Shown here: positions 1 through 64,000 of the stretch, one piece after another
Layout: each line of letters opens with the position of its first letter
Position numbering within the stretch: the first letter of the stretch is position 1
Assembly (NCBI GenBank): GCA_965208105.1
Contig: OZ242318.1
Location: 1,152,001-1,216,000 of the forward strand
DNA length: 64,000 bases
Reading direction: 5' to 3'
Origin: Candidatus Latescibacterota bacterium
Lineage (GTDB): Bacteria > Latescibacterota > UBA2968 > UBA8231
Notes under the pieces: model-generated
What the model was told of the DNA's origin: nothing
Databases searched by the model: none
Seen by the model: only the letters and a program-made list of their open reading frames with translations
Position numbers and translations under genes: made by a program

Positions 1-20
1 ACGGTATGCCCGGTGGGGTA

Positions 21-49
21 TTGATTTATGCCCGGGCACCTGTTAAATT
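21..49 (+). promoter_or_regulatory. sigma70-type promoter for the HEAT/SSS/NhaC genes
   Basis: TTGATT (21-26), 17-nt spacer, TGn-TAAATT (44-49), upstream of ATG 99. Confidence 0.5.
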
Positions 50-98
50 ACGGGCCGTTTCGAGCATGCCGCCGATCTTCACCACCGCCTGGACCGCC

Positions 99-1343
99 AT
101 GAAGAAAACCTTCAACCACCTCATCGCCGGGGCCCTCCTGGGCAGCGGACTTTGCGCCTGCAGCACCACCGAGCAACAGGTGGACGAGCTCCTCGACCAA
201 CTGGCCTCCAACGAGATCGACTCGGAGGCCTGGCACCAGGGGGTCGACGGCCTCGTCGCCATCGGCCGCCCGGCTGCGCGCCAGTTGACCGCCCACCTCG
301 ATCCTGCGCACTACACCGGGACCAACTACCGCGAATTCCGCGGCGAGATCGAAAAGGTGCGCACCGGCTGCGCCCGCGCCCTGGGGCAGATCAAGCCCCG
401 CGCCGCCTCGGCCAAGCTCGCCGCCTGCATCGTTCCCGATACCTACACCGACACCGAGCGCCTTGCCTGCCTGTGGGGGGTGGGAGAGATCGGCTTCGAC
501 CGCGCCTGCGTCGAGGCCCTCAGAAAGGAACTGGAAAAGGTCCCCCCCGAGGGTGAGGATCCCAACATCCGGCTTCAGCTCGCCATCGCCCTGGTCAAGA
601 TGGACGAGATTTTGGCAATCCATCTGATCGAGGCGGCCCTTGCGGGCGAGGACGACGTTCTGGCAGGGGAAGCCCTGGAGGGACTCAGAAACTCAAACTA
701 CTTCGGCGTTCCGCTCCTGGTGGAGGCCGCCGGCCGCGGCGGCCCGCGCCGCGCCGAGGTCGACGCGGCCCTGGAGAAGATCAAGCAACAGCTGGTCTCC
801 CAGCTCGGCGCCGAGGAGCCGTCGCTGCGCTACCACTCCGCCCGCGCCCTGGGGACCATCGGCGACGCGGGGGTCAGCCCCGAGCTGGTCTCCGCCCTGG
901 ACGATCCCAGCAACCTGGTGCGCTTCAACGCCGCGGCGGCGCTTGCCACCATGGACCAGAAGGCGGGCATCGAATTCCTCTTCACCGCCCTCGGCGACGA
1001 CGACCCCACCCTGCGCATCAATGCCGTCAAGTTCCTCACCGAGATCCAGAGCCGGTCGAGCGCCGTCGAACAGGAGCTCATCGCCGCCCTGGAGCGCGGC
1101 GATCCCGCCTCGAGCTCGGGCGCGGCCCAGGTTTTGGGCCAGGCGCGGGTGGAGTCCGCCGTGCAGGCGCTGCTTGCGGCGACCCTGAGGGCTGATCCAC
1201 AGGTGCGCTGGAACGCGGTCATCGCCCTGGGCCGCATCGGCTCGGCCGAGACCCGGCCCCGCCTCGAGCAGCTCCTCGAGGACAGCGACGCCACCGTGGC
1301 CTATTATGCCCGCTGGGCCCTGAGCCGGCTCGGACAAGGCTAG
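99..1343 (+). CDS. HEAT-repeat lipoprotein
   Basis: ATG 99 gives signal peptide with lipobox (LCA-C); repeated HEAT motifs (LRYHSARALGTIG, VRFNAAAALA, VRWNAVIALGRIG). Confidence 0.8.
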   Translation: MKKTFNHLIAGALLGSGLCACSTTEQQVDELLDQLASNEIDSEAWHQGVDGLVAIGRPAARQLTAHLDPAHYTGTNYREFRGEIEKVRTGCARALGQIKPRAASAKLAACIVPDTYTDTERLACLWGVGEIGFDRACVEALRKELEKVPPEGEDPNIRLQLAIALVKMDEILAIHLIEAALAGEDDVLAGEALEGLRNSNYFGVPLLVEAAGRGGPRRAEVDAALEKIKQQLVSQLGAEEPSLRYHSARALGTIGDAGVSPELVSALDDPSNLVRFNAAAALATMDQKAGIEFLFTALGDDDPTLRINAVKFLTEIQSRSSAVEQELIAALERGDPASSSGAAQVLGQARVESAVQALLAATLRADPQVRWNAVIALGRIGSAETRPRLEQLLEDSDATVAYYARWALSRLGQG

Positions 1344-1404
1344 TGCACTCGCTCCTCAACCTTGGTCCGAACGCCTGGCGCGGCGTCCCGGCGGAGAAAC
1401 TCCC

Positions 1405-3279
1405 ATGGACAAGCTGATCTGGCTCCTGCTCTTCATCCTGGGCTACTGGGCCTATTGCATCTTCTGGGGCTGGAAGGGAGCGCGGCAGGCCCGCACCGCC
1501 AGCGACTATTTCATCGCCGGGCGCAAAATCGGGCTCTGGGTCTTCGTCCTCGCCGCCACCGCCACCTCCTTCAGCGGCTGGACCTTCGTGGGCCACCCCG
1601 GCCTGATCTACAAGACGGGCCTGCCCTACGCCTTCGCCTCGTTCTACGCCATCACTATTCCTTTTACAGGGATTCTCTTCCTCAAGCGCCAGTGGCTGCT
1701 GGGAAAGCGCTTCGGCTACATCACCCCGGGAGAGATGTTCAGCGACTACTACCGCACCGACGCCATGCGCTTTCTCACCGTCATCGTGGCCATGGTCTTC
1801 AGCGTGCCCTACCTGGGAGTTCAGCTCAAGGCATCCGGGCTCCTGTTCAACCGCCTGCTCCAGGGCACGGCCCTGGAACACACCTTCATCGGCACCATCG
1901 AAGGCGGCGCCATCATGCTCTCGGTGATCGTCTTTCTCTACGTCGCCTCCGGAGGACTGCGCTCGGTGGCCTACGTCGACTGCGCCCAGTGCATCCTCCT
2001 GGCCCTCGGGATCGTCATCCTGGGGTTCGTCGCCCTCGACCTGGTCGGCGGCTGGAATTCCTTCATCGGCGGGTTGGCCGCCCTTGCCCGCAGCGCTCCG
2101 GACATGGTGACCATCCCCACCCGGCCCGAGTCCTCCTCGTTCCTGGAGCGCAGCGGGGCCATGTTCCTGGACTCGACCGGAGGTTCCTGGACCAGCTTGA
2201 TGATCCTGACCTACATGTTCGCGCTGATGGGGATCCAGGCCGCGCCGGCCTTTTCAATGTGGGCCTTCTCCAACAAGGACCCGCGCCCCTTCCCCCTGCA
2301 GCAGGTCTTCGCCTCCTCCCTGGCCATCGGCGGCATCATGTTCTTCTTCACCGCGGTCCAGGGGCTGGGCGGCGCCATGCTCGACCGGGAACTGGTTCCG
2401 GGGACTTCCCCCCTGGGGGTACCGGGGGCCGACTCCCTCGTTCCCTACCTCATCGACACGCTCACCCGCAGTGCGCCCTGGCTCGTCGGCCTGCTGTCTG
2501 TCTGCGCCCTGGCGGCCATGCAGTCCACCGGAGCGGCCTACATGTCCACCGCCAGCGGCATCATCACCCGCGATCTCTACCGTCACTTCCTCAACCGGGA
2601 AGCCTCCCACCGGGCCCAGGTCCTGGTGGGGCGAATCTGCGTCGCGGTCATCGTCACCCTGGCCCTCTTCGTCGGGCTGGCCAGCGGCGACGTCCTCGTA
2701 CTGCTCGGCGGCCTTGCCGTATCCTACGGCTTCCAGATGTACCCGGCCCTGTTGGGAGTCTGCTACATTCGCTTCTTCACCCCCAAGGGCATCGTCTGGG
2801 GGCTGGTAGCCGGGCTGGTGGCCGTGACCTTCACCTACATCGCGGAGCTCGGAGGCCTGCTGGGATTCGGGCGCTATCCCCTGACCCTGCACAGCGCCGG
2901 CTGGGGCATTCTCTTCAACCTGGGAATCGCCGTCGTGGTCAGCGCCTTCACCCAGCCCAGGAAGCCCGGTACCGGCGCCCATCGCAACCGCTTCCACGAC
3001 TTCCTCCGCGAGCACACCCGGCTCAGCCCGGACAGGAGGAAGTGGAAGAAGCCGGCCTGGATCCTGGTCAGTGTCTGGTTCCTCTGCGCCATCGGCCCCT
3101 TTGCGGTGCTCGGTAACGAGGCCGATCCCTCCGCCTGGATCCTCGGCATTCCCACCCTGTGGGTCTGGCAGATCGCCTGGTGGATCGTGGGCTGCGTCAT
3201 GATGTACCTGCTCGCCTTCAAGCTCGAGATGTCCACCGTTCCCGAGAGAGAAGTGGAAAGTCTCGCCCAGAGCGAATGA
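1405..3279 (+). CDS. sodium:solute symporter family protein
   Basis: DYFIAGR, ATSFSGWTFVGHPG, GGLRSVAYVD, ALAAMQST motifs; many TM helices. Confidence 0.9.
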   Translation: MDKLIWLLLFILGYWAYCIFWGWKGARQARTASDYFIAGRKIGLWVFVLAATATSFSGWTFVGHPGLIYKTGLPYAFASFYAITIPFTGILFLKRQWLLGKRFGYITPGEMFSDYYRTDAMRFLTVIVAMVFSVPYLGVQLKASGLLFNRLLQGTALEHTFIGTIEGGAIMLSVIVFLYVASGGLRSVAYVDCAQCILLALGIVILGFVALDLVGGWNSFIGGLAALARSAPDMVTIPTRPESSSFLERSGAMFLDSTGGSWTSLMILTYMFALMGIQAAPAFSMWAFSNKDPRPFPLQQVFASSLAIGGIMFFFTAVQGLGGAMLDRELVPGTSPLGVPGADSLVPYLIDTLTRSAPWLVGLLSVCALAAMQSTGAAYMSTASGIITRDLYRHFLNREASHRAQVLVGRICVAVIVTLALFVGLASGDVLVLLGGLAVSYGFQMYPALLGVCYIRFFTPKGIVWGLVAGLVAVTFTYIAELGGLLGFGRYPLTLHSAGWGILFNLGIAVVVSAFTQPRKPGTGAHRNRFHDFLREHTRLSPDRRKWKKPAWILVSVWFLCAIGPFAVLGNEADPSAWILGIPTLWVWQIAWWIVGCVMMYLLAFKLEMSTVPEREVESLAQSE

Positions 3280-4979
3280 GTTCGCCCATGCTCCGCCTCT
3301 TCCTCCGCCTCGGCCTGGCCCTCCTCCTGGCCAGCCTGGTGGCCGCCCTGCTGCCGCAGCGCGGAGAAGTGGACGGCTGGAGCCTCTTTCCGCCCCTGGC
3401 TGCCATTCTCGCCTCGGTCCTGACCGGCCGGCTGATCCTGGGACTTTCGGTGGCCATCCTGAGCGGAGCCCTGATCTCGCTGCCCGCTTCCACTCCCTTC
3501 CACGCCCTGCCCTTCGCGGTGCTGCGCCACGCACTCCTCGACTTCGTCTGGATTCCCCTGAAGGACTCCTTCCAGCTCTATATCCTCGGCTTCACTGCAT
3601 CTCTCATCGGCATGGCGCGGGTGGTGTCCTTGGGTGGGGGCGCCCAGGGCATCGCCGAGTTGCTGGCCGCCCGCGCCCAGAGCGCGCGCTCCACCCGGGC
3701 AGCCACCTTCCTGACCGGCATGGCCATCTTCTTCGACGACTACGCCAACACCCTGGTGGTGGGCTCGACCATGCGGCCCATTGCCGACCGCTTCAGAATT
3801 TCGCGGGAAAAACTCGCCTACCTGGTGGATTCCACCGCGGCGCCGGTGGCCGGGGTGGCGGTGATCAGCACCTGGATCGGCTTCGAGGTGGGGCTCTTCG
3901 ACGATGCCATGCGCCAGGTGGGCAGCGGGATCTCGGGCTACGAGCTCTTCTTCCGCGCCCTGCCGGCGCGCTTCTACTGCCTGCTGACCCTGGCCTTCAT
4001 CGCCTTGTCCATCCTGCTGCAGCGCGACTTCGGACCCATGCTCAGGGCCGAGCGCCGCGCCCGCCTGAAGGGCCAGGTGCTGGCCCCGGGGGCCCGCCCT
4101 CTCACCGGCAGGAAGGGCGACGCCCTCGAGGCGGCGCCCGGAGTGCGGGGCCACTGGGCCACGGCCGCCGCGCCGGTGGGCCTGGTGATCGCCGGGGTGC
4201 TGGGGGGAATGCACCTCGACACCTGGAACATCAACGAGGTCGCCGCCTTGCGCCAGGAGCACTCCTTTTTCAGCCGCTCCTACTGGACCGCGGCGTTTTC
4301 CCACGCCGACAACTCCAAGGTGATGTTCCTGGCGGCACTGGCAGGCTCGGCCCTGGCCTTCGCCGTCGCCCTCAGCCGCCGCGATTCGGCGGGCCGCTTT
4401 CCGCTTTCTCCTTGGCTGGTCTTCAGGACCTGGATCAAGGGCATCACCGGATTCTACTACGCCCTGATCATCCTGGTCCTCGCCTGGTCGATCAAGGAGA
4501 CCTGCAAGGCCGTGGACACCGCCGCCTATCTCATCGCTTCGCTGTCGGGATTCCTCGATCCCATTCTGCTCCCGATACTGGTATTCATGCTCGCCGCCCT
4601 GGTGGCCTTTTCCATCGGCACCTCGTGGACGACCATGGCCATCCTCCTGCCCACCATGCTGCCCCTGGCCCATGACATGGGCGGCCTGGCCCTGACCGTC
4701 CTGGTCGCCGCCGCGGTGCTCGACGGCGCCATCTTCGGGGACCACTGCTCCCCCATAAGCGACACCACGGTGCTCTCCAGCATCGCCACTTCCTGCGACC
4801 ACGTCGACCACGTCAAGACCCAGATCCCCTATGCCCTGGCCACCATGGCCACGGCGGCCCTCTGCGGCTACCTGGGCAGCACCCTCCTCTACTCTCCCCT
4901 TCTCGGCCTGCTTCTGGGGACAGCCGTCATCGCGCTGGTTCTCTTTTTCCTGGGAAGAAATTCGGACGCTGAAGCCTGA
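3276..4979 (+). CDS. Na+/H+ antiporter NhaC family protein
   Basis: IFFDDYAN, SREKLAYLVDSTAAP, GTSWTT, GDHCSPISDTT motifs; ATGA overlap with upstream stop. Confidence 0.85.
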   Translation: MSSPMLRLFLRLGLALLLASLVAALLPQRGEVDGWSLFPPLAAILASVLTGRLILGLSVAILSGALISLPASTPFHALPFAVLRHALLDFVWIPLKDSFQLYILGFTASLIGMARVVSLGGGAQGIAELLAARAQSARSTRAATFLTGMAIFFDDYANTLVVGSTMRPIADRFRISREKLAYLVDSTAAPVAGVAVISTWIGFEVGLFDDAMRQVGSGISGYELFFRALPARFYCLLTLAFIALSILLQRDFGPMLRAERRARLKGQVLAPGARPLTGRKGDALEAAPGVRGHWATAAAPVGLVIAGVLGGMHLDTWNINEVAALRQEHSFFSRSYWTAAFSHADNSKVMFLAALAGSALAFAVALSRRDSAGRFPLSPWLVFRTWIKGITGFYYALIILVLAWSIKETCKAVDTAAYLIASLSGFLDPILLPILVFMLAALVAFSIGTSWTTMAILLPTMLPLAHDMGGLALTVLVAAAVLDGAIFGDHCSPISDTTVLSSIATSCDHVDHVKTQIPYALATMATAALCGYLGSTLLYSPLLGLLLGTAVIALVLFFLGRNSDAEA

Positions 4980-5013
4980 CCCGGGCGCTCTCCCGCCTAC
5001 CGCGGCAGGTGGG

Positions 5014-5607
5014 CTACCATCCGGCGGTGGTGCGATCGACGATCTCCTCCACCACCATGTCCAGGGCGGCCCCGACCGCCGGGTCGCGCCCCTCCTCGTC
5101 GGGCAGGTCGGCGTCGTAGGTACCCCACCCCTGGAGATCCTTCAGCTCCAGCAGAGAGCTGCCGTCGACCGCGCGCAGCAGCTCCATGTCGATTTGAACG
5201 CTGAAGCGGTACTGCTCGGTCTCCTCGGCGGCGGTGTAGGTGAAGGGGCGATCCTGAAGAGCCGTCACCCGCAGGTAGAGCACCGCGTCGGCGCTCTCCT
5301 CGTCCACCAGCCGCAGGCGGCCATCGCTCCTGTAGGCGTCCCCCAGGCGCTCGCTGAGGTCCTCGCCGATGCGGAATTCGGCGGTATCGTTCTCGGCCAC
5401 CGGGATGGCGACGCTGCGGATCCCGCCGATGAGGCCGGAGGTGGTGGAGTAGTGGGCGCAGCCTGCCGCAAGGATGAGACAGGCGAAAAGAAGGAAATGG
5501 AGGCGGCCGCCGGGGCGGCGCGGAGCCTTCGCCGCGGCAGGGCGCCGGCGCATGGCCCCTGCCGGGGTAAGCGGTGTGGTGTCTGACTGAGGCGGGAAAG
5601 GGATCAT
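5014..5607 (-). CDS. lptE: LPS assembly lipoprotein LptE family
   Basis: Lipobox LAAG-C then YS..IRSVAIPVAENDTAE, typical of FCB-type LptE; ATGA overlap with upstream gene. Confidence 0.7.
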   Translation of the reverse strand: MIPFPPQSDTTPLTPAGAMRRRPAAAKAPRRPGGRLHFLLFACLILAAGCAHYSTTSGLIGGIRSVAIPVAENDTAEFRIGEDLSERLGDAYRSDGRLRLVDEESADAVLYLRVTALQDRPFTYTAAEETEQYRFSVQIDMELLRAVDGSSLLELKDLQGWGTYDADLPDEEGRDPAVGAALDMVVEEIVDRTTAGW

Positions 5608-6116
5608 TCCGGCGGGCGCGGCTGCTGCCGGGGCGCTTCATCGCCCGCCTCCGGCTTGGAGGCCGCCGCCGGAGGGCCCTCTTCCGCCTTTTGGAGGGGC
5701 AGCGCACGCGCCTGGTCCCCAACCGCAATGGGTTGGCCCTTGGGCTGGCCGCTGACGTCCGCGCTGCGCACCTGGAGGTGTTCCCACTTCTCGGCGCCGC
5801 GGCCGTAGCTGCCCAGGGAGTGCTCCACCATCAGGGAGCTGAGCGTGCGGGTGTTGCTCGGCGCCACTGCGGCGGCCACCACCAGGGGCGCGCGCACCGT
5901 GCACATGCGTTCCTGCACGTGGGTGGCCACTACCCGAGCCTTGACCATCTCCCACTGGCCCAGAGGCTCTCCGCTATCGGGATCTTCGATGGCCTGGTGC
6001 TCGGCGAAGATCACGAAGACCATGCCCTCCAGCACGCCGTGGCTCGAGCCAGCGTTCAGCACCAGGGTGGTGTCGTCAATGATTGCCGCTACCTTGGCGG
6101 TGATGATTTCGTTCAT
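5604..6116 (-). CDS. hypothetical protein, FlgT C-terminal-like beta domain
   Basis: LVLNAGSSHGVLEGMVF...IEDPDSGEPLG...VVATHVQE pattern. Confidence 0.55.
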   Translation of the reverse strand: MNEIITAKVAAIIDDTTLVLNAGSSHGVLEGMVFVIFAEHQAIEDPDSGEPLGQWEMVKARVVATHVQERMCTVRAPLVVAAAVAPSNTRTLSSLMVEHSLGSYGRGAEKWEHLQVRSADVSGQPKGQPIAVGDQARALPLQKAEEGPPAAASKPEAGDEAPRQQPRPPE

Positions 6117-6236
6117 CGCTCGTCTACCTGCCCGAAGCAGTCAGGTGCCCCCGCTGAAAGCGGCGGTCCCGGCGCGCGCCTGCAGCGATCGAAGTACGGG
6201 CGGGGCCGGTGCCCGTCCCGGCCTCCCCCGCCCCTT

Positions 6237-7283
6237 CTAGCGCTGCCACCCTAGGACTACGTTGTCTCCCGGCATGTCCAGGATGAAGTCCCTGGGGTTC
6301 ACGTAACCCCCGTGCCCTCCCGCCCGGGGGTTGATGTGGCGCACCGCGTAGTGCAGATGCGGACCGGTGGACCTGCCGCTGTTGCCCAACGTCCCTATCT
6401 GCTGACCCCGGACGACGCGGTTGCCCTTGCTCACCATGATCCTCCTCAGGTGCCCGTACTCGGTGCGGTACTTTCCTTTTCTGACCTGGCGTTCGCCCTT
6501 GTGGTCGGTCCACTCGATGTTGTGCTCGATGACGACCACGTTGCCCAGGCGGATGTCCTTGTAGGCGTAGGCGACCACCCCGTCGCCGGTGGCGTAAATG
6601 GGCATTCCCGGACGGCCCGCGAAATCGATGCCCGAATGATGCGCCATGCGCCCGGTGAATGGGTCGCGGCGGACGCCGAAATTCGACGAGACCCAGGTCC
6701 CTTCCGCGGGGACGGGCAGAATCGTCGGATAGTGGCTCAAATCCTGCTCGCTTTCCAGGAACTTGCGCTCGATCAGCTTGAAGCTCTCTTCCTGCAGCTT
6801 GGCTTCCATCTCCAGCCGGTCGATGGCAAAGCTGAGCTTTTCCAGGGCGAGGCGCGTCGCGGAAGGCAGGGACTGGACGCTGCCCTTCTGCGCGCCGGTC
6901 CCGCTATCGGACTCGCCGTCCCGCCCGGTCCTGCCTCCCATGCCTCCCTGCCGCACCTGCGGAGATAGTGGCTCCATCTCGTGGTAGTAGCGCAGGCGCT
7001 CGTCGTCCGCCGCCAGCGCCGCCATGGATTTTTCCAGCTTGCGGATGTCCTTCCCCATCAATTCCAACCTGGCCGTCAAAACCTCGTTCTCATCGCGCAA
7101 CTGGGCCAGGTTCAGGTCTTTCCCCCCTCCGAAGTAGAACCCCGTGGCGTAGAACAGCAAAGCTCCCCCAACCACTGCGAAGATGGCCGCGGTCGCCCCG
7201 AGAAGCCAGGGAGGAAAGCGGTACTCGCGCACATGTCCGTCGGCGGTGGGGATAACGATGAAGCTAATGTTCTTTCTGGCCAT
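6237..7283 (-). CDS. M23 family metallopeptidase
   Basis: N-terminal TM, coiled coil, HSGID and STGPHLHY zinc motifs. Confidence 0.92.
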   Translation of the reverse strand: MARKNISFIVIPTADGHVREYRFPPWLLGATAAIFAVVGGALLFYATGFYFGGGKDLNLAQLRDENEVLTARLELMGKDIRKLEKSMAALAADDERLRYYHEMEPLSPQVRQGGMGGRTGRDGESDSGTGAQKGSVQSLPSATRLALEKLSFAIDRLEMEAKLQEESFKLIERKFLESEQDLSHYPTILPVPAEGTWVSSNFGVRRDPFTGRMAHHSGIDFAGRPGMPIYATGDGVVAYAYKDIRLGNVVVIEHNIEWTDHKGERQVRKGKYRTEYGHLRRIMVSKGNRVVRGQQIGTLGNSGRSTGPHLHYAVRHINPRAGGHGGYVNPRDFILDMPGDNVVLGWQR

Positions 7284-7415
7284 AGATCGGGTCTGTCTCC
7301 TGGTTCAAAGCCGGAACGCAAGCGGGGTTGCCCGGCGGATGGTTGCATGAATGAACATATTCCGCTGCTTCTGAGAAACCCCGAGGATAGGGCCGCCGCT
7401 GCTGCCCGGCCCCTA

Positions 7416-7444
7416 TTGACCTGAACCGCCGCGTGGCCTATTAT
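7416..7444 (+). promoter_or_regulatory. sigma70 promoter for S41 peptidase-lipA-kinase genes
   Basis: TTGACC, 17 nt, TATTAT. Confidence 0.65.
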
Positions 7445-7604
7445 GAGTATTCTCGAAAAATTCCGGAATATCTTAAAATGGCGTCCCAGCTCTGATTGAG
7501 CAACCCCCTCGAAGCGGTCCCGGTCCTTCCGGCCTCCTTCGCGCCGCGCCGGAAAGCTGCAGCCGGGAGTTGGCGGGCGCCTCCGATCCCTCAGGGAATA
7601 CTCC

Positions 7605-9461
7605 ATGCCGCGATTCAGCAAGTTCCTCCTCCTGACCCTGGTCGTCCTCGTGGATCACTCCCTGGAGGCCGAATCCTCCGGTTCGGAGCTGGAGAGGGAG
7701 TTCGGCAAGTTCCTCTGGCCCATAGCCGAGCACATCCACAGATATTACTTCGAGGAGATCCCCGCCGACAGTCTCATGAGCGCCGGGGTCGAAGGCCTCT
7801 TCCACGCCCTCGACCCGGCCTCCGGCTACACCCTCAGGGAAGGCGACAGGTATCCATTCCAGACCTTCCTGAATATCGCCCGGTCCGTCGATCAGAAAGC
7901 ATTCTATACGGTCAGCGCCGATACCCTGGTGCGCTTCGGAATCGCCGGGATGATGGGGATTCTCGATCCCTACACCGTCTTCATGGAAAAGCGCAACCTG
8001 GACAACTTCAACATCCGCACCAGGGGCCACTACGGCGGCCTCGGGTTCAAAATCCAGGTGGTCTATCCCGACAGCGCCATCGCGGTGTGGTCCCTCCTGC
8101 ACGACGATACCCCGGCGGCGCGGGCAGGGGTCAAGTCCGGCGACCTCATCATCGCCATCGACGACAGCTCCACCAGGCACATGTCCGCCGGCGACGCGGC
8201 CGACCTGATGCGCGGCCAGCCCGGCACCTCCGCGACACTCACCCTCAGCCGCGCCGGCATCCCCGAAACCTTCGACCTGACCATCGAGCGCGAAGAAGTG
8301 AGCATGCACAGCGTGCCTTACCACACCCTCTTCCCCGATTCCACCGGGTACGTCAAGCTCGAACGCTTTCAGCAAAGCGCCAGCCGCGAGCTGCGGGAGG
8401 CGCTGGAGGACCTCCAGTCAAGGGGGATGGAGCGTCTCATCCTCGATCTCCAGTACAACGGCGGAGGCTACCTGCCCCAGGCGGTGGAGGTGGCGGATCT
8501 CTTCCTGGGCAAGGACAGGCTCGTGGTCTTCCACGCCGGGCGCGCCTACAAGGACACCACCAGACTCCTGACCAAGGAAGACCCCGTGGTCGCCGACGAG
8601 CCCCTGATCGTGCTGGTCAACGAGGCCTCGGCCAGCGCTTCGGAGATCGTCGCAGGGGCCATCCAGGACTGGGACCGCGGCCTGATTCTGGGAATGCCCA
8701 CCGTGGGCAAGGGCTCTGTGCAGCAGATCGTTCGCATCGACGAGAAGGCCGAGCTGAAGCTGACTACGGGCGCCTATTTCACTCCCAGCGGCCGCTCCAT
8801 CGACAAGCGCATGCGCAAGGATTCCACCCTGGTGGGCGCTCCCGACAAACGGTTCCACACCCTGGTGCGGGACCGGGTCGTGCGCGGCGGCGGAGGCATC
8901 ACGCCGGACATCGAGGCCGAGGACCTGAGCCCGTCCCGCCTCTATTCCCAGCTTGCCGGGGGGCGCACCCTCAACAACCGGTTCTTCCATTTTTCGCGCC
9001 AGTACGCGGCCGATCATCCGGACATCTCCCCGGACTTTCGCGCCGACGGCGGCCTCCTCGGCGAATTCCGCGAATTTGTCAGGGAGCATGGTTTCGAGTA
9101 CGTCAGCGAGGCCGAGGCCCGCCTGGACGACCTGGAGAAGGCCTCGGAGGGAGAGGAGTTCGAGAAGCTTGAAAAATCGCTCCAGCGTCTGCAGGAGGAG
9201 ATCGACAAAATCGAAGAGGGCCACTGGGACGAAGGTTCCGAGCTGATCCAGTGGCGGCTCACCTTCGACATTCTCGAGAAAACCATTGGCCTGAGGGCGG
9301 CAATTGCCTACCAGGTCGAAGCCAGTCCCCGGGTCCAGCGCGCGCGCGCGATCCTGAGCGACCACCAGGTCTACGAGCAATGGCTCGAGAAGAGCGAAAT
9401 CGGCGCTGAGCAGAAAGAGACCGTTGCCCAGGACCAGGGCGGCGAAGGGCTGCAGCAGTAA
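7605..9461 (+). CDS. S41 family carboxyl-terminal protease with PDZ domain
   Basis: LDPYT, DLQYNGGG, SASASEIVAGAIQD, GKGSVQ motifs; signal peptide. Confidence 0.93.
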   Translation: MPRFSKFLLLTLVVLVDHSLEAESSGSELEREFGKFLWPIAEHIHRYYFEEIPADSLMSAGVEGLFHALDPASGYTLREGDRYPFQTFLNIARSVDQKAFYTVSADTLVRFGIAGMMGILDPYTVFMEKRNLDNFNIRTRGHYGGLGFKIQVVYPDSAIAVWSLLHDDTPAARAGVKSGDLIIAIDDSSTRHMSAGDAADLMRGQPGTSATLTLSRAGIPETFDLTIEREEVSMHSVPYHTLFPDSTGYVKLERFQQSASRELREALEDLQSRGMERLILDLQYNGGGYLPQAVEVADLFLGKDRLVVFHAGRAYKDTTRLLTKEDPVVADEPLIVLVNEASASASEIVAGAIQDWDRGLILGMPTVGKGSVQQIVRIDEKAELKLTTGAYFTPSGRSIDKRMRKDSTLVGAPDKRFHTLVRDRVVRGGGGITPDIEAEDLSPSRLYSQLAGGRTLNNRFFHFSRQYAADHPDISPDFRADGGLLGEFREFVREHGFEYVSEAEARLDDLEKASEGEEFEKLEKSLQRLQEEIDKIEEGHWDEGSELIQWRLTFDILEKTIGLRAAIAYQVEASPRVQRARAILSDHQVYEQWLEKSEIGAEQKETVAQDQGGEGLQQ

Positions 9462-9490
9462 GTCATGCCCCACCCCGGGTCCGAGGCGCG

Positions 9491-10498
9491 ATGCAAGCAA
9501 TGAATCGAAAATCCGAAGGGCGGTGCGGTCCCACCATGGCAGAGACCAAGGGTCCAGGAAGGCTGCCGCCCTGGCTCAAGGCCAAGGCCCCCGGAAGCCC
9601 CAACTACCTCGAGCTCAAGCACCTGGTGCGCGGCCTCGAGCTCCACACCGTGTGCGAGAGCGCCCACTGCCCCAATATCGGGGAGTGCTGGAGCCGGCGC
9701 ACGGCCACCTTCATGATCCTGGGGGATATCTGCACCCGCAGCTGCGGCTTTTGCGCCATAAAGACCGGACGGCCCGAATCCCTCGACGAAGATGAGCCCC
9801 ACCGCGTCGCCGCCGCCGTTGCCTACCTGGAGCTGCGTCATGCGGTGATCACCTCGGTCAACCGCGACGAACTTCCCGACGGCGGCGCCCGCATCTTCGC
9901 CCGCACCCTGGAGGAGCTGCACCGCCGCTGCCCGCAAACCACGGTTGAAGTCCTCATCCCGGATTTCAAGGGCAACTGGGAGGCGCTGGAAGCCGTCCTC
10001 GCGGCCGGTCCGGACATCCTCAATCACAACGTCGAAACGGCGCCGCGCCTCTATCCCGTAATGCGCCCCCAGGCTCGCTACGAGCGCTCCCTCGAGCTTC
10101 TGGACCGGGCCCGGAGGGCGGGGCCTGCCCCCACCAAGTCGGGCATCATGCTCGGCGCCGGGGAAAGGAGGGACGAGATTGCCCGCACCATCGGCGACCT
10201 GGCCGCAGTGAACTGCAGCATTCTCACCATCGGACAGTACCTTAGCCCTTCTCCCCGGCACGTCCCCCTTGACCGCTTCGTCCACCCGGACGAGTTCGAG
10301 GAGTGGCGCTCATACGCCCTCGGCCTCGGTTTCCGCCACGTGGAATCCGGCCCCCTGGTGCGCAGCTCCTACCACGCCGAGGAGCAGGTGAGCGACATGC
10401 ATGCCAGGGTCCTTGCGGAAACCCCCGGGGGCCCGGACCTGCCGCCCTCAGCTCCTCTGCAGCAAATCGACACCACCTTCTTCCCGGGAACGCAATAG
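9491..10498 (+). CDS. lipA: lipoyl synthase (start may be ATG 9536)
   Basis: CESAHCPNIGEC, CTRSCGFC, NHNVET, VRSSYHA. Confidence 0.97.
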   Translation: MQAMNRKSEGRCGPTMAETKGPGRLPPWLKAKAPGSPNYLELKHLVRGLELHTVCESAHCPNIGECWSRRTATFMILGDICTRSCGFCAIKTGRPESLDEDEPHRVAAAVAYLELRHAVITSVNRDELPDGGARIFARTLEELHRRCPQTTVEVLIPDFKGNWEALEAVLAAGPDILNHNVETAPRLYPVMRPQARYERSLELLDRARRAGPAPTKSGIMLGAGERRDEIARTIGDLAAVNCSILTIGQYLSPSPRHVPLDRFVHPDEFEEWRSYALGLGFRHVESGPLVRSSYHAEEQVSDMHARVLAETPGGPDLPPSAPLQQIDTTFFPGTQ

Positions 10499-10503
10499 AC
10501 CTG

Positions 10504-11505
10504 ATGAACCTGAGCAAAGAAGCCCTGCCGGCCTATCTGAAGCGCAAAAAGCTGTCACAGAGAGAAGCTCTGACCGTTCGCCAAATCGGCGACGGACAGA
10601 AGAACCTGATCTACCACGTCTCCGACTCGGAGGAAACCTGGCTCATCAAGCAGGCCCTTTCCAGGGTGCAGATCAAGGAGCGCTGGTGGGTGGACCGCCG
10701 CCGTGTCTTCGCCGAGAAGACCTGCATCGAGATCCTGGCGCAGATCCTGCCCCCTGACGTGATTCCGGATATAATCCTGGAAGACCGGACGGACTTCATA
10801 CTGGTCACCACTCCTCCGCCCAAGGACGCGGTGTGGTGGGAGGAGGATTTGAACAGGGGCCGGATCGACCTGCAGATAGCGGTGCAGTGCGGCGAGCTTC
10901 TGGCCACGGTCCACAACGAAACCATCGACAAACCGGATCTCCTCGCCCTATTCAAGGACACCAAGGCCTTCGAGCAGCTCCGTCTCGAACCTTTCTACGG
11001 CAAAGTCGGGCAGGCCTTCCCGGACCTTAAGAAGATCATCGACAATCAGGCCCGGAACCTGCTGAAGAACCGCCGCACCCTGGTTCTGGGGGACCTGCGG
11101 CCGCGCAACGTGTGGATCAACGCGGGCCAGGTCTACCTGGTGGACTTCGCCACCGTCCACTTCGGCAACCCATCCTTCGACCTGGCCCTCTACTCCGCCG
11201 ATCTGTGCATCCGGGCGATGCGCAACAGCATCCAGAAAGCCGCCTATCTGGAAGCGGTCAACGTCTTCTGGAACGCCTATTTCAGGATGGGGGAATACGA
11301 CGGGAAAGAGGAAACGGAAAAAAGCGCGGTGCGCGATCTGGGATGCCTGCTGCTCAGCGCCACCGACGGGCGCCTGCCCACCGCCAACCTGCCCCCGGAG
11401 ACCGAGAACCTGGCGCGCCGCATCGCCCAGAGCCTGCTCTTCACCGAACTCAACCGCATAGAAGACATCACCGAGTTCGTCAACCGCACCCTGATCGACG
11501 GCTAG
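10504..11505 (+). CDS. aminoglycoside-phosphotransferase / methylthioribose-kinase-like protein
   Basis: IGDGQKN loop, IKQA, QLRLEP, GDLRPRN, VDF motifs; ATG 5 nt after lipA stop. Confidence 0.7.
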   Translation: MNLSKEALPAYLKRKKLSQREALTVRQIGDGQKNLIYHVSDSEETWLIKQALSRVQIKERWWVDRRRVFAEKTCIEILAQILPPDVIPDIILEDRTDFILVTTPPPKDAVWWEEDLNRGRIDLQIAVQCGELLATVHNETIDKPDLLALFKDTKAFEQLRLEPFYGKVGQAFPDLKKIIDNQARNLLKNRRTLVLGDLRPRNVWINAGQVYLVDFATVHFGNPSFDLALYSADLCIRAMRNSIQKAAYLEAVNVFWNAYFRMGEYDGKEETEKSAVRDLGCLLLSATDGRLPTANLPPETENLARRIAQSLLFTELNRIEDITEFVNRTLIDG

Positions 11506-11626
11506 CCCGCCCACCGGAAGCCTCGGCAAGACCGCAACACCCACGGCAGAACTCCTGCCGGAAGACCACCTCGAACCCCTGCCCTGGCGGTGCGCCGGGA
11601 CGGGCGCCGGCGACTATCTCGCGGCC

Positions 11627-11792
11627 TAGTGTCCCGTCGCAGAGATAGGTTGACGCAATTGGGCCGCCGAGGCGCCCGGCTCACAAGACGCCTGAGCGAG
11701 TCGTACCAGTGGTGTACGGCGAGTGAAGGCAACGCCGTGAGCCGGGATGGATCGGCGGAAAAATGGCGACATATTTCTGCGACGGGACACTA
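11627..11792. mobile_element. MITE-like element (166 bp), TA-bounded terminal inverted repeats
   Basis: TAGTGTCCCGTCGCAGA ... TCTGCGACGGGACACTA (17-bp perfect IR including TA); internal IRs CCCGGCTCAC/GTGAGCCGGG and CGTAC/GTACG; second partial copy at 15235. Confidence 0.8.
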
Positions 11793-12554
11793 TCCTCCCG
11801 CCGCCTTCTGTTTGATGTGGCGCTGCAGGTCGACGCTGCTGGAGAGGATGTGGGCGCTCATCTCCTCCCTGGCTTCCTCCGGCCGGCGCTCCTCGAGGGC
11901 CGACAGGATCCTGCCGTGCTGGTTCAGAGACAGGCGCGCCCGCTCCCCTTTTCCGGGAGCGGTGGGCTGTGCCAGGCTGCCCTTGATCCATTCCTGCAGA
12001 TAGGCCCGCGTGGTGCCCAGGAGGCTGGCCAGAATGGAGTTCTGGGTCGCCTGGGCGATGAGGAGGTGGAAATGCAGATCGAACTCGAGAAAGCGGTCGG
12101 GCTCCCCCACCGCTCCCTCCATGCCCGCCAGGGCCCGCTCGATCTCGGCCAGGTCGTCCGCGGTGGCGCGTTGAGCCGCCAGGAAGGCGGTCTGGGACTC
12201 CAGGGTCAGGCGGGTCTCCACCAGGTCCTGGACTTTCTTGCGGTCGAGCAGAAAGCCCCACTGCAGGACCTTCTCCAGGTGTTTCCTGTTGTTGTTGCAG
12301 ACGAACGTCCCCTCGCCGACGCGCCCGTCGAGAATGCCCATGACCGCCAGCGAACGCAGCGCCTCCCTGAGGGACGTGCGCCCCACCCCGAAGGTCTTGC
12401 AGAGCTCCCTTTCGGCCGGCAGGCGTTCGCCGGGCTTGAGCACGTCCCGCGAAATGAGGTCGATGATCTGTTCCACGATTTCGTCACTCAGGGATGTCCG
12501 CGTGACGGGCTTGATGTCCTTGAGGTCAAGGTTGGACCTGAGCGCGACTCTCAA
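11790..12554 (-). CDS. GntR/FadR family transcriptional regulator
   Basis: LKPGERLPAERELCKTFGVGRTSLREAL wHTH; FCD domain (DLHFHLLIAQATQN). Confidence 0.93.
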   Translation of the reverse strand: MRVALRSNLDLKDIKPVTRTSLSDEIVEQIIDLISRDVLKPGERLPAERELCKTFGVGRTSLREALRSLAVMGILDGRVGEGTFVCNNNRKHLEKVLQWGFLLDRKKVQDLVETRLTLESQTAFLAAQRATADDLAEIERALAGMEGAVGEPDRFLEFDLHFHLLIAQATQNSILASLLGTTRAYLQEWIKGSLAQPTAPGKGERARLSLNQHGRILSALEERRPEEAREEMSAHILSSSVDLQRHIKQKAAGG

Positions 12555-12628
12555 TTCCAGCTTCTCCGTCGAGCAGGCATGGCCGGGGGGACCGGGGCAG
12601 GCCTGGAGAGAGAGAGGTAAATTTTCAC

Positions 12629-12656
12629 TTTACAAATCGGCTGAATTTGGTATTAT
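12629..12656 (+). promoter_or_regulatory. promoter of the methyl-transfer operon
   Basis: TTTACA (12629-12634), 16 nt, TGn-TATTAT (12651-12656) in an AT-rich divergent region. Confidence 0.6.
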
Positions 12657-12673
12657 ATTGGTCTGCTTGGAAT

Positions 12674-12684
12674 TGGTCAGACCA
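12674..12684. promoter_or_regulatory. FadR-subfamily operator palindrome
   Basis: TGGTC-A-GACCA perfect palindrome, fits the FadR/LldR/PdhR-type TGGT-N3-ACCA consensus; next to the divergent GntR gene. Confidence 0.75.
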
Positions 12685-12758
12685 TCGTCACATTTAAGAT
12701 TAGCGACCATTTATCCGGCTGTCAAGAAGAATTGGCGCCGTCAACAAGGACCTTGACC

Positions 12759-13388
12759 ATGGCCCGCACCGTCGCCATCGGCCAGCGCATCGAGCTGGTC
12801 TCCATGGACCCGCACTTCCACGATATTTCCATTGCCCTCTACCTCCAGGAGGGCGACGAGGGGCCTGAATACCTGGTCCACACCTACAGCGGCCGGGAGG
12901 GAGCCCCCCGGCGCATCGCATTCGTGAAGAGCGCCATGGCAACCCTCGGCGGCCTCCAGTTCACCGGGGCGGGACTGCTGCGGTTCCACTGCGGAGATCC
13001 GCACCTCCTGGGGATCAAGCGGGTGTTCCTCGAGGCCTGCAAGCTCGACTCCAAGACCGCAGTCGAAGCGCGCCCTTTGTCCATCTTCGACCGCAAATGC
13101 GGCCGCAACATCCTCGCCGTCAGTTGTGGGGGCGGGGTCTACCGAATCGTTGCCGAAGGAGGGGAAGAGGGCGCCGAGCGGCGCATCTCGGCCATTGCTG
13201 GAGGTCTGATCAAACTGGGAGAAATGGAGGACCGCCAGACCGACGAAGTGGCCTTTTCCTGCGGCGAAGCCCACGACGCCCTTGTCGGCCTGCTGCTGGT
13301 GCGGGCGCCCAACGTGCGGGCCGCCTTGCGCGAGCAGGAGGCAGCGGAGGCGCGCGGCACCCTTTCCGCTCCCAGCCAACAGAAATAA
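12759..13388 (+). CDS. hypothetical protein with two F-x-C-G-x-x-H motifs
   Basis: RBS AAGGA, GC3-rich frame, first gene after the promoter. Confidence 0.75.
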   Translation: MARTVAIGQRIELVSMDPHFHDISIALYLQEGDEGPEYLVHTYSGREGAPRRIAFVKSAMATLGGLQFTGAGLLRFHCGDPHLLGIKRVFLEACKLDSKTAVEARPLSIFDRKCGRNILAVSCGGGVYRIVAEGGEEGAERRISAIAGGLIKLGEMEDRQTDEVAFSCGEAHDALVGLLLVRAPNVRAALREQEAAEARGTLSAPSQQK

Positions 13389-13411
13389 TCCGCGCAGGAG
13401 AGGAGATGATC

Positions 13412-14461
13412 ATGGCAACCCAGACTGCAGCCCCGATGAGCCCGCGCCAGCGCGTACTGGCGGCCCTGCGCCGCGAGCCGGTGGACCGCACCCCCTGCTG
13501 CAATCCCACCTCGCTGGCCACGGTGGAGCTCATGGACCTGGTGGACGCCCACTTCCCGCAGGCCAACCGCGAGCCGGAGCTCATGGCGCGGCTGGCGGCC
13601 ACCGGACATACCGAGCTTGGTTTCGACAGCATCATGCCCGTCTTCACCATCATTCAGGAGTCGTCCGCCCTGGGGTGCAAAATCCAGTGGGAGCAGAAGG
13701 ACAACTGGCCCACGGTGAGGATGCGCGAGCCCATCTGGGAGGAACCCGACGACATCGCGATTCCGGCCGACTTCCTCACCCACCAGGACACCACTTGCGT
13801 TATCGAAGCCATCAAGATTCTCAGAAAGGAATTCGGCGACGAGGTGGCCATCGTCGGCAAGACCATGGGTCCCTGGTCTCTCGGCTACCACTGCTTCGGG
13901 GTGGAGCCGTTCCTGCTTATGTCCCTTGACGACCCGGGCAAGACCAAGCTCTGCCTCGACAAAATGAAGGAAATCACGGTGGACTTCGGCGTCGCCCAGA
14001 TCGAAGCCGGGGCCGACGCCCTGACCCTTCCCGACCACGCCACCGGCGACCTCGTCAGCGGCGAGTACTACGCCCGCTACCTGCGCGACCTGCACATCGA
14101 ATTCGTCGACCGCATTCCCATTCCGATCATCCTCCACATCTGCGGCCGCACCGTGGACCGCATGGATTACATCGCGCAGACTGGGATGGCTGCCTTTCAC
14201 TACGACTCGAAGAACCAGCCGGACGAATCCATGGAGGTGGTGAAGGACCGGATCTCCCTGGTGGGCAACATCAACAACCCTGAGACCCTCTTCTCCAAGG
14301 GCCCAGAGGACGTCCGCGGGGAAGTCTACAAGAATCTCGATTCGGGCGTGCAGCTCGTCGGACCCGAATGCGCCATTCCGCTGCAGACCTCCATCGAGAA
14401 CCTCAAGGAAATACCGCAGGCCGTGCGCGACTGGCACAGGGACCATCCGGCCGCCAATTGA
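13412..14461 (+). CDS. MtaA/CmuA family methylcobamide methyltransferase (UroD fold)
   Basis: MSPRQRVLAAL, GPWSL, QIEAGAD, LHICG, GNINN, PEC (Zn ligands H-x-C...C); RBS AGGAG. Confidence 0.88.
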   Translation: MATQTAAPMSPRQRVLAALRREPVDRTPCCNPTSLATVELMDLVDAHFPQANREPELMARLAATGHTELGFDSIMPVFTIIQESSALGCKIQWEQKDNWPTVRMREPIWEEPDDIAIPADFLTHQDTTCVIEAIKILRKEFGDEVAIVGKTMGPWSLGYHCFGVEPFLLMSLDDPGKTKLCLDKMKEITVDFGVAQIEAGADALTLPDHATGDLVSGEYYARYLRDLHIEFVDRIPIPIILHICGRTVDRMDYIAQTGMAAFHYDSKNQPDESMEVVKDRISLVGNINNPETLFSKGPEDVRGEVYKNLDSGVQLVGPECAIPLQTSIENLKEIPQAVRDWHRDHPAAN

Positions 14462-14481
14462 GCTTTAAAAGAAGGAACGAC

Positions 14482-15237
14482 ATGGCAGAAATCGCCGACA
14501 TAGAAAACGAGTTCATTCGCGCCGAAATCGAGGAATACATCGAGCGCCCCGACGAGATAGAGCGCCTGGTCGGCCTCTTCGCCGAAGCCAGCCCCGCCAT
14601 GCAGAACATCTCCGCCGCCCTCATCGACGGGGACAACGGCACCGTTGACGAGTTGACCAAGGAAGCCCTCGACGCGGGGACCGAGGCCCTGGAGATCATG
14701 GACGACGGCCTCATCGCCGGCATGGCGGTGGTGGGCATCAAGTTCCGCGAGAACTTCATCTTCGTCCCCGAGGTGCTGGCCTGCGCCCGCGCCATGAAGG
14801 CGGGCATGGCCTACATCGAACCCATCCTCTCGGCTTCGGGGGTCGAGCCCATCGGCACCGTGGTCATGGGCACGGTCAAGGGAGACCTGCACGACATCGG
14901 CAAGAACCTGTGCATCATGATGCTGCGCGGCGCCGGATTCGTGGTCCACGACCTGGGAGTGGACACCTCCGAGGACGAATTCCTGGATGCCATCGAGGAG
15001 CACGAGGCACCCCTCATGGGCATGTCGGCGCTGCTTACCACCACCATGCCCAACATGGGAAAGACCATCGAGGCCTTCATCGACGCCGACCTGCGCGACG
15101 ACGTCAAGATCATGGTGGGCGGAGCTCCCGTCACCCAGGAGTTCGCCGACGACATGGGGGCCGACGGCTACGGCAAGGACGCCCTCGCCTGTGTCGCCCT
15201 GGCCAAGGACTTGCTCGCGGAACCCGCAAGCGCCTAG
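14482..15237 (+). CDS. cobalamin-binding corrinoid protein
   Basis: GDLHDIGKN B12 motif, FVPEVL cap, SALLTTT, GGAP. Confidence 0.95.
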   Translation: MAEIADIENEFIRAEIEEYIERPDEIERLVGLFAEASPAMQNISAALIDGDNGTVDELTKEALDAGTEALEIMDDGLIAGMAVVGIKFRENFIFVPEVLACARAMKAGMAYIEPILSASGVEPIGTVVMGTVKGDLHDIGKNLCIMMLRGAGFVVHDLGVDTSEDEFLDAIEEHEAPLMGMSALLTTTMPNMGKTIEAFIDADLRDDVKIMVGGAPVTQEFADDMGADGYGKDALACVALAKDLLAEPASA

Positions 15238-15288
15238 TGTCCCGTCGCAGAGATAGGTTGACGAAATTGGGCCGCCGACGCGCCCGGC
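15235..15288 (+). repeat. truncated copy (left end) of the 11627 MITE
   Basis: 54 bp matching 11627-11680 with 2 mismatches; begins at the TAG stop of the corrinoid gene. Confidence 0.85.
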
Positions 15289-15406
15289 CGGCGAGGTGCA
15301 CGGGCGCGGTTATGAGGGAGAGACCGCACCGCGAAAATTGTCCCCGGGGGCCGTGAAGCTGGGCCTCTACTGATCCCCTGTGCGCTCTGAAACTGTTGGA
15401 AACGAG

Positions 15407-17314
15407 ATGCAGAAAATCGACGCGGAAGCCTACCGGAAGCGCATCGACAAGCTCAGCGAGATATACGCGGGAATCGCCGCCCACGCCGACGAGCAGGCCA
15501 CCTACCGCTGCCCCTACAAGAACCGCTTCGACGAGTGCACCGCCAAGTTCGGCTGCCGCAACCAGCGCAAGCCCGGCTCCCAGGGGGGCCTGCTCAGATG
15601 CGGCGGCGACGACAAGCTCGACTACCGCAGCGCCTGGGAGACCGAACCCGGCGCTCCGCCGGCCAGGGACGGGATAGAAGCGGGACCGGGCAGCATCCGG
15701 CACGACGGCGCCAGCCGGCCGCTGGCGGTGGGGCAGACGGTCTTCGACTACGCCGACGAGCTGGCCGTGCAGGTGCCCACCTCCTGCGGCCGGACCGGGC
15801 ACTGTCACGAGTGCATCGTCGAGATCAAGGAGGGGATGGAGGCCCTGAACGGGCGGACCCCGGACGAGTCTTTCCTGCAGGACAACTACAGGCTGGCCTG
15901 CCAGGCCCGGGTGGATGACGCCGCCATCGACGTGGAGTTCGCCCCCCTGCGCCGCACCCCCAAGATCCTCTCGATCAGCCGGGAAAAACCCATTTCCCCC
16001 GATCCCATGGTCACCCGGCGGGACGGCACGGTCTACTACGGCGACGAAGCCGTCGACTCCTACCGCGGCCACCTCTACGGCCTCGCCGTGGACCTGGGCA
16101 CCACCACCGTGGTCCTCAACCTGGTTGACCTGGAGAGCGGCCGCACCCTCCACGTCAGCTCCTTCGAGAACCCGCAGCGCTTCGGTGGAAGCGACGTGAT
16201 GCACCGCATCTCCTACGACGGCACCTATCCCGGGGAACTGGGGCAGGCCATCGTCAAAGCGCTCAACCACGAGATCGTGGCCATGGCCCGGCGGCTCGAA
16301 TTCACCCGCCAGGAAATCTACGAAGTGGTCGTCGCCGGCAACTCCACCATGCGCGACATCTTCTTCGGCCTCGACGTCCAGAGCATCGGCCAGAAACCCT
16401 ACAAATCCCTTGTCGAGCACGACTACCTCGAAGGCAGGCGCAAAACCACCGCCCTGGTCGAGAAGACGCGGCGCCTGGGGCTGCGCGCCAACCCCGCCGC
16501 CCGGGTCTACGGCATGCCCCTGATCGCCAGCCACGTGGGCGCCGACACTGCCGCGGACCTGGTGGCCATCGACATGGAGTCCCAGGAAGAGGTGGTCATG
16601 CTGGTGGACGTGGGCACGAACACCGAGGTGGTGGTGGGCCACCGCGGCCGCCTGTTGACCGCCTCCTGCCCCGCCGGACCCGCCTTCGAGGGCGGCCTGA
16701 TCACCTATGGCATGCCCGGCTACGAGGGGGCCATCGAATCCATCCGCCTGCGCGGCGAACGCTTCGCCTGCCGCACCATCGGCGGCCTCGAGCCCCAGGG
16801 CATCTGCGGCTCCGGCCTCATCGACCTGCTGGCCGAACTGCGCCGCCACGAGCAGATGACCCCCAAGGGGGTGTTCTCCGGCAAGAGGTACGAACTGACC
16901 GTCGTTCCCGAGCGCAACATCACCTTCTCGCGCGCCGACGCCAGCAATCTCGCCCAGGCCAAGGCGGCCAACTACTGCGGCCAGCTCATTGTGCTGCGCC
17001 ACTTCGGGATCGACCCGCACGAGGTGAGCAAGCTCTACCTGGCCGGGGGCTTCGCCTACTACGTCGACGTGCCCAGCGCGGTCGAGATCGGGTTTCTGGC
17101 TCCGGTGCCCGAGGAGCGCATCGTCAAGATCGGCAACGCCGCGGTCCAGGGCGCCCGGGAAGTCCTGCTGTCCAGGGGGCGCCGCGAGGCCATCGAATCC
17201 CTGGTCAAAACCGTGGAGCACGTCGAGCTTGAGACCACCCCCGACTTCTTCGAGATCTTCGTCGAAGGTTGCCAGTTCAAGCCGATGCCCCCCCCTTCCA
17301 CCGTGTCGAACTGA
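15407..17314 (+). CDS. ASKHA/DUF4445 reductive activator of corrinoid proteins (RACo/RamA-like) with 2Fe-2S domain and extra Cys-rich N-terminus
   Basis: SCGRTGHCHEC...RLACQ ferredoxin; DLGTTT, DVGTNTE, AGPAFEG, GICGSG. Confidence 0.9.
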   Translation: MQKIDAEAYRKRIDKLSEIYAGIAAHADEQATYRCPYKNRFDECTAKFGCRNQRKPGSQGGLLRCGGDDKLDYRSAWETEPGAPPARDGIEAGPGSIRHDGASRPLAVGQTVFDYADELAVQVPTSCGRTGHCHECIVEIKEGMEALNGRTPDESFLQDNYRLACQARVDDAAIDVEFAPLRRTPKILSISREKPISPDPMVTRRDGTVYYGDEAVDSYRGHLYGLAVDLGTTTVVLNLVDLESGRTLHVSSFENPQRFGGSDVMHRISYDGTYPGELGQAIVKALNHEIVAMARRLEFTRQEIYEVVVAGNSTMRDIFFGLDVQSIGQKPYKSLVEHDYLEGRRKTTALVEKTRRLGLRANPAARVYGMPLIASHVGADTAADLVAIDMESQEEVVMLVDVGTNTEVVVGHRGRLLTASCPAGPAFEGGLITYGMPGYEGAIESIRLRGERFACRTIGGLEPQGICGSGLIDLLAELRRHEQMTPKGVFSGKRYELTVVPERNITFSRADASNLAQAKAANYCGQLIVLRHFGIDPHEVSKLYLAGGFAYYVDVPSAVEIGFLAPVPEERIVKIGNAAVQGAREVLLSRGRREAIESLVKTVEHVELETTPDFFEIFVEGCQFKPMPPPSTVSN

Positions 17315-17331
17315 CCGACGGCCGCATCTCC

Positions 17332-18933
17332 ATGACCACCTCCACCAAACCCGTTGCCGGTGCCTGGCACAAGTCGACCCTGCGCCACCTGCTCACCGAA
17401 ACCGACACCTTCGTCACCTGCGTCGAGCTGGTCACCTCGCGCGGCATCATCACCGAGCGCAGCGGCCGCCGCATCCTGGAGCTGGCGCGCCGGCTCGCCG
17501 AACATCCCCAGGTCCACGCCCTGAGTATCACCGACAACCCCGGCGGCAACGCCATGATCGGCGCCGATACCATGGGGACCGATCTCATCTCCCGCGGACA
17601 GGAGGTCATCATCCACCTCTCCTGCAAGGACTGGAACCGCAACGCCCTGCAGAGCCGCGGCTGGCAGTTGGCCAGCGAGGGGTTCGACAACGTCCTTGCC
17701 CTTTCCGGAGACTACCCCATCGACGGCTACCAGGGCCAGGCGGGGGGCGTCTTCGACATCGACTCGGTGGGCCTGCTGGAGATGTTCGCCTCCATGAACG
17801 CCGGCCTCCGCGCGCGGGGCGCCCGGCGCAGGAAGGCGCGCATGAAACGCACCCGCTTCTTCCTGGGGGCGGTGGTCAACAACCACAAGCTCCACGAGCG
17901 CGAGGTGATGCCGCAGTACTTCAAGCTGGCCAGGAAAATCGAAAGTGGAGCGGACTTCATCATCAATCAGATCGGCTACGACAGCCGCAAGCAGGACGAG
18001 CTGCTCAAGTACATGGCCTGTCGCGGCCTGGAGGCGCCGGTGCTGGGCAACGTATACGTGCTCAGCGGTCCCGCGGCAAGGGCCTTCAACTCCGGCCGCA
18101 TCCCCGGAGTGGTGGTGAGCGACGAACTCCTCGCCCTGAGCGAAAAGCACTCCGGCGGCGCGGACAAGGGCAAAGCCTTCTTCCTCGAGCTGGCGGCCAA
18201 GCAGTGCGCCGTCGCCAAGGGCCTGGGCTACCGCGGAGTCTACCTGGGGGGAAACCTGAGATACGAGGACTACGAGAGCGTCCTGGAAACAACCGCCGGA
18301 TTCGGGGACGGCGACTGGAAGGATTTCGCCCGGGAAATAGGCTTCAGCCTGCCCGGGGAGTTCTTCTTCTTCGAGCCGGAAGCGGGGACCGGCCTGAGCT
18401 CCACCGAGATCAGCCGCGCCTACCTGGACTCGAAGGCCCCGGAGTCCCTTGCCCGGGCGAGGCGGGGCGTCCCGCTGAGCTACAAGATCAACCGGGCGGT
18501 GCACGAGAAGGTCTTCGAAAAGGGGAGTTCGGGCTTCCGCGCCGGCAGGAAAATCTACGACCGCCTCGAAAAGGCCCGACCCGGGGTGCAGAAGCTTGCC
18601 CACGGCATGGAGCATGCCCTCAAGATAGCCGCCTTCGACTGCCGCGACTGCGGCGACTGCTCCCTGCCCGACATCGCCTATCTCTGTCCCGAGTCCCAGT
18701 GCGTCAAGAACCAGCGCAACGGTCCCTGCGGCGGCACGCGCCAGGGTCTCTGCGAGATCGGCGAAAAAGAATGCATATGGGCCCGCGCCTACGACAGACT
18801 CAAGGCCTTCGGAGAGGAGGAAGAGATGCTGGACCGGCCGGTTGTCTTCAAGAACGGCGCCCTCAAGGGTACCAGCGCCTGGGCCAACACCTTCCTGGAA
18901 CGGGACCACCACGGCGAACGCGAAAAGGAATAG
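17332..18933 (+). CDS. metF: methylenetetrahydrofolate reductase with fused C-terminal Cys-rich (MetV-like) domain
   Basis: ITDN, HLSCKDWNR, LALSGD, KIESGADFIINQ; C-terminal CRDCGDC...CP...C...GPCGG...C...CIW. Confidence 0.85.
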   Translation: MTTSTKPVAGAWHKSTLRHLLTETDTFVTCVELVTSRGIITERSGRRILELARRLAEHPQVHALSITDNPGGNAMIGADTMGTDLISRGQEVIIHLSCKDWNRNALQSRGWQLASEGFDNVLALSGDYPIDGYQGQAGGVFDIDSVGLLEMFASMNAGLRARGARRRKARMKRTRFFLGAVVNNHKLHEREVMPQYFKLARKIESGADFIINQIGYDSRKQDELLKYMACRGLEAPVLGNVYVLSGPAARAFNSGRIPGVVVSDELLALSEKHSGGADKGKAFFLELAAKQCAVAKGLGYRGVYLGGNLRYEDYESVLETTAGFGDGDWKDFAREIGFSLPGEFFFFEPEAGTGLSSTEISRAYLDSKAPESLARARRGVPLSYKINRAVHEKVFEKGSSGFRAGRKIYDRLEKARPGVQKLAHGMEHALKIAAFDCRDCGDCSLPDIAYLCPESQCVKNQRNGPCGGTRQGLCEIGEKECIWARAYDRLKAFGEEEEMLDRPVVFKNGALKGTSAWANTFLERDHHGEREKE

Positions 18934-18953
18934 TAAAACTGGGGAACCATGCA

Positions 18954-19988
18954 ATGAAACCTGAAGGCCTCGACAAGGAATTCATCATCATCGGCGAGAA
19001 CGTCCACACCACGCGCATCCTCCTGCGCAAGGGCAAGCTCGTCACCACCAACCCGGACGGAGTCGAGTCGGTGCGCTTCTACGACTCGAACAGGAAACGG
19101 CGCTACCTGGCCATTCCAGCGAATGTCCAGCGCTCCCAGGACTACGAGGAGGGACGGGTCAAGCACGTCAAGATCGCCATCCAGGCCGCCATGGGCGGCG
19201 GCCCCGAAGCGGCCACCGGCATGGACTACCTCAGGCGCCTGGTCGAGCGCCAAGTGGCGGCGCGAACCGACTTCCTCGATCTCAACGTGGACGAAATCTC
19301 CCTGAAGCTGGAAGACCAGAAAACCGCCATGCAGTGGCTGGTGCGCACGGTGCAGGACATGTGCTCCATCCCCCTTTCGGTGGACTCCTCCAACATCGAG
19401 ATCATCGCCGCGGGCCTCGAAGCCGCCGCCGGCAACGGACGCCGCAACATGCTCAACTCCGCCTCCCTGGAACGCCTCGAGGCCCTGGACCTCGCCCACC
19501 GCTACGATTCCCGGGTCATCGTCACCGCGGCCGGGGCGGCGGGCATGCCCCAGAACGACGACGAGCGCGTCGACAACGCCACGCGCATGGTGGAGGCGGC
19601 GCTCGGCAAGGGCATCGCGCTGGCCGACATCTACGTCGATCCCTTGATCTTTCCCATCTCGGTGGACGGGGAGAACGGCAACTACAGCTTCGAGGCCATG
19701 CGCCGCCTGCGCGCCGATTTCGGCCCGGAGATCCACATAAGCGGAGGATTCAGCAACGTTTCCTTCGGACTTCCCTGCCGCCGCCTGGTCAACGACGTCT
19801 TCATGAATCTCGCCGTGGAGGCCGGCGCCGACAGCGGCATCGTCGACCCGGTCACCAGCGGGCTCGACGAGGTTTTCCGCATGGACCGCGGCTCGAGGTC
19901 CTACGAGCTGGCCGCCGACCTGCTGCTGGGCCGGGACCAGTACTGCAGGAACTTCCTGCGCGCCTACCGCAAAGGCGAACTGCAATAG
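18954..19988 (+). CDS. pterin-binding methyltetrahydrofolate:corrinoid methyltransferase (AcsE / MetH pterin domain-like)
   Basis: IIIGEN, LDLNVD, PLSVDSS, LNS, VDPL, GGFSNVSFGLP. Confidence 0.85.
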   Translation: MKPEGLDKEFIIIGENVHTTRILLRKGKLVTTNPDGVESVRFYDSNRKRRYLAIPANVQRSQDYEEGRVKHVKIAIQAAMGGGPEAATGMDYLRRLVERQVAARTDFLDLNVDEISLKLEDQKTAMQWLVRTVQDMCSIPLSVDSSNIEIIAAGLEAAAGNGRRNMLNSASLERLEALDLAHRYDSRVIVTAAGAAGMPQNDDERVDNATRMVEAALGKGIALADIYVDPLIFPISVDGENGNYSFEAMRRLRADFGPEIHISGGFSNVSFGLPCRRLVNDVFMNLAVEAGADSGIVDPVTSGLDEVFRMDRGSRSYELAADLLLGRDQYCRNFLRAYRKGELQ

Positions 19989-19998
19989 GAGCGGACCC

Positions 19999-20265
19999 AT
20001 GGCCCGATACCAGATCCTCTACTGGCAGGACATTCCCGCTCAACTGCGCGCCTTCGACGACCGCAAGCCCATCAATCGCCCCTTGCCCCCGGTCTTCCAG
20101 GAGGAGATCGACCGCCTGGCCATGGAAGAGGGCCTGTTCGGCACCGACGACTACCTCGAACAGTGGCGCTGGAGCGAGAAGCGGGAACGCCCCGGCACCG
20201 CCGCGGAGGTGCTCGACGCGCTGGAGAGGGAAATCCGCGAGCAGTTCGACCACCTGGACAAGTAG
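19999..20265 (+). CDS. small 'virulence factor' family protein, typically beside cobalamin methyltransferase genes
   Basis: YWQDIPAQ, FQEEIDRLAM, TDDYLEQW; RBS AGGAG. Confidence 0.75.
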   Translation: MARYQILYWQDIPAQLRAFDDRKPINRPLPPVFQEEIDRLAMEEGLFGTDDYLEQWRWSEKRERPGTAAEVLDALEREIREQFDHLDK

Positions 20266-20352
20266 GAACGCTCATCCGCAGGCGAACCGTTCTCTCGGGG
20301 TGCGGGTTGCCCCTGGACAGGATCCGCAAGGCGGGAGGATTGGAATCGGTGC

Positions 20353-21141
20353 TCAGGCCCTCATGCGCAGCATGGGGCGGCTGAAGGAGACCGGCATGTA
20401 GTCGCTCCCGGCGCGCAGTGAACGGGTGCCCGGCGCCATGAAGTGGATGACGAAGGCGCGGCGCTGGCGACCGGTCCGGTTGGGCGGGGTATAGTGCAGG
20501 GTCTGGCAGTGGTGCAGCAAAGCGCCTCCAGCCGGCAGGGGCACGACCGCGGCCCTGCTTGCATCGACTTCGTCGCTGGACTCGAGCAAGGCACCTGTCT
20601 GCCGGGCGCGCTCGTGCTCGGCGGGGGCAAGGTGCGATTCGGGCAGCAGGTGCATGGCCCCGTTGCTCGCGTCCACGTCGTCGAGGGTCATCCAGCAGCT
20701 GACCAGGTTGGCCGGCACGCACTTCCAGTAGGCGTTGTCCTGGTGCCAGAAGACCGGACCGCCCTGGCGGGGCGGCTTGTTGAGGGCCTGGTCGTGGAAG
20801 AGCTGGATATTGGGGCCGATGAGGTCCTGGACCCGGTCGAGTATGGGGGGATGGTAGAGCAGGCGCCGGAAGAGGATGCTGCGCTCGCACATCCCTATGA
20901 TCTGCAGCATCTGCTCAGGGGCGCCGCGCTTGGCGCCCTCGTCCTGCCCGTCATCGATCGACAGGTTGCGGTAGTCGCCCTCGCGGCGGGCCTCCGCGAA
21001 GAGGCGGTCGTAGTCGCGGCGCAGCGCCTCCACCAGTTCAGGTTCGAGCAGAGGTCCGATCTCGACGTAGCCGCGCCGGTGGAAGTGGTCGATTTGTTCC
21101 CGGGTGAGGGTGGGGCTGAAGGGACTCTCGCAGGCGGTCAT
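20353..21141 (-). CDS. PhyH family Fe(II)/2-oxoglutarate dioxygenase
   Basis: WHQD, WMTLDD..SNGAM..LPESH, LHYT..N...RRA. Confidence 0.9.
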
Positions 21142-21344
21142 GGGCGGTCCTTCCCCGGTTGAGCAGGGTGGATGGTTTCTGTTCCCTCGGGCAACAAATC
21201 TACCAGAAGTCCCCATCCGGCGCTACCTCTCCCCGAGGCGGCTGCCGCCGTCTTGACAGCCGCCGGGGCGGGCTCGACCTTTCCCTTGTCCACCCGGCTT
21301 CACATGCCGCGGGGACTTTCATCCTTTCATCCGGGAATTCCGCG

Positions 21345-23276
21345 ATGCTTTCAGACGACACCTACGAGGTCATCGTGGTGGGCGGCGGACACGCCGGGGT
21401 CGAGGCCGCCCTCGCCTCGGCCCGCATGGGCGCCCGCACCCTGCTCCTGACCATGAACCTGGACACCCTCGCGCAGATGTCGTGCAACCCGGCCATCGGC
21501 GGGATCGGCAAGGGGCACCTGGTCAAGGAGATCGACGCTCTGGGAGGCCAGATGGCGGTCAACATCGACCGGACGGGGATTCAGTTCCGCCGCCTCAACA
21601 CCCGCCGCGGACCCGCGGTGCGCGCTTCCCGGGCACAGGCCGACAAAAAGGCCTACCAGTTCGAGATGAAGTACGCCTGCGAGCAGCAGCCCGACCTCGA
21701 CCTGCGCCAGGGCATGATGGAACGGCTGGTCATCGACGGTGGAAAGGTCCAGGGCGTCGGCGTCAAGGGCGGCGTCCTCTACCGCGGCCGCAGCGTCGTC
21801 CTCACCACCGGGACCTTTCTCAGGGGCAGGATCCACGTCGGCGACTTCTCCTACGGCGCCGGCCGCGCCGGGGAGAGCGCCTCCGAGAAAGCCGCCGAGG
21901 GCCTGGCCGCCCTGGGCTTCGAGATCGGCCGCCTCAAGACCGGCACGCCTCCCCGGGTGAACGGCCGCACCGTCGACTTCCAGGCCATGGAGGAGCAGCC
22001 CGGCGACGAGCCTCCGCGCCCCTTCTCCTACGCGGTCGAGGAAATAACCCAACCGCAGTTGTCCTGCTGGATCACCTACACCAACGCCCGGACCCACGGC
22101 CTCATCGCCGACAATCTCCGGCGCTCCGCCATGTACAGCGGACGCATCGAGGCCGTCGGCCCGCGCTACTGTCCCTCCATCGAGGACAAGGTGGTCAAGT
22201 TCGCCGACAAGGAGCGCCACCAGATCTTCGTCGAGCCCGAGGGCCTGCGCACCCTGGAGCACTACATCAACGGCCTTTCCATGAGCCTGCCCGAGGAGCT
22301 CCAGCACGACATCCTGCGCAGCATTCCGGGGCTGGAAAAGGCCGAGATCATGCGTCCGGCCTACGCGGTCGAGTACGACTACGCGCCGCCCACGCAGCTC
22401 TACTCCCACTTGGAGACCAAGCGGGTGGAAGGCCTTTTCTTCGCCGGCCAGATCAACGGCACCACGGGCTACGAGGAGGCCGCGGCCCAGGGCCTGATGG
22501 CGGGGGTGAACGCGGTCCTCAAGGTCCGCGGCGAGCCTCCCTTCGTTCTCGACCGCTCCACCGCCTACATCGGCGTTCTCATCGACGATCTGGTAACCAA
22601 GGGCACCCAGGAACCCTACCGCATCTTCACCTCCCGCGCCGAGTACCGCCTCCTGCTGCGCGAGGACAACGCGGACTACCGCCTGATGGAACTGGGCCGC
22701 CGCTTCGGCCTGGTCACCGATCCCGTCTACCGGCGCTTCGAGGTCAAGCAGAGGCAGGTGGAGGAAGAGATGGCGCGCCTGCGCCGGCAGCGCGTCCGCC
22801 CAGACGACCGGGTGCGGGAGGTGATGCGGCGCCAGGGCGCCCCTCCCCTCAAGGAGCCCGCCCTGCTCTCCGACCTTTTGCGCCGGCCCGAGCTGGGTTA
22901 CGACCATATCGCCGCCATCGCCCCCCCGGCCACTACCCTGGGGCGGGACGCGGCCGAGCACGTCGAGGCCGAAATCAAGTACGCGGCCTACATCGAGCGC
23001 CAGAACGACCAGGTGGCCAAGCTCAGCCGCCTGGAGTCCCTCTCCATTCCCGCGGATTTCGACTATCACAGCGAGGCCCGGCACCTCTCCAGGGAAGCGC
23101 GGCAGAAGCTTGCCGCCATTCGCCCCGGGACCCTGGGCCAGGCCGGGCGCATCTCCGGGGTCTCCCCCGCCGACGTGTCCTCGCTGATGGTCCTGCTGCA
23201 CGCCCGCCGCGCCCCAAACAGCGCGGGCGGGGCGGGCGCAAAGAGGCAGAACGGCTCCCGGAAAAGCTGCGGTTAG
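21345..23276 (+). CDS. mnmG: tRNA U34 carboxymethylaminomethyl modification enzyme
   Basis: [53 protein letters not shown]. Confidence 0.98.
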
Positions 23277-23336
23277 CTCTTGCCTAATACCCCGGTATTT
23301 CTTAATTGTTAGAGCTTTACAACCTGGAAGGAATCC

Positions 23337-24029
23337 ATGCGCTTAATGCTGATAGGGGCGCCGGCCTCGGGCAAGGGCACCCAGGCCAAACGCCTCGCCA
23401 GGCACTTCGACATCGGACACGTCTCCACCGGGGACATGCTGCGCCGGGCAGTGGCCGAGCGCACCGATCTGGGGCTGGTGGTGGAGCACTACCTCAAGCA
23501 CGGCTGGCTGGTGCCCGACCACCACGTCATGACCCTGGTGCGGGAGCGCCTCTCCAACGGCGATATCTCCAGCGGCTTCATCCTCGACGGCTTCCCGCGC
23601 ACCTTGAGCCAGGCCCGGGACTTCGACCAGTGCCTGGACGAGCTCGATCACGCCCTCGACGCGGTGATCCTCATGGACGTGCCGGACGCCACCGTGCTCG
23701 AGCGCATTACCGGACGCCGGGCCGACCCCCAGACCGGGCGCATCTACCACCTCAAGTACAATCCGCCGCCGCCGGAGATCCTTTCCCGGCTGGAACAGCG
23801 CGAGGACGACACTGAGGAAGTGATGCAGGAACGTCTGGATACCTACCACCGGGAGATTGACCCCGTCATCGAGCACTACGAGGGAAGGTCCCCTTTCCTG
23901 CGCATCGACGGAACGGCCTCCGAGAAAGGGGTCTTCGACGCCATCCTGGACCGCCTCCAGTGCCTGGCCGGGGATGGCCGGCGGTCTCTCAGCAGCCTGC
24001 CGTCCCTCCTGGCGATGTTCGGATTTTGA
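23337..24029 (+). CDS. adk: adenylate kinase
   Basis: GAPASGKGTQ, STGDMLR, LDGFPRT, QREDD. Confidence 0.95.
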   Translation: MRLMLIGAPASGKGTQAKRLARHFDIGHVSTGDMLRRAVAERTDLGLVVEHYLKHGWLVPDHHVMTLVRERLSNGDISSGFILDGFPRTLSQARDFDQCLDELDHALDAVILMDVPDATVLERITGRRADPQTGRIYHLKYNPPPPEILSRLEQREDDTEEVMQERLDTYHREIDPVIEHYEGRSPFLRIDGTASEKGVFDAILDRLQCLAGDGRRSLSSLPSLLAMFGF

Positions 24030-24065
24030 CCGGGACCAGCCCATAATTCCGGAGGTGGAAAGGCC

Positions 24066-24392
24066 ATGGCGGAAATGGACAAAACGGTTCTGTACCGCAG
24101 CGGCATCGGCAAGTTCGTGCAGCAGGACTTCGAGGGAGCGCTGAAGGATTTTCACCAGGCTCTCGAGCTCGACCCGAATTTCGCCGACGTGCTCCAGGCC
24201 GCCGCCCACGTCTACGAGAAGATGGGCGATTTCGACGCGGCTCTCGAATACGCCAAGAAGGCGGTGGAGTGCAATCCCGATGATTTCCTGGCCCACACCA
24301 CCCTCTCCATTTTCTACCAGCGCAAGGGCATGATCCCCGAAGCCGAGGAGGAGAAAGCCATTGCCGCGCGCCTGCAGCATTCGCAAGCCTAG
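24066..24392 (+). CDS. small TPR protein
   Basis: ALELDPNF, KKAVECNPDD TPR patterns; RBS GGAGG. Confidence 0.85.
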   Translation: MAEMDKTVLYRSGIGKFVQQDFEGALKDFHQALELDPNFADVLQAAAHVYEKMGDFDAALEYAKKAVECNPDDFLAHTTLSIFYQRKGMIPEAEEEKAIAARLQHSQA

Positions 24393-24445
24393 TGTCCCGG
24401 CGGAGCACGCGGTCCCCGTTCGGGGCGCAACCGGCAGCCCATTCC

Positions 24446-25492
24446 ATGCAGATCGGCCCCTACACCCTGACCCCGCTGCGGGCGGGCATGCCCATCCTGA
24501 CCCTGGCTCCCCTGGCCGGCGTCGGCAACTGGGTCTTCCGCCTCATCTGCGCCCGCCTCGGTGCGCGCCTGGTGGGAGTGGAGTTCATCAACTGCCGCAC
24601 CATCCCCGAGAAATCGCGCCGCAGCGAAGGCCTGCTCGACTTCTCCGACGCGGGGATCTACCGCGACAGCGGCCTCTCCCTGCTCGCCGCCCAGATCTAC
24701 GGCAACGACCTCGACCTCATCGCCGCCGGCGCCCAGGAGTTCGAGCGCCGCGGGGCCCAGATCGTCGACATCAACTTCGGTTGCTCCGTGCCCCGCATCC
24801 TCCAGAAGGGATGCGGCGGCGCCTATCTGCGCGACCTCGACCTGCTCTACCGCGCCGTGCGCAAGACCGTGGATTCGGTGCGGGTTCCGGTCATGGTCAA
24901 GACCCGGATCGGCTGGGACCCCGACAGCATCAACATCCTGGAGGTGGTGCGCCGGGTCGAGGACGCAGGCGCCCGCGCCATCGCCATCCACGCGCGCACG
25001 GTGGTGCAGAAGTACAAGGGGCAGGCGGACTGGGACTGGATCGGCCGCGCCAAGGAAATGGCGGGCATCCCCGTGCTCGGCAACGGCGACGTGTGCTCCT
25101 ACGAGGACAGCGTCGCCATGCGGAGAGTGACCGGCTGCGACGCGGTGATGATCGGCCGCGCCGCCATGGCCAACCCCTGGATCTTCTCGGCGCGGCGCGG
25201 CGCTTCCCTGCGCGACCGCCTCGACCTGGCCCTGGAGCAGGTGAAGCTCATGGCCACCTACAGGGGCGAGCGCGTCGGCGTGCTGCAGAGCCGCAAGCAC
25301 CTGGCGCTCTACTTCAGGGGGCTGCCCCGGACCGGGGCCATGAGGCGGCTGCTGCTGACCACCGACTCCCTGGGCGAGCTCGTCGACCTCATGCAATCAT
25401 GGCGCGACCGCCTCGAGCCCGGAGCCGAAGAAGCGGACCTGACCCTTTCGGACAGAGAGGCCGACGCCCTGGCCTGGGGAGGAACGGGCTGA
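24446..25492 (+). CDS. tRNA-dihydrouridine synthase (DusB-like)
   Basis: LAPLAG, DINFGC, VKTRIGW, IHART, NGDV, VMIGRA. Confidence 0.9.
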   Translation: MQIGPYTLTPLRAGMPILTLAPLAGVGNWVFRLICARLGARLVGVEFINCRTIPEKSRRSEGLLDFSDAGIYRDSGLSLLAAQIYGNDLDLIAAGAQEFERRGAQIVDINFGCSVPRILQKGCGGAYLRDLDLLYRAVRKTVDSVRVPVMVKTRIGWDPDSINILEVVRRVEDAGARAIAIHARTVVQKYKGQADWDWIGRAKEMAGIPVLGNGDVCSYEDSVAMRRVTGCDAVMIGRAAMANPWIFSARRGASLRDRLDLALEQVKLMATYRGERVGVLQSRKHLALYFRGLPRTGAMRRLLLTTDSLGELVDLMQSWRDRLEPGAEEADLTLSDREADALAWGGTG

Positions 25493-25980
25493 TGCCGAAA
25501 TTGCCGTCGTATCTCACCCTCTTCCTCGGACTTTCCGCCACCGCGGCCATCCTGGGCGGCTGCGAGGCCGAGCCGGTCTCCATTCAGGTCCATCCGGCCG
25601 CCCTTGTGGTGGACCCGCAGACCGCTCCCGACCCGGGTTGGACCCTGGTGGATTTCGACGGCAGCGCGCGCACCCCGGAGGCCTTCTACCAGGTGCGCGC
25701 CGAACCCCTCTTCGGAGAGCGCCACATCGTCGCCCTCCAGGCCCGGCCCCAGGGCGACGGCAGCTTCGCCATCGACCTCCAGTTCGACGACTACGCCCGG
25801 CGCCGGATAGAGGAGTTCGGAGCCCGTTTCCCCTACCTCAAAAAGCCCCTGGCCATCAAGGTCAACGGCCGCTGGGTCGATTTCATCCCGCAGCCGGGGG
25901 AGAGCGGCGACCCCATGACTCTCTACGGCTTCGACGAGACCGAGGTGGAGGCGCTGCAGCGCTACCTGGAAGACAGATAG
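25492..25980 (+). CDS. lipoprotein, possibly SecDF P1-head-like domain
   Basis: TGATG overlap with dus stop; lipobox LGG-C; AIDLQFDD...PLAIKVNG pattern. Confidence 0.55.
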   Translation: MPKLPSYLTLFLGLSATAAILGGCEAEPVSIQVHPAALVVDPQTAPDPGWTLVDFDGSARTPEAFYQVRAEPLFGERHIVALQARPQGDGSFAIDLQFDDYARRRIEEFGARFPYLKKPLAIKVNGRWVDFIPQPGESGDPMTLYGFDETEVEALQRYLEDR

Positions 25981-25990
25981 GCAGGAGACA

Positions 25991-27154
25991 ATGAAGATCA
26001 AGTCGATCGACCTGGTGAAAATCCAGCGGCCTGCCAGGGCGGCCGGTGCCCGCTCCCGGCGCCGGAGCTGGCAGGCCGGGGACGAGGTCGCCAATCCCAT
26101 GTCCCGCTTCTCGCGCTTCAAGCGCCACCGCAGCCTCTACGCCCCTCGCCGCTGGCCCGGGTTCGGAGTCAAGGTCACCGCCGGAAACGGCGCCTGGGGC
26201 CTGGGCACGGTGATGGGGCGGCCCGCCGCCGCGGTGATCGAGGACGCCTTCGCCCACGTCCTGGAGGGAGAGGACTGCCTCGCCATCGAAAAGCTGTGGG
26301 ACATGATGTTCCGCGTCTCCAAGCCCTTCGGCACCCCGGGCATCGCCACCCTGGCCATGAGCGCGGTGGACCTGGCGCTGTGGGACCTGGCCGGCAAGCT
26401 CCATGGCAAGCCGGTATACGAGCTCATCGGCGGTCCCGCCCGCGACCGCATCTTCGTATACGCCACCGGAAACGACGTGGATTGGTACAGGGAGCTGGGG
26501 TTCAAGGCCTTCAAGCTGGCCCTGCCCCATGGACCGGCAGACGGCCTGGAGGGGATGGAAGAGAACGAGCGGCGGGTGGCCCAGGCCCGGGACATAATCG
26601 GCGACGGAGCCGAGCTCATGCTGGACTGCTACATGGCCCTCGACGTGGACTACGCCGTGCGCCTGGCCGAGCGCCTGCGGCCCTACCGGCTCAGGTGGAT
26701 CGAGGAGTGCCTAATCCCCGAGGACGTGGAGGGCCACATCCAGCTGCGCCGCCGCCTGCCCTGGATGACCCTGGCCGCCGGCGAGCACCTCTACACCCCC
26801 TTCCCCTTCCAGCAGATGATCAAGCACGGCTGCCTCGACATCCTGCAGCCGGACATCCACTGGGCGGGGGGGATGACCGCATGCATCAAGATCTGCCACA
26901 TGGCCGAGGCGGCCGGCCTCCAGGTCATCCTCCACGGCGGCGGCGGTCAGCCCGAAGGACAGCACCTGACCTGGGCCATGTCCAACACCCCCTGGGCGGA
27001 GTACTTCGTCGGCACCGACCCTGGTATTCCCCTGGCGGAGTCGGCCGCCTCCGGAGCCCTGGTTCCCAGCGAAGGTTACATCGAGTTCCGGCCCTGCGGC
27101 CCCGGCTTCGGCCTCGGTATCGAGGAGGAATGGCTGGAGCCCCTGGGGGACTGA
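25991..27154 (+). CDS. mandelate racemase family acid-sugar dehydratase (L-rhamnonate dehydratase-like)
   Basis: VANPMS, KAFK, HGPADG, MLDCYM, WIEE, GEH, QPD. Confidence 0.85.
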   Translation: MKIKSIDLVKIQRPARAAGARSRRRSWQAGDEVANPMSRFSRFKRHRSLYAPRRWPGFGVKVTAGNGAWGLGTVMGRPAAAVIEDAFAHVLEGEDCLAIEKLWDMMFRVSKPFGTPGIATLAMSAVDLALWDLAGKLHGKPVYELIGGPARDRIFVYATGNDVDWYRELGFKAFKLALPHGPADGLEGMEENERRVAQARDIIGDGAELMLDCYMALDVDYAVRLAERLRPYRLRWIEECLIPEDVEGHIQLRRRLPWMTLAAGEHLYTPFPFQQMIKHGCLDILQPDIHWAGGMTACIKICHMAEAAGLQVILHGGGGQPEGQHLTWAMSNTPWAEYFVGTDPGIPLAESAASGALVPSEGYIEFRPCGPGFGLGIEEEWLEPLGD

Positions 27155-27164
27155 CTACCTTCCT

Positions 27165-28355
27165 TCACCAACCCTTCCAGCTGCCGTCGGCGTGGCGGTA
27201 CTGGCGGTAGCCCATGGGCTCGAGGTTCATGGCGGCGACGTCCGCTTCCTTCACCTCGATCCCCAGGCCCGGCTGGTCGCTGACCGGGATGTAGCCGTCC
27301 TCGATGGCCATGTCGTGCTCGGCGTAGAGGCCGAAGCGGTCGAAGTAGGTCGCCACCATCTCCTGGATCAGGAAATTCGGGATGGAAGCGACGGCATGCA
27401 GGGTCGCCGCCGTTCCGATGGGCCCGGCCACGTTGTGGGGCGCCATCAGCATCTGCTGGCGGTCGGCGCTCCTGGCAATCTCGCAAAACTCTCCGATGCC
27501 CAGGCAATGGGTGATGTCCGGCTGCAGGAAGGCGCATGCCCGGCGCCGGATCAGGGGGTCGAACTCGGCCACCGAGAACAGTTTCTCCCCCGTGGCGATG
27601 GGGACCGGGCTGCGCCGCGAAACCTCCAGCAGGGCCTCCACCGAACCGACCTTGACCGGCTCTTCGAGGAACATGGGAGAGTAGACGGCAACCCGGCGGG
27701 CGAACTCGAGGCCGAGCTCGGGGATGGGACTGCCGTGGGCGTCGAGCAGGATGACGCCATGGGGCCCCATGGCCTCCCGCGCCGCGGCCACGCACTCGAT
27801 ACTGCGCTCGATGGCGGCCATGTCCATGGGGTCGCGGCGCGACTCCAGGGGATTGCCCTTCACCCCGGCGAAGCCCTTGTCGATCCAGCGCTTGGCGGTG
27901 GCGGCAGCCTCCTCGGGGGAGCTCTCCACCAGCCCGCCGCTGGCATATACCCGGACCCGGTCGCGGCGCTTGCCGCCGAGGATGGTGTGGACGGGCACAC
28001 CCCAGGCCTTGCCGGCTATGTCGTAGAGGGCCATGTTGATCGCGGCGACGGCGGTGCCGACCACGGGACCGCCCCTCCAGGGGGAGCGCCGGCTCACGTC
28101 GTCGGTGAGGGCATCCACCTGGGTCGGGTCGCGCCCCAGCAGCAGGGGGACCAACTGCTGGAGCAGGACATCCACCGGCCCGACGAGCCATTCGCCGCTG
28201 CCGTCGCCCCAGCCGCTGATGCCGGCGTCGGTCTCGAGCTTGAGAAAGAGCCAGCTCTTGGTGGTGCTGCACAGCAGCTCGCCGGTGCCGGGGTCGCGGA
28301 TCTCCTGCCCCGTGGGTACGGAGAAGGGATAGGTTTTGACCGCGGTGATCTTCAT
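27165..28355 (-). CDS. mandelate racemase family dehydratase (galactonate dehydratase-like)
   Basis: WLFLKLETDAGISGWG, DAHG, FLEEP, ATGEK, QPD, APHN. Confidence 0.85.
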   Translation of the reverse strand: MKITAVKTYPFSVPTGQEIRDPGTGELLCSTTKSWLFLKLETDAGISGWGDGSGEWLVGPVDVLLQQLVPLLLGRDPTQVDALTDDVSRRSPWRGGPVVGTAVAAINMALYDIAGKAWGVPVHTILGGKRRDRVRVYASGGLVESSPEEAAATAKRWIDKGFAGVKGNPLESRRDPMDMAAIERSIECVAAAREAMGPHGVILLDAHGSPIPELGLEFARRVAVYSPMFLEEPVKVGSVEALLEVSRRSPVPIATGEKLFSVAEFDPLIRRRACAFLQPDITHCLGIGEFCEIARSADRQQMLMAPHNVAGPIGTAATLHAVASIPNFLIQEMVATYFDRFGLYAEHDMAIEDGYIPVSDQPGLGIEVKEADVAAMNLEPMGYRQYRHADGSWKGW

Positions 28356-28409
28356 GGGACCCACCTGGGGGACCCGGCCCCTGCGAGCACCGCTGCCTCT
28401 CCTTCCAAT

Positions 28410-28694
28410 CTACTCATCTCCGCTCTCCTCCCCCTTTGCGGCCAGGTGGTCCTTCATCGCGGCCACCACCCCATCGTCGTCGGGACTCGAGGACACGAGG
28501 GCGGCGAATCCTTCCTCATCCATCTTCACTTCCTCCAGGAAGCTCTGGTCGGCCCCTCAGAAGTAGACGTAGTCGCCGAGACGGCCCTCCTGATAGGCGC
28601 GGACCTTGTCGGTTATGCGCGCCAGCCAGTGCATTTCTCCGATGATCATGCCGCGGGCGCGGGGTTTGAAATCCAGAACCTGTGAATCACTCAT
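28410..28694 (-). CDS. DUF5069-like small protein with in-frame TGA (candidate selenoprotein), not in ORF track
   Basis: RBS GAGGAGGAG; ATG overlaps upstream stop; MSDSQVLDFKPRARGMIIGEMHWLARITDKVRAYQEGRLGDYVYF-TGA-GADQSFLEEVKMDEEGFAALVSSSPDDDGVVAAMKDHLAAKGEESGDE-TAG. Confidence 0.75.
28528..28543 (-). promoter_or_regulatory. candidate bacterial SECIS hairpin
   Basis: GCUUCC-UGGA-GGAAGU, +14 to +29 after UGA 28557-28559; loop starts at +20 with G at loop position 2. Confidence 0.55.
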
Positions 28695-29814
28695 GGCGAA
28701 TCTCCTCCTCTTCAAGGGATACCAGCTCGTTGAACCGAGCTCTGAACTCCGTGGTCAATGAAACGTCGCTCAATGCGGCGGTGAGGGCGCCGGCAATCTG
28801 CTTCAGGCGCCGACGCGGCCCCTGCCAGGCCTGCAGAAGCGCGGAATGGTGGTGATCGGACCGCCCTTCCAGCGCCTCCAGGAGCAGGGCCGCCGCATTC
28901 AGGTGAAAGACGATGTGATGGCCGTCCAGGGCCTGGGCCCGGTCCCCGGGGTCCCGCGCCGCGGATGCATACCGGCGCAGGGCGTCCCGGTCCAGCAGGC
29001 TGGTGAAGCTCCCGTGCGGACGGCCGGCGCCCATGCAGGCGGTATACTGGACCAGGCGGCGCTCGGTCCAGTCCCAGCCGATCTTGGCGAACTCTATGAA
29101 GCTCAGGCGGCTGGACGGCGGATCTATGACGATGTTGCGCGCGTTGTAGTCGGTGGTTCCGAGGGCGGGGCCGCGGGCGCAGAGCCGGCTGAGTATTTCG
29201 TCGAGCAGGGAGCGGCAGCGCGCCGCCCCGGGGGCGCCTGATCCGCCATGGAGGCGCAGGATGCGCTCCAGGCCCTGGCGCGCCCGCAGGCCGGCCTGCT
29301 CCCAGGCGCGCCGCAGGTGGGACACGCCGCCCGCCGGGCATACCAGCGGCTCCAGCAGGCGCCTGTTTTCGCCCAGGACCTCCTCGATGCGGCAAAGACC
29401 CGCGACGGCCCGGCGGGTGCAACCTGAGGCGCCGGCCGCGCCCCTCTCCTGGACCAGGTCGTCCAGGGTGTGCGAGCCGCAATGTTCGAAGAAGACGAAG
29501 CTGGTCTCCGCGTCCAGGCCCAGCAGCCTCGGCACCGGGCAAGCCCGGGCCCCCAGCAGACCGAGAACCACCTGCTCCACTTCAAGCAGGTCGTAGAGCC
29601 GGCCGCGGGTGTGGACCCCGAAGAGCTGGAACTTGGCCACCAGCATTTGCCGCCCCTCCAGAAGAACTTCCCAGACGTGCGGAGCCAGGGGCGCGACGCC
29701 CTCCACCCGGGGTCCACCCGGCAGCAGTGACGGCGCCCGCGCCCGCAGGTAGGCCTCCGGGCTGGGCCAGCTGCGGCGGTCGTCGCCTGCTCGGGGCTTC
29801 TCACGAACCCGCAT
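28687..29814 (-). CDS. phosphotransferase/kinase-like protein
   Basis: VAK, PVPRLLG, FEHCG..TL, DYNARN, IEF motifs of APH/choline kinase fold. Confidence 0.6.
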   Translation of the reverse strand: MRVREKPRAGDDRRSWPSPEAYLRARAPSLLPGGPRVEGVAPLAPHVWEVLLEGRQMLVAKFQLFGVHTRGRLYDLLEVEQVVLGLLGARACPVPRLLGLDAETSFVFFEHCGSHTLDDLVQERGAAGASGCTRRAVAGLCRIEEVLGENRRLLEPLVCPAGGVSHLRRAWEQAGLRARQGLERILRLHGGSGAPGAARCRSLLDEILSRLCARGPALGTTDYNARNIVIDPPSSRLSFIEFAKIGWDWTERRLVQYTACMGAGRPHGSFTSLLDRDALRRYASAARDPGDRAQALDGHHIVFHLNAAALLLEALEGRSDHHHSALLQAWQGPRRRLKQIAGALTAALSDVSLTTEFRARFNELVSLEEEEIRHE

Positions 29815-30181
29815 GGTCGAAGACGATGACCTGGGCGGTGATCTTGCCGGCCTGGTTGTTGTAGTCGGGATTTTCGTTCATGGCGAAGTGCAGGATGCCG
29901 TCACCGTCGGCGATGAAATCGTGGCGGCTTCCCACCGCGAATGGATTGCCCGAGCCGACGCGGGCGATCAGGGCGCCGACGTTGGCCCCGGAGAGGAGAT
30001 ATCCAGTTCCGGCCGGGAGGTTGTAGACCCCGTCGGCGCCGCACCAGACGATCTGGTTGCGCATGTCCGGGGACCACACGTCCTCCGCGTCGATGACCAC
30101 CCTCTGGCCTTTTCGCAGGCGGATCAGGGTGTCCTGCCACTCGGAGCTGGGACGCACCGTGCGCGAAATGGTTACTGCCAC
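29801..30181 (-). CDS. LecA/PA-IL-like lectin domain protein
   Basis: WQDT..G.RVVIDA, GADG, GALIARVG, LHFAMNE...NQAGKITA; GTG start after GGAG RBS. Confidence 0.6.
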   Translation of the reverse strand: MAVTISRTVRPSSEWQDTLIRLRKGQRVVIDAEDVWSPDMRNQIVWCGADGVYNLPAGTGYLLSGANVGALIARVGSGNPFAVGSRHDFIADGDGILHFAMNENPDYNNQAGKITAQVIVFDHAGS

Positions 30182-30260
30182 CTGATCTCCTTCCTCCTTT
30201 GTGGTGAAAATCGCGGAAAAATGCTATACCGCCACCGAAGAGGTGTCAAGAACCCCTGAT

Positions 30261-31151
30261 TCATCCCTTCTTCGCTCTCAGGGTGCGGTCCACCTCTTCC
30301 CGGTACTCGTCCCCCATTACGTTGACGGCATGGTCGATGCCCGAGCCGCGGGAGCGCTCCAGGTCGTGATCGGTGACCGGCAGGAGAGAGTTCACCTGGT
30401 TGTTGGCACTGATGAATTTCTCGGCCATGTTGACGCCGGCGCTCCAGCCGTAGTGGCCGCACTGGCGCACCACCCGCTGGCGGGCATAGGACGGGGTATG
30501 GCCCTGGGAAGCGTAGCTCATCTCCGCCTTGATGCGCTCCTCCTCCCAATCGGATATGTCCACGAAGAGGTCCACCTCGTCGCCGGGCAGGCTGGGGGCG
30601 GCGTAGAAAAGCCGCGCCGGCTTGTGGGGCACGCGGCTGGTGCCCTGCCGCGGATGCTGGGCGATGACCAGGGCCTCGATGACCACTGCGGCGCAGGTGG
30701 TGTGGTCGTCGGGGGCGGCGAAACGGCGGTCGTGGGTCTGCAGCGCGGGGACCTCGGTGATGAGCACGTCGGGACGCACGTCGCAGATGAGGTCGACGAC
30801 GCTCTCCACCATCTCGTCGGTGCGGATGACCGGCTTGTCCCTGAAACCCAGGAAGCGCATGTCGGTGACGCCGAAATAGCCGCATGCCTGCCGCGCTTCC
30901 TCGTACTTCTGCTCGGCGTATGCCTGGCGCTGCTGCTCCACAACCGCGGGGTCCTGCTCGTCCTCGTCCTTGTGCAGCTCCTCCCAGAGCCGCTCGTTGT
31001 GGGTGGCGCCGCCGTCGGTGAGAATGGCCACCGTGGCCTCGTCGCCGTTCTTGACGTGGTTGCCCATGGTGCCGATGGAGTGGGTGCAATCGTGGGGGTG
31101 GGCGTAGATGCCCAGAAGCTGAAGCTTCTCCCTGGTCTGCATCCAGAGCAT
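30261..31151 (-). CDS. PIG-L/LmbE family N-deacetylase
   Basis: AHPHD, LTDG, EARQAC, FLGFRD, RPDVLIT, PDDH, YASQ. Confidence 0.8.
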   Translation of the reverse strand: MLWMQTREKLQLLGIYAHPHDCTHSIGTMGNHVKNGDEATVAILTDGGATHNERLWEELHKDEDEQDPAVVEQQRQAYAEQKYEEARQACGYFGVTDMRFLGFRDKPVIRTDEMVESVVDLICDVRPDVLITEVPALQTHDRRFAAPDDHTTCAAVVIEALVIAQHPRQGTSRVPHKPARLFYAAPSLPGDEVDLFVDISDWEEERIKAEMSYASQGHTPSYARQRVVRQCGHYGWSAGVNMAEKFISANNQVNSLLPVTDHDLERSRGSGIDHAVNVMGDEYREEVDRTLRAKKG

Positions 31152-31366
31152 GAGTCGTACCTCCTTGAGGTTGGGGTTCGTTGCCAGGAACCGGACGGCC
31201 GCGAAGGGCAGCCCTCCCGCTGTCACGCGGCGGACCCGCCGGCGGCAAGAGACGGCCGCCGCCCGCGCTTGACTGCGGTCCCCGGCCCGCTAGTTTACCG
31301 GTTGGTTTTTCAAAGATAAATCCGAACCCTCGCCCTGCCTACCCCGGGGCCTGGAAAGGAGGCCCC

Positions 31367-32677
31367 ATGCCCGAAGCGCACGACAGCGAACTGTGGGAGG
31401 CGGCGGAGAAGCACCTGCTGCGCTACGGCGGCCACTTCGCCCCCTTTCTCGTCCATCGCGCCAGGGGCTCCTACGTCTACGACGGCGAGGGACGCGCCAT
31501 CCTCGACTTCACCTCGGGCCAGATGTGCGCCATCCTCGGCCACAACCACCCCGACATGCTCGCCGCCATGGAGCGCGCCATGGACGAGGTGCTGCACCTC
31601 TTCAGCAGCATGCTCTCCCCGGCGGTGGTGGAGCTGGCGCGGGAGCTGGCGGCGCTGCTGCCCGGGAGCCTGGGCAAGGTCCTGCTGATCAATACCGGGA
31701 GCGAATCCAACGAGGCCGCCCTGCGCCTGGCCAAACTCCACACCGGCGGCTTCGAGGTGGTGGCCTTCGATGCTTCCTGGCACGGCATGACCGCGGGGGC
31801 CTCCTCCAGCACCTATTCCGCCGGCCGTAGAGGCTACGGTCCGGGGGTTCCCGGGGCCATGGCCCTGCCGGTGCCCAACTGCTATCGCTGCCCCATCCGC
31901 CACTGCCGCGACCGCTGCGACCTGGCCTGCCTGGAAGCCGGCTTCGAAACCCTGGACCGTCAATCGGTCGGCGCCTACGCCGCGGTCATCGCCGAACCCC
32001 TCCTCAGCGTCGGCGGCGTCGTCGAGCTGTCCCGAAGCTACCTGCAAGGCCTGGCGCAGAAAGCGCGGGAACGGGGCATGCTGCTCATCCTAGACGAAGC
32101 CCAGACAGCCCTGGGACGCACCGGCGCCAACTTCGCCTTCGAGCACCACCAGGTGGCGCCGGACATCCTGACCCTGTCCAAGACCCTGGGGGCGGGACTG
32201 CCGCTGGCGGCCACCATAACCAGCGCCGAGATCGAAGCCAACTGCCACCGCAAAGGCTTCCTCTACTACACCTCCCACGTCTCCGACCCATTGCCGGCAC
32301 GGGTGGGTCTGGCGGTGCTGGAGGTCCTCCGGCGCGACGCCCTGTCGGCCCGGGCCAGGGAGCTGGGCTCCTACCTGCGCGGCGGCCTGGAGTCCCTGCG
32401 GGAGCGCCACGAGTGCATCGGCGACATTCGCGGCCGAGGCCTGCTGCTGGGGGTGGAGATCGTCGCCGACCGGGAGGGGCGCACACCCGCGCCCGGCCTG
32501 GGCACGGAGATCTCGAAACGCTGTCTCGAGCTCGGGCTGAGCATGAACATCGTCCAGCTCCCCGGCTTCGGCGGTGTCTTTCGCATTGCGCCGCCGCTGA
32601 CGGTGAGCCGGGAGGAAATCGATTCGGCTTTGACAATCCTCGATCAGGCACTCGGCGAGTGCGCCGCCGCCTCCTGA
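31367..32677 (+). CDS. class III PLP aminotransferase, 2,2-dialkylglycine decarboxylase-like
   Basis: ILDFTSGQM, HLFS, SWHGMT, DEAQT, DILTLSKTLGAGLPL, HVSDPLPA. Confidence 0.85.
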   Translation: MPEAHDSELWEAAEKHLLRYGGHFAPFLVHRARGSYVYDGEGRAILDFTSGQMCAILGHNHPDMLAAMERAMDEVLHLFSSMLSPAVVELARELAALLPGSLGKVLLINTGSESNEAALRLAKLHTGGFEVVAFDASWHGMTAGASSSTYSAGRRGYGPGVPGAMALPVPNCYRCPIRHCRDRCDLACLEAGFETLDRQSVGAYAAVIAEPLLSVGGVVELSRSYLQGLAQKARERGMLLILDEAQTALGRTGANFAFEHHQVAPDILTLSKTLGAGLPLAATITSAEIEANCHRKGFLYYTSHVSDPLPARVGLAVLEVLRRDALSARARELGSYLRGGLESLRERHECIGDIRGRGLLLGVEIVADREGRTPAPGLGTEISKRCLELGLSMNIVQLPGFGGVFRIAPPLTVSREEIDSALTILDQALGECAAAS

Positions 32678-32686
32678 GGGGGAACC

Positions 32687-33046
32687 ATGGCGCAGAAGCA
32701 CAGCACGGTGCGCAATGGCAAACGGCTGGTGTGGCACACCGAAAAGCTGTGGGCCCTGTCCGCCCACCTCGTTCCATTCGAGATCGAGATCGCCGCAATC
32801 GGGGAGCTTGACCGGGACTGCTGGTTCGGCGCGGGGAAGAAGCCCACCCTCAGGGAGGTGGCGCGCCATTGCCGCCAAATCAACGAAGCCTCCCTGGACC
32901 AACCCATCATCCTCAACGCCGACGGCTCGCTCATGGACGGCGGCCACCGCCTGTGCAAAGCCTTGCTCGAGGGCAAAAAGACCATAAAGGCGGTGCAGTT
33001 TTCCACCATGCCCGAGCCGGACGAGATCCACCTTCTGGATTCCTGA
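32687..33046 (+). CDS. small ParB/sulfiredoxin-like domain protein
   Basis: PIIL...LMDGGHRLCKALLEG motif. Confidence 0.6.
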   Translation: MAQKHSTVRNGKRLVWHTEKLWALSAHLVPFEIEIAAIGELDRDCWFGAGKKPTLREVARHCRQINEASLDQPIILNADGSLMDGGHRLCKALLEGKKTIKAVQFSTMPEPDEIHLLDS

Positions 33047-33057
33047 CCCGCGGGCTG

Positions 33058-35169
33058 CTAGGCCTGGATCAGCAGGTTGCCGAAGGGGTCCACCTCGGCG
33101 CGGTAGCCTGGGTGGACCAGGGTGGTGGAGTCCATCTCCTCGACGATGGCGGGACCATCGATGCGGCAGCCTGCACCCAGCTTGTAGCGGTCGAAAATGG
33201 GGCAGTCCACGTAGGATTCTTCCTCGGCAAAATAGACCTGGCGCAGCGATTTTCGCGCGCTCTGCGCATTGTCCCCCTGCTGCAGCCGCCGCAGCGCCGG
33301 CTTGGCGATATCGCCGACGGCGGCCAGGCGCAGGTTCACCGCTTCCACCGGCTCGTCGGCGGCGTTGAATCCGTACACCCGGGCGTGCTCGGCGTGGAAT
33401 GCGGCGGCGAGGCGCTCCAGCTCGCGCGCCGGGAACGCGGCGTCGCGCACCGCGATGGGCAGCTCGTAGCTCTGGCCGACGTAGCGCAGGTCCAGCATCC
33501 TCTCGAAGCGCATGGCCCCGGGGTCCACGCCCTCGTCCTCGAGGGCGCCGCGCCCCCGCTGCTCCAGGCGGCCGAAGGCGGCCACCAGGTGGTCCGGGTC
33601 CATGGCGTCGAGGCGCTGGATGGAGGTGGTGTTGTACTCGTGCTTGAGGTCGGTGGCCAAAAGCCCCATGGCGGAGAAGGTGCCCGGGCTGCGGGGGACG
33701 ATGACCAGCGGAATGTCGAGCTCGGCGGCCAGGCGGTTGGCGTGCAGCGGCCCGGCGCCGCCGAAGGCGACGAGGGCGAAGTCGCGGGGATCGAAGCCGC
33801 GCTGTATCGAGATCCGCCGCAGCGCCCCGGCCATAGCCGCGTTGGCGATCTCGACGATGCCGTGGGCCGCTTCCACCAGCTCCATGTTCAGCGACCGGGC
33901 GCAGCTTGCGGCGATGGCCTCCCGCGCGGCAGCCACGTCGAGGGCAATCTCACCGCCGAGGAAGTAGCCCGGGTCGATGCGCCCCAGGACCAGGTTGGCG
34001 TCGGTTATGGTGGGCTCGGTCCCTCCCGAGGCATAGCACACCGGGCCGGGATCCGCCCCGGCGCTGCGGGGACCGACGCGCAGCAGGCTGGCGCTATCCA
34101 CCCAGGCCACCGAGCCGCCGCCGGCGCCGATCTCCACCAGGTCGATGACCGGGGTCCTGAGCGGGTACCCTCCCCCCTTGCCGCCGTGGTCGCTGGGACT
34201 GGCGGCGCTGCCCACCTCGTACTCCTTGGTAATTTGGGGAACGCTCTCCTGGATCAGCCCGGTCTTCGCCGTGGTGCCCCCCATGTCGAAGGACAGGAGA
34301 TTCGGTTTGCCGAGCTCGGCGCCGAGGTAGCTGGCGGCGATGACCCCGGCGGCGGGCCCGGACTCCACCATGAACACGGGCCTCTCCGCCCCCGCCGCGA
34401 AGGTGTAGACGCCGCCGCTGCTCTGCATGAGGAGGAGGGAGGCGGACACTCCCTCCTGGCGCAGGCGCGACTCGATGCGCTGCAGGTAGCTGCCCACCAC
34501 GGGCCGGATGCCGGCGTTGATCACCGTGGTGCTGGCGCGGAAGTATTCGCGGAAGTCCGGGGCGATCTCGGAGGAGAGGGAAACGGCGTGAGAGGGAAAG
34601 ACCTCGCGAAGGATTTCTCCCACCCTTTCCTCGTGTTCCGGGTTGAGGTAGGAATGGAGGAGGCAGACGGCCACGGACTGCACCCCCTCCGCCTGCAATT
34701 CCTCCGCCGCCTGGCGCACCGCGGCTTCGTCCAGGGGCTCCACCACCCGGCCGCGCCCGTCGAGGCGCTCGGGAACGCCGCGGCACCGGTAGCGCGGAAC
34801 CAGGGGGGCCGGCTTGCGAAAGTGGACGTCGTAGAGGGAGGAGCGGATCTGGCGCTGGATCTCCAGCATGTCGCGGAATCCGGCGGTGGTGACGAAGCCG
34901 GTGGGGGCGAGCTTGCCCTCGATGATGGAGTTGGTCGCCACGGTGGTGGCGTGCACCACGTAGCTCAGGTCCACGGGTTCCACCCCGGCCTCGGCGAGGA
35001 TGCGGGTGGCGGCGCTCAAGAAGCCGCGCGAAGGGTCGTCGGGGGTGGAAGGGACCTTGGAGATGCGCACCTCGCCGCTGGATTCGTCGATCAGTATGGC
35101 GTCGGTGAAGGTCCCGCCGATGTCGACCCCCAGGCGGTGGGTCTTCTTTGTGCTCGCCGCTTCGCTCAG
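33058..35169 (-). CDS. hydantoinase/oxoprolinase ATP-hydrolysing subunit A (probable CTG start)
   Basis: GVDIGGTFTD, HATTVATN, ESGPAAG, DMGGTT, GPRSAGADPGP, PTITDAN, FGGAGPLHA. Confidence 0.92.
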   Translation of the reverse strand: MSEAASTKKTHRLGVDIGGTFTDAILIDESSGEVRISKVPSTPDDPSRGFLSAATRILAEAGVEPVDLSYVVHATTVATNSIIEGKLAPTGFVTTAGFRDMLEIQRQIRSSLYDVHFRKPAPLVPRYRCRGVPERLDGRGRVVEPLDEAAVRQAAEELQAEGVQSVAVCLLHSYLNPEHEERVGEILREVFPSHAVSLSSEIAPDFREYFRASTTVINAGIRPVVGSYLQRIESRLRQEGVSASLLLMQSSGGVYTFAAGAERPVFMVESGPAAGVIAASYLGAELGKPNLLSFDMGGTTAKTGLIQESVPQITKEYEVGSAASPSDHGGKGGGYPLRTPVIDLVEIGAGGGSVAWVDSASLLRVGPRSAGADPGPVCYASGGTEPTITDANLVLGRIDPGYFLGGEIALDVAAAREAIAASCARSLNMELVEAAHGIVEIANAAMAGALRRISIQRGFDPRDFALVAFGGAGPLHANRLAAELDIPLVIVPRSPGTFSAMGLLATDLKHEYNTTSIQRLDAMDPDHLVAAFGRLEQRGRGALEDEGVDPGAMRFERMLDLRYVGQSYELPIAVRDAAFPARELERLAAAFHAEHARVYGFNAADEPVEAVNLRLAAVGDIAKPALRRLQQGDNAQSARKSLRQVYFAEEESYVDCPIFDRYKLGAGCRIDGPAIVEEMDSTTLVHPGYRAEVDPFGNLLIQA

Positions 35170-35173
35170 ACCG

Positions 35174-36973
35174 TCAACCCTCCTTCGCCGCCTTCGTCCG
35201 GGCGGTCCCCTTCCCTGCAGCCGAGCTTCCCCGGGCCGCGGCGGCCTCCTCCGCCGCGCTGCGCAGCCTGGCGGTCTCCTCCGCGTCCACGCTCCAGGAC
35301 TCCGTGTCCACCGCCACCCGGTAGACCGAGCGCGCCCGCTCCAGGCTGACCTTGCCGTCGCGCACGTCCCTGAGCACGAGCCGCGGGTCCCTCTCCTCCG
35401 GTGGGCCGAAGCCGCCGCCGCCGCAGGTGCGGTAGCTGATGACCTCCCCCGGCTTGAGCTGCACCGTGACCTTTGACCCCAGCTCGCGCACGCCGTCGTC
35501 GTTCTCCAGCACGTAGGCGGCCCTGCGCCCGTCCCTTCCCTGGAAGAGGCCGCCGGGGCCCCAGCGGTCGCGGTCGGCGAGAATGGTGAAGCTGGTCTCG
35601 CCCCCCAGGAACTGGTAGTCGCGCCGCATTCCCAGGCCGCCGCGGTACTTGCCCGCCCCATCGCTGTCGTCCACCAGCTCGTAGCGCAGGATGCGCACCG
35701 GGTAGTTCATCTCGGTCTCCTCGATGGGAGCGTTCTCCGTGTTCTGCCCGTGGGCCTGCACCGCGTCGGGGCCGTCGCTGCTGCAGCGTCCCCCGTAGCC
35801 GCCGCCCAGGGTCTCCAGGAAGCAGTAGTACTCGCCGCTGGCCGGATCGATGCCGCCGAACCCGGAGTGGCAGATCATGCCCTTGGTGCCGGCTGGAACC
35901 CGCCGCGGAATGGCCTGGGAGAGGGCCCTGAACATGACCTCCACCAGGCGCATATGGGTCTCCCAGCCTCCCACCACCGGCGCCGGCGGGGTGCAGTGAA
36001 CCACGGTCCCCTCGGGGGCGACGAGGCGCACCGAGCGGTAGAACCCGGCGTTGATGGGCACGTCGGTGTCGATGGCGCAGCGCAGCGCGTAGGCGGCCGC
36101 GGCATAAGTCATTGAGTAGGTGGAGTTCACCGGCGCCGTGCGCTGCGGATCGCTCCCGGTGAAATCGAAGAGCATGCCGTCGCCGTCGATGACGATGCGC
36201 ACCGCGAGCCTGACCGGGTCGTCGGTGAAGCCGTCGTTGTCCACCCGTCCCTCGGCGGCGAACTCGCCGCGGGGAAGCTTGGCCACCTGGTCGCGGGTGA
36301 GGCGGTCGGAGTAGTCGATCAAACGGGAGACGTAGTCGTCGACGGTGGCGCTGCCGTAGCGTTCGAGCAGGTGGGTGAGACGGCGCCCCCCGGTGTTGTT
36401 GGCGGCGATCTGGGCGCGGAAGTCCCCGGCGGTCTCGCGCTTGGAACGAATCTGCCCGAGAATGAGGCGAAAGACGTCGTCGTTGATCTCCCCTCCCTCG
36501 GCGAGCTTCACCGGCGGGATGATGATGCCCTCCTGGTACACCTCGCGGAAGGCGCCCACACTGGCCGGCGCCCCACCGCCCACGTCAACGTGGTGGGCCA
36601 GGTTGGACACGTAGCCGAAGACCTCGCCCTCGAAGTAGACCGGGGAGATGACGAAGATGTCGTTGAGATGGACCCCTCCCAAGTAGGGGTCGTTCATGAC
36701 GATGGTGTCTCCCGGACCCAGGTTCTCGACGCCGTAGTCGCGCAGCGCCAGGGGCACCATGCGCACCATGGAGCCCAGGTGGTTGGCCTGGGCGAAGCAC
36801 TGGGCGAGGACGCGCATTTCGCGGTCGAAGATGGCGCATGAGTAGTCGCAGCGGGTCTTGATGTTGGTGGAGTAGGCGCTGCGGCGCAGAGCCGCGGACA
36901 TCTCCTCGGTGGTCTCCACCAAGGCGTTGCGGATGACCTCGAATTTTATCGGATCGTAGGCGGCGTCCTTCAT
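35174..36973 (-). CDS. hydantoinase B/oxoprolinase subunit
   Basis: RSAYSTNI, HLGSM, NDPYLGGVHLND, HHVDVGG, QEG, TCGGGGFGPP. Confidence 0.93.
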   Translation of the reverse strand: MKDAAYDPIKFEVIRNALVETTEEMSAALRRSAYSTNIKTRCDYSCAIFDREMRVLAQCFAQANHLGSMVRMVPLALRDYGVENLGPGDTIVMNDPYLGGVHLNDIFVISPVYFEGEVFGYVSNLAHHVDVGGGAPASVGAFREVYQEGIIIPPVKLAEGGEINDDVFRLILGQIRSKRETAGDFRAQIAANNTGGRRLTHLLERYGSATVDDYVSRLIDYSDRLTRDQVAKLPRGEFAAEGRVDNDGFTDDPVRLAVRIVIDGDGMLFDFTGSDPQRTAPVNSTYSMTYAAAAYALRCAIDTDVPINAGFYRSVRLVAPEGTVVHCTPPAPVVGGWETHMRLVEVMFRALSQAIPRRVPAGTKGMICHSGFGGIDPASGEYYCFLETLGGGYGGRCSSDGPDAVQAHGQNTENAPIEETEMNYPVRILRYELVDDSDGAGKYRGGLGMRRDYQFLGGETSFTILADRDRWGPGGLFQGRDGRRAAYVLENDDGVRELGSKVTVQLKPGEVISYRTCGGGGFGPPEERDPRLVLRDVRDGKVSLERARSVYRVAVDTESWSVDAEETARLRSAAEEAAAARGSSAAGKGTARTKAAKEG

Positions 36974-37087
36974 CTCGCAGGGTAATATATCCTTTTGCCA
37001 GCCGGGCTCAAGGACGGGCGGGGCAAAATCAATATGGTATGGGGATTGACCGGGCAACGGAGCCAGAATCAGATTACAGATGCGGCT

Positions 37088-37120
37088 TTCAACAAATTCG
37101 TTGACAACGGATCTGTTGAA
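37088..37120. repeat. 33-bp near-perfect palindrome
   Basis: TTCAACAAATTCGTTG-A-CAACGGATCTGTTGAA; 14 of 16 arm positions are Watson-Crick. Confidence 0.75.
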
Positions 37121-37308
37121 TATCGGGGATGTTGGGCAGTCGCGCTCCAGGTCTCTCAGGCGCACTTCGCCCGCAGCCGATCAGGCGTAGTCGAATTGCG
37201 GTTGGGGATCTGGTTGCGCGGATGTGATGGCTGGCGCTCGCTCCTGCAAGCCCGGGCCGTGCAGACAGCAGTGGATCGAACTTGGGTCGATGAACCAAAA
37301 ATAAAGGC

Positions 37309-38856
37309 TCAATCCTCAAGCCAGTAAGAATAAAACGCACCGTTGCGCAGCGCAAAGCGCAGACTGACCATCTGCCCTTTCAATTCTCTCGGATTGCCCT
37401 TTTGCCATCGTACCTCACCATTCAGTAAATCGCCCTGTATCAGCGCCGATGTGGCCAAAACCTTGCCCTCTCCGTCTACCATCTCAACGCGCAACCCTCC
37501 CTCCTCCAGCTCCGCATTGACCATCAGCTTATTGCCCTGCAAGGTGAAAGGCTGCGTCTGCACAACACCCTCTTCCTCCCCGGCATCGAGCGAAACAAAG
37601 CCATCGCGCCGCAGCACCGCCAGGTGGAGCGCACAGTCGGAGTCGTCCAACCAGTCGGCCCGCTCGGCGTCGGACAGCGTAGAAGGATCGCGTGGACGGC
37701 CATCGGTAAAGTGGGCGTAAAAGCTCGCTCGCCGCTTCATGCCGTTGTAGTAGAAGCGCACCTCGTCGCCGTGAACCACACCCTGGTTGAAAAAGCCCAG
37801 CTGCAGGCGGTCGTAGTTCCCCACCAGGCCCTCGTCGAGGCGCGAGGTTTCCAAAAAGGGTTGCCGATCCCCCAACCGCTCCCATTGGTCCAGGTCGCGA
37901 CTGGCGGCCAGCTGAATGGTATTGAACCCGTCCGTATTGACGCGTTCAGGCAAATTCTGGCCTGTTGGATAGAAGACCGTGGTCAGCCCGAGATACACTC
38001 CTTCGTAGGGAAATACCCCGAAATTATAGCACTCTGCCTGCCAGGTAGCTATGTGGTTTTTGCCTTCCGGCGGCGTCCAGCCCACAGCCGGGTCCGGATC
38101 CACGAACATCGGCTTGGCCAGAGCGGGATTGGCCAGACGGCGCCGAATAATATCCAGAGCCATCTCCTGGTCGCGCCCCGTGTCCATGCCAAAGATGAAG
38201 CGCGGCTCCGACCAGTTCTCGAAATCCTCACTGACCGCCACGTCGTACGCACGTCCCACGGCGGCGGGATTGGCAATCGCACCGGGCCTTTTGAGCAGGG
38301 CGAGAAAACGCCTTTGCGGCCGGTCGTAGGTCATGGTGCCGGCGTCGCCCGAACGCAGGTTGAGGGGATCAAATTCCAGCTTGCGCCAGTGGGTGCAGTC
38401 GGGACTGACCACCGGAATGCGCCCCTTCGGCACGGTGATCAAGCCTTTATAGCGCCGCGACTCGTCGGCGTCGTCCGGATCGTAAACGACATGCCAGACC
38501 CGCTTCCTGTCGGGAGTTTCAAAGAGGTTGTTCTGCTTCGAGCCCTGGAAGTCGACGAGCCCCAACTCGGGCTTTTCCCATTGCAAGCCATTGGTAGAGA
38601 TTGCCAGAGCATACCTCTTTTCCTCCCCCGAACGCACCTCGTAAACCAGCTTGTAGACCTTCTCGTCCTCGATCCACATAGGCGCCGAGGCTGTATGCAC
38701 TCCATTTCCATCGGAGGGCTGATCGACTTTCAATACAACTCCGCGCTTTTCGGGCCGGTGCATGGTCGTGGTCAGGTTCTCCATCCGGGCGATGCCCACA
38801 TCATCCAGAAAGAGCTGTCGCTGCTCCGGCGCCACCTTAAACCCGACTGGCTTCAT
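37309..38856 (-). CDS. uncharacterised beta-propeller glycoside-hydrolase-like protein (paralog 1)
   Basis: QLFLDD, STNGLQWEKP, SEDFENW, SRDLDQW Asp-box-like repeats, LRRDGFVSLDAG, FYSYW; RBS AAGGAG. Confidence 0.7.
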   Translation of the reverse strand: MKPVGFKVAPEQRQLFLDDVGIARMENLTTTMHRPEKRGVVLKVDQPSDGNGVHTASAPMWIEDEKVYKLVYEVRSGEEKRYALAISTNGLQWEKPELGLVDFQGSKQNNLFETPDRKRVWHVVYDPDDADESRRYKGLITVPKGRIPVVSPDCTHWRKLEFDPLNLRSGDAGTMTYDRPQRRFLALLKRPGAIANPAAVGRAYDVAVSEDFENWSEPRFIFGMDTGRDQEMALDIIRRRLANPALAKPMFVDPDPAVGWTPPEGKNHIATWQAECYNFGVFPYEGVYLGLTTVFYPTGQNLPERVNTDGFNTIQLAASRDLDQWERLGDRQPFLETSRLDEGLVGNYDRLQLGFFNQGVVHGDEVRFYYNGMKRRASFYAHFTDGRPRDPSTLSDAERADWLDDSDCALHLAVLRRDGFVSLDAGEEEGVVQTQPFTLQGNKLMVNAELEEGGLRVEMVDGEGKVLATSALIQGDLLNGEVRWQKGNPRELKGQMVSLRFALRNGAFYSYWLED

Positions 38857-38936
38857 CTTTGACGATCTCCTTTGTATGATTGTATGAAGCAGCCCGCGAT
38901 CAATTCCAGCATTTCCGGCGAGAGCCGTGCCTTGAC

Positions 38937-38990
38937 GCACAGGGCATTGTCAAAGCAATCGCCGGCCGAGCCCATCGCCGACTGAAGCCG
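38937..38990 (-). pseudogene. tiny IS3-family transposase remnant
   Basis: Translates to SAMGSAGDCFDNALC, resembling the IS3 integrase-core SMGSxGDCYDNA motif; no flanking transposase. Confidence 0.45.
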
Positions 38991-39016
38991 GGTCACCGAA
39001 GAGAAAACGCACCTCA

Positions 39017-39907
39017 TCAGGCCGGATAGGAAAATCCCTCTCCGATCTTCCACACTCCCTTCTCGCGAAAAGCGGGAATGGTCTGGCGGCGGGCGGCGTT
39101 GGTGACCGCGGCGGCCGATAGCCCATGCTGCCTGATATAATCCGACAGCCTGACGATGGCCTCCCCCTGCAAATAGCTCAGCCTCTTGTGCAGAGACTCT
39201 GTGAGCGCCAGCGCCAGAATGCCTTCCATAATCCTCGTGTTTTTGCGGGCTTCATAGTCTCTGAACGCCTCGTAGTAACGCTCTTTCTCCGAATTTCGGA
39301 CGATGAGGCGCGGCAGCCCGAGTTGGAGAAGCTGAAAATTTATGATGACACGCCCGAGACGGCCGTTGCCGTCGCAAAAGGGATGGATGGTCTCGAAATC
39401 CAGGTGAAATCGGGCAATCTTGTCGAGGCAATATGACCCGAGGTCGCTGGAATACTCGAGGAGAATGTTGTCCATCATGCGCTCCACCTGCTCGGGTGCC
39501 GCTGCGATATGAGTACCCACCCGCACATACTCCCCATGCTGGCGATAGCGGCCGGCGATGGCATCATCAATGCCGCCGATGAGCATCTGATGCAAGAGGA
39601 GTATCAGCTCTTTGTTGAGCTCGCTGTCTTTGGCTCTGGCACGCTTGTATTCCATTAGGCGGGCCAGGTTTTTCGCCTCGAAGACTTCCCGCACAGAAAC
39701 ATCTCGGGACAGCGCCTGCTCCAAAAGGATTTTCTCCGTCTCATCAAGAGTGAGGGTTGAATTCTCGATCGCGTTCGAATTGTACACACTCTCGGATATC
39801 TCCACTTCATCGATCATTGACAGCAGCGCCTCCTTGCCGTGACGCAAGGTATCGTAGGCACGTTTAAGCCCCTGGATGCGGACTCTTATCGGCTGTGTAG
39901 TGGCCAT
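39017..39907 (-). CDS. Fic family protein (class II) with C-terminal HTH-like segment
   Basis: HPFCDGNGRLGR catalytic motif; SNAIEN inhibitory motif; lower GC. Confidence 0.93.
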   Translation of the reverse strand: MATTQPIRVRIQGLKRAYDTLRHGKEALLSMIDEVEISESVYNSNAIENSTLTLDETEKILLEQALSRDVSVREVFEAKNLARLMEYKRARAKDSELNKELILLLHQMLIGGIDDAIAGRYRQHGEYVRVGTHIAAAPEQVERMMDNILLEYSSDLGSYCLDKIARFHLDFETIHPFCDGNGRLGRVIINFQLLQLGLPRLIVRNSEKERYYEAFRDYEARKNTRIMEGILALALTESLHKRLSYLQGEAIVRLSDYIRQHGLSAAAVTNAARRQTIPAFREKGVWKIGEGFSYPA

Positions 39908-39913
39908 GTCGTT

Positions 39914-39942
39914 ATAGTAATATATTCACTATATATTGTCAA
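39914..39942 (-). promoter_or_regulatory. sigma70 promoter of fic with overlapping inverted repeat
   Basis: TTGACA, 17 nt, TACTAT, 6 nt, ATG; AATATAT-N5-ATATATT at 39919-39937. Confidence 0.75.
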
Positions 39943-40226
39943 ATATTCGTGAATGATCCGCGAAAAATTGGTTCTATTCACTATTTTTTGGTAAATATAA
40001 ATGAAGACGATGAGGAGAGAGAACAGAGCTGGTAGGTAGATCGGCGGCTTCCTGTGCAGCCCCCTTTCCCCCGCAACCCATCTTGATCGGCGCTGTGCCC
40101 GGCCTTATTTTAGGGCCTTCGCCCGCTGCGTCAACCGGCCCCTGCGGACCTGGATTCACCCCAGCCGCAGCCGCGGGCAATCCATCCCGTTTACTCGCAA
40201 TTCCCACCACCGAACGGAGGAAATCC

Positions 40227-41477
40227 TTGGCGACCATCAAACCCCACACCGTGGCCATCGTCGGCGCCGGCATCGCCGGTCTCAGCTCCGCCTTCCACAT
40301 CCGGGAGAAAGGGGTGGAGCGCGTGGTCCTGCTGGACAAGGGCAAGGTGGGCAGCGGCTCCAGCAGCAAATCCGGAGCGGTGAACACCATGCTCATGCCC
40401 ACCGAAACCGGCACCCGGGCGCGCGCCATAACCATGGACATCTTCGAGCGCTTCAGCAGGATCCTCGACGGCTACTCCTTTCACCAGGTGGGCTGCATGT
40501 ACATCCAGAACGAGGAGCAGTACCGCAATGGAGAGCGCGAGCAGGAGATGCACCGGCGCGCCGGCGCCAGGTTCGAGGTCCTGCGCCGCGCCGAAGCGGA
40601 GAAGCGCTTTCCGGCATTGCGCATAAGGGACGACGAGTACTGCATCCTCGATCTGCGCGGGGGATGGAACGAGCCCGACACCTACATCGCCGCCCTGTCG
40701 GCCAGGGTGCGGGAGATGGGGGTGGAGGTGCGCGAGGACGACCCGGTGGAGGAGTTCGTCGTCGAGGACGGGAAGGTGAGCGGAGTGCGCAGCCGCGAGG
40801 GCGGGGAGTTGCGCGCCGACGCCGTGGTGTGCACCATGAACGCCTGGGCAAACTCCCTGCTGGCCGCGGTGGACCAGCGCGTCCCGGCCCACAACTACGT
40901 GCACGAGCGCTTCGTCACCCCGCCCTTCGCCGAGCCGCCCCGGGTCCCGGCCACCAACGACAACGCCCTCCACGTCTACTACCGGCCCACCGAGGACAAC
41001 CGCCTGCTCTTCGGGACCGGGGAATCCCACGAGCCGGTGCGCATCACCTCCCCGGGCATCGACTTCGACTACTCCCGCCTCGAGCTCCACCCCGCGCCCG
41101 GACCCTTCATCAAGGAGGCCATCCGCTCCCGCCTGCCGCAGATGGAGGGAGTGGACCTGGTGGACCACCGCGTCGGCCTGGTGAGCATGACGGTGGACAC
41201 CATGCCCACCATCGGGCCCGTGGCCGCCCTCCCCGGGCTCTTCCTCGCCTGCAACTTCAACTCCGGCGGCTTCGGCTACCACGCCGTCGCCGGCCTGCTG
41301 ATGTCGGAGTTCATCGTCGACGGACAGACCCGCATCGACGTGGCCGAATTTTCGCCGGACCGCTACAAGAGGGTGGATGTGGACGCATTCCTGGCCGCCG
41401 ACCTCAAGTACAAGGACGCCTGGGTCCAGTCCCCTGCCAACGAGGAGGGCCGGGACCCCGTCATCCGCCGCCATTGA
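40227..41477 (+). CDS. FAD-dependent oxidoreductase (DAO/sarcosine oxidase beta-like)
   Basis: IVGAGIAGLS, GSSSKSGA, TVDTMPTIG, GFG, FSPDRY; TTG start after GGAGG. Confidence 0.85.
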   Translation: MATIKPHTVAIVGAGIAGLSSAFHIREKGVERVVLLDKGKVGSGSSSKSGAVNTMLMPTETGTRARAITMDIFERFSRILDGYSFHQVGCMYIQNEEQYRNGEREQEMHRRAGARFEVLRRAEAEKRFPALRIRDDEYCILDLRGGWNEPDTYIAALSARVREMGVEVREDDPVEEFVVEDGKVSGVRSREGGELRADAVVCTMNAWANSLLAAVDQRVPAHNYVHERFVTPPFAEPPRVPATNDNALHVYYRPTEDNRLLFGTGESHEPVRITSPGIDFDYSRLELHPAPGPFIKEAIRSRLPQMEGVDLVDHRVGLVSMTVDTMPTIGPVAALPGLFLACNFNSGGFGYHAVAGLLMSEFIVDGQTRIDVAEFSPDRYKRVDVDAFLAADLKYKDAWVQSPANEEGRDPVIRRH

Positions 41478-41501
41478 TGCGCTGCCGCGGCGGGGCTGCC
41501 T

Positions 41502-42986
41502 TCAGGAGTCCTCTCCGGCAAACCAGAAGGCGTAGAGCTCGGCCTGGCGCATGGAGAAGCGGATGCGCACGGTGCGCCCGCGCAGGGCGCCCAGGTCGCC
41601 CGCGCCCTTCCAGCGCACCGCCGCGTCGACCCGGTCCGCCTCCAGCGGGACACTTTCCTCCAGGCTGAAGCCCGGCAGCGGCCTGTCCTCCTCCGGGTCG
41701 ACGATCTCGGTCCTGACCTGGCCGCGCCACGAGTCGGCGTTGATGCGCAGCTCGCTCCCGGTGATTTCCACGGCTCTGGTCAGCAGCGAGCCCGGCTCCG
41801 CCCCGCCCTTGAGGGAGACGAAGCCGTCCAGGCGCAGCCGCGCCATGCAGATGGCCCCCTGGTCGAGGCCGGCGTGGTTCTGCTCCTCGGCCGGGGTGGC
41901 GCTGCGCGACCTGATCCCCGAGTAGTAGAACAACAACTGGTCACCCCGAACCAGGGGACCGTTGCTGGTGACGATCTGGCCGGTGTCGTAGACTCCCCCG
42001 TCCTCCAGGCCGGACAGCTCGAGGAAGGGGGCGCGGTTGGCGACCCGCTCCCAGTTGCGCAGGTCCCGGCTCGAGGTCAGCTCCACCGACTTGCGGCTGT
42101 CCACGTTCTCGTACAGGGGGGCGTGCTTGCCGGACCAGTGCTGCAGCACGGGCAATCCCAGGTAGATACCCTCGTAGGGAAACACGGGAAAGTTGTAGAC
42201 GTCGGTGCGCCATTCCTCGGGGCGGTTGTAGACCGGGGTGAGGTAGGCCGAGTCCTCGAAAAAGCGGCGCAGGCGGCGGTGCCCGTTCTCCTGGTCCACC
42301 TGGTCGGCGTGGAACACCAGCTCCTGCTCGCTCCAGTTGCGGAAGTCCTCGCTGGTGGTGAGGTACCAGGAGCGCCCGTAGGGCCCGCGGTGCTTGACCG
42401 TGGCGATGAAAAGCCCCTTCTCGGCGTCGAGGGTGAAGTGGGACTGGTCGGCGCTGGAACTGGGCGGATATCCCAGGTCCTCCCAGTGCACGTGGTCGGC
42501 GGAAGCCACCGGGTGCAGGGCGCGGTCGCGGTAGACCATGCCCTTGAACCTGCGCCCGGGGTCCTCCTCGTTGGGATCGAGCACCGCAAAGAGGGATGGG
42601 CATGGGTAGATGACGTTGTTCCTGGTGCCGATGCGCTTGCCGTCCCAGGTGAGGCCGGGGTAGTCGTGCATGCCCATCTCCGGCTTGTCCCAGTGGATGC
42701 CGTCATTCGAGGTGGCGTAGCACATCAGGGCGGTCTTGGGCATGGCCCCGGTGCGGTCCACCACCAGCTCCGGGTCCAGGGCCTCCCCCTTGCCGCAGTA
42801 GGCCATCTTGTAGCATCCCGCTTCCCCGTCCCACACCGGGGTGTTGCGCAGCTGGCAGGTCTGGTTCTCCCAGCGGTTCTCCGGGCGCACCACCGCGTAT
42901 CCGGCGAACTTCTCCGGCTGGTGCAGCTTGCGCGCCAGGTTGTCCAGGCGCTCCAGGTGAAAATCATCGATGAACAGGTATTTCAT
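41502..42986 (-). CDS. uncharacterised beta-propeller glycoside-hydrolase-like protein (paralog 2)
   Basis: LFIDD, SNDGIHWDKP, SEDFRNW, YEGIYLG, SRDLRNW, LRLDGFVSL, LYAFW. Confidence 0.7.
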   Translation of the reverse strand: MKYLFIDDFHLERLDNLARKLHQPEKFAGYAVVRPENRWENQTCQLRNTPVWDGEAGCYKMAYCGKGEALDPELVVDRTGAMPKTALMCYATSNDGIHWDKPEMGMHDYPGLTWDGKRIGTRNNVIYPCPSLFAVLDPNEEDPGRRFKGMVYRDRALHPVASADHVHWEDLGYPPSSSADQSHFTLDAEKGLFIATVKHRGPYGRSWYLTTSEDFRNWSEQELVFHADQVDQENGHRRLRRFFEDSAYLTPVYNRPEEWRTDVYNFPVFPYEGIYLGLPVLQHWSGKHAPLYENVDSRKSVELTSSRDLRNWERVANRAPFLELSGLEDGGVYDTGQIVTSNGPLVRGDQLLFYYSGIRSRSATPAEEQNHAGLDQGAICMARLRLDGFVSLKGGAEPGSLLTRAVEITGSELRINADSWRGQVRTEIVDPEEDRPLPGFSLEESVPLEADRVDAAVRWKGAGDLGALRGRTVRIRFSMRQAELYAFWFAGEDS

Positions 42987-43141
42987 CCGCCCTTCCTTGT
43001 CGAAAGTGTCCATGCAGCCGACCGCGGCCGCCTCATAGAATACCCCATTTTTTATTTTGCGCTATATTAACAGCCCGCCGGCGGGGAATGGCTGACAGCA
43101 GCCCCGCCGTCGTTTCATTCATCCTCAATAAGGGAGGGAAC

Positions 43142-44035
43142 ATGAATTTCCAGCACCTGGAGCCCGGCGACGATAGCGCCACCATCCTCGTCGAGGGCCT
43201 CGAGCGCGACCTCCGACTCCTCCACCTCACCGACAGCCACATGGCCGAGGGCGACGCGCGCGACCCCGACGCCGCCGATCACGTGGAGCGCTACGGCGGG
43301 CTCTTCGGCGAGCTGACCCCCGGGGGAGCTCTGCCTCGGGAAGTCTTCCAGGCCATCCTGCGGGAGGCCGGCCGCCGGCAGGTCGACGCCGCCCTTCTGA
43401 CCGGCGACATCATCCACTTTCCCGCCTTCGCCGGAATCGAGGTCATCGAGGGGTCCATGGCCGATCTTGGCGTTCCCTTTCTCTACACCCTTGGCAACCA
43501 CGACTGGTACTTCCCCCATCTCGAGTGGACCGAGGCGACGCGGCGGGAGTACTATCCGCGCTTCCACGGGCTCACCGGAGGCAACCCCGCCTGCCAGGCC
43601 CTGGAAGTGGGTGGAGTCCGTATGGTCGCCCTGGACAACAGCAACTACCAGGTCGATGCCGGACAGGTTGACTTCCTGCGGCGGCAGCTCGAAAAGGGAC
43701 AGCCCACCCTTCTCTTCGTCCACATCCCGCTGGAGGAGGAGACCCTGTTCCAGCCAGTAATGGAGAAGTGGAAGGCGCCCATCATGATGGGGGCCGAGGA
43801 GGGATGGACTCCGGAGTCCCGGGAGAAATGGAATGTGGAAGGCAACGAGGCCAGCACCATGGAGTGCATGGAGCTGCTCAGGGGGGACCTCGGAGCCCAC
43901 CTTGCCGGCATCTTCTGCGGCCACGTCCACTTCTCCCACGCCGGGGCTTTCCGCAGGGACTGCCTGCAGTACGTGACCAACCCGGGGTTCGCCGGCCGTT
44001 ACCGCATCATCGAGCTCAAGAGGCTGCCTGGTTGA
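43142..44035 (+). CDS. calcineurin-like metallophosphoesterase
   Basis: TDSH, TGD, GNHD, HIP, CGHVH. Confidence 0.9.
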   Translation: MNFQHLEPGDDSATILVEGLERDLRLLHLTDSHMAEGDARDPDAADHVERYGGLFGELTPGGALPREVFQAILREAGRRQVDAALLTGDIIHFPAFAGIEVIEGSMADLGVPFLYTLGNHDWYFPHLEWTEATRREYYPRFHGLTGGNPACQALEVGGVRMVALDNSNYQVDAGQVDFLRRQLEKGQPTLLFVHIPLEEETLFQPVMEKWKAPIMMGAEEGWTPESREKWNVEGNEASTMECMELLRGDLGAHLAGIFCGHVHFSHAGAFRRDCLQYVTNPGFAGRYRIIELKRLPG

Positions 44036-44059
44036 CCCGCGGCCGCCAATGACCGAATC

Positions 44060-46990
44060 CTAGTAGAGACGCCCGTACTCGGTGAAGCCGATCAGGGTGC
44101 GCACGAAGAACGACCAGCTGTGGAACTCGTCGGCCTGCCGGAAGGGGTTGTCGAAATCCTTGCGGTTGCGCATGAGGCCGACGATGGTGAAGAGGTTGTA
44201 GCCGAAATAGCGCGAGCGGTTGGTCAGGCTGACGAAGGCGGTGCGCTGCTCGAAGCTGAGGCGCCGGCGGGCGCTGTCCTCGAGGCGGTAGGGCAAGGGC
44301 CCCATGCCCTGCAGCCCCATTCTCAGGTCAACCCGATCCATCAGGGGATACTCCAGGCGCAGGATGGGGATGGAGCGCCACTCGGAGCGCGTGGCGGTTG
44401 CGGCCTCCTGATCCAGCAGGCGCAGGAGCATGAACTTGTACTGCGGCGTCAGGCTCAGCCTGCCCAGGCTCCAGGTATACTGCGCCCGGCTGGACACGGT
44501 CCAGTAGTCCAGGCGGCGCCGGCGCTGGAAGATGCCCGGGCCCACCTCGCCGCCCTGCTGCCAGTTGAGCAGCAGGCGCACCTTCTGCACCAGGTGGAGG
44601 GATGACCAGGGGTTGAGGCTCCCCTCCAGGTAGGTCTCGTTGACCCAACTGTCGCGGTAGAGCAGAAGGTCCTCCCTCCTCTCCTTGTTGAAGAAGGAAA
44701 ACACGTTTATCTCCAGGCCCCCGTCCCCGGCTTTCACGCGGCCGCGGTTCGGCCTTTCCACCAGCGCCAGATACTCGTCGGCTATATCGTCCTGCACGCG
44801 GCGCAGGTGGTTCTCGAGGAAGAGACGCCGCAGCCGCCGCACACCCTCGCGTCTATAGCTCAGGATGGCATAGGTGGACCTGTTGCGCCCGGCGCCGGCA
44901 ACCTGGCCAACGGCGTAGCGTCCGGCGACCGCGGTCCAGCCCCGGGTCAGGTCCACCTGCCCGAACAGGTGCCCGCCGCGCTGGTCGGGGTCGTAGGGGA
45001 GGTCCGCATCCCAGTCGTCCTCGCGCTGGTCGGGCTCGCCGTTGTTGTTGCGGTCGAGGCCGTAGGTGTAGTCGTTGGGCTCCACGTCGAACATCAGGAA
45101 CGGCTCTTCGTAGTCGGGCAGGCTGTTGAAGTTGCGGTTGGTGTCGGGCCAGCCGTCGTTGTCCTCGTCCTGGCCCGGAAAGACCCCGGTGGGGTCCACC
45201 GAAACCGCATCCCTGCCGGCGCCGAGGATATGGCCAAGGGGCGCGTCGGGGTAGCGGTCGGCGTCCTCGTTGTCCTGCACCAGGCGCCAGTAGAGGGTGG
45301 CGTTGGTCAGGCCGGCCAGGTCGCCGTAATCGTACGTCAGCTCAGGTTTGAGATAGGTGCGCAGCTCGGTGCTGTAGTTCGGCTGCATGGAGAAGAACTC
45401 CGCGCCCACGCGCCCGCGCCCGAACCAGCGCAGGGCCTGCAGATAGAAGGCGTCGCCGCGGGCGGCGAACCGGGGCCCCTGCCCGAAGCGGCGCTCCCCT
45501 TCCTGGTGCGCCGGGTAGCGCGCGTAGACCGCCGAGCGCGCGTACTCGCCGTTGATCTCCAGGCCGGCGAGGCTGAAGTTGGCATCCGCGCCGTAGACGA
45601 AGAGAGCAGTGTTCTCCCCTACGTGGAAGCGTACCCGTTCCAGATTCGACAGGTCCCGGACATTGCCGGGGGCGCGCCGCACCGTGTGGTAATAGGTGCT
45701 GGTGAACTGGGAAGCAAAGTTGCGGCCGGTTGCATTCTTCTCCCACTGGACAGCCACGTCGATGCGGTAGTCGCTTCCGATCAGCGTCTCCACCTCCACC
45801 GAGCGCACCGCCGGTTCCTGCCTCAAGTCGAACATGTAGATCAGCACTTCATCGCCGTCGGCGCGGTGGACGGACCCCGGCGGTTCCACCACGTAGTTGG
45901 CCAGCAAGCCCTCCAGGTTGGTGGACGCGCTCACGTCCTGTCCGCTTTCGTGGGCCATCCGGTAGAGGTAGTCCGCATAGTGGGGAACTTCCCTGCCGCG
46001 GTAGTAGACGCCGCCGCCGAACGAGTAATATCCTATGGACGAGGGCCGGGTGTAGATGACGGGACGGAACTCGCCGGTGTTCCGGGAGACCGAGCCCACC
46101 TGGGTCGGCACGCCGCTGCGGTGGCGGATCACCTGGGGCGGGAGATCGGGCCTGGCCTCGCCGTCGAGGACGAGGCTGAGCTCCTGCACCACGGCGCCGT
46201 GGCCGTCGGCGGGCGAGTCGTCGGCGACGCGCACCATGATGAACTCGATGAGGGGATGGTCGGGCCGCACTCTCCCCTTGAGGCTGTTGCCCGGCCGGGT
46301 GCTCTGGTAGACGTGCAGGTTGACCCCGTTGAGGCCCAGCCGCAGGGCGCCGATGCGGGTCTGGGCGCGGCCCCCCAGAAGCAGGGTGTTGCTGTCGGAC
46401 ACGAAGGTGCCCTCGATGTTCCAGGGGGCGGAAATGCTGGTGGGGTTGGCGGGCTGGCGCTCCAGGCGCGAGGCCAGGGCCGTGATCTCGAGGCCCGGCG
46501 TGGCCAGATCCAGGCGCAGTCCGTTGAAGTCCACCTTCGACAGGGTGAGAGGGGTGAAGCGCGCGATCAGCCCGTCTCCCACGATTGCGCTCACGCCGCG
46601 GTCGCCCCAACTGTCGCGCGCCACCATCACGTGGTCGAACAGCGGGCGGAAGGCATTCAGGTCCTTGAACATGCGGCTGCCGAACTGCTGCCCCGGCAAA
46701 CGGGTCTCCGACCAGGTGTAGACCTCGTAGCCGGTGATGAGGTAGCTGCCCATGGAGCCGAAATAGGCCTGCGGCCGGCCCGCGAAGGGAAAGGAGTGGT
46801 CCGGCGGGTTGGTGAAGTTCCGCAAGGCATAGTTGCGATAGCCCGGTGGGTTGCGCTGCAGGAATGGCGAGGGCTCCACCACCTCGGGGACCTTGAGCTG
46901 GGCCTGACCCCTTTGCACCTGCGCCAACCCCCACCCCGGCGCGAGAGTCAGCAACAGGCTCCCGTACAGAAGAAATCTCAATGGTCTCAT
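44060..46990 (-). CDS. large secreted/outer-membrane protein with Dx[DN]xDG-like loops (paralog A)
   Basis: Signal peptide; QDNEDADRYPD, DEDNDGWPD, LDRNNNGEPD; beta-strand-like C-terminus; clear similarity to 58116-61079. Confidence 0.75.
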   Translation of the reverse strand: MRPLRFLLYGSLLLTLAPGWGLAQVQRGQAQLKVPEVVEPSPFLQRNPPGYRNYALRNFTNPPDHSFPFAGRPQAYFGSMGSYLITGYEVYTWSETRLPGQQFGSRMFKDLNAFRPLFDHVMVARDSWGDRGVSAIVGDGLIARFTPLTLSKVDFNGLRLDLATPGLEITALASRLERQPANPTSISAPWNIEGTFVSDSNTLLLGGRAQTRIGALRLGLNGVNLHVYQSTRPGNSLKGRVRPDHPLIEFIMVRVADDSPADGHGAVVQELSLVLDGEARPDLPPQVIRHRSGVPTQVGSVSRNTGEFRPVIYTRPSSIGYYSFGGGVYYRGREVPHYADYLYRMAHESGQDVSASTNLEGLLANYVVEPPGSVHRADGDEVLIYMFDLRQEPAVRSVEVETLIGSDYRIDVAVQWEKNATGRNFASQFTSTYYHTVRRAPGNVRDLSNLERVRFHVGENTALFVYGADANFSLAGLEINGEYARSAVYARYPAHQEGERRFGQGPRFAARGDAFYLQALRWFGRGRVGAEFFSMQPNYSTELRTYLKPELTYDYGDLAGLTNATLYWRLVQDNEDADRYPDAPLGHILGAGRDAVSVDPTGVFPGQDEDNDGWPDTNRNFNSLPDYEEPFLMFDVEPNDYTYGLDRNNNGEPDQREDDWDADLPYDPDQRGGHLFGQVDLTRGWTAVAGRYAVGQVAGAGRNRSTYAILSYRREGVRRLRRLFLENHLRRVQDDIADEYLALVERPNRGRVKAGDGGLEINVFSFFNKERREDLLLYRDSWVNETYLEGSLNPWSSLHLVQKVRLLLNWQQGGEVGPGIFQRRRRLDYWTVSSRAQYTWSLGRLSLTPQYKFMLLRLLDQEAATATRSEWRSIPILRLEYPLMDRVDLRMGLQGMGPLPYRLEDSARRRLSFEQRTAFVSLTNRSRYFGYNLFTIVGLMRNRKDFDNPFRQADEFHSWSFFVRTLIGFTEYGRLY

Positions 46991-47078
46991 GGACCTGTCC
47001 TTCCCCGCCATCGATGCAGTCCCTCCGGCCCGCCCGGGTCGGTTCCCGGACCTGACGGCCCTCCTCGCCGGTGCGGAC

Positions 47079-48071
47079 TCAATGGCCGGCGCATTTGCGG
47101 CCTCCATCAGGGACCAGGGCCGGAGCCTCCCGCGCCGCGCCGTAGTCGCGCACCTCCAGGGGCGGGTGCCCCATGGGCCCGAAGCTGTCGAACTCGGCGC
47201 ACTGATCCGCCCCAGGGACGAATTCGACCTCGATTTCGGTGGAGCTCACCGTGCAACGCTGGAAGCCGAAGCGGGTATCGGCCTCGGTCCAGCGTTCGGC
47301 CAGCTGGGCGGTGTTGCCGGCGGGCTGGGTGCGGTAGAGGCGGATGCCGTCCACTACCTGGACCGGGCGCCCGGTGTGGACGTGGCCGCAGAACAGGATG
47401 TCCACCCCCGCCTCCTGCAGCAGGCCCCAGAGGCGCTGGCGGTGGGGCGGGTCGATGCTGAAGTACCAGTTGTCGTACTGGTCCGCGGCGGTGAGATCCC
47501 AGGCGGGCTCGTGCGGCTCCTCCATGAAGGGCCAGTAGTGCATCACGGCCACGTGATGGCGGGCGGGCGGCAGCCGGGGCAGGCGCTCGAGCAGGCGCCA
47601 GAGCCTTTCTTCGTGGGGCAGGCCCGACCCGGTCACGGCGGCGAAGAAGCCGGTGAAGCGCACCTGGCGGTAGAGGAAGGACCAGTGGACGGGACCGAAG
47701 TAGGAAGAGAAGAGGTCCAGCCGCTGCCCGGTCACGTTGAGGTCCGGATCGTACCATCCCAGCCCCTGCTCGTCCCACTTGCGCTTGAGACCCTGACACG
47801 GGGCGTGCTTGTTGCCCACGTCCATGTTGCCGGGAATGACGAAGGCGGGAAAGGGCAGGGAGTCCAGGTCCTCGCGCGCCTGCAGGTACTCGAACTCGTG
47901 GGTCTCGCCGTCGCGGGTCAGGTCGCCGCCGTGGAGGAGGAACTCGGCCCCGCTCGCCGCCATCTGTTCCTTGATGGCCGCCCAGCGCCGGTTGACCGCG
48001 GGGCGGAAGCGGTAGGAGCGCGGCGTGCCCATGTGGCTGTCGTTGACGTGCAGGAAGGTCCAGGTTTCCAT
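47079..48071 (-). CDS. calcineurin-like metallophosphoesterase
   Basis: NDSH, GGD, GNMD, MHY, CGHVH. Confidence 0.85.
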   Translation of the reverse strand: METWTFLHVNDSHMGTPRSYRFRPAVNRRWAAIKEQMAASGAEFLLHGGDLTRDGETHEFEYLQAREDLDSLPFPAFVIPGNMDVGNKHAPCQGLKRKWDEQGLGWYDPDLNVTGQRLDLFSSYFGPVHWSFLYRQVRFTGFFAAVTGSGLPHEERLWRLLERLPRLPPARHHVAVMHYWPFMEEPHEPAWDLTAADQYDNWYFSIDPPHRQRLWGLLQEAGVDILFCGHVHTGRPVQVVDGIRLYRTQPAGNTAQLAERWTEADTRFGFQRCTVSSTEIEVEFVPGADQCAEFDSFGPMGHPPLEVRDYGAAREAPALVPDGGRKCAGH

Positions 48072-48077
48072 CCCCGA

Positions 48078-49160
48078 TTACTCCGAACTCGCCGCCGCCG
48101 GCAATCCCAGCTCGCGGCGCACCGTGCGCGCGGCCTGCACCAGCGAGCTGATCTTGGCGAAGGCCACCGGACGGGGCACGAACCACATGCCGCAGTCGGG
48201 GGCCAGGTGCAGGCGCTCCGGCCCCAGGACCTGCAAGGCCGCGCGGATGCGGTCCGCTATGTGGGAGGGCGATTCCACCTCCTCGGTGCCCAGGTCCAGC
48301 AACCCCAGAACCACGCCCTTGTCGCCGCAGTGGGCGAGCAGCTCCGGGCCATGTCCCGGCTGTTCGTACTCGATGCTGATCCGCTCGGTGCTCGAGGCGG
48401 CGATGGCCTCCAGGACCTCGGCGTAGTTGGGATCGGCGCGCTTGTCCCCGATGGTGGCGTAGCCGTAACAGACGTGGACCACCCTGGTAGCCCTGATCCC
48501 GTCGAAGGCCAGGTCCAGGGCCCTGCCGCCCCATTGCACCGCCATGTCGCGGCGGAAGTGGAAGTCGGGCTCGTCGAGCTGAACCACGTCCACCCCGGCC
48601 TCGTCCAGGGCGCGCAGCTCCCGGTTGATCGCCGCCGCCGCGGCCATGCCCAGGGCCTCCGGGTCGCGGTAGTGCTCGTCGGCCAGGCGCGCCGCCATGG
48701 TCAGCGGACCGATGACGGTCATCTTGGTGGGACGGCGGGTGTGGCGTTTGAGGAAGCCGAGGTCGTCCACCGTAATGGGGCCGGGCCAGGTGATCTCCCC
48801 CACCGCGCGCGGGGTCACCGCCGTCTGCAGGCGGGCTTCCACCTCGGGGTCCAGATCGACGAAGCTCATGTCGCGCTCGCTCATGGACCAGGGTCCCAGC
48901 TTCTCCCCGTCGATGCCGCCCATGTCGAAAAAGTAGGTGTCGAAGCGCTGCCGCCGCTGCTCGCCGTCGGTGATCAGGTCGAGCCCGGCGCGCTCCTGGT
49001 CGGCGATGGCCGCGATGGTCGCGTCGTCCTGGGCCTCGGCCAGGACCTCGGGGTCGGGGCGCCAGAAGCTGGAGCTGGGCGAGGTCACCCGCCGGTGCCT
49101 GATGAGCCAGTCGGGCTTGCTGTAGCTGCCCACCAGCTGGGTGCTCAGGAGCCCTGGCAT
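48078..49160 (-). CDS. cobalamin-independent methionine synthase II family protein (core domain only)
   Basis: VGSYSKP, ITDGEQRR, QLDEP, HVCYG, PDCG. Confidence 0.85.
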   Translation of the reverse strand: MPGLLSTQLVGSYSKPDWLIRHRRVTSPSSSFWRPDPEVLAEAQDDATIAAIADQERAGLDLITDGEQRRQRFDTYFFDMGGIDGEKLGPWSMSERDMSFVDLDPEVEARLQTAVTPRAVGEITWPGPITVDDLGFLKRHTRRPTKMTVIGPLTMAARLADEHYRDPEALGMAAAAAINRELRALDEAGVDVVQLDEPDFHFRRDMAVQWGGRALDLAFDGIRATRVVHVCYGYATIGDKRADPNYAEVLEAIAASSTERISIEYEQPGHGPELLAHCGDKGVVLGLLDLGTEEVESPSHIADRIRAALQVLGPERLHLAPDCGMWFVPRPVAFAKISSLVQAARTVRRELGLPAAASSE

Positions 49161-49161
49161 C

Positions 49162-50610
49162 TCACTCGAACCAGTAGGAGTAGAAGCGCGCCCCCTTCAG
49201 GGTGAAGCGCAGGCGCACCGCCTTGCCGGCGTGCTCCGCCATTCCCCCCTCCCGCCAGGAGACCTGGACCCGCGGCCGGTCGGCGTCGATGGGGACCGAT
49301 GCCGCCAGCACCTCGCCGCCGTCTCCCAGGACCTCCGCCCGCAGGAACCCGGAAGCGCCGCCGGCCTTGCGCACGTCCACGTTGACCCACAGCTCCCCTC
49401 CGGGCGCGGTGAAGGGCTCGGTGAGCGCGCGGCCCTCCTCCCCCGCCGCATCCAGGGAGACGAAACCGTCGCGGCGCAGGACCGCCAGGCAGATGGCCCC
49501 GATGTCGGGGTCGGGGTCGGGATGGATCGAGGACTCCTTGCGGCCCGAGTAGTAGAACCAGAGCTCGTCGCCGCGCACCAGGGGATAGGAAGGGGGCAGA
49601 TTCTTGTTGAGGTCGTAGGCGCCGGAATGCATCGGCGACCAGGGGATGAATGTCCCCCGGTTCGCCGCCCGCGCCCAGTTGTGGAGGTCGCGGCTGCACC
49701 ACAACTGGATCAGGGTGAAGCGCAGGGTGTGGCTGCTCCAGCGCTCGCCGCGGGCGTGGTAGATGGCCGGCAGGGCCAGGAAGATGCCCTCGTAGCGGAA
49801 GACTCCGGCGTTGTAGATGTCCACGTTCTGCCACTGCCATTCCGGCGTGCCGGGAAAGGGCTTGAGGTAGTCGGCGTTGGCCGACCGCAGGAATTCCTCG
49901 ATGTGCAGGCGCCCCAGCTCCTGGTCCAGGTCGTCGGCCTGGATGGCGAGAACCGGCTCGCTCCAGTTCTCGAAGTCGGGGCTGGTGCTGATCATGTGGG
50001 AGCGCCCGTAGGTGCCGGTCTTCTTGAAGCTGAGGATGTACTGCGCGCCCAGGCCATCGTAGCTCAGGTTCCACTCGTCGAAGCTCGAGAGGCGGGCGTC
50101 CAGCCGGCTCCATTCGATCCCGTCGGAGGAGACCAGGAAGTCGAGGAAGCGCTCGAACCTCCTTCCCGGCCACGGCTTGCCCTCCGGGTCCACCCGCTCC
50201 GACGAATGCTGCACCCTGCGCCCCGTGTCCAGGTTGACCACGTGGGAGGTGATGCCCTTGAAGCGGCGCCCCTGGTCGGGGTCCGCCGGGTCGTAGAGGA
50301 CGTGGGCCTGGGGCACCATCTCCGCAGGCTGGAGGTCGGCGCCGGCCGGAGTCCAGTGCAGGCCGTCGACGCTCTCGTACCACCTTCCCTCCGCCACGAT
50401 CCTGAAGGCCTTCAGCTCCGGATTCCAGTGCGGGCCGCTGCGGGTCTGCACGTTGCGCTGGCCGCGGGTGAAGTCGGGCCGAATCACCGCCCCTTTCTTC
50501 GAGGGCTGGTGCAGGGTGCGGACCAGGTTCTCCACCTCGGCGAGGCCGTGATCGTCGACGAAGAGCTGCCGCTGTCCTGCCGGAACCTCGAACTTCTCGT
50601 CGTTACTCAT
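49162..50610 (-). CDS. uncharacterised beta-propeller glycoside-hydrolase-like protein (paralog 3)
   Basis: QRQLFVDD, SVDGLHW, SPDFENW, SRDLHNW, LRRDGFVSLDA, FYSYW. Confidence 0.7.
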   Translation of the reverse strand: MSNDEKFEVPAGQRQLFVDDHGLAEVENLVRTLHQPSKKGAVIRPDFTRGQRNVQTRSGPHWNPELKAFRIVAEGRWYESVDGLHWTPAGADLQPAEMVPQAHVLYDPADPDQGRRFKGITSHVVNLDTGRRVQHSSERVDPEGKPWPGRRFERFLDFLVSSDGIEWSRLDARLSSFDEWNLSYDGLGAQYILSFKKTGTYGRSHMISTSPDFENWSEPVLAIQADDLDQELGRLHIEEFLRSANADYLKPFPGTPEWQWQNVDIYNAGVFRYEGIFLALPAIYHARGERWSSHTLRFTLIQLWCSRDLHNWARAANRGTFIPWSPMHSGAYDLNKNLPPSYPLVRGDELWFYYSGRKESSIHPDPDPDIGAICLAVLRRDGFVSLDAAGEEGRALTEPFTAPGGELWVNVDVRKAGGASGFLRAEVLGDGGEVLAASVPIDADRPRVQVSWREGGMAEHAGKAVRLRFTLKGARFYSYWFE

Positions 50611-50744
50611 CGATTTCTCCCGTGGGAAACCCTGCCTTCGGCAAGGAATGGCGGCCATGCTCCAAGCGAAGAATTTGGCACCCTGAAGCTGGTCCTGTCA
50701 AGAAAAAGTGGGTGAGCCGGAAAGTTCCGGAGCCTGCCCTCCCT

Positions 50745-52031
50745 CTACCACGAGTCGACGCCGGCGAGCTTGCGGCCCAGGGGGGTGAGCCTGGCCTCCT
50801 CCACGTCCAGCTCCAGGCCGAACTCGGCGTGCATGAGCTGCGCCACGTCCCATTCGTTCCAGATGCGGCGGTCGTCGCGGCCGTAGGCCTCCCCGCCGCT
50901 GATTGTATTCGGCCAGTGGTGCTCGTTCCAGACGCTGCGGTCGCCGAAGTCGAAGGCGGCCGGAGTGCGGAGCAGGAGCTCGGGCAGGCGGGCAAGCTGG
51001 GCTGGGCTCAGCCGCGGCTCGTGCTGCGGCGCCGGGATCCGCTGGATCGATGCGGCCAGGCCCTCCTCGATGCGCGCCACCACGGGAAGGCCTTCCTGGC
51101 GGGCGTAGGAGTGGTGAACCTCGACGGTGGTCTCGTCCACGAACTCGACCAGGGACTTTCTCAGGATGACCTCGCGGCCCTGCGAACGCACCCGCCAGCC
51201 CGGGTAGGTGGGATGCTCTCCCAGGTTGGCCTCGATGCGCGCGTGGGCCAGGTCGCTGCCGCGATGCCGCCGCAGCCAGCGCTCGACGCCGGCCTCCCGC
51301 ACTCCCAGGGCGTCGGCGATCACCGCCTGGTAGGTCCGCGCCAGCGGCAGGACCCCGCTGCCCGGACCGGCGCCGGCGGGGTGCATGAGAATGTACTGGG
51401 CCAGGCGCGGGCGCTTCGAGGTGTTGCGCCCATTGCCGTGCAGCAGGGCGCCGTGCCAGATGAGCAGGTCGCCGGCCTTGCCGGGAATGGGCACGATATC
51501 GAGCCCGGTGGCATCCGGAGTCTTCGGATGGCGGTCCGGCGGCTGGGTCTCGGCCCACTCCTCGAGCTTGCGGTGGAAGCCCGGAACGCACTGAAACCCG
51601 CCCTGGTCCGCCGCCGTGTCGGTCAGGTAGAGCACCCCCTGCACCCTGAGCGGAATGGGGCGAATGGTGGAATCCATGTCCCAGTGGATGAAGCCCTCGT
51701 ACTCCCACCGGGGACTTACGGGGGGACTCACCGCCACCCGGTCCCGGGAGACGATGAGCTCCTCGGTGCCCAGGAGCTCGGCGAAGGCGGCGTGAACCCG
51801 CGGCGCCTGGCGGTTATCCCAGAGGGCCTGATGGACCGTCAGGTTCACCAGCCCCGCACCGGAGAACTGCACCAGGTCGTAGCATTCCTCGGGGTTCGTG
51901 CAGTCCTTGCCGGTGAATGCCTGCACCGCCTCGAGGACGGCGTCGAGGTTTTCCGGGGGGACCGCATCGGGGATGACGACGTAGCCGTTCTCCTCCCAGA
52001 ACTCGCAGTCGCTGGAACTCAGCGCACCCAT
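50745..52031 (-). CDS. PhyH family dioxygenase with inserted HTH-like domain
   Basis: HWD, QGVLYL.D, GGFQCVPGFH, LLHGN..N..PR; ~180-aa insert before terminal LTPLGRKLAG. Confidence 0.85.
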   Translation of the reverse strand: MGALSSSDCEFWEENGYVVIPDAVPPENLDAVLEAVQAFTGKDCTNPEECYDLVQFSGAGLVNLTVHQALWDNRQAPRVHAAFAELLGTEELIVSRDRVAVSPPVSPRWEYEGFIHWDMDSTIRPIPLRVQGVLYLTDTAADQGGFQCVPGFHRKLEEWAETQPPDRHPKTPDATGLDIVPIPGKAGDLLIWHGALLHGNGRNTSKRPRLAQYILMHPAGAGPGSGVLPLARTYQAVIADALGVREAGVERWLRRHRGSDLAHARIEANLGEHPTYPGWRVRSQGREVILRKSLVEFVDETTVEVHHSYARQEGLPVVARIEEGLAASIQRIPAPQHEPRLSPAQLARLPELLLRTPAAFDFGDRSVWNEHHWPNTISGGEAYGRDDRRIWNEWDVAQLMHAEFGLELDVEEARLTPLGRKLAGVDSW

Positions 52032-52122
52032 TGTTCTCTCCTTCGGATTCGGAACGCCCTTGCGCGGCGGGGCGCCCCCTCAGTCGGACCTGTCGGCGGC
52101 GGACGCGGCATTCCGGTTTCTC

Positions 52123-52920
52123 CTATGTCCACCGTTCGCAGCCGCGGAAGGCCATGTGGTCGCCGGCCACGTAGCGCGGGCTGGGCTGGTAGAGGTGGGT
52201 GTTGATTCCCGCGGCCGCTTCGCCGCGAAACAGGAATGCGCTGGGCCAGTCTTCCTGGACGATCCGGGTTGTGGCGGGGATGTACTGTATGGTACCGCCC
52301 CGGCGCCAGGAAGCGCTGCGGTTGGGTTCGGACCCGTGCACAAGCAGAGGGTGATGCACCGAGACGTCTCCGGGTTCGAGCTCCAGGTCCACCGCCCTGC
52401 CCGCATCGAGGACGGCGGGGTCAACCGGGTTGAGCAGGGTGTCGGCGTCCCTCCGCGGGGAATGTTGCTGAAGGCCCAGACGGTGGGACCCGGGGATGAC
52501 CCGGACGCAGCCGTTTGCCCGCGTCGAATGCGACACCGCAAACCAGACGGTGATGACTTCCATGGGTTCCAGGGGCCAGTAGTGGCCGTCCTGGTGCCAG
52601 TGGATCCCCTTGCCGGACCGGGGCGGCTTGGCGATGTAGTCGGCGGCGAAGAAGGCGATGTGCGGACCGACCAGGACCTGGGCGAGGTCGAGCAGGCGGT
52701 CGTCGCTGAGAAAGCGAACCCAGAACGGATCCCGGGCGATGAGCCAGTGCCCCAGTCCCTCCGGTTCCAGCTCGGGATGGCGCTCCATGAGCCAGTCGAT
52801 GTGGCGGTCCACCTCCCGGACCAGGGCAGGGTCCAGGACCGAGCGGACGACGGCGCACCCGTCGCGCGCGTAGGCGTCCTTCAGGCCGTCGAGCCGGCCT
52901 CGGTGGAACTCCCCGATCAT
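52123..52920 (-). CDS. PhyH family dioxygenase
   Basis: WHQD, NGCVRVIPGSH, VHGS.PN...RR. Confidence 0.9.
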   Translation of the reverse strand: MIGEFHRGRLDGLKDAYARDGCAVVRSVLDPALVREVDRHIDWLMERHPELEPEGLGHWLIARDPFWVRFLSDDRLLDLAQVLVGPHIAFFAADYIAKPPRSGKGIHWHQDGHYWPLEPMEVITVWFAVSHSTRANGCVRVIPGSHRLGLQQHSPRRDADTLLNPVDPAVLDAGRAVDLELEPGDVSVHHPLLVHGSEPNRSASWRRGGTIQYIPATTRIVQEDWPSAFLFRGEAAAGINTHLYQPSPRYVAGDHMAFRGCERWT

Positions 52921-52945
52921 CCGCTCTCCTCCATTCCCCCGGCGT

Positions 52946-53791
52946 TCATCCCTCGCTGAACCCGCGGCTCAGGCCCGTGTGCCGCTTGACCAAGTCCTTG
53001 AGTTCTCCCTTCTCCTTCATCGAGGCGAGCTCGATGGTGTCCGCGTCCAGCTCCAGCCCCCTGGCGCGGGCGTCTTCGAGGACCTGGTCCATGGCATCGC
53101 AGCAGTAGAACTGGGGCCGGTAGGAGTAGAACAGCATCACCCGCTCGCGGTCCTTCGGGAGCCAGGGCAAGGCCGCGTGATTGAGCCGCAGGGGCATGAT
53201 GATCATGTCTCCGGCGTTTGCGCACACGTTGATGAAGCCCTCCTTCTGGCGCTCCTCCGGATCGACGGGATAGGCGCCCTTCTCGTAGAACAGCTCGGGC
53301 GGATAAAGGAAGCTCGCCCGGTGGGATCCGGGCACCACGAGAAGGCCGCCGTCTCCCAGCCTCACCTCGGTCAGGTAGATGAAAAAGGCGGCCCAGTCGA
53401 TGTAGATTCGGCGGTTCACCACGTCCGTGTGGAACCTCGGCGCGTCCTCGTGTATCTCGCTCTTGATATCCTTGCGCAGATGGAAGTTGTGAAAGTCCTG
53501 ATCGCAGTTCTGGGTCATGAGGGTGCCGTCGGTGAGGCGCGGCATATTGTTGGTGATGTGGCATACATAGTCCAGCACTTTCGGCGAACAGGCGATTCTC
53601 TCCAGCACCTTGTCGTAGATGAAGGCGTTCCTGTACTTGTAGCCGTAGCCGGAGTCCTGCCTTAGGTCTCCATGGTCCCTGGCGATGCGCTCCGCACTTT
53701 CCAGCGCAAGGCCCAGGGTTTCGCCGTCGATGGCGTTTTCGACCTTGAGATAGCCCAGGGTATCGAACATGTACAATTCCTCTTCGGTCAT
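52946..53791 (-). CDS. PhyH-like dioxygenase
   Basis: YMFDTLGYL, DGGLLVVPGSH, AGD, LNHAALPW. Confidence 0.8.
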   Translation of the reverse strand: MTEEELYMFDTLGYLKVENAIDGETLGLALESAERIARDHGDLRQDSGYGYKYRNAFIYDKVLERIACSPKVLDYVCHITNNMPRLTDGTLMTQNCDQDFHNFHLRKDIKSEIHEDAPRFHTDVVNRRIYIDWAAFFIYLTEVRLGDGGLLVVPGSHRASFLYPPELFYEKGAYPVDPEERQKEGFINVCANAGDMIIMPLRLNHAALPWLPKDRERVMLFYSYRPQFYCCDAMDQVLEDARARGLELDADTIELASMKEKGELKDLVKRHTGLSRGFSEG

Positions 53792-53911
53792 ATCCCACCT
53801 GCTTTCAATTGGGTTGTGGTTGATACGTCCGCTGCACTCCGGTCGGGTGAACCGTCGAAAATTCCCGGCTTCCACTGACGCCGGCGGGGATTTTACCCTG
53901 GCCTGCGGCGC

Positions 53912-54880
53912 TCATGGGACCTCGAGGACCACCTTGCCGAAGGTCCGGTCGCCGGCGATGAGCCGGTGGGCTTCCTCGGTGCGGTCCATGGGGACGACGG
54001 CCTCGATCACCGGCCTGATGGCGCCCGCGGTGATGCGGGGCCAGACGCGGCGGCGCAACTCCGCGAGGATCTCCCCTTTCCGGGCGACGCTGCGCGCCCG
54101 CAAGGTCGAACCCATCAGCTTCAGGCGCCTGGCCATCAGCACCCCGATCGAGAAGGAGGCCTGAGCCCCGCCCATGGCGCCGATGAGCACCAGGCGGCCT
54201 TCGAGACCAAGGCACTCCAGATTGTCCGCCAGGTAAGGACCCCCAACCGGATCGAGGATGACGTCGAAGCCCTCTCCCCCGGTCCACTCCACCGCCCTGT
54301 CGGCGAAGCGCTCGCGGTGGCGGTTGCTGCCGCCGCTGGCGCCCAGGTCCAGGCAGCGGGCGATCTTGTCGTCGCTGCCGGCGGTGACGTAGCAGGGATT
54401 GCCGAACTCCCGGCACAACTGGATGGCGGCGGTGCCGACGCCGCTGGCTCCGGCGTGCAGCAGCGCCTTCTCCCCCTCTCTCAAACCAGCTTCCATGTAA
54501 AGGTTCAGGTAGGCGGTGGCAAAGACCTCGGGCAGGGCCGCGGCTTCGACCATGGAGAGACCCTCAGGAACCGGGAGCACCTGCGGCGCCGGGGCCACCG
54601 CCTTCTCGGCGTAGCCGCCGCCGGCGAGCAGGGCGCACACTTGATCACCAGGCCGCAGCCCCGCGACATCTTCTCCGACGGCCTCCACCACCCCGGCGCA
54701 TTCCAGGCCCAGTACCGCGCTGGCCCCGGGCGGAGGCGGGTAGGCGCCACGGCGCTGCAGCAGGTCGGCGCGGTTCACCGCGCTCGCCCGCACCGCAATC
54801 CCCACCTCGCCGGGACCGGGCCCATGGATCTCGCAGTCGGACCAGGTGAGCCTGTCTCCGTCGATCTGTATGGCTTTCAT
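53912..54880 (-). CDS. NAD(P)H-quinone oxidoreductase, PIG3 family
   Basis: VNRADLLQR, LGLECAG, HAGASGVG, GSTLR. Confidence 0.92.
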   Translation of the reverse strand: MKAIQIDGDRLTWSDCEIHGPGPGEVGIAVRASAVNRADLLQRRGAYPPPPGASAVLGLECAGVVEAVGEDVAGLRPGDQVCALLAGGGYAEKAVAPAPQVLPVPEGLSMVEAAALPEVFATAYLNLYMEAGLREGEKALLHAGASGVGTAAIQLCREFGNPCYVTAGSDDKIARCLDLGASGGSNRHRERFADRAVEWTGGEGFDVILDPVGGPYLADNLECLGLEGRLVLIGAMGGAQASFSIGVLMARRLKLMGSTLRARSVARKGEILAELRRRVWPRITAGAIRPVIEAVVPMDRTEEAHRLIAGDRTFGKVVLEVP

Positions 54881-55024
54881 GGCAGGGGCGGGTTTGCAGC
54901 TTCAACGGGAATGAGATTGCCGGGCCCAGAAAGGATACGCGATCAGCCATCCATGGGCAAGCCTCCGATGGCCCGGTTCCAGGGCAGCCGCGGCCAGCGG
55001 CGCGGCCTGGCTGCGGTCCGCAAG

Positions 55025-55053
55025 TTGACGCCCGGATTCTCCCTGCCTATTAT
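55025..55053 (+). promoter_or_regulatory. sigma70 promoter for PhyH 55141
   Basis: TTGACG, 17 nt, TATTAT. Confidence 0.65.
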
Positions 55054-55140
55054 CACCGCCGTCGCCCGGAGCTGGCCGGACCCCCGCCCTCGAGGGGCCG
55101 GGGACGATGCCCGGAGACACGGGCGCAAGGAGGAAATCTC

Positions 55141-55959
55141 ATGGCCTCGCGTTTGACTGCCGAGCAGGTGGAATCCTACCAGGAGGAGGGCTACCTGATA
55201 TACGACCAGCCGGTGTTTTCCCACGCCAGGTTCACCGCCCTCAAGGAGCACTGCGAGGCGCGCATGGCGGCATGGGAAGATGCCCTGGGCCGTCCCCTGC
55301 AGACCATCGACCGCTCCCACTTCATCGATCCCAAGCTGAACCAGTGGCTCCTGGCCGACGAGGTGCTCGATCTCGTCGAGCCCATCATCGGCCCGGACAT
55401 CGCCCTCTTCGCCAGCTCCTTCATGACCAAGTCCGCGGAGGTGGTGAAGCGCGCTCCCTGGCACGAGGACGCCTCCTACTGGGGCAAGCTCGCCCACCCC
55501 GTCGAAGCCTGCTCCGTATGGCTGGCCATCGATCCCTCGGTGAGCGAAAACGGCTGCATGCGGGTCATTCCCCGCTCCCACCGCCAGCGCAACCGCGAGC
55601 ACGTCTATCTGAGCGACGCCAGCGGGTCGCTGCTGAGCCGCGAGGTGAGGGCGGACGCCTTCGATGAATCAGAAGCGGTGGACTGCATTCTGGATTCCAA
55701 CACCTGCTCGCTGCACGACGCCTACCTGCTCCACGGCTCCAACGCCAACAACGGCACCATGCGCCGCTGCGGATTCCAGATGCGCTACATGCCGACGACG
55801 GTCAAAGCCAAGAGCTACAAGGGGCACTGCATGTACCTCGCCCGCGGCAGGGACCGCGCCGGCAACGAATACGGCGACCCCGACAAGGTGAACGAGGAAT
55901 TTCTGGCGGCCAATCCCGGGCAGCGGCTCCTGGCGGACATAGCCCGGGAGCTCGGCTGA
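55141..55959 (+). CDS. PhyH family dioxygenase
   Basis: PWHED, WLAID..ENGCM.VIP.SH, LHGSNAN, RR. Confidence 0.9.
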   Translation: MASRLTAEQVESYQEEGYLIYDQPVFSHARFTALKEHCEARMAAWEDALGRPLQTIDRSHFIDPKLNQWLLADEVLDLVEPIIGPDIALFASSFMTKSAEVVKRAPWHEDASYWGKLAHPVEACSVWLAIDPSVSENGCMRVIPRSHRQRNREHVYLSDASGSLLSREVRADAFDESEAVDCILDSNTCSLHDAYLLHGSNANNGTMRRCGFQMRYMPTTVKAKSYKGHCMYLARGRDRAGNEYGDPDKVNEEFLAANPGQRLLADIARELG

Positions 55960-55986
55960 AGCGCGCAGACGCCGGCAAACCCCGGC

Positions 55987-57966
55987 TCACCAGCGGTGCA
56001 GCCAGTGCGACACCCCCGGAAACCAGACCCGGTCCACCCCCCGCGCCAGGATGATCCCCAGCACGTAGCCCACCACCATTCCGTAGAACAGGGGCTTCCC
56101 CGCCGCGTAGATGCGCACTCCCCCGAAGCGCAGCAGGCCGAACTTGGCCATCCACACCACGAGCAGACTGAACCAGTAGAGCCAGGCGCCGATGGTGTAC
56201 TGAAATGCCAGCCCCACCGGATGGAGGGGGAACCAGTGGAAGCGCATGCGCAGGTAGGCCACCCCGGCGGCCTCGAAGAAACCCGTGAGCCACACCACCC
56301 ACTTGCCCGCCGAGGCCACCGTGGGACTGTTGATCAGGCGCACCATGGCGTCGAGGGTGCGGTCGTTGCCGCTCAGGCCGTGGATCATCATGGAATAGGC
56401 CTCGTAGATGGTGGTTCCGGCGACGGAGAGAAAGCCGGCGGCAAAGGCGACCATGACCGCCGCGGTTACCCACCCCGGCTGGCGCTCTATGGAGAAGATG
56501 CGCAGGTGGTGCACGATGGCGGGCCACCCCGGTATGCGCCCGCCCGACCCGAAGAAGACATTGCTGGTGAACATCTGGAAGCCCACCACCGAGCGCGGCG
56601 ACAGGTGGGTGGTGCCCGCCAGGTGGAGCATGAAGGACTCGCCCTTGAGATTGGGATCGTTGGGGATGAGGTAGGCGAACCCGGTGGCCGCCAGCAGCTT
56701 GACGGTGACGAAGTGGACCAGGGTGAAGAGCAGCAGCAGAACGAGGGCGAATACCAGGTTCGCGCCCAGGGCCACGACCCAGGCGGTGACGTAGGCTCCG
56801 GAGGCCGCCAGGCCGAAGAGCGCCCAGCGGTAGCGCCGGGTTTGGCGGGGGTCTCCCTCTCCGCTCAGGGCCTGCCGCCAGATGGCCGCGAGGTGCCGCC
56901 GCGCCAGCCATATGGACCACAGCGCCACGAAGATCAGGGCGCCGTAGCTTTCCATGTAGAGAATCTCGTGCACGCTCAGGGGGTTGTCATCGGCGCCGAC
57001 GGAGACTCCTATGCGGTTCATCGCCCATTCCTTGGGCAGGGTGAGCCAGTAGAACACTATGAGGCTGGCGAGAATGTCCAGGGGGCAGAGATAGGCGACG
57101 GCGAGGACCAGGGGGAGCAGGCGGATCACCAGGCCGCGGGCGATGTTCTCTCCCAGGTCCACCTTGTACTGTTCGAAGAAGATCCCCACCATGGGGAGCC
57201 CGGGCACGAAATAGGTGACGACGTTGTAGGCCGCGGGCAGGAAAACCACCGCCGCCCCGGCCCAGAACAACCGGGATCTGAATACCCTGGGGACGCGTCC
57301 GGGGCCGTCGCATCCGGCGCTCAGGTCCAGCGGCATCTGGGCGAGGGGATAGGTCAGCTTTTCCCTTTCGACCCACTGGCGGTGGAAGAGTACGAAGATG
57401 CAGAAGCCGAAGACGAGCATCCCCATGGACACCCCGAACCACTGCCCGACGGCGCCTGCCCAGCCGCTCCAGGGTATGCCGGCGTCGCGCTCCAGGCCGT
57501 ACCAGAACCCGTCGATGACCCTCGGTTCGGTGCTGGTGAACACGTGCCAGGGCAGGATGTCGAACAGGAGTTCCGCCCACTGGTTCTCGGGGCTGGCGGC
57601 GTGGGTGGGCATGGCGGCGAGCTTGGCCAGGTCCCACATCCAGCCGTTGGCGGGAATGGTGCCCACCACCCATCCGGTGGTGAATATGGTGAGCAGCTCG
57701 CCTCTGCGCAGGGCCAGCCGCGGTGAGAGGGTGCGGAGCAGGGAGTTGGCGAAGAGCCAGAAGACGAAGGAGATGAGCACCATCAACGGCAGCTGGGAGC
57801 TCACCGAAAGGTGGAGCAGGTGCACCACCAGGGCGAAGGAAAAGACTCCCAGGATGACGGCGCGCAGGGTGATCGCAGGCCCCCCCGGCGGGGCGTCGCC
57901 GGAGGGCCCCAGAGGCGCTCCCCCTGCATCTGCTGACTGGCGGCTGAGTGGAGTGTCCTGGCTCAT
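55987..57966 (-). CDS. DUF6785/DUF6784-type multi-pass membrane protein (paralog A)
   Basis: ITLRAV, QWVEREKLTYPLAQ, WFPLHPVG, GKPLFYG; many TM segments. Confidence 0.75.
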   Translation of the reverse strand: MSQDTPLSRQSADAGGAPLGPSGDAPPGGPAITLRAVILGVFSFALVVHLLHLSVSSQLPLMVLISFVFWLFANSLLRTLSPRLALRRGELLTIFTTGWVVGTIPANGWMWDLAKLAAMPTHAASPENQWAELLFDILPWHVFTSTEPRVIDGFWYGLERDAGIPWSGWAGAVGQWFGVSMGMLVFGFCIFVLFHRQWVEREKLTYPLAQMPLDLSAGCDGPGRVPRVFRSRLFWAGAAVVFLPAAYNVVTYFVPGLPMVGIFFEQYKVDLGENIARGLVIRLLPLVLAVAYLCPLDILASLIVFYWLTLPKEWAMNRIGVSVGADDNPLSVHEILYMESYGALIFVALWSIWLARRHLAAIWRQALSGEGDPRQTRRYRWALFGLAASGAYVTAWVVALGANLVFALVLLLLFTLVHFVTVKLLAATGFAYLIPNDPNLKGESFMLHLAGTTHLSPRSVVGFQMFTSNVFFGSGGRIPGWPAIVHHLRIFSIERQPGWVTAAVMVAFAAGFLSVAGTTIYEAYSMMIHGLSGNDRTLDAMVRLINSPTVASAGKWVVWLTGFFEAAGVAYLRMRFHWFPLHPVGLAFQYTIGAWLYWFSLLVVWMAKFGLLRFGGVRIYAAGKPLFYGMVVGYVLGIILARGVDRVWFPGVSHWLHRW

Positions 57967-58115
57967 TCAGGATGCGGGCTGCAGAAGCCTTGCCGGAGCG
58001 GGCGGTGCCCGGCCGGTTGCGGCGGTGGCGGGTGCCCCGGTCCCGGACCTCCAGGCGATGGAAATGCCGCGGACCGGGGAATGGAGGGGGATTTCCGCGA
58101 AAAGGCTCCCGGTGG

Positions 58116-61079
58116 TCAGAGCACCCGGCCGAATTCGGTGAAGCCGATCAGGTTGCGCACGAAGAACGACCAACCGTCGAAGTTCCTGAAACTCTGGTAG
58201 CGGTCGTCCCAGTCCAGCTTTTCCCGCTGCAGGCCCACGATGGTCTGCATGTCGTAGCCGAAGTAGCGCGAGCTGTTGGTCAGGGTGATCACCGCGGTGC
58301 GCTGCTCCAGGCTGTTGCGCTTCTCGGTGCGGTCGTCGAGGCGGTAGGGCAGCGGACCCCAGCCCTGCACACCCACCTGCAGCGCGCTGCGGCTCATCAG
58401 CAGGTACCTCAGCTTGAGGATGGGGATAATCCGGGACTCCGAGCGCAGGACGCTTCCCGACCCCTGGTCCGCCAGCCGCAGAATCAGGAACTTGAGCTGC
58501 GGATTCAGGCTGAATTTCCCCCAGTGCAGGCCGTAGTCCACCTGGCTCACCCAGGTCCGGAAGTCCAGCCGCCGCTGGCGCTGAAAAAGCCCGTTTGCCA
58601 GCCGGCCGCCCTGCTGCCAGTTCAGCCGCAGCCGCAGCTTCTGCACCAGGTGCAGTCCCGCAAATGGCCGGAACCGGCCCTCCAGGTAGGTCTCGTTGAC
58701 GTAGCTGTCCTGGTAGCCGAGCAGGTCCGGGCGCACCCTCAGAATCCCCCCCAGGCGCCGCACGGCTCCCTCGAATTGCTGCGTATAGGCGTCTATTCCC
58801 TCGAACCCGCCCAGCACGTATTCGTTGAACTCGTCGGGGATGTCGTCCTCCACGCGGCGGAACTGGTTCTCGATGAAGAGCCGCCGCACCCGCATGACCC
58901 CTTCCCTCCTGTAGTTCACCAGGGCATAGGTGGAGCGGTTGCGCCCCCCGCCTGACATACCTGCCACGGCGTATCGGCCCAGGGCAAGGGAACCGTGGCG
59001 CCCCAGGTTCAGCTGCCCGAAAAGGTGGAAGCCGCGCTGGTCCGCGTCGTAGGGGTAGTCGGCCGCCCAATCGTCCTCGCGGTGGTCGGGCTCGTCGTTG
59101 TTGTTGCGGTCGAGGCCATAGGCGTAGTCGTTGGGCTCCACCGCATACATAAGGAAGGTCTCCTCGTAGTCGGGGATGCCGTTGAAGTTCTGGTCCGTGT
59201 CCACCTGGCCGTCGCGGTCCTCGTCCTGCCCCGGGAACACTCCATCCCCTTCCCGCCCCCTCACCTGCGGACTGCCGAGAACATTGCCCAGGAGAACGTC
59301 GGGCCAGCGGTCCCCGTCCTCGTTGTCCTGCACCAGGCGCCAGATGACCGACTCGTTGGCGAGGTTGGTCATCACCCCGTAGGCGCGGTCCGAGCGGTAG
59401 CCGTGATCCTTGGCAAGATAGGTCTCCATCTCGGTGGTGAAGTCCGGATTCATGGAGAAGAACTCCGCCCCCAGCCTGCCGCGCCCGAAGCGGTGCAGCG
59501 CATTGACGAAGTAGGCCGAGCCTCCATGGCCGAAGCGCGGACTGCGGTCGATCAGAGGCTGCTCTCCCGCGCGGGCGGGGAAGCGCCCGTAGATGGTCGA
59601 GCGCGCGTACTCACCGCTCACCTCCAGCCATGGCAGCAGGAGGTTCATGTCGGCGCTGTAGGTGAAGATCGCCGTATTCTCCCCCACCTCGAACCGCACC
59701 TTCCGCAGGTTCGAGCCGTCCTCGACCCGGCCCCTGGACCGCAGCGCCTGGCGGAAGAAGGTGCTGCGAAAGCGCTGCTCGAACTTGGGCGCTCCGGCGT
59801 TTCCGGGATACACGTAGACGCCCGCCCACTCCAACCGGTAGTCGTCGCCGACCAGGGCCTCCACTTCAACCGACTCGACGAGGGGTTCCTCCTGGAGATC
59901 GAAAAGGAAGATCAGCTGATCGGGACCGTCGGCGCGCAGAATGCCCTCGGAGGTCTCGAGGGCGAAATTGGCCACCAGCCCCTCCAGGTGGGTATCGCCG
60001 CTCACGTCCGCTCCGGCCTCGTGGGCGAGGCGGTAGAGATAGTCGGCGAAGAGGGGGATCTCCCGTCCCCGATAGTAGCCCGGGGGACCGGCGAGGCTGG
60101 TGTAGTAGACCGGAAGGAAATTACCCGAGCCCGAGAGGGTGCGCCCCACCTGGGAGGGAGCGCCGGCGCGGTGGCGGATAACCCGGGGCTGCAGGTCCGG
60201 GCGGGGATGGCCGTTGACCACCAGGCCAACCTCCTGGACGCTGGCGCCGCCGAGGCCGTCCTCCGGCGCGTCGTCCGAGACGCGCACGATGAGCCACTCG
60301 AAGAGCGGCTGGTCCAGCCGCAGCATGCCCCTGGCGCTGTTGCCGGGCTGGGTGCTGTTGTAGGCGTGCAGGTTCGCCCCGTTCACCCCCAGGCTGAGGC
60401 GGCCCAGGTCGACCTGGGCGCGGGCACCCACCAGCATGGTCGAATGGTCGACCTCGATCTGGCCCACATTCTCGGCGGGCTGGTAGGTCTCCCGGTTGGG
60501 GCGCGCGATGCGCGATCCCACCCCGGTGAACTTGACGTAGGGCGTCGACAGATCCAGGCGCAGGCCGTTCAGATCGGTCTTCGACAAGGTCAGCGGACTG
60601 AAGCGGGCCAGCAGACCGTCCCCCGTCAGGATACTGTAGCCCCACCCGCCATAGCCGTCCCGCGCCACCGCCACGTTCGAGAACACCAGGTGCCAGGCCG
60701 ACCAGTCCTTGAAGAGCTCGCTGCCCCAGCGCTGTTCCGGCTGGCGCCGCTCGATCCAGTAGTACAGGTCGTATGCCGTGCTGAGATAGTTCCCCATGGG
60801 ATCGTAGATGTCCCGCTGGCGGTCGATCCCGAGGGCCACGCCACCCCCCTGCTGCGATCCCACCGTGCGCACCGACCAGGTGTGATCCGGGTACTGCTGG
60901 AAAGGATCGTAGACGAAGTTCCTGTAAGCCGGACGCTCGTAGCGCAGAAAAGGCCGGGATGCCACCACCTCGGAAACGGCGGGATGCTCCCCATCCTCCG
61001 CATCTGCCGCCGACAGCGGCAGCAGCGCTGCGGCGAGCACCGCCAAGACCGGTTTTCTGTGACGAGTTCGCCAGTCCAT
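58116..61079 (-). CDS. large secreted/outer-membrane protein with Dx[DN]xDG-like loops (paralog B)
   Basis: Signal peptide; QDNEDGDRWPD, DEDRDGQVD, LDRNNNDEPD; C-terminus LIGFTEFGRVL versus LIGFTEYGRLY in paralog A. Confidence 0.75.
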   Translation of the reverse strand: MDWRTRHRKPVLAVLAAALLPLSAADAEDGEHPAVSEVVASRPFLRYERPAYRNFVYDPFQQYPDHTWSVRTVGSQQGGGVALGIDRQRDIYDPMGNYLSTAYDLYYWIERRQPEQRWGSELFKDWSAWHLVFSNVAVARDGYGGWGYSILTGDGLLARFSPLTLSKTDLNGLRLDLSTPYVKFTGVGSRIARPNRETYQPAENVGQIEVDHSTMLVGARAQVDLGRLSLGVNGANLHAYNSTQPGNSARGMLRLDQPLFEWLIVRVSDDAPEDGLGGASVQEVGLVVNGHPRPDLQPRVIRHRAGAPSQVGRTLSGSGNFLPVYYTSLAGPPGYYRGREIPLFADYLYRLAHEAGADVSGDTHLEGLVANFALETSEGILRADGPDQLIFLFDLQEEPLVESVEVEALVGDDYRLEWAGVYVYPGNAGAPKFEQRFRSTFFRQALRSRGRVEDGSNLRKVRFEVGENTAIFTYSADMNLLLPWLEVSGEYARSTIYGRFPARAGEQPLIDRSPRFGHGGSAYFVNALHRFGRGRLGAEFFSMNPDFTTEMETYLAKDHGYRSDRAYGVMTNLANESVIWRLVQDNEDGDRWPDVLLGNVLGSPQVRGREGDGVFPGQDEDRDGQVDTDQNFNGIPDYEETFLMYAVEPNDYAYGLDRNNNDEPDHREDDWAADYPYDADQRGFHLFGQLNLGRHGSLALGRYAVAGMSGGGRNRSTYALVNYRREGVMRVRRLFIENQFRRVEDDIPDEFNEYVLGGFEGIDAYTQQFEGAVRRLGGILRVRPDLLGYQDSYVNETYLEGRFRPFAGLHLVQKLRLRLNWQQGGRLANGLFQRQRRLDFRTWVSQVDYGLHWGKFSLNPQLKFLILRLADQGSGSVLRSESRIIPILKLRYLLMSRSALQVGVQGWGPLPYRLDDRTEKRNSLEQRTAVITLTNSSRYFGYDMQTIVGLQREKLDWDDRYQSFRNFDGWSFFVRNLIGFTEFGRVL

Positions 61080-61269
61080 AGCTTTCACCAACCTGCAATC
61101 CTGTTCCTCAGTTCGGTATGGTTACTATAAGAAACCGGAACCCCCGGCACCAGTAGCTACACCCCCATCCGGCACCCCTCGGGCAGGGCGTCATTGGGGC
61201 ACTCGGCGCGGTCCGGAGAGCACCTTCAGGCCGCCGTTTCGCATCGCGTCGAGGCGATTGCGGTCCAAC

Positions 61270-61298
61270 TTGATCGCCTGCTCTCTCCTGCCTATAAT
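61270..61298 (+). promoter_or_regulatory. sigma70 promoter for membrane protein 61433
   Basis: TTGATC, 17 nt, TATAAT. Confidence 0.65.
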
Positions 61299-61432
61299 TT
61301 GGAGCCGAATCAGGACCCCCGGCGGCCGCCGCCCGGCCGCGCCCGTTTCGCTCCCCCGGACCGCAGCGGAAGTCTCGATCAGGCTTCCCGGCAACCGCCT
61401 CCACCATCCGTCCCCTCCCAGGCCAATTCAGC

Positions 61433-63427
61433 ATGGCGGCCAGCAGATTTCCCGCCGACCAACACGGATCGCAATCCGGCGCTTCGGGACCACCTCCGGA
61501 GATCACCCGCCGCGCCGTGATTCTGGGCCTGGCGACGACGGTGGGCATGATTCTCTACGTCATCTACATCGCCCAGCGCACCGGCGTCGGCTCCTTCGTG
61601 CACTCCCAGCTGCCCCTGCTGGCGCTGATGCCCTTCGTTCTCTGGCTCTTCGCCAACGTGGGCCTGGCGCGCATCTGGCCAGCCAAGGCTTTGAAGACAG
61701 GCGAGCTTCTGACCATCCTCGCCATGCTCTGGATCGTCGGCACCCTGCCCGGCTGGCTGGGGCGGTGGGCATCCATCGTCGCCTCACCCACCCACTTCGC
61801 CTCCAACGAAAATCAGTACGCGGAACATTTCTTCGACTACCTTCCCTGGCACGTCCTGACCCCCACCACCGCGCGGGTGCTGGACAGTTTCTGGCTGGGG
61901 CTGCCAGAGGGCGCCCCCATCCCCTGGGACGGATGGATCGGGGTGACGCTGCAGTGGCTGGGCGTGTCCCTGGCCATGGTGGTGTTCGGCCTCTGCATCT
62001 TCGTGCTCTTCCAGGCCCAATGGGAGGAACGGGAGAAATTGACCTTCCCCCTGGCCCAGCTGCCGCTCGACCTCGTGCGCGGAATGGACGGACCGCGCCG
62101 GCTCCCCGGGCTGTTTCGCCGCCGCCTGTTCTGGATCGGATTCGGGGTGGTGCTGCTGCCCATGCTCTTCAACATCGGCACCCATTTTTCACCCGGCCTT
62201 CTACCCCTAGCCTTCAACACCCAGATCTTCCGCCTGGAACTGAGCGAGTACCTCTACCGGGTCAACATCCGCTACATGCCCATGGTCATGGCGGTGACCT
62301 ACCTCTGCCCCGTCGACATCCTGGGCAGCCTGGTCCTTTTCCGCCTCATGAGCCTGGTCAAGGCCGGAATGCTGGTGCGCACAGGGCTCTCCTTCGGCGC
62401 CGAGGGCCAGCAGATCCAGGGGGAGCGGCTGCTTTTCATGGAAAATTACGGCGCATTGATGTTCATCGCCCTGTGGGCCATCTGGATCGCCCGGGGCCAC
62501 CTGCGCCGCACCTGGCGCCTGGCCAGGGACGGCAGCGGTCCCCCCTCAACCGTGGCGCGCTACCGCCTGGCGTGGATTGGACTGCTGCTCTCGGCCGCCT
62601 ACGTGGTGGGATGGGCGGTGAGCCTGGGAATGAGCCTGGGACTAGCCCTGGGTTCGTTCCTGCTCATGTCCCTGACCTTTTTCGTCACCGCCAAGCTGAT
62701 CGCGGCCACCGGCTTCGCCTACCTTGTGCCCTACCGGCCCTTTCTGAAAGGCGTGCCCTTCGTCGTCGACCTGGTGGGAACGGCGAGGCTTTCGGCCCGC
62801 GGCCTCACCGGGTTCCACCTGTTCACCAGCTATGCGTTCTTCGGTGGAGCCCTCATCCCCGCCTGGCCCGCGCTGACCCATCACCTGCGCCTGTTCTCCA
62901 TGAAAGTGCAGCCCCTGAGAGTGTGCGCCGCCGCCCTCCTCGCCTTCGCCGTGGCCTTTGCGGCGGCGGTGGTGGCCAACATCGAGATCGGCTACCGGGA
63001 CGGGGCCGCGGGCTTCACCTCCGAGTGGTGGATGACCGCGCGCTTCTTCGACCCGCTGGTCTATCTGCTGAACAACCGCACGGTGCTGGACTGGGAGAAG
63101 ATCGGAGTGTTCCTGTTCGGCGGAACGCAGGCGGCGGCCATGACCTATCTGCGCAGCCGCTACCACTGGTTCTCCCTGCATCCGGTCGGGCTGGCCTTCC
63201 AGGAGTCATTCTGGCTGGACCTGTACTGGTTCAACCTGGCCATCGTCTGGGCGGTCAAGGTGGCCCTGTTGCGCTACGGCGGAGCCCGTGCCTACATGGC
63301 AGGCAAACCCTTCTTCTACGGCATGGGCATCGGCTACGTGATCGGTGTCACCCTCTCCGCCGTGGTGGACCTGATCTGGTTCCCCGCCGACGGCCACATC
63401 GCCGCGGGTCCCCACGGCATCGGATAG
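61433..63427 (+). CDS. DUF6785/DUF6784-type multi-pass membrane protein (paralog B)
   Basis: ITRRAV, QWEEREKLTFPLAQ, WFSLHPVG, GKPFFYG. Confidence 0.75.
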   Translation: MAASRFPADQHGSQSGASGPPPEITRRAVILGLATTVGMILYVIYIAQRTGVGSFVHSQLPLLALMPFVLWLFANVGLARIWPAKALKTGELLTILAMLWIVGTLPGWLGRWASIVASPTHFASNENQYAEHFFDYLPWHVLTPTTARVLDSFWLGLPEGAPIPWDGWIGVTLQWLGVSLAMVVFGLCIFVLFQAQWEEREKLTFPLAQLPLDLVRGMDGPRRLPGLFRRRLFWIGFGVVLLPMLFNIGTHFSPGLLPLAFNTQIFRLELSEYLYRVNIRYMPMVMAVTYLCPVDILGSLVLFRLMSLVKAGMLVRTGLSFGAEGQQIQGERLLFMENYGALMFIALWAIWIARGHLRRTWRLARDGSGPPSTVARYRLAWIGLLLSAAYVVGWAVSLGMSLGLALGSFLLMSLTFFVTAKLIAATGFAYLVPYRPFLKGVPFVVDLVGTARLSARGLTGFHLFTSYAFFGGALIPAWPALTHHLRLFSMKVQPLRVCAAALLAFAVAFAAAVVANIEIGYRDGAAGFTSEWWMTARFFDPLVYLLNNRTVLDWEKIGVFLFGGTQAAAMTYLRSRYHWFSLHPVGLAFQESFWLDLYWFNLAIVWAVKVALLRYGGARAYMAGKPFFYGMGIGYVIGVTLSAVVDLIWFPADGHIAAGPHGIG

Positions 63428-63598
63428 TCTGCCACCGAGTCCCTTGCAGTAACCTGGAAGGATCGCCCAGGAATCGAGGCAGAGGAAAGAAGCCGCAATG
63501 GCCGTGTTGAGCGAACGGGACCGGGAGTTAAGGCGGTGCCTCGTTCCGGCAGCCGCGATAATCCGCTCCCAGGTGCCGGCAATCCCCCCTCCCGGGAC

Positions 63599-63671
63599 AA
63601 AAAAATCTGGCCGGCCTGCCAGCGGCGGCGCCTCCCGGAAGAGGACGCCCGGCATGACAGACCGGCCAGAT
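63599..63671 (-). terminator. probable intrinsic terminator of the minus-strand gene
   Basis: ATCTGGCCGG (63605-63614) / CCGGCCAGAT (63662-63671) stem with nested inner stem, then a U-tract on the minus strand. Confidence 0.55.
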
Positions 63672-63723
63672 CCACATGGTGCTCGGAAGCGTCAACGACA
63701 GCTTCCGGGCGGATCCTTCCAGC

Positions 63724-64000
63724 TTACTTCAGCAAGGTCATGGACCGCGTCGCAGTGAAGCCGCCGGCTTCCATGCGATAGAAGTAGACCCCGCTTGAGA
63801 CCTTCCCGGCCCCCTTGTCGAGCCCGTTCCATACCGACTTGTAGGAACCGGCGCCCAGCTCCTCGTCCACCAGGGTGGCTACCAGCTGGCCGGCGGTGTT
63901 GAACACCTCGATGCGCACCTGACTGGCGAAGGGCACGCTGAACTCGATGGTGGTCTCGGGGTTGAACGGGTTTGGATAGGCGTCGCCCAGGACGTAGCTG
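63724..64000 (-). CDS. C-terminal FlgD-Ig / T9SS-type-A-like sorting domain of a secreted protein (5' truncated by window)
   Basis: YPNPFNPETTIEF..VFNTAGQLVATL..WNG..SSGVYFYRM..MTLLK. Confidence 0.9.
   Translation of the reverse strand, partial: SYVLGDAYPNPFNPETTIEFSVPFASQVRIEVFNTAGQLVATLVDEELGAGSYKSVWNGLDKGAGKVSSGVYFYRMEAGGFTATRSMTLLK

Follow-up and report, generated by a model that had tools for sequence, protein, structure and literature searches.

In E. coli, fdhF is the textbook selenoprotein gene, with its SECIS hairpin located inside the coding sequence. When homologs exchange selenocysteine (Sec) and cysteine (Cys) at a position, this classically marks a catalytic nucleophile or a redox centre. 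Nine new families, including a DUF523 protein and the hypothetical proteins DG, DW and DF, are presented in the part of the deep-Sep paper that was available to us (PMC12013277), and Table 1 of a review from May 2026 lists 119 prokaryotic selenoprotein families with their domain identifiers (PMC13188914). DUF5069 (PF16798) is absent from all of that table (PMC13188914) and from the nine new families as given in the available part of the deep-Sep paper, whose families were predicted, like the gene described here, from a Cys/TGA pair, TGA-containing homologs and a SECIS-like hairpin (PMC12013277). In addition, our literature search found no mention of "DUF5069" or "PF16798", the term "3OMD" returned only unrelated uses of the word, and searches for selenoproteins in combination with Latescibacteria, sponge or Poribacteria returned nothing relevant. 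Here, we analysed a window of 64,000 nucleotides from a Candidatus Latescibacterota bacterium (contig OZ242318.1, positions 1,152,001 to 1,216,000 of the forward strand), in which a short minus-strand gene of the DUF5069 family carries an in-frame UGA. An earlier sequence-only reading of this window had proposed the gene as a candidate selenoprotein.

A short DUF5069 gene with a single in-frame UGA

The features of the locus are collected in Table 1. The gene starts with an ATG at 28694-28692, downstream of a ribosome-binding site, and shares 8 nt with the upstream gene, whose TGA stop is at 28689-28687. Its frame of 94 codons is interrupted by only one TGA, at codon 46, after which 48 more sense codons run to a TAG at 28412-28410. 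The sequence-only reading had described the same arrangement, namely a strong ribosome-binding site, an ATG overlapping the upstream stop and a frame broken only at codon 46, and we found each of these elements in the sequence exactly where it had been placed.

Table 1. Features of the DUF5069 locus, with positions in the 64,000-nt window.
Feature	Position	Strand	Basis
Short-form DUF5069 coding sequence, predicted selenoprotein of 94 residues	28410..28694	-	Translation with TGA as U; Pfam DUF5069 match across the TGA; start Met shared by orthologs
UGA codon 46, predicted to be read as selenocysteine	28557..28559	-	TGA/Cys column in orthologs and metagenome loci; contigs of other DNA runs
Ribosome-binding site GAGGAGGAG	28702..28710	-	Direct reading of the sequence
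SECIS-like hairpin	28528..28543	-	RNAalifold; covariation; synonymous sites
Upstream gene, 375 aa, divergent APH-fold small-molecule kinase	28687..29814	-	Fold match; Pfam matches of orthologs
First cassette gene, 126 aa, no Pfam match	29801..30181	-	Same-strand conservation in 25 loci

When the frame was translated with TGA as Sec, the product matched Pfam DUF5069 with an E value of 1.2e-13 and 51.9 bits, above the cut-off of 27, and the match spanned residues 11-89, i.e. both sides of the TGA. A six-frame search with the same family gave 46.3 bits, with one TGA inside the match. The identification of the family, which had been made from its motif, therefore holds, and the motif given was essentially right as well; what it had left out is a branch of the family with Ser at the Cys column (see below). 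No NCBIfam model matched the product at E ≤ 0.1. The full DUF5069 domain is not present: the match covers profile positions 4-82 of 133 and about 50 C-terminal residues are missing. Since the protein ends after 94 residues and matches only this part of the profile, we filed it as a short-form relative of DUF5069, within a subfamily whose members are 81-95 aa long.

The residues around the predicted Sec46 follow the pattern Y-x-[FY]-[PF]-U-[GPA]-A-D. In the ortholog alignment, invariant columns are found on both sides of the UGA, with A48, D49, F52, L53, F63 and D73 after it, and five basic residues (R12, R14, R26, K30 and R32) are invariant as well. The same alignment has no second conserved Cys and no conserved CxxU-type motif.

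TGA and Cys occupy the same column in relatives and metagenomes

Searching 60 related genomes and the source genome gave 51 orthologs, with TGA in 41 and Cys in 10 at one and the same column. A scan of 168 genomes of the phylum found an ortholog in 119, with one TGA in 104 and no stop in the other 15; ten of these 15 were checked and all ten have Cys. All 119 orthologs belong to four families of one class, and no ortholog was found in 36 genomes from ten other families of the phylum. An independent scan of metagenomes yielded 80 loci, 65 with TGA and 15 with Cys. This search used two patterns, one of which required Cys, so the counts are biased against TGA. The Cys/TGA pairs that the sequence-only reading had proposed to look for at this position are present both among the 51 orthologs and among the metagenome loci. 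The genomes and samples that hold the gene are mostly sponge and marine metagenomes. The family would be a new entry among the known selenoproteins, from candidate phyla that occur largely in marine and sponge-associated samples.

Of the 120 best short homologs in the protein databases, 108 have Cys and 12 have Trp at this column. The entries with Trp group with the TGA subclades, and one of them is nearly identical to a TGA locus, so these proteins (P0073, P0078, P0080, P0085, P0086, P0093, P0096, P0098, P0099, P0103, P0109 and P0120) appear to be TGA genes that were called with a translation table in which TGA is Trp. Among the 150 database representatives listed, the match of 11 stops at profile position 45, which is also the last residue of the protein. 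Annotation therefore misses the family systematically, with entries that either end at residue 45 or carry a false Trp.

If the TGA were a true stop, the locus would be a pseudogene or would encode a 45-residue peptide only, and the downstream frame would be untranslated. The 11 entries that end at position 45 agree with this reading. However, the same TGA recurs in most orthologs of the phylum (104 of 119) and in 65 of the 80 metagenome loci, the 48 downstream codons are open and conserved, including the six invariant residues named above, the Cys forms are full length, and there is no conserved restart codon after the TGA. The ratio of nonsynonymous to synonymous changes is also well below 1 after the TGA: the median dN/dS over 222 moderately diverged pairs (of 820) was 0.32 for the 38 codons after the TGA compared to 0.13 before it, and between the source genome and one relative (G001) the part after the TGA has a dN of 0.046 and a dS of 0.414. 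Judged by these ratios, purifying selection acts on the part after the TGA, as the proposal of the sequence-only reading requires. We consider a true stop highly improbable, and the 11 short entries are gene calls cut at the TGA.

An error in the assembly or in sequencing has next to no chance of explaining the TGA, and we found nothing in its favour. Contigs from three DNA runs of three other studies cover 28557-28559 without any difference, one of them with a synonymous change in codon 76, and the same codon is found in 40 other genomes of the ortholog set. The support from other DNA on which the proposal depended is thus in place. For transcription there is weak evidence from a metatranscriptome contig (X16) of 169 nt, which covers 28531-28699 and spans the TGA; it comes from one library, which may contain DNA.

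To follow the exchange at this position, we built a tree of 131 sequences (106 with Sec and 25 with Cys) in which the column itself was left out. The tree requires at least 6 changes between Sec and Cys, and its starred branches force at least 4, which shows that the two residues have switched repeatedly.

In the wider DUF5069 family, 156 of 170 domains fill this column, 112 of them with Cys and 32 with Ser; the remaining 12 cells hold other residues, Trp occurring once. The source genome has a paralog of its own with Ser: a 445-aa frame at C1:4775410-4776744 (loci L012-L014) contains three tandem full-length DUF5069 domains, each with Y-G-x-D-S-G-x-D, in which Ser takes the place of Cys or Sec. 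Because Ser is found in 32 of the 156 cells and in this paralog, the residue is not essential for every DUF5069 protein. The triple-domain architecture recurs in relatives with frames of about 430-500 aa. Two weak DUF5069 matches with one in-frame TGA were also seen in longer paralogs, at G017:C322:26862-27065 (E 1.8e-4) and G008:C1:2155843-2156022 (E 1.3e-5).

A hairpin after the UGA is kept in the Sec forms only

Downstream of the UGA, the RNA can form the hairpin GCUUCC-UGGA-GGAAGU that the sequence-only reading had pointed out, with the 5′ arm at 28543-28538, the UGGA loop at 28537-28534 and the 3′ arm at 28533-28528. The hairpin begins after a 13-nt spacer, and its loop, which has G in second place, starts 19 nt past the end of the UGA. 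The general bacterial SECIS model has a distance of 16-37 nt from the UGA and a G early in the apical loop, and the stem-loop found here, shortly 3′ of the UGA, agrees with both.

The hairpin is shared by relatives. In all 41 Sec forms, RNAalifold predicts a common helix (columns 16-22 with 27-33) with a UGGA loop and a stem of 6-7 bp. Among the 37 distinct Sec forms, 94.2% of the alignment cells pair, compared to 24-65% for slid partners, or 46-69% in the comparison that takes in both sets of Sec forms. At pair 18-31, 22 of these sequences have CG and 15 have GC, pair 17-32 is AU, GU or GC, and neither pair is ever unpaired; the outermost pair, 16-33, fails to form in 14 of the 37, including the source sequence. 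When the metagenome set was combined with the source sequence (53 distinct sequences), 92.7% of the cells paired, pair 18-31 was CG in 37 and GC in 16, and pair 17-32 was GU, GC, AU or UA, with 2 unpaired. In contrast, pairing in the ten Cys forms was 75.7%, which is not above that of shuffles, and pair 18-31 was unpaired in 7 of the 10. The hairpin is thus kept with covariation in the Sec forms only and has decayed in the Cys forms.

The hairpin sits within the codons for S-F-L-E-E-V, and its core UUCCUGGAGGAA is almost invariant. Covariation is limited to the three outer pairs because this core also encodes F-L-E-E, and since FLEE is a conserved motif of the protein, part of the conservation of the hairpin is at the protein level. 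For this reason we compared synonymous sites between 81 distinct Sec forms and 21 distinct Cys forms. The Leu codon is CTG in all 81 Sec forms, whereas the Cys forms have CTG (13), CTC (7) or CTA (1). The Phe codon is TTC in 77 of 80 Sec forms compared to 12 TTC and 9 TTT in the Cys forms, and the second Glu codon is GAA in 64 and GAG in 4 of the Sec forms compared to 5 GAA and 8 GAG in the Cys forms. It is thus in the Sec forms, and not in the Cys forms, that the synonymous sites of the hairpin are frozen.

At the protein level, the residues on either side of FLEE co-vary as well, as R/S...V/A, K...L or M...H. Because the compensatory changes in the stem carry over to these amino acids, the RNA shapes the protein, and the locus offers a clean case in which an RNA structure, the SECIS stem, has influenced a protein sequence.

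Taken as a single sequence, the hairpin is no stabler than chance (z = -0.01; 89 of 200 dinucleotide shuffles were as good), and this is the other point in favour of a true stop. A crude scan of the whole genome for TGA, hairpin and open frame returned 196 places, among them the DUF5069 gene and selD, and is therefore too unspecific to define the selenoproteome. For both reasons, the case rests on comparative evidence and not on the hairpin by itself. An Rfam scan of 28300-28800 found no matching family and returned two rows at chance level.

Two other places in the window pass the filter of TGA, hairpin and open frame, at 3715-3984 on the plus strand and at 10313-10642 on the minus strand; given the 196 places genome-wide, both are probably due to chance. 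Outside the window, the hairpin scan of the source genome found a unit of about 327 nt about a dozen times with identical frame lengths and an identical hairpin (e.g. C1:182255-182581, 1049920-1050246 and 2090637-2090963), which is probably a repeated or mobile element.

The Sec machinery accompanies the TGA form

The source genome encodes SelA (469 bits) and SelB (a 709-aa frame with a wing domain of 63 bits), both without internal stops, and a tRNA-Sec (69.6 bits) for which ARAGORN gives the anticodon tca (UCA). Its SelD (369.5 bits; C1:3653826-3654752, locus L017) has one in-frame TGA of its own and is itself a selenoprotein, with the TGA at the known Sec site (...CGG-U-ASK...) followed by a 13-nt spacer and a 7-bp stem with a GGAA loop. 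The machinery that a Sec-containing product implies is thus present in full in the source genome, with selA, selB, tRNA-Sec(UCA) and selD.

Among the ortholog-bearing genomes, we detected SelA in 40 of the 41 that carry the TGA form and in 7 of the 10 that carry the Cys form. The one exception among the TGA forms (G003) is a genome of 81% completeness in 810 contigs that is without SelA and the SelB wing and has a SelD fragment with TGA. Three genomes (G006, G020 and G022) are without SelA, the SelB wing and SelD, and all three carry the Cys form, which shows that Cys accompanies the loss of the Sec machinery.

These results also bear on whether the UGA could be read as another amino acid. A near-cognate or suppressor tRNA for Trp, Cys or Arg might read through the UGA, with the hairpin merely stimulating the event; the sequence alone cannot identify the inserted residue, and the 12 database entries with Trp at the column would fit such a reading. 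However, as described above, those entries fall in TGA subclades, one of them being nearly identical to a TGA locus, and are then calls made with a table in which TGA is Trp. The natural alternative at this position is Cys, and Trp fills only one of the 156 cells in the wider family. Moreover, the TGA form co-occurs with the Sec machinery while the three genomes without the machinery carry Cys, and selD of the same genome has a similarly placed hairpin. We regard read-through by a tRNA other than tRNA-Sec as very unlikely.

It is exceedingly improbable that these organisms assign an amino acid to TGA in their genetic code, as NCBI tables 4 and 25 do. Some pipelines did translate genes of the family in that way, but TGA is used as an ordinary stop: the neighbouring kinase gene ends in it, and so do nine genes among the 41 Sec forms and five among the 10 Cys forms. 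In addition, the SelA and SelB frames are free of internal stops, and the single one in SelD falls on its known Sec site. The usage of stop codons thus refutes this reading.

Taken together, the Cys/TGA column, the hairpin, the Sec machinery and the selection all favour the Sec-containing DUF5069 protein that had been proposed for the locus. It is comparison among relatives that brings out the putative recoding signal, the exchange of Sec and Cys and the selection on the downstream half, and on these comparisons the gene is very probably a selenoprotein gene whose UGA is decoded as Sec by the ordinary bacterial mechanism. In this mechanism, SelD would make selenophosphate and SelA would convert Ser-tRNA-Sec to Sec-tRNA-Sec. 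SelB would bind the hairpin inside the coding sequence and deliver Sec-tRNA-Sec to the ribosome at UGA codon 46, and the predicted product would be a 94-residue mini DUF5069 domain with Sec46.

A predicted small helical fold with residue 46 at a helix cap

An AlphaFold2 model of the selenoprotein, made with an alignment of 34 rows, has a pLDDT of 79.6 and is mostly helical, with a beta hairpin at 17-22 and helices at 24-36, 47-55, 60-69 and 73-88. In this model, residue 46 caps helix 47-55 at its N-terminus. With a profile of 34 orthologs, one solved structure was found, 3omd (E 3.6e-14), which was released in 2010, and the Cys in its YTYNCPLDQ segment aligns to the TGA column. The model and 3omd also agree in structure, with Foldseek giving an E value of 6.6e-3, a TMq of 0.76 and an rmsd of 1.5 Å over 78 columns, and VIA wide giving a Z of 11.5 and an rmsd of 1.6 Å over 80 residues. 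These two fold searches found no relative besides 3omd (the next Foldseek match had an E value of 5.2 and the next VIA wide match a Z of 4.0), and neither detected a thioredoxin-like or other known redox fold for the model, a result that does not by itself make the fold new.

The exchange between Sec and Cys marks position 46 and its helix and provides the first functional handle on DUF5069. Residue 46 would be the nucleophilic or redox-active centre of the family, and the invariant R12, R14, R26, K30 and R32 would bind an anionic substrate or partner. A nucleophile at the N-terminus of a helix beside conserved Arg and Lys, as the model places it, would fit an anion-binding, reactive selenol or thiol centre. 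Since the alignment has no second Cys and no CxxU-type motif and the model has no thioredoxin-like fold, a redox role is only one possibility.

The gene is coupled to an APH-fold kinase in one clade

In family f1, the gene closes a three-gene cassette on one strand, in the order of a 126-aa protein, a 345-375-aa protein and the selenoprotein, whose stops and starts mostly overlap or lie within a few bases of each other. In the window, the two upstream genes occupy 28687-30181 on the minus strand, and the cassette occurs with both the Sec and the Cys form. Of the 51 genome loci, 27 have the middle gene directly upstream on the same strand and 25 have the first gene. Of the 60 metagenome loci with enough flanking sequence, 31 (23 with TGA and 8 with Cys) have the middle gene in this place and 29 lack the linkage, so that about half of the metagenome loci show the arrangement. 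In families f2 and f4, a homolog of the middle gene is present but unlinked, and an RsmD-like methyltransferase is found upstream instead.

The 375-aa protein of the source genome matched no Pfam family, while 3 of its 18 orthologs matched APH (PF01636), with a best E value of 1.4e-5. A profile search of the PDB sequences with this protein gave nothing meaningful; the Atlas gave APH as the lead. Its AlphaFold2 model has a pLDDT of 91.4, and the top Foldseek matches are all APH-type kinases (E 3.5e-7 and weaker, TM about 0.5), with 312 chains at E ≤ 0.001, including a putative aminoglycoside phosphotransferase, corramycin phosphotransferase, PsiK and N-acetylhexosamine kinase. K61, E80, D222, N227 and E241 are invariant in the 18 orthologs, and by our own reading they include the Lys and Glu of the kinase motifs and the Asp and Asn of the catalytic loop. 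The label of kinase, under which the sequence-only reading had entered this gene, is thus supported by the fold, which is bilobal and protein-kinase-like.

A kinase homolog in another genome (G057) was considered as a second selenoprotein and rejected: its TGA is a plain stop, and Cys92, which is invariant in the kinases linked to the selenoprotein gene, is Ala there. For the 126-aa protein, the Atlas lead was PA-IL, with a 17% share of one cluster, a weak indication that it possibly has a PA-IL-like fold.

The other genes nearby include two similar to MR/MLE sugar-acid dehydratases as well as PIG-L, a class III aminotransferase, hydantoinase A/B, PhyH and MnmG. The two MR/MLE (enolase superfamily) dehydratase-type genes are adjacent, on opposite strands, at 25991-28364, and the one beside the selenoprotein gene scored best as galactonate dehydratase, below the cut-off of that model.

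In one clade, then, the selenoprotein gene is translationally coupled to an APH-fold kinase, and because of this coupling we infer that the two proteins work together there. A broader proposal, which we put forward as unlikely and speculative, is that DUF5069 might be an unrecognised class of selenol or thiol enzymes on a small helical fold and that, in the clade with overlapping genes, the mini DUF5069 protein might serve the APH-fold kinase as a dedicated partner, whether by acting as its redox switch or by taking on its phosphorylated product as the next enzyme. If this were true, the mini DUF5069 protein and the kinase would correspond, in split form, to the kinase-fold selenoprotein SelO.

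Comparison with known selenoproteins

Within the limits of the sources compared here, the short DUF5069 proteins would be a new selenoprotein family that uses the known mechanism of Sec insertion. The BSepDB list could include the family, and the families of Haft and Tolstoy (2025) were covered through the review table only. The finding should be of moderate to good interest to selenium biology, to genome annotation and to work on DUF5069.

Most characterised selenoproteins contain CxxU- or UxxC-type motifs and a thioredoxin-like fold (PMC13188914), and the DUF5069 selenoprotein differs from them in having neither. The only solved DUF5069 member, 3omd, is an uncharacterised protein of 145 aa from Leptospirillum rubarum that has Cys where the source protein would have Sec; the source protein is a short form from the 81-95 aa group and stops about 50 residues short of the end of the domain. 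In the same genome, selD resembles the DUF5069 gene in having a UGA, a 13-nt spacer and a stem-loop with G in the loop, and the two differ in stem and loop, with 7 bp and GGAA in selD compared to 6 bp and UGGA in the DUF5069 gene. Like other bacterial selenoprotein genes, the DUF5069 gene would depend on selA, selB, selC and selD and has homologs with Cys; what sets it apart is the protein family to which it belongs.
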